This document shows, piece after piece, positions 1-20,000 of a stretch of 20,000 nt of DNA. Below the pieces are notes generated by a model, which worked only from the letters and a program-made list of their open reading frames with translations, was not told the origin of the DNA and searched no databases. Source of the stretch: Alloascoidea hylecoeti (lineage: Eukaryota); the NCBI GenBank assembly GCA_001600815.1, contig BCKZ01000006.1, forward strand, positions 594,912 through 614,911, given 5' to 3'. Numbering within the stretch: position 1 is the first letter of the stretch; the number at the start of each line of letters is the position of its first letter. The translations under genes were made by a program, and so were the position numbers.

Positions 1-317
1 TTGCAAGCCTACATATTGCTGTTAGCAGTGATCCTAATGAATTTATGACATTGGCTAAAAAGATTCGTGTTGTTTTACACAATTACGGAATTCATTCAGC
101 CACAATTCAACCGGAATTCACAGATGCTCAATATTTAACAGATCGAGAGGATTCAAACACTGATGCTTCCTCTGACATATCAGGTCCCCATGATACCCGA
201 AGACAAGATTCTTGCTCAACGTTACGACGATATGCTGCTACAAGTGAGGAATTTGATGAATGTTTAGTAGATGCTGAATTGGTGAGATCAGATCACTGTC
301 CCAAAAACAAATCATAA
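1..317 (+). CDS. ZRC1: 3' end of a cation diffusion facilitator (CDF) zinc/cobalt vacuolar transporter, ZRC1/COT1-like (partial, 5' end outside window)
   Basis: The frame is open from nt 3: ASLHIAVSSDPNEFMTLAKKIRVVLHNYGIHSATIQPEF... The 'ASLH' and 'GIHSATIQPEF' motifs match the C-terminal cytosolic domain of yeast Zrc1/Cot1. Cys-containing tail, stop TAA at 315-317. ZRC1 and COT1 cannot be distinguished from this fragment. Confidence 0.85.
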   Translation, partial: ASLHIAVSSDPNEFMTLAKKIRVVLHNYGIHSATIQPEFTDAQYLTDREDSNTDASSDISGPHDTRRQDSCSTLRRYAATSEEFDECLVDAELVRSDHCPKNKS

Positions 318-1609
318 TCATCACATACTAGAGCAATCGTGATGGAGTAAAATATTTTACTCTATCTCTGATTATATTCATATGTATTAATATGGTTTAT
401 GCTGGTTTATACACATTTACTTTGCTGTGTTGATCATGATCATGATGGGTTAGGATTTTTTTAAACACTTTAATTTTATCTTGGTACATTTTTGCATATA
501 CATATATACATAAACACATAGTATTTTAAAAATATGGAGCTGGTGCGCGTTGAAATTTTTGTTTTTCTTCATTTCCCATTTACTATTTAATTGCTATTTT
601 AGGCTAGGAACACTTAGGCCTTACATTTCCTATATGATATAATATAATATATAAAACAAAATCATTAATTATAATTGAATTTAATTTTCTTTAATTTTCT
701 TTAACGGAAAAAACCAATATAATCATATTATAAGTTAATAGGACGGTTAGGACCCAAGCTTAGGAATTGTTTAACTACATGTGTGATATAGACGATTTTC
801 TGATCATCATTAGCATGGATCGTTGTTTTATAATGATATTTGTAGTTATTAACCACCATGCAAAGTAGATGTTAACGTTATAAGGTCTCGATTTTGTAAG
901 ATATAATTTTCCTCATCTTCTAATTCCCAATCAGTATCATTTATCAGCACAAGTACACCAGGTCGGCTATATATTTATTATAAGAAATTTTCAGATGTTA
1001 GCGCCAATTAGTAACTAGAATTTTATAGATCAACAAAACAGAAAGTGTAGAAAGAAGAGAAGACTTACATTGTATTATCTTCCAAGAATAAATCGCCAGC
1101 ACATTTATCAACCGAAACCAATGTTTTTAATTTCGTGAATAATGTCTGAAGTATATCACCATCTTGAAACGATAAACTATATGATTTCTTGTTATTGAAT
1201 AGTGTTTCGAGACCACCGCTACACATTTACAAAGATGTTAGTGATACAAAAAAACATTAGATATAATTATTGATAATATATGCTGATGTGTACTAACCTG
1301 AATTCAACCGTAACTTGAATGCTCATGTTAATGCTATATACCTTATTGCTTCATGCCAAAAAATGTTTTATTTTAGTTTTGGGATCCGGGTAATATCTTT
1401 CCTAGATACCAAATCTCTAATTTTCACGGTATTACATATATAGGCATAACTATTAGCTAATCAAATACTAATTATATTGCTGATAAAACCACAGATAGAT
1501 AAAATTCTCATCCTTAATTATTAAATGGCCTTATTTACTCCAATTGAAATTTCTCTATATCTAAATAATAATACTAAAACAGTGTGTTCTCTCGAACAGA
1601 CATGAATTG

Positions 1610-1680
1610 GCGTTAGTGGTTTAGCGGTAAAATTCTTCGTTGCCATCGAAGAGCCCCCGGTTCGACTCCGGGCTGACGCA
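1610..1680 (+). tRNA. tRNA-Gly (anticodon GCC), intronless
   Basis: GCGTTAG...CTGACGCA acceptor stem, D-arm TGGTTTAGCGGTAAAA (A box), anticodon stem-loop CTTCG-TTGCCAT-CGAAG, T-arm CCCGG-TTCGACT-CCGGG (B box); 71 nt. Closely resembles yeast tRNA-Gly(GCC). Confidence 0.97.
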
Positions 1681-1691
1681 TTTCTTTTTTG
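1681..1691 (+). terminator. RNA polymerase III oligo-dT terminator of tRNA-Gly
   Basis: TTTCTTTTTTT immediately 3' of the tRNA discriminator base. Confidence 0.85.
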
Positions 1692-1799
1692 CTTTCCGGG
1701 CGAAGCGGTCGGAGACTCAAGAAGAAGGAAAAAATTGAATGTAATAGAGTTTTCAAGTGCTCAAAATACTTCATATCATAAATGATGAAAGTTTTTAAA

Positions 1800-2040
1800 C
1801 CCAAACTTTAAAGATCAATTGCAACATTTTGCACTTAAATAATATTTTCAATGCAATTTACCTAATATGGAAGTCGCCTATAAGCCTTGGAGCCTTATAA
1901 ATTATGGCCAATTAAAAAAATTTACACTTTGGAGCATCAATCCGTATTAAGCGCTTTGAAAGATGAACCTGGTGTATATATTGGTTACTAAATGTGAGTA
2001 CCCGAAGATTAATAATAAAAGAGTAGATTGTTATATGATC
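1800..2040 (+). mobile_element. Possible highly decayed Ty1/Copia-like integrase C-terminal fragment
   Basis: Peptide islands across frameshifts and stops, in Copia-like order: QTLKINCNILH..FNAIYLIWKSPISL / EPYKLW / LHFGA / EPGVYIGY / LLYD (compare Copia-type AVYLINRSP..TPYELW..VFG..GIFVGY..YD). Spacings are shorter than expected. Judged by eye only. Confidence 0.25.
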
Positions 2041-2274
2041 ACGGGGTAGATTTATTTGATGGTACAGCTGGACCCAGATTTTAACTAGCAGACCTTTACT
2101 ATTTGTATATTTGGTATATATTTAGAAAAAAATCACATTTTATTATCAAAATCTTTATTGTCAGTTTTTCGACTTAATACGTAAGAACTATCCAAATAGT
2201 AAACATCTGATAGTTAAAATCTAAGAAAATAAAATATATCGATCTTTTCAAAAGTTTAAAACATCATTACCAAC

Positions 2275-2631
2275 ATGGCAGCACTTGGAAGCGGTAAACA
2301 TACTAAGGCGAGGGCACCTCTCGATCAAGATGTAGACAAATCATCTGTTAAATCTGAAGATAGATCTGTAACTTGGGGAGAAATGCAAGAAATTATGGGA
2401 ATCAGTGTCCAGATTCAAGCCATACATACTATCATAATTGATAAAATTGACTCTATGAACAATCAATTAGGTGAAAAAATTGAGTCAATGAATTCCTCCT
2501 TCACCGAAAGACTAAACAAATTAGAAGGAACATCAAACTCCGGTGCAGCAATATACCACACCAAAAGAAAATGTAAATATTATAAACTGCCACTGAATAT
2601 TCTACAAGGCCTTAAATGGTTTCTAAAATAG
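2275..2631 (+). CDS. Orphan 118-aa ORF with a coiled-coil-like segment; possible Gag-like relic or pseudogene
   Basis: ATG in good context (caacATGg). Heptad-like repeated segment IIDKIDSMNNQL-GEKIESMNSSF-TERLNKLE. The frame stays open for 36 more codons past the TAG (to 2742). No family recognised. Confidence 0.3.
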   Translation: MAALGSGKHTKARAPLDQDVDKSSVKSEDRSVTWGEMQEIMGISVQIQAIHTIIIDKIDSMNNQLGEKIESMNSSFTERLNKLEGTSNSGAAIYHTKRKCKYYKLPLNILQGLKWFLK

Positions 2632-3133
2632 TACATAGTGTTCCATGAAGCCCAAATATTTCGAAAGAGACATAAATATTATCTCTATTCACTCTTTTAC
2701 CATGTGGAAAGCTCACCTATTGCAATCTCTGCCTTGCAATAAACTTTTATAAGGAGATTCCAAATGTGCTCAAATCTTAATACAAGATAATATATGGAAA
2801 TATAAACTAGATATATGAAAACTTAACTTTGAATATATAGGTTACATAAAAATGGAGTTACCAATAAAAAGATGATTCAATATGTGCTTGATGGAGCTAA
2901 AGAGCATAAAAATGTATTGATATTGTACTATAATTATAACCTTCGAATTTCTTCCAGTCAGAATTATGATATAAGTTTATAATGGTATGATTGTAAAGAA
3001 TTCAATTACCGTTATCATAAGTCGAGATTGAGTGTGATTATAATTGTAAAAAGTGTGTAATTAGCCATAGTTCAGATTTTGATGAGAACATTTCCAATTA
3101 CAATTTTTTATTTCCAATCGGTGCTGTTTAGCA

Positions 3134-3325
3134 TTAGCAGGAAGAACAAGAACCACATTTGCAAGCCTTTGGGCAGGAGCAATCTTTTGGATTCTTGCAG
3201 GTTCCAACACAAGGAGGTTGAGTATCCACTGGCTTGGAACAGGAAGAACAAGCATTGCAATTACATGATTTTTCGCAAGTACAACTTTCTGGATTGGTGC
3301 AAGACCCAACACAAGGAGAAACCAT
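3134..3325 (-). CDS. Metallothionein, 63 aa, 16 Cys (copy 1)
   Basis: MVSPCVGSCTNPESCTCEKSCNCNACSSCSKPVDTQPPCVGTCKNPKDCSCPKACKCGSCSSC: 25% Cys in CxC and CxxC motifs, no aromatic residues or His, A at -3 of ATG, TATA box ~130 nt upstream. Confidence 0.9.
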   Translation of the reverse strand: MVSPCVGSCTNPESCTCEKSCNCNACSSCSKPVDTQPPCVGTCKNPKDCSCPKACKCGSCSSC

Positions 3326-3451
3326 TATTAATAAGAATAAAGATGTAGATAGTTATAGTATATTATTGAGAATTTTCAATTGGATATAATCCGAATAATT
3401 TGAATTGATGTGAATTTAGAGGGTCGACATTAGAAGGGGGGAATCGACAAG

Positions 3452-3459
3452 TATTTATA
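3452..3459 (-). promoter_or_regulatory. TATA box of metallothionein copy 1
   Basis: TATAAATA on the minus strand ~130 nt upstream of ATG 3325; mirror of 3723..3730. Confidence 0.5.
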
Positions 3460-3536
3460 TTCTTTGGTTATATATTTAAGCTTGAATTATATCTATGGAA
3501 TTACCAATTCTGCATTAATGCCTATATAACTATTTT

Positions 3537-3645
3537 AGGAAATCGAGGAGTGTTTCCCTTAAGCAGCCAGAAAGTTTATTCTCGAAGCAGAAGTATTGAA
3601 GTCTATACCCTTTCAGGCTGACTGCATGCTCCTGTGTCTTCAATG
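3537..3645. promoter_or_regulatory. 109-bp unique spacer, a shared bidirectional UAS with two outward-facing Ace1/Amt1-like elements and an HSE core
   Basis: CTTTCTGGCTG on minus (3564..3574) and CTTTCAGGCTG on plus (3610..3620) both fit the copper-fist consensus HTHNNGCTG. TTCTCGAA (TTCnnGAA) lies between them at 3579..3586. Confidence 0.6.
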
Positions 3646-3722
3646 AAAATATTTATATAGGCATTAATACAGAATTGGTAATTCCATAGATATAATTCAA
3701 GCTTAAATATATAACCAAAGAA

Positions 3723-3730
3723 TATAAATA
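3723..3730 (+). promoter_or_regulatory. TATA box of metallothionein copy 2
   Basis: TATAAATA ~130 nt upstream of ATG 3857. Confidence 0.5.
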
Positions 3731-3856
3731 CTTGTCGATTCCCCCCTTCTAATGTCGACCCTCTAAATTCACATCAATTCAAATTATTCGGATTATATCC
3801 AATTGAAAATTCTCAATAATATACTATAACTATCTACATCTTTATTCTTATTAATA

Positions 3857-4048
3857 ATGGTTTCTCCTTGTGTTGGGTCTTGCACCAATCCAGAAAGTTG
3901 TACTTGCGAAAAATCATGTAATTGCAATGCTTGTTCTTCCTGTTCCAAGCCAGTGGATACTCAACCTCCTTGTGTTGGAACCTGCAAGAATCCAAAAGAT
4001 TGCTCCTGCCCAAAGGCTTGCAAATGTGGTTCTTGTTCTTCCTGCTAA
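3857..4048 (+). CDS. Metallothionein, 63 aa, 16 Cys (copy 2, identical to copy 1)
   Basis: Same translation as 3134..3325. Start context taataATGg, tandem stops TAA-TGC-TAA, AATAAA at 4070..4075. Confidence 0.9.
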   Translation: MVSPCVGSCTNPESCTCEKSCNCNACSSCSKPVDTQPPCVGTCKNPKDCSCPKACKCGSCSSC

Positions 4049-5065
4049 TGCTAAACAGCACCGATTGGAAATAAAAAATTGTAATTGGAAATGTTCTCAT
4101 CAAAATCTGAACTATGGCTAATTACACACTTTTTACAATTATAATCACACTCAATCTCGACTTATGATAACGGTAATTGAATTCTTTACAATCATACCAT
4201 TATAAACTTATATCATAATTCTGACTGGAAGAAATTCGAAGGTTATAATTATAGTACAATATCAATACATTTTTATGCTCTTTAGCTCCATCAAGCACAT
4301 ATTGAATCATCTTTTTATTGGTAACTCCATTTTTATGTAACCTATATATTCAAATTTAAGTTTTCATATTCCTTTTTATTATGGATGATTTAAACAAGTT
4401 GCAGCTACCTATAATTATAATAACTTAGTGAACCTCCTTTGTGCAAACGTGCTCTTAACTATACCGTAGTTTTTGTCAGGTTATCCCCGTTGACACACTG
4501 AAAACTCTATATTTGTTTTTAATAGAGGGTAGATTTAACAACATTTTCAGACTTCATGTTTTCAATTTCTACCGCAAATTTCAATTCACAGCCGATATTT
4601 CCTCTAATGACTCTGACTGTTGGCTTGATCCACAACATTGTTCTCATTTATTTCTCTTATCCTTTTGGTCTTCCTCTTTTTCTCTTACCCGGACCCCCTT
4701 CTGTTGTTCTTTTGGACATCGTTGCAATGATAGGCCGTAAGTGTCAGTAGTTCATACTGGCCCTCGGAAACACCACAAATCTTGAGCATGAGTTGTTGCC
4801 TTTTAAAGCCTATTAATTTATACACTATCGCGATAATGTGTCATCGGTTACTGAAGCAGCGAAAAAGTATGGACTACATAGAAATTCACTGCAAACTATC
4901 TTTTAAAAAACAACTCATGTTCATTTACAACTATCAACAGGCATAAAGTTTTTATGTGTGGTATAGTATTTTTAATATAGAATAAAAAGCATTTAAAGAC
5001 CGCAAAATTGAAAAAGAGCAAACAATTATGTAACAGCTACTTAAAAAAATAGTATATAAACATTA

Positions 5066-5087
5066 CAAAACAAAACAAAACAAAACA
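5066..5087. repeat. (CAAAA)4 pentanucleotide microsatellite downstream of the cyclin stop
   Basis: caaaa caaaa caaaa caaaa ca read directly. Confidence 0.8.
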
Positions 5088-5324
5088 GAAGAAAATTCAA
5101 AGAGAAAAAAGAATCTGATTATAATCAGCGATTGAAAACATTTTCATATAAACAGCTTTTTTTTCTTTCGTTTTAGATAACTTAATTGTAAGGAAATCCA
5201 TTTTTTCCCTAATTATACTCATATCATTCGTCAAAATAATAAAAAGAAAAATAAATAATAAACAAATCTAATTGCTAGTATTTTTATCTGTATCTACCAC
5301 CAGCTATTGATTTTAATCTATTCT

Positions 5325-6830
5325 TTAATCTGAATTATCTGCAAGATCAATGCCTTTTATAACAGCTTTTTTAGCCCATTGTCTTGATATTATAGAGGCT
5401 TTTAGGAATCTTTTGGATGCATATTTCTTGAAAAAACATTCATGGGTTATTGGTTGTACTAAATAATCCATCATCATTTCACAGACAACAATTATATCTT
5501 CGACATCATAGTCACCTGAATAATGAATAAGATTTGCATCCCATTTACCTTTACCTAAAATTTTTCTTGATAGATACATTGCTGCAGCACAAATTAAAGA
5601 GGGAAACATGCCAATGAATCTATGGTCAACCAAAGAGATCTCGATTAGATACTTACCAAAAGTTCTAGATTGAATATCATAATTATCGGCTTTTGAAATA
5701 CGACGCAAAAAGTTCATTGGATTTGGATAAGATAAATCGAAATGCAATACTTGAAGAACATATCTTTCAGCTTCTAATATTTCTTTTTCAGTAAAACCAT
5801 CTTGACCAGTAATCATAACATAACTCTGTATTGAAGGTGAATATACTTCTTCGTACTTGGCCGATATGAATAACGCAACAACCGCGAGTAATTGTAATCT
5901 ATCGACTTCAACCATTTCTTTTGACATGAAACGATCCAATACATTAATAGTTAAGAACAGCGTTTCAGGTAGTAATCTAAATTTTGCATGAGTATCAACA
6001 AGCCAATCAACCAAAATTGATCTCATCTCAGGCTTAATATCTTTTTGGAATACTAAATAGCTTGGATCTGGAGCAGTTTTCTTTTCAAGAATACTATAAT
6101 ATTCAAATATTTCAGTTACATATTCAGAAGCCATTAATGGATCATCAATGTCTTCTTCGTCAAGATCATCCCAAGCAGGTTTTTCGGGTTTTACAGTTCT
6201 TGCTTTTTTAAGCATTCGGGGTTCTTCTTCCATTATATCATAGATACCATCCTCTTCACTAAATAAAGCTCCCATTGATCTTTTTTTGGTGGTTGATACA
6301 GCGGGGACATTTTCTTTACCTATTGTAGATGATTTACTAATTAGAGCTTTCTCGGATTGTTTTTTATTAGCACGAACATTAGTATTTGATGATAGTTTAT
6401 CTTCAGATATAACTTCTAACTTTTTAGTCCTTTTAACAACTATAGTAGTATTAGAAGATTTTTTTGAAGCGTCTTTTTCCTTGACTTTTAATGAAGAGTC
6501 TCTTTCTTTGACTTTTAATGAAGAATCTTTTTCTTTAACTTTTAATGACGTATGAATCTTTTTTAGGTCATTATTTGCAGATCTGATTCCATTTGTATTA
6601 CTAAGATCACCTAAAGCTTTACGCTGTTTTGTAGCACCATCACCATTGGTGTTTGCAGTTTTTACAGGTAAGGTACCCTTTGACCTCGTAATTCTGGCGT
6701 ATGAATTTTCATCGCGTTGTTTAGTGGCGAGCTTTGTGTCCTAATTGATAGAGAAATCTATGTTAGTATTTGGGGGGAAGACGTGACACAAACATAAAAA
6801 TTAATGAATTGAACTTACGTTATTTCTCAT
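5325..6830 (-). CDS. CLB2: B-type (G2/M) cyclin, CLB1/2-Cdc13-like, 475 aa; exons 6830..6819 and 6740..5325
   Basis: Cyclin box MRSILVDWLV...ETLFLTINVLDRF...KYEE. The frame is open 155 codons upstream of the ORF-track start and contains D-box RKALGDLSN (6597..6623) and a KEN box (GKENVP). Intron 6741..6818: GTAAGT...TACTAAC...TAG. Exon 1 encodes MRNN. The paralogue assignment is tentative. Confidence 0.92.
6468..6548 (-). repeat. 27-bp coding tandem repeat x3 in the cyclin N-terminal region (SLKVKE[K/R]D[S/A])
   Basis: tcattaaaagttaaagaaaaagattct / tcattaaaagtcaaagaaagagactct / tcattaaaagtcaaggaaaaagacgct on the minus strand. Confidence 0.9.
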
Positions 6831-7078
6831 TTTAAAGAACTATAACAAAGAAGAGATAATAAAATATAAATATATTTTCTTTTTGTGATTCTTTAAAAAT
6901 GGTGGCTGTTAGAAATTTATGTCACAAACAGAGCAATCAACACAAGCCAGCACCAATCACCAACACCAGGATAGGATAAAACTATTATTGTAGATAAATC
7001 TTAACATACCTTATGAAGGACCGGAAAAGGAATTGATGGAAATAAACAATATAAAACAATTGTTATTTACCAAATAGC

Positions 7079-7084
7079 ACGCGT
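7079..7084. promoter_or_regulatory. MCB element (ACGCGT) upstream of the cyclin
   Basis: Perfect palindromic MluI cell-cycle box ~250 nt upstream of the cyclin ATG, in AT-rich DNA. Confidence 0.4.
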
Positions 7085-7372
7085 TGATGTTTAAAAAACT
7101 AGCAGTTAATCAAGTTCAGATATCAAGACTAGCTATATCCAAAGAGGAGTTCTAAGATATATTTTGGGTTCCGGATCGAAAAGAGAAGTTTCAAAGCAAC
7201 AGAATTAACCACTAATGCTAATAGAAAAAGTTGAGAAGATGAAAAAAAGAAGGAAGAAGGATTATAAAAGTAAACCTTTTAATGGTGGTGGAAATGAAGA
7301 ATCGCACAGACAACGGGTTTTTGTGTTTACTCATTGCCTCTTCGGGACATTGTGCATCAATATATTTTTTCA

Positions 7373-7395
7373 TGTTTGTCGATTTCCTGATTGGG
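7373..7395 (-). promoter_or_regulatory. Composite Mcm1-forkhead (Fkh2/SFF) site of CLB2-cluster type
   Basis: Minus strand reads TTTAA-CC-CAATCA-GG-AAATCG-ACAAACA: a CC-N6-GG MADS box, then RYAAAYA after 6 nt. A second forkhead site GTAAACA lies at 7324..7330 (minus). Confidence 0.55.
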
Positions 7396-7729
7396 TTAAA
7401 TTGCATACAGTGTTGAAAAGGATATAATATAACACATAACATTTTAACTAAATCTATATAAGAAATCTTATTATTGAGGATGCATTTATTAACTTAACTA
7501 CCTAAATATACATCAATATTGATCTCGAATTGGAATTTCCAGATATAAGCTTATATTTATATATCGCATCTAATAAACAGATGAAAAAAATCCCATTATA
7601 TTCCTCTCACTGCTTTCAGACACTGTACGCTTACACGATTGGAAATTGAAATATAAAAACAATAAATAAATATATCATTCAAATTATACAAGACATTTCA
7701 TTAAATAAAACTAGCTAATATTTCAGATA

Positions 7730-9463
7730 TTAAACGGCAGATTGTTCTTTTTCTTTTTCTATATGAGTTTCCTCTGTAATATGTAGATACTGCTCTTCTT
7801 TGTATTCAGCATCAAGAACATTCATTTCTTCTTCAATTAGATTATATTTCTTAAACAAGAACCAAAATACGATTCCAGAAAAGAATGTGGCAACAGAAAG
7901 ACCAGTGTACATCCAAACCATATGTGGATCTTTGGCTCCTGGTGAAATAGCAATACCAATTGCTGAACCAAAGGCATTAGTTAGTAAAAACATTGACATA
8001 ATAAATGATTTCATATTTGCTGGGGCTTTTGTATAAGCATATTCTAACCCTGTAACTGAAGCAAAAATCTCTGATAATGCGATAAAAAGATAAGCTGGGG
8101 CTTGCACAGCAACATGAACTCTGTTTGGAACGCTACCATTTGGTGAAGCAGGACAATTTAATGGTGAATCGTAACAAGGACCAGCGGTATAAATAAGATG
8201 TTGAACGACGGCAGCGTAAGCCATTGCAATAGCACCAAAGAAGAAACCACAAGTGATTCTGGTAATTGGCTTGAACTTAATTCCCATTTTTCTTAAGTAT
8301 GGATAAACGAGTTTATTCAAAATTGGAATAAATATAATAACAACAATTGGATCAATGTTTTGCATAATATCATTTGGAATTCCATGTGTTTCCATTTCAC
8401 CGGCTTGTGATACAAAGTTATTTATCATTTGTCCATAAACAATCCAATAAACTGGATAAAACACAAAAACTTTACAAGCTTTCAATGCTCTTTTAACTTC
8501 TTCGACGTAAAGATCTGTCCATTTAACTGGTGGTTCTCCACTAATTTCACGGACTGTTGGTTTTGCTGCATCAAAGTTACCTTTATTTTTAACACCAATG
8601 AATATAATTCTGAAACAATCTGGAATAACAGATCCCATTGGTGGTTTTATAACATAACGTTTTCTTCCTAATACCAATGCAATAATACCAACGAAAAAGA
8701 AACAGAATGGTAGTAGGTAAGCAGCCCAGAATCCAACATTCATTTCTAATTCAGTTGTTGCTATTGCAGATAATGAACCAGTATTAATACAGAAATAAAA
8801 AACTAAGAAAATGGTCTCAATGGTAGTTGAAGGGTCAACAATAACTCTCTCACCAGACTTTAATGTCTTTAAAAATGGTTTCGTGTTTGTATACTGCTCA
8901 GCAATTAATGGTGACACATTTGATTTAATACCACCAGTACCAAGGCCAATAACAATCATTGCAACAACTAAACCACCAAGTGATGCATTATTTGCAATCG
9001 CAACAGGTAATGAAGTGACAAATAAAATTAAACAACCAACAACGTAAACTAGAGCAAAATAAAAAATTGTTTTATATTTACCCAAGTATGTATCGGCAAT
9101 ATAAGCACCTATAATTGGAGTTACGTAACACCAAAATTGAAAGAAATAAGATAAGGCACTGGTATGGGATTGACCAAGACCCAAGGCGCCCGGCGTACCA
9201 TCAGTTGGCTTATATTGCATATAATTTGTAAAAGGGCCATTAACACCATAATATGTGAATCTTTCACATAATTCAACTACAGCAACTAACCAGACTGCAG
9301 TTGGAAGTTTATCAGCAATACGTCTTAGCGTTGCCATTTCTTCTTCTGTTGGTTCATGTTCATAACTTTCTCTTGATTCAACAGATAAATTTTGATGAAG
9401 TTTATTTTCAGAAATATTCCTAACAGGACTTTCGTTAATATCACTCTCTTGAATTCCTGCCAT
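7730..9463 (-). CDS. PTR2: Proton-dependent di/tripeptide transporter (POT/PTR family), 577 aa
   Basis: ExxERFxYYG motif (ELCERFTYYG), GAYIADTYLGKYKTI, GTGGIKSNVS, FYFCINTGS, LEYAYTKAPANMKS; about 12 hydrophobic segments. Confidence 0.95.
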   Translation of the reverse strand: MAGIQESDINESPVRNISENKLHQNLSVESRESYEHEPTEEEMATLRRIADKLPTAVWLVAVVELCERFTYYGVNGPFTNYMQYKPTDGTPGALGLGQSHTSALSYFFQFWCYVTPIIGAYIADTYLGKYKTIFYFALVYVVGCLILFVTSLPVAIANNASLGGLVVAMIVIGLGTGGIKSNVSPLIAEQYTNTKPFLKTLKSGERVIVDPSTTIETIFLVFYFCINTGSLSAIATTELEMNVGFWAAYLLPFCFFFVGIIALVLGRKRYVIKPPMGSVIPDCFRIIFIGVKNKGNFDAAKPTVREISGEPPVKWTDLYVEEVKRALKACKVFVFYPVYWIVYGQMINNFVSQAGEMETHGIPNDIMQNIDPIVVIIFIPILNKLVYPYLRKMGIKFKPITRITCGFFFGAIAMAYAAVVQHLIYTAGPCYDSPLNCPASPNGSVPNRVHVAVQAPAYLFIALSEIFASVTGLEYAYTKAPANMKSFIMSMFLLTNAFGSAIGIAISPGAKDPHMVWMYTGLSVATFFSGIVFWFLFKKYNLIEEEMNVLDAEYKEEQYLHITEETHIEKEKEQSAV

Positions 9464-11465
9464 TTTTGATTTTAAGATGAAGAGAGGAAAAGAACAATTG
9501 CGGGGAATGATAAATATTTATATATCCAATTAATGGCACCTAAAACTATAACAAGTAAAAGAGGGTTGGAATTTGTAAGGATCTTTAAAACAATTTTGCA
9601 ACCAAGTAAACCTGGAGTTGAAAGAAAAAGTTTCTTTTTCAATAAATAGTGAAGGTTTTATATAATTGTAATGTAATAGATTATGAATAATAGGGTGATT
9701 TAAAACATTGTATATAGTCATACAAGCCAATAAATAATGTGCATCGATATCAATAAACACTTCGGTGTCTCAAGGACAAATAATAAGTAGTGAACGTTAA
9801 CATATTTTTACTTTGATGTTGCATTTATCTATACATATTCATGACGTCAAGGAAATTGAGCGGTAAATTATTACTGGATATTTTAAGGGTTCAACTTGCA
9901 ATGCATATAACCTTACCTTATTTCGGAGAAATTTTCAACGTTTAAAATCTTCGGCGTCAGCCATATGCATAACTTATATCTTGTAGATATGCTAAATTAT
10001 CATGTTATACATATTAATCTAAAAGTTCCACAGTTATTGTAGCCATGTATGGGCCAGGGGTTCGACTTAGAAGATCCTTATGATCGATATCTGACCCGAA
10101 AATCAAGGTACTATAGCTTCATTCATCATATATTATACTTATTCTGCATTATTTGTCTTATGGTTCAACTAACAAATACGATGGATTTTAAGCTTTTAGC
10201 TGCAATTGGTCTTATATGACCAAATTTACTGCAAATTATTAGGTTTCCAACTTTTCGTATTCTTGTTGTAGCATCAAAGAGAACTGGATCACACGATAGT
10301 TAAACATGCATAATTGCATCTCACCGTAAACTGAAAAAAATTATCACAGAAATTCGCATAACATAATGTTGGCCGCGGACAACTTGGCCAAGCTTATACC
10401 CGGCAAGGAAAAGTTGAGAATTGATGGATTTATTCTATTGTTGTTCAATTTGTCCTATTGGCTGATTAGAAGATAAGCAACTGCAGCTGTCATGCCTATA
10501 CATAACAATACTTGAATATATTCAAATATTGCATTACACGGCTCACTCTGCGCATACTAATAATGTAATATTTGAAGCCTTACCTATAAGTCCTTCTTAC
10601 AAGTCCAATTGCAATTGCATAAGATCTCCCGAAGGATTTTTGTTTTAACAAAATGAGAAGTAGGCCCACAATCGTAATTGTTTGGGTACACCCTTTAATT
10701 ATAGCATTCGGCCTTTTCCGGGTTGAGTTGAAAGAGTCATAGGAATCCCTGAAAATACGCTTCACGTATGCTATTTCAAAAGTTAATTATGCATCCACAC
10801 CCTTATAGAAGAGCCAATTGTAATCGAAAATATTCACTTATCAATTGGGCAATATATCCATCCTAGCTATAAATAATACTTAACCATTTTAGATTCAGTT
10901 TGTGTGGGATATCCAGTTGCAACGTTAGCATTACAAAGACACTGAGATTATAATTTTATGTAGTGAACTACTATCAATAGAATAGTAACGTATTGCTATA
11001 CATAGGCACAGTATACAGTTTAACTTGTATTATTAGAGATCATGTTGAAACCAGTTACGCCAAAAAGTTTCATGGCCTTTTGTTGACTCCTCAAGGTCAG
11101 AGTGGATATATCCAACATGTAATACAGTTGCAATTTCAATAATCTATAGCCCACTAGTACAGTAGTTACTTTAAGATCATTGTAACATTTTAATATAATA
11201 CCCATGGTAGTACTTTGCCCAGATTTCCGATAGTAACGCCGTGCTATGATCGGCATACAACACATTGCAGAAATATCAAATTATTCATATCTTTTGAATT
11301 CATAATCTCATCGTTTGATGAACGGCAATAGACGGTAGCAGAAAGTCGGATTACGTAATGAAAACTTTCCCACACACATTATTTTTTTCATCACCGGCAG
11401 TTACCCGGAGATAATATTGCTACACAATAGGATTTTCTTTAGATGTCAGCGATCAGACGATCAAA

Positions 11466-11819
11466 ATGGCAGAAGTTCCAAAGTATGTAAATGATTAACA
11501 GGTTATATGTGTACTATGCTAATATATCAACTTATAATAGGGAAGTTATTCAAAAGCTAGTGATATTCACAGCAGCAATGGTCATTGCTCCACTTACAAG
11601 TTTCTTCACGGTAAAGTACTTATTAGGTATGAAATGTTTATTTATCTCATTAACAGTTAGATATCCCTTTTAACCAAACAAAATTCAGGATTTAATTCAA
11701 TTCTTTCGGGTGGTCTAGCAGCTTTAGTAGCTAATATTGTGTTGATTGGTTATATTGTGGCTGCATTTGCTGAAGACACAACCAAATTTGAAAATGTAAA
11801 AGAAAAGAAAGAACAATGA
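11466..11819 (+). CDS. VMA21: V-ATPase assembly factor Vma21, 77 aa; exons 11466..11482, 11541..11626, 11689..11819
   Basis: Spliced product [77 protein letters not shown]: two TM helices, the conserved SGGLAAxxANxVLIxY motif and a C-terminal KKxx ER-retrieval signal. Introns GTATGT..TAG (58 nt) and GTATGA..CAG (62 nt) keep the frame. Confidence 0.93.
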
Positions 11820-12074
11820 TTTTATAAATTATATTAATCACAAAATACATATACCAAACCTCCCATATGAATATTACCATAAAGCTATATATGTAGCTAA
11901 TTTATACGCACGAAAAGAAAAAAAATATATAAAAATAAAGACAAGGAAAATAAAATTTATCTTTGCTGGCCAAAAATAACATTTTCATATACGTATTAAG
12001 TATACATTTTCTTGTTCCCAAAACCCTGGTTTTCTGTAAATAGTTTTTTTTTTTTTGGGCTTCAAAATGTGTCA

Positions 12075-13740
12075 TTATGGGCGTACGAGTTTCACATCGT
12101 CATAAATTACTATTCGACGAGCTCTAATACTAGGTATAATATCTCCATTTTCCAAATTTTGACTAATTAACCTTTTTTTTCCTTGCTTCATTTTCTTAAG
12201 TTTCGAATGAAAACTCTGTTCTTCAATATCCTTATGATTTTCGTTTTCATTTTCATTACCATTAAACTCCTCTCGTACGCTATCATTGTTATATTCTTCT
12301 TCAGCAGCAACAGGAAAATCGTTCTCATCGTTATCATTCGGTGCATTCAAGCCATAATCACCGTTCGATTCTTCATGAATTAACATATTCTCTTCTTTTT
12401 GATCTTGTTGTTCTTGATGAATCACATCATTCGATTCTATAGCATTTGGTGGATCAGACGGTGAATCTCTATTATCCTTTAGATCATACTCTATATTAAG
12501 TATAGGAGATAAACGATTTATTGGAGAATTCTTATTCAAATCAATCGAAATATCATTGTATTCTTCAAAATCAGAGTTGATAATCTCATTATCATAATTT
12601 TCATCAATATCATCTTTTTGATCATTATTATCATCATAAACTTTAGCTAAATTTGAGTTAATCAAAGTTATATTAGTTCCTGTTGTTTGTGTATCTTTAT
12701 CCTCTTCCTCGAAGATTGATTCTGATAATTCGGCATCGCTTTGATAATTATCAGGAGAAACAGGGTGATTTTCTGTGAACTCATCATTTGTAGATAAAAC
12801 AGTACTAGTAGTAATTGGTGAAACATGGAACATGTCGGTTTCAGCTTCAATTTCATTGTTTCTACTTTTGGTATTTTGAAATTTAAGCTCGATGTCTTCA
12901 TTATTTTCATCTGAAGCATGATTCGATTCAATATCTTGGTCATTTTGATGTCCAATATCATAATCATCTTCAACGCCTATCTCTATATTAGATGCAATAA
13001 ATTTCTCGTTACCTTCTTCGGTAATATCATATTTCGTATGATTTTCATTAGGTGCCACTTTGAATTTACCAATTGGAGATTGAGCAAATGGCATAAGATT
13101 GCTATCTTGATTAAATGGTGATGATGATCCATTACGATTTCTGCAATCAGTAGGAATTATGACATTTTTTAAAATCTTATATTCTAGTTTTTGTTCGATT
13201 TCTTTCATATGATTTTGTTTTCCAAGTAAGTCATAATTATCAGGTAATTCTAGTAAATCATTAGGATTTGTAGGTGTCAATACAGGATTATCAAAAAATG
13301 ATTCCTTTTCATTAAGTTGTTCAGTAACCTTTGAATCATTTAAAGAATCTGTGTCACCTTCATAATTATCATTTTTTAAATGATTATCCTTTACATTTGA
13401 TGATCTGATTTCATCTCGTGATGAATTGATTTTGTCATCTACGGATTGAGAATTATCATGAATAGAATCAGTAGTTGATTCAGATTCAGATTCTGAGTAT
13501 GATTCATTATCAGATACGTTTAATGAAAATTTACCACCCGTATTTTCTAATAGATCACCATAATCACCATCATCGTTTGAGTTAACAATTTTATCAATAG
13601 TGTCTAAATCCTTTTCACCTTTTGCGACTAGTTACAAAATAAAAATAGTTAGTTCATTGAATAAAATCATAGTAAAAGAAATTTTTGACTTACTTTCAAA
13701 AATTAAGGTATCTGTATCAAAATCATATTTGTCATCCGGT

Positions 13741-13772
<32 letters not shown>

Positions 13773-15659
13773 CTCCTCCTCAATGTCCCCTACATCTTCA
13801 ATCACAGAAATTGCCGAATTATTTTGTTCTTTCACCGAAATCCTAGCTGATCTTCTTGCACTTCTCTTGTTATTGTAGATATCAGATATTGGACTATTTG
13901 CAGGTCCTGATGGTTTATAATCATCAAAATCGGAATCAAGTTCAAAATCGAAGTGTTGATGAGACCTTGTCTTTTTCTCTTTAGATTCTGTATTTACATC
14001 GTCGTCAACACGATTTTTGTTAGGTTTTTCCTTTTTAGGGGTTGTCTTTTCCCTTGTGTTATTAAATATTGATGATCGCCTACGACTTGGTGTTAAATTT
14101 GAAGTTAAATGTGGCTTTGGATTTAATGATGCTACACGTTTCCTGTTATATTGAGGAACTTTTGAACGTGATATTATAGGTAAGGCTGACTTAGCTTGTA
14201 CTCCCGATCTGACTCTTTCTCTGGGAGATGAGTTTGAGATTGAACGACATCGAGCTGTATGCGATTTTGTTATCTCGTCTGATACATGCAATTGACTATT
14301 ATTAGTACGTATGCTGTTTGTTTTTCGTTTCTTGTTGGGTGGCACTGATTGATTATTATTATTATCGTGTTTTGTATTCGTAAAACTATGGGGTGTATAC
14401 TTTGTGACATCTACGCCAATAATTTCAATATCACTATCATTGCCATACTTTGCCTCCGGCTTTTTAATTGTAGTCGATATTGATCTTCGCCATTGTCCAG
14501 GTCGTATACTTGGTACTGGTGTAGCTTTTGTTATTTTTGATTTTGAAATTGATTTTGAAGTTGGTCTTTGTTTTAGTTTTGAGCTTGGAAATTTTATTTT
14601 CAAGTTCGATTTTTTTGGAGTTAGAATATCTTGGGGAGCTAAAACATTGCCCCATACTCCTAGCAGTTGTTTTATCAAGAAAGGGTGACGTAAAGCAGAT
14701 TCCGGACTTGCCCTTAAAACATTATTTGGATGTAAAATAAATTTAAAGAAATCTTTTGCTAAATTTATATCATCAATCTCTTTTGTTGTGTAGTGAGGAA
14801 CACGCGGTGGATCAGGAGTTGTTTTGAATATTTCCTCTAATAAGAAGAAATCCGAGAGTTCATCATTGGGTGGTAGAATCTTTTTCTCATGTTTCCATTT
14901 TAAACCACGGCCTCTATAGCAATCTAAAGAACCAAACATTTTTGCAATTTTAATAATTGCCTCAGATTCATCTTTTCCAGCTAATAATTTCCAATCTGAG
15001 TCTAATTCTATATCAAGTTCTGAGTTTTCATTATAAGTTGATTTAATATACAGTTCCAATAGAACAATACCAACACTCCAAACATCGATATTTTCATTAA
15101 AGCTTTTATCACCCATAAATATTTCAGGGGCTCTATAAGCAATAGTCTGTATCTCAAAATCATCATGATATAGATTGAAGCTTTCGACTTTCACTGCATT
15201 ACTAAAATCAATTAATTTAATACCAAATTTTGAGTCCTGACGCCGTAGGATATTTTCTGGTTTTATGTCACAATGTACCCATCCGATATTGTGGAGTTCC
15301 AAAAGACCCTGAAATAATTGAGTAGCATACTTTGCTAAAGTTTTCAATCTTTTTGCAACCGTATTACCAGGGATAATCAAAGGTCTGGAAGTATCTAATA
15401 ATTCATAAACAATATTGATGGATTCTTCATCTTGAAAAAAATCCAAAGGGTGTAGTAAATAATCCGAAGCGATTAAAGTATTTCTCGTTTTATTGACGAA
15501 ACTTACTTCTTGTCTTCCAATATCCTGATATCGCTTTTTGATACTTTTTATGGCGACCATTTGATTTTGAACACGGTCTTCAGCCAAATAAGTGACGGCG
15601 AAAGCTCCTGAACCGAGAGCCTCACGGAAATAGTAATTCCCAGATTGCCTACCTCCCAT
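12075..15659 (-). CDS. Atypical CMGC (DYRK/HIPK-like) protein kinase with a long basic then acidic low-complexity tail, ~1172 aa; exons 15659..13694 and 13627..12075
   Basis: LGSGAFAVT, VAIK, alphaC Glu, HCDIKPENIL, DFS, IQTIAYRAPE, DVWSVG, ALRHPF. Intron 13628..13693 (GTAAGT...AACTAAC...TAG, 66 nt) joins the 675-aa and 401-aa ORFs in frame, with an open reading frame through 13627..13281. Confidence 0.85.
13740..13781 (-). repeat. (GAR)14 trinucleotide run encoding poly-Glu in the kinase tail
   Basis: 14 consecutive GAG/GAA codons. Confidence 0.9.
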
Positions 15660-15767
15660 TAATCAGTGATATTTTTGTTTGCGAAGTGATAATTTTAACG
15701 TATGGCGTAGTAAATTTAAAAGTTCACACTCCAAACATCCATCACCAAATATTTCTTTTCACACAAT

Positions 15768-16765
15768 ATGATAAATAATTATAACTTTTTCGCGTTTTGG
15801 AAGTTATTTCTTATTTGGCTGGTATATAACTTCTCCTGTCTGTTTCGGTTCTCCGACAAAAACTGTTGGGTCCCAAACTGCTTGAAATCGAACAATTTAA
15901 TCAAAAGGTTTTGGCACTCTGTTGATGTGTTCATTGGACACCAAAATGGGTTAAAATTCATCATCACCGGAGACAAATTAGATACCACAAAACCAACTGC
16001 AACACTTTTGATATCCAATCATAATGGAGTAATTGATTATTTGATTCTTTCTCATTATATTTCTGTTATTAAAGGGTCAACTCCATACTTTTTCTCATGG
16101 GCGTCAAGTTGGAAATTGCCATCTGTTAGAACAGTTTGTCGATCCTTTGAAATCAGTGAGAATTGGGATGTTTCCAGATTGGACTCCGCTAAAATGATTA
16201 ATGCTTACGACTGTATGTCAAAATGATGTTGTTTGCTACTCATCGCTACTAATTTATATGTTTATAGGGACCATATTGTTTCCAGAGGTGAATTCCTGGT
16301 CAACATCAAATGCTTCAAAAGTCAGTCAATGAACCGTTAAAGTATATTCTTATAAATACCAACAGGAAAAACTAACATCTACTTATTCTACAGCACACAA
16401 GGTTTTGTGATAAATATTGTTTACCCCAATTGAAGAATCTATTATACCCTCGTTTCCCATCTTTTATCAACGCATCCTATACCTATAAGTATATACAATC
16501 TGAAGCCAAGTTGGTTGATATCACAATTAGATACTATTGGTATAATAAAGAAACAGACAAATTTGAACCCAAAACCCCAAATTTCATGGAATTCTTCTTT
16601 GGTGATGCTTCTTCCTATGTCATCCGAATTCATATTACCCGTAAGAACTTAGACAAGCTATCCACCAATAAGAGGAAGTTGGAGAAGTGGCTAGAAAGAG
16701 AATGGGTCCTTAAAGATGCCTTCATCCAGTCTTTGGACCAAAATCTATCATTATTAGAAAAATAG
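15768..16765 (+). CDS. PlsC/AGPAT-family (lyso)phospholipid acyltransferase-like protein (Mum3/Cst26-type), 289 aa; exons 15768..16212, 16268..16320, 16394..16765
   Basis: Motif I NHxxxxD (ISNHNGVIDY), motif III ILFPE in the 53-nt middle exon, then LLYPR, DITIRY and KWLEREWVLKD of the acyltransferase C-terminal domain. Introns GTATGT..TACTAAT..TAG (55 nt) and GTCAGT..AACTAAC..CAG (73 nt) restore one frame. Confidence 0.85.
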
Positions 16766-16884
16766 AAATATATAAAACCCATATGTTCAAGTAGTTTATT
16801 ACATAATTATAAATAGCCGGGTAAATTATAAGTCAACTCATCCTTCATATTTAAAGGTTTAGTCCTTGAAACCGAAAGGAGGAA

Positions 16885-18720
16885 ATGTCAGATTCAACAG
16901 GGCCGGACAACTTGGAAGGAGCCTCTTTATCTTTCAGTATTCCAGGCGTCCTGGATAACAGCACATGGTCCTCCTTGTCCTTCAAGGAAAAGTATATCCA
17001 CATCACGCAAACACCTCCAAGACAAGTGGCATTTTTTGAAGAACACCTTCCAATATTTATAATATTTACACTTCCATCAACTTATTCAACAAATGACACT
17101 AAATTTGATTCTTGGATGAAAAATATAGAGGATTCTACAGTTTCACTAGATCATTTAATCGTCGGAAAGCAACCTCTTCCTCTTCGTCAAAAAGATCCTT
17201 CAAATTCTAATGAACATACACGCATATTACATTCTGAGACACTGGATTGTAAGGGATTATTGGGCTCCATGATAGATGATAAAGACGGCTCATTAGTAGT
17301 AATATGGTTTTCTAATATTGAAATTTTATACCCCAGAACACGGCTGGAAAATCCAAATATAGTTTTAACAACACATATTACTTTCCCAATACACTCAATA
17401 GAAAAAGACTTAAGCTTACAATTGGCAGATATATCATCAGATCATGAATCATTCTTGGAAGAGTTTGTGCCTGCTTATAGTAAAAATATATTGGCTCCAT
17501 TAAGTGAGGGACTTGATCAAGAGCCTTCCGATTCCTCTGCATTTATGCCTGCTTCTCGTCTAACTGGTAAAAGATATATTTCCTATCAACAAGAACTTGA
17601 GCAAAGTGTTACATCAAAACTTAAACAGGCCCAAGTTCAGAGGGAAAGCGATGATGCCAAATCAAATCTTACTACAAGTATTAGTTTACCTGTTGTTCCA
17701 ATCCTTAGTATGAAATTAAGATCAACAAAAGCTGCAGGTATAAATGATACATTAATATCAACTCTTGATATAGAGCCTTCTGACTTATTTATAATACATA
17801 ATTTGAAAGTTATAGTCAAATCTATCAATGTCAACTTAATTGGTGGCGATGTTAAACAATTTAGTCATTCTCAATTACCTATCTCTATAGGTACAGGTGA
17901 TGCTGCCTCATTTTTATATTATTTATCAAATAATGATTTTTTACCACAACAACTTTCTTCCAATTCTATTAGTGAAGAATACAATTCTCGGAATCGTCCG
18001 GTAAAGATTAAAGTCGATGTAATTCCTTTAATATCAGCTGAAAATGAAAATGAATTCGAAAATGATAGCAGTTTAAATTCCCTAGGTCCCACCGTATCAA
18101 TAAGTTGGTCAACAACAACTGATTTTGGTATAATTGCACCTCCAACAAATTCATCATTAAAAACAAGTAGTCATAGACATTCAAATCCAAATGTGCCACC
18201 ACGATTAGCATCTAGTTTATCAATTTTAAAACATTTAAAAAGTTCAATGTCATCATTAACTGTTAATGTACCAAGATCATCATCAACTAAAAATGTTTTA
18301 ACAAAATTAGCATTATCTTTTTCTGGTACAACAACTGTTAAAATTGGTGAAACTTTTAAATGGAAAATCTTTGCAATTAATAAATTAAACTCAGCAAGAA
18401 AATTATCTTTATATATTCAACCAAAAGATCAATTTGAAAAAATCTTACCAAAAATTACTGAATCAAATCTTCCTGTAATAGATAACCTTATGTTAAAAAA
18501 TATCTATAAAAATTCTTCATTACCATTACCGGGTATCATATGTCTAGGAAATGATATTAGAATCGGTCCATTAGGCCCGTTTTCAAGTTATGAAACTGAA
18601 ATTACTTTATTAGCTCTCAATGTGGGTACTTTTTCTTTAGAAGGTGTTAGAGTTATAGACCTCGCAAGTGGTGATAGTTTTGATTGTGGGAGATTATTAG
18701 AAGTTGTAGTGAGAGATTGA
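16885..18720 (+). CDS. TRS65: TRAPPII complex subunit Trs65 (Kre11)-like, 611 aa
   Basis: The C-terminal region F-x-W-x-I-F-A-I-N and ICLGNDIRIGPL..SYETEITLLAL..G..SLEGVRVIDL..GDSFDCGRLLEVVV resembles fungal Trs65. Single long ORF. Confidence 0.8.
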   Translation: MSDSTGPDNLEGASLSFSIPGVLDNSTWSSLSFKEKYIHITQTPPRQVAFFEEHLPIFIIFTLPSTYSTNDTKFDSWMKNIEDSTVSLDHLIVGKQPLPLRQKDPSNSNEHTRILHSETLDCKGLLGSMIDDKDGSLVVIWFSNIEILYPRTRLENPNIVLTTHITFPIHSIEKDLSLQLADISSDHESFLEEFVPAYSKNILAPLSEGLDQEPSDSSAFMPASRLTGKRYISYQQELEQSVTSKLKQAQVQRESDDAKSNLTTSISLPVVPILSMKLRSTKAAGINDTLISTLDIEPSDLFIIHNLKVIVKSINVNLIGGDVKQFSHSQLPISIGTGDAASFLYYLSNNDFLPQQLSSNSISEEYNSRNRPVKIKVDVIPLISAENENEFENDSSLNSLGPTVSISWSTTTDFGIIAPPTNSSLKTSSHRHSNPNVPPRLASSLSILKHLKSSMSSLTVNVPRSSSTKNVLTKLALSFSGTTTVKIGETFKWKIFAINKLNSARKLSLYIQPKDQFEKILPKITESNLPVIDNLMLKNIYKNSSLPLPGIICLGNDIRIGPLGPFSSYETEITLLALNVGTFSLEGVRVIDLASGDSFDCGRLLEVVVRD

Positions 18721-19552
18721 TGGAGTAACATTTTGATGTGTGCTAGTGTTTTGTTGCATTTCTTTATTTGCTTGTGTGTCATATCATTCAATTAGTTGTC
18801 AGCCTACAATTTTATAAGCTTATATATATGTAGAACAGATAAGTAGCTTGGAGCTTCTTGACATTTTTATTAGCATAATCATGAACATTCATAAATATTT
18901 ATAAAATAAAATCAATTTAATGATTACAATTATATCATCATTATCACCATCTACTACGTATCTAAATTGACAATCAGTTATAAGTTTCGAAAAACAATAA
19001 GGTAATTTTTTATTAAAACCATGCTATACAAGAATATATTAAATGAGAAAATTAATCATATTTAAAAATGATTAATATTAATTAATTTTAGGAGAATATC
19101 AAAAACTTTTATTTTTTCAAAAATAAAAAAATGAAATATAGAAGAAATTGTAGAAGGAATTGATTGAGATCCAAAAACTTTTTAGAAATTTCAAAAAGGT
19201 AATCAAAAATGTTATATATATATATATAATTATATATTCTTTTTTTAAAAAAATTGAATCCAGAGATATTATAAAGAAATATCAAAAGCCTGGGGAAAAA
19301 GAATAGGGGCTAAATTAACTTTAAGCCAAATTAAAAACTTTAAAGTGAATTCAAAAATGATGCAAATAATAATTTCAATTTCCATCAGAAAAAGAAATGA
19401 GAAAGATGGAGAACCCCCGGTTCTCTGATAATGAGTGTGATGCTGATAATGCCGTAAATGCTAATGCGATTAAAATGAGTGTGATGATGCCTATCTAATA
19501 ATGCAAAATAGAAAAAAACGATGAAATTAAAATCTCATGAAAACATTTAAAC

Positions 19553-20000
19553 TTATAAAAGATAAATGAATGCAACTAAACCAAAAAGGACACCAGAAGC
19601 AGTGTTCTTAGATCCTGCACCTGCATATGTTGGAACAGCAGCGAGACTTGGGGTAGCTGTAGAAGAAAGAACAGATGTTATAGCTGTAGCTTGACATTTA
19701 CTGCTAGTACATTCTACCGTAACACTTGTTGTTGAAGCTTCAGTAATAGCTGCAATTGAAGTCGAAGTTGCAACAGAAGCTTCTGGAGTAACTGTAGTGG
19801 GTTGTGCTACTGCTTCAATAGAAGTAGGAGTTGTTGGTGCAACTGAAACAGCAACTGATGTAGTACTAACAGGTGTAGCGACTGTAGTGGATTGTGCTAC
19901 TGCTTCAACAGAAGTAGGAGTTGTGGCAACAGTAACTGGTGTCTCAACTTCTGGAGTAGAAACAATAGTAGTAGCTGGAACTGTAACTACAGAACTGACG
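19553..20000 (-). CDS. 3' part of a Ser/Thr/Val/Ala-rich GPI-anchored cell-wall protein / flocculin-like adhesin (partial, 5' end outside window)
   Basis: Open frame from 19999: VSSVVTVPATT...TTSVTVECTSSKC...VPTYAGAGSKNTASGVLFGLVAFIYLL*. Flocculin-type TVxCxxxxC motif and a GPI signal (small residues, then a hydrophobic tail). Absent from the ORF track because no start codon lies in the window. Confidence 0.88.
   Translation of the reverse strand, partial: VSSVVTVPATTIVSTPEVETPVTVATTPTSVEAVAQSTTVATPVSTTSVAVSVAPTTPTSIEAVAQPTTVTPEASVATSTSIAAITEASTTSVTVECTSSKCQATAITSVLSSTATPSLAAVPTYAGAGSKNTASGVLFGLVAFIYLL
19791..19924 (-). repeat. 44-bp coding direct repeat x2 (90-bp period) in the wall protein: TTPTS[V/I]EAVAQ[S/P]TTV
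   Basis: 19791..19834 vs 19881..19924, 2 mismatches. Confidence 0.9.

Follow-up and report, generated by a model that had tools for sequence, protein, structure and literature searches.

The 20,000-nt stretch analyzed here, referred to below as the window, comes from Alloascoidea hylecoeti (GCA_001600815.1, contig BCKZ01000006.1, positions 594,912-614,911 of the forward strand; all coordinates are those of the window) and contains a near-perfect palindrome with a metallothionein-like gene in each arm, which raises the question of whether the two copies are real, what keeps them alike and what they would mean for the cell. The host is a wood-associated budding yeast. A repeat search of the window returned an inverted pair at 2800-3536 and 3646-4382, 99% complementary with 109 nt in between, and a base-by-base check placed the exact arms at 2813-3536 and 3646-4369, each 724 nt long and the reverse complement of the other save for three mismatches (2827/4355, 3513/3669 and 3530/3652) and with no indels, in full agreement with the original prediction. 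An inverted match of 724 nt is far beyond chance, the next-best inverted pair beyond the palindrome being 57 nt long at 77% (I2 and I3, which correspond to the internal repeat of the coding sequence, were left out). The symmetry ends sharply at 2813 and 4369: no residual similarity was found in the 400 nt outside each outer arm end, with the observed score reached in 179 of 200 shuffles. The 109-nt spacer (3537-3645) was also considered as a decayed palindrome and rejected, its global self-alignment being no better than that of shuffled sequences (209 of 500 reached the observed score).

Each arm carries an ORF of 63 codons plus stop, located at 3134-3325 on the reverse strand in the left arm and at 3857-4048 on the forward strand in the right arm, with 211 nt of the arm lying upstream of the ATG and 321 nt following the stop codon, and the two genes are transcribed away from each other (head-to-head). 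Because none of the arm mismatches falls inside the coding sequence, the two copies are identical and share the same translation. The 2827/4355 mismatch is in the 3' region and may serve to distinguish the two transcripts. A motif scan detected a TATAAATA box, putatively acting as TATA box, 134 nt upstream of each ATG (3452-3459 on the reverse strand for the left gene and 3723-3730 on the forward strand for the right gene), which makes it plausible that each arm is a complete metallothionein-like transcription unit, as had been proposed.

Near-perfect palindromes are a known artefact of assemblers and of long reads, and an assembly fold-back or chimera would imply a single gene copy at this locus. 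The evidence bearing on this point comes from Logan contigs (k=31) of four public runs (X1-X4), which represent three samples from three studies, one of them (S1) possibly the source of the window itself. No contig listed spans the whole palindrome, as such an artefact would have it. Against it, in all four runs the contig of the left flank stops at 2857 and that of the right flank begins at 4325, so that each unique flank passes the 2827/4355 mismatch and enters one and the same outer arm end. These flanks are two different unique sequences that carry genes, and the locus lies between a tRNA-Gly gene and a cyclin gene. At the center, X1 and X3 each yielded one 217-nt unitig (3483-3699) running from arm through spacer to arm with no differences and at about single depth; in X2 the same stretch comes as two pieces that overlap, and in X4 it lies inside a contig covering 3491-3854. 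The spacer unitig, flanked by arm on both sides, holds both alleles of the inner arm mismatches at about single depth.

Contig depth tells the same story for the arms, which reached 129-133 against 58-60 for the flanks in X1, 37.5-46.6 against 20-26 in X2, 16-18 against 9.3-9.5 in X3 and 12 against 5.8-9.3 in X4, that is, a ratio of about 2 (1.3-2.3x) across the four runs. The same contig graph recurs in a run from an independent isolate and in a metagenome from decaying wood, although contigs built at k=31 are blind to the orientation of the spacer relative to the flanks, and hence to spacer flips by recombination between the arms. Taken together, this graph and arms at about twice the flank depth, seen in four runs from three samples, require two inverted copies. 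In this low-GC budding yeast the palindrome is thus a genuine inverted duplication in the chromosome, present in all three samples, and a fold-back artefact, which the original prediction had named as its possible refutation, is very improbable.

The depth also bears on whether the palindrome is a foldback-type mobile element that carries the gene by chance. Foldback transposons consist of long terminal inverted repeats around a short loop, the very shape seen here, and a tRNA gene and fragments of dispersed repeats lie nearby. The arm depth, however, implies that the genome has two arm copies and no more, no target-site duplication was seen by eye at 2812/2813 and 4369/4370, and no transposase is present, which leaves this explanation with hardly any credibility.

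The predicted product has 16 Cys among its 63 residues (25%), placing it among small (<10 kDa), Cys-rich proteins, and contains no F, W, Y or H. It falls into two Cys-rich halves of 27 aa (residues 3-29 and 37-63), each with the spacing C-x3-C-x5-C-x-C-x3-C-x-C-x2-C-x2-C, that is, a repeated domain of C-x-C and C-x-x-C motifs. The halves agree at 16 of their 27 columns, including all eight Cys columns, four of which carry a synonymous codon change. The coding sequence lacks CTG codons. In its Cys content, its lack of aromatic residues and His and its repeated Cys motifs, the ORF bears every sequence hallmark behind the metallothionein label given to it, and its product looks like a two-domain metallothionein.

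Database searches returned no relatives. A word-indexed protein search gave no candidate, in a collection that evidently lacks the small ORF of the window itself, so that this negative carries little weight; phmmer against 1.84 billion representatives produced no hits at E up to 0.001; no metallothionein family of Pfam matched at E up to 10, the sole match being a chance EGF-like one (E 0.036); NCBIfam profiles gave no matches to the product, and neither the full protein nor a profile of the half-domain matched the PDB at E up to 10. A scan of JGI metagenomes with peptide patterns gave 197 pattern matches, none upheld by tblastn. A second scan, with a degenerate DNA pattern for C-V-G-x-C-x-N-P-x-x-C-x-C, pointed to 17 loci; none of the 17 contains a Cys-rich ORF, and all were dismissed as chance matches. 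Among named Atlas clusters, metallothioneins lie closest, with scores of 0.80-0.82, a range that shuffled sequences reach one third of the time, and this proximity is a lead only.

As neither a homologue nor a fitting metallothionein profile was detected, the metallothionein assignment rests on composition and Cys spacing. The same lack of any homologue or family match, together with Atlas scores within the range of shuffled sequences, would fit a different small Cys-rich product, such as a disulfide-rich peptide, or an ORF that is not translated. Metallothionein families, however, are known for not aligning with one another. Moreover, the N-terminus (MVSPCVGSC) shows no signal-peptide-like hydrophobic start, aromatic and His residues are absent, the Cys spacing is repeated in both halves and kept through synonymous changes, and the ORF comes with a putative TATA box of its own and with an A-rich 3' region. 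We therefore regard a product other than a metallothionein, or no product, as quite improbable.

The spacer between the arms is unique, as judged by its composition, its lack of overall self-symmetry and its single-depth unitig, and its GC content of 44% contrasts with 25-27% in the non-coding parts of the arms; we presume it to be a shared upstream control region. The original prediction had placed in it one upstream activating sequence, through which a single metal sensor would drive both genes. This part did not hold: the spacer contains two mirrored 11-mers of the form CTTTC(A/T)GGCTG, one facing each gene, namely CTTTCTGGCTG at 3564-3574 on the reverse strand, 249 nt from the ATG of the left gene, and CTTTCAGGCTG at 3610-3620 on the forward strand, 247 nt from that of the right gene. 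They hold the only two GCTG cores of the 531-nt intergenic region and resemble the copper sites of Cup2/Ace1. The consensus HTHNNGCTGD, given for Cup2 in the available text of PMC5234253, is fitted by positions 3612-3621 for the right gene, whereas the left element fails at its last position. Neither 11-mer fits the other published form of the Cup2 site, TC(T)4-6GCTG, nor does the window show any excess of HTHNNGCTGD: 14 matches were counted where 12.7 are expected, and 87 of 200 shuffles had at least as many. Among shuffled spacers, 53 of 2000 contained any inverted 11-mer with at most one mismatch, and 6 of 2000 had one in near-symmetric placement. As for other promoter motifs, the intergenic region contained no Mac1 CuRE (TTTGCKCR) and no MTF-1 MRE (TGCRCNC). 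STRE (AGGGG), GAANNTTC and TTAVTAA each occur once per arm in this region. As the two mirrored 11-mers lie one per gene at equal distance, each copy seems to own its site. The two genes are probably co-regulated.

How could such a structure persist? Long inverted repeats with short spacers had been described in the original prediction as normally unstable in yeast, which is overstated for a spacer of 109 nt. According to the available text of PMC10164571, lengthening the spacer of an inverted repeat from 12 to 100 bp in S. cerevisiae reduces recombination 300-fold, and at spacers of 100-200 bp both recombination and gross rearrangements are 20- to 300-fold lower. Given the 300-fold drop at 100 bp, the 109-nt spacer places the palindrome in the tolerated range, and we propose that it persists because this asymmetric spacer keeps the repeat outside the range prone to hairpins and cruciforms.

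A separate question is why the arms are nearly identical. All three mismatches are found no more than 24 nt from an arm end, leaving 685 identical nt in the interior, a clustering with a probability of about 3e-4 under uniform placement. In comparison with the window, X3 and X4 differ at three flank sites and at the arm site 3052/4130. The latter change sits on one collapsed contig of about twofold depth that may have dropped a second allele: bubble popping in Logan contigs could make a change in only one arm show as a single collapsed contig, and the reading that both arms changed together is only suggestive. From these patterns we infer that the arms are probably homogenized by intrachromosomal arm-to-arm gene conversion.

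The same observations can be read as a young, neutral inverted duplication, generated by one template-switch or fold-back event, without ongoing conversion or a selected benefit of dosage, whose arms are alike only through the short time elapsed. Replicative copy-number mechanisms are error-prone and leave mismatches at junctions, and the end-clustered mismatches, which lie by the junctions, could also be scars of such a duplication and not a mark of conversion. The arm divergence (3/724, 0.41%) is of about the same order as that of the flanks, where X3/X4 and the window differ at 3 sites over about 1330 nt, and the sharp outer boundaries with no decayed symmetry outside would also fit a young event. 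On the other hand, the palindrome and its boundary mismatches are common to three samples with different bases at flank sites, and so predate the split of these samples; the 685 interior nt show no difference between the arms, yet two interior arm sites (3052/4130 and 3373/3809) vary between strains; and the arm/spacer junctions show no microhomology. None of these points is decisive, and we consider a young duplication possible, though on the unlikely side.

Our preferred reading, which we hold to be reasonably likely, is that of a stable two-copy metallothionein dosage module, co-regulated, with arms homogenized by conversion and stabilized by the spacer. The locus is a genuine inverted duplication, or mini-palindrome, of two identical, divergent genes for two-domain metallothionein-like proteins with 16 Cys each; the arm supplies each copy with a putative TATA box, and the central spacer supplies it with a putative element of the Cup2/Ace1 type. 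The mirrored spacer sites would mediate a response to metal, the likely outcome being a doubled, co-regulated supply of metallothionein that buffers copper or another soft metal, while arm-to-arm conversion within the chromosome would keep the arms identical. A stronger version, in which the palindrome is old rather than fresh, conversion having kept the 724-nt arms identical while the innermost DNA became unrecognizable apart from a single mirrored copper-factor site for each gene, appears doubtful to us.

Among known systems, CUP1 of S. cerevisiae forms head-to-tail tandem arrays of variable copy number. Like the locus described here, it encodes a small Cys-rich protein in extra gene copies, which raise its dosage in CUP1 and would do so here, the CUP1 product binding copper. 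CUP1 differs in that the present locus has exactly two copies, head-to-head in a palindrome, and in that the proteins cannot be aligned. Upstream GCTG-core sites of the Cup2 type, putative in our case, may be common to both (consensus in the available text of PMC5234253).

Yarrowia lipolytica is reported to have a divergent metallothionein pair with a bidirectional promoter, and its metallothionein genes and the copper-responsive factor Crf1 were reportedly described by Garcia et al. in 2002 (cited in PMC5447758); our literature search on Yarrowia metallothioneins found no text describing the divergent pair. Both are yeasts outside the Saccharomycetaceae with metallothionein or metallothionein-like genes, the likeness being limited by the fact that the ORF product here matches no Pfam metallothionein family at E up to 10. 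A parallel in Tetrahymena was discarded, as its metallothionein genes MTT1 and MTT3 are adjacent but in the same orientation (PMC1808422).

Regarding the repeat itself, two real inverted copies with arms more than 99% identical and a unique spacer between them resemble the palindromes of sex chromosomes (P1-P8 of the human Y, and those of the primate and mouse X), which likewise have near-identical inverted arms with gene copies around a unique spacer and whose identity of >99% is ascribed to arm-to-arm conversion in the available text of PMC8600007, PMC8327919 and PMC8981503. Those arms exceed 10 kb in mammals, compared with 724 nt in this yeast, where conversion is suggested by the mismatch pattern and the contigs. 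Candida albicans also has natural, highly identical, ORF-containing long inverted repeats, which hold whole ORFs and intergenic DNA (one example of about 3.2 kb, 99.5% identical); in the available text of Todd et al. 2019 (PMC6591007), the examples lie kilobases apart (about 11.3 kb) and are studied as rearrangement breakpoints, in contrast to the 109-nt spacer and presumed shared promoter region of this locus. The quasi-palindromes engineered in S. cerevisiae by the Lobachev laboratory measure 0.3-2.7 kb, have short spacers and include divergent URA3 or HIS4 repeats (available text of PMC8053094); they are fragile with spacers of 0-12 bp, whereas the natural repeat falls in the milder range of 100-200 bp (available text of PMC10164571).

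If the palindrome were indeed old, it would be a yeast-scale counterpart of the ampliconic palindromes of sex chromosomes, and could readily feed an inverted amplification, dependent on hairpins or origins, of the metal-resistance gene under copper stress. The layout is unusual; the strategy, extra copies of a metal-protection gene, is familiar. Metal tolerance is classically gained through additional metallothionein copies, in most cases arranged in tandem; a natural palindrome of two copies around a common control region, stable in isolates as well as in an environmental sample, would be a different architecture to the same end. The protein would add an unclassified type of fungal metallothionein. 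The palindrome changes no major picture and is a neat, testable example: it offers a tractable natural case for how long inverted repeats with short spacers persist in a yeast genome, and for whether arm-to-arm conversion, known from mammalian sex chromosomes, works at the scale of a single gene.

A repeat search across the window detected one long inverted pair (2800-3536 and 3646-4382, 99% complementary, 109 nt between the arms), and a base-by-base comparison about its symmetry centre placed the palindrome exactly where the original prediction had drawn it: a left arm on the minus strand (2813-3536) and a right arm on the plus strand (3646-4369), each of 724 nt and without indels relative to the other, flanking a 109-nt spacer (3537-3645). 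Three mismatches separate the arms, at 2827/4355, 3513/3669 and 3530/3652. The arm symmetry ends abruptly at both outer ends, no residual similarity being detected in the 400 nt beyond each of them (observed local score reached in 179 of 200 shuffles), and the spacer has no overall self-symmetry (observed score reached in 209 of 500 shuffles). Each arm comprises 211 nt 5' of an ATG, a 192-nt coding sequence and 321 nt 3' of the stop codon. Because the coding sequences contain none of the arm mismatches, the left (3134-3325, minus strand) and right (3857-4048, plus strand) copies encode the same 63-aa protein.

The copy number was analyzed in four public sequencing runs containing the region, as k=31 Logan contigs aligned to window positions 2200-5000. 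Runs X1 and X2 derive from one sample, possibly the source of the window, X3 is a wood-decay metagenome, and X4 carries the same organism label but stems from a different sample and study. All four runs produced the same contig graph over this interval: the left-flank contig ends at 2857, 30 nt beyond the mismatch at 2827, the right-flank contig starts at 4325, 30 nt short of the mismatch at 4355, and the arms are collapsed into contigs of 526 nt (2828-3353, equal to 3829-4354) and 185 nt (3328-3512, equal to 3670-3854). A 217-nt unitig (3483-3699) starts in the left arm, crosses the spacer and ends in the right arm, showing no differences in X1 and X3; this region is represented by two overlapping pieces in X2 and lies within a contig covering 3491-3854 in X4. 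Depths for flank, spacer and arm were 58.2-59.5, 62.7 and 129.3-132.6 in X1; 20.2-25.9, 21.4-26.4 and 37.5-46.6 in X2; 9.3-9.5, 5.8 and 16.1-17.9 in X3; and 5.8-9.3, 5.8 (the contig covering 3491-3854) and 12 in X4. Two unique flanks joined to the same arm end, an arm-spacer-arm connection and an approximately doubled arm depth thus establish a true two-copy inverted repeat and not a fold-back chimera. An assembly artefact, the outcome that the original prediction had named as fatal to itself, is contradicted by graph and depth in all four runs. No single contig covers the whole structure, and the k=31 contigs do not show which way the spacer is oriented between the flanks. A foldback transposon carrying the gene would also present inverted arms, but it is unlikely, as depth indicates exactly two arm copies, the palindrome ends show no visible target-site duplication and a transposase is absent. 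The collapsed arm contigs break at 3829-3854, just 5' of the ATG, in X1-X4, with both pieces at about double depth in X1-X3, which suggests a k-mer common to another locus or a branch in the graph.

The encoded protein contains 16 Cys, 11 Ser, 7 Pro and 6 Lys in 63 residues and lacks Phe, Trp, Tyr and His. The sequence falls into two halves of 27 residues (3-29 and 37-63) sharing 16 invariant columns, among them all 8 Cys, with the spacing C-x3-C-x5-C-x-C-x3-C-x-C-x2-C-x2-C in each. The halves are 72% identical at the DNA level (direct-repeat families D1/D2) and use different Cys codons in 4 of the 8 Cys columns; such codon differences with the residue kept are the pattern expected for selection on a protein, and not for a chance ORF. 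Since CTG codons are absent, the translation is independent of the yeast's CUG usage. These are sequence characteristics by which the metallothionein class is generally known, but no curated metallothionein family matched the protein. Pfam returned no family up to an E value of 10 other than a chance EGF-like match, NCBIfam and the PDB (searched with the protein or a half-domain profile) gave no matches, and no relatives were found among 1.84 billion representative proteins, in a word-indexed protein collection from which the window's own small ORF is also absent, or in two metagenome scans (all 17 loci in the second being chance matches). The nearest clusters in a language-model Atlas were the metallothionein families PF02068, PF02067 and PF00131, with scores of 0.80-0.82 that serve as leads only. 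We therefore call the protein metallothionein-like by composition and assign it to no curated family. A Cys-rich peptide of another kind is an alternative of low probability that fits less well, both with this composition and with the absence of a hydrophobic leader. Opposite each coding sequence lies an 88-aa ORF (3082-3348, plus strand; 3834-4100, minus strand), longer than the true gene, that gene finders might call in its place; such mis-calling could explain the absence of the small protein from protein collections.

The three arm mismatches lie 14, 23 and 6 nt from the nearest arm end, all within 24 nt, leaving an interior of 685 nt identical between the arms (P of about 3e-4 under uniform placement, in a post hoc test). 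Error-prone duplication could leave junction-adjacent mismatches as scars, and a young, neutral duplication without ongoing conversion, of which these mismatches could be the trace, is the serious rival explanation, of rather low probability. Compared with the window, X3 and X4 carry differences at three flank positions (2291, 2402 and 4751) and at the arm site 3052/4130, whose changed letter is on a collapsed contig of about double depth in each of the two runs. A further change, at arm site 3809, falls on a contig of about double depth in X3 and of single depth in X4. As the boundary mismatches are identical in strains that differ at these flank and arm sites, the palindrome predates their split. 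For at least one site, the two arms seem to have changed jointly, although a change in one arm only could be hidden because Logan contigs pop bubbles. Joint change is probably the result of gene conversion between the arms, as described for mammalian sex-chromosome palindromes (PMC8600007, PMC8327919, PMC8981503).

The original prediction considered long inverted repeats with short spacers normally unstable in yeast, a view that published work refines. Studies of Saccharomyces cerevisiae describe inverted-repeat fragility that depends steeply on spacer length, with MRX/Sae2 hairpin attack and fork stalling at spacers below 9 bp (PMC8053094), a 300-fold reduction in repeat-induced recombination when the spacer grows from 12 to 100 bp, and about 20-fold fewer gross rearrangements from 12 to 200 bp (PMC10164571). 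For Candida albicans, natural ORF-containing inverted repeats of about 3 kb and 99.5% identity are described kilobases apart (PMC6591007). The asymmetric 109-nt spacer therefore puts the repeat in the tolerated, though not inert, range, in agreement with its persistence in three samples.

The intergenic region between the two ATGs measures 531 nt, and a motif scan located TATAAATA 134 nt 5' of the ATG inside each arm. The spacer has a GC content of 44%, as against 25% in the non-coding arm DNA upstream and 27% in that downstream of the coding sequences, and its sole clear internal symmetry is a Cup2/Ace1-like 11-mer, CTTTC(A/T)GGCTG, present at 3564-3574 (minus strand), facing the left gene 249 nt from its ATG, and at 3610-3620 (plus strand), facing the right gene 247 nt from its ATG. 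These contain the only two GCTG cores of the intergenic region. HTHNNGCTGD, the Cup2/Ace1 consensus given in PMC5234253, is matched by the plus-strand copy and missed by the minus-strand copy at the last position only; neither agrees with the other published form, TC(T)4-6GCTG, and the window is not enriched in HTHNNGCTGD (14 matches, 12.7 expected). Only 53 of 2000 spacer shuffles contained two inverted 11-mers differing at one position or none, and 6 of the 2000 had such a pair in near-symmetric placement. Each gene would thus have its own putative copper-factor site in the central region, in place of the one shared UAS proposed originally.

The surrounding DNA (window GC 32%) encodes a cyclin (5325-6275), a PTR2 peptide transporter (7730-9463) and a protein kinase (13632-15659), all on the minus strand, and a Trs65-like protein (16885-18720, plus strand). 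The PTR2 product reaches at most about 70% identity in the searched collection. Its best named matches (66-71%) come from early-branching budding yeasts, namely Sugiyamaella, Dipodascopsis, Magnusiomyces, Nadsonia and Geotrichum, and the palindrome's presence in a wood-decay metagenome fits a wood-associated yeast. Left of the palindrome, at a distance of about 1.1 kb, is a tRNA-Gly (GCC) gene (1610-1680, plus strand; ARAGORN and Rfam, 59 bits). Within 2466-2681, segments 2466-2535, 2590-2640 and 2601-2637 match, at about 90-95%, further contigs from this genome in X1-X4, with unrelated sequence on both sides. They mark a dispersed repeat, which may be what is left of an LTR or transposon close to the tRNA gene. 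An overlapping 118-aa ORF (2275-2631) has no Pfam match. Between the tRNA gene and the dispersed-repeat segments is a 57-nt inverted repeat (I4, 2076-2222), its arms 77% complementary and separated by 33 nt. Shortly 5' of the annotated cyclin ATG, three tandem copies of a 27-nt unit (D3, 6459-6548, 83-86% alike) may represent either a repeated 9-aa motif of an N-terminally extended protein or repetitive promoter DNA. At the right end of the window, two 51-nt copies (19784-19924, 90% alike, 90 nt apart) lie inside an open-ended ORF (19553-19999, minus strand) without a Pfam match that looks like a repeat-containing protein.

The original prediction named reported divergent metallothionein pairs in Yarrowia as a precedent; a literature search of open-access text returned no passage describing them and no report of a yeast with metallothionein genes paired in a palindrome. 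In function the locus would resemble CUP1, as a dosage increase of a copper-buffering protein; in architecture it resembles, in miniature, the palindromes maintained by gene conversion. While it does not change a field, the palindromic metallothionein-like pair is real, tidy and testable.
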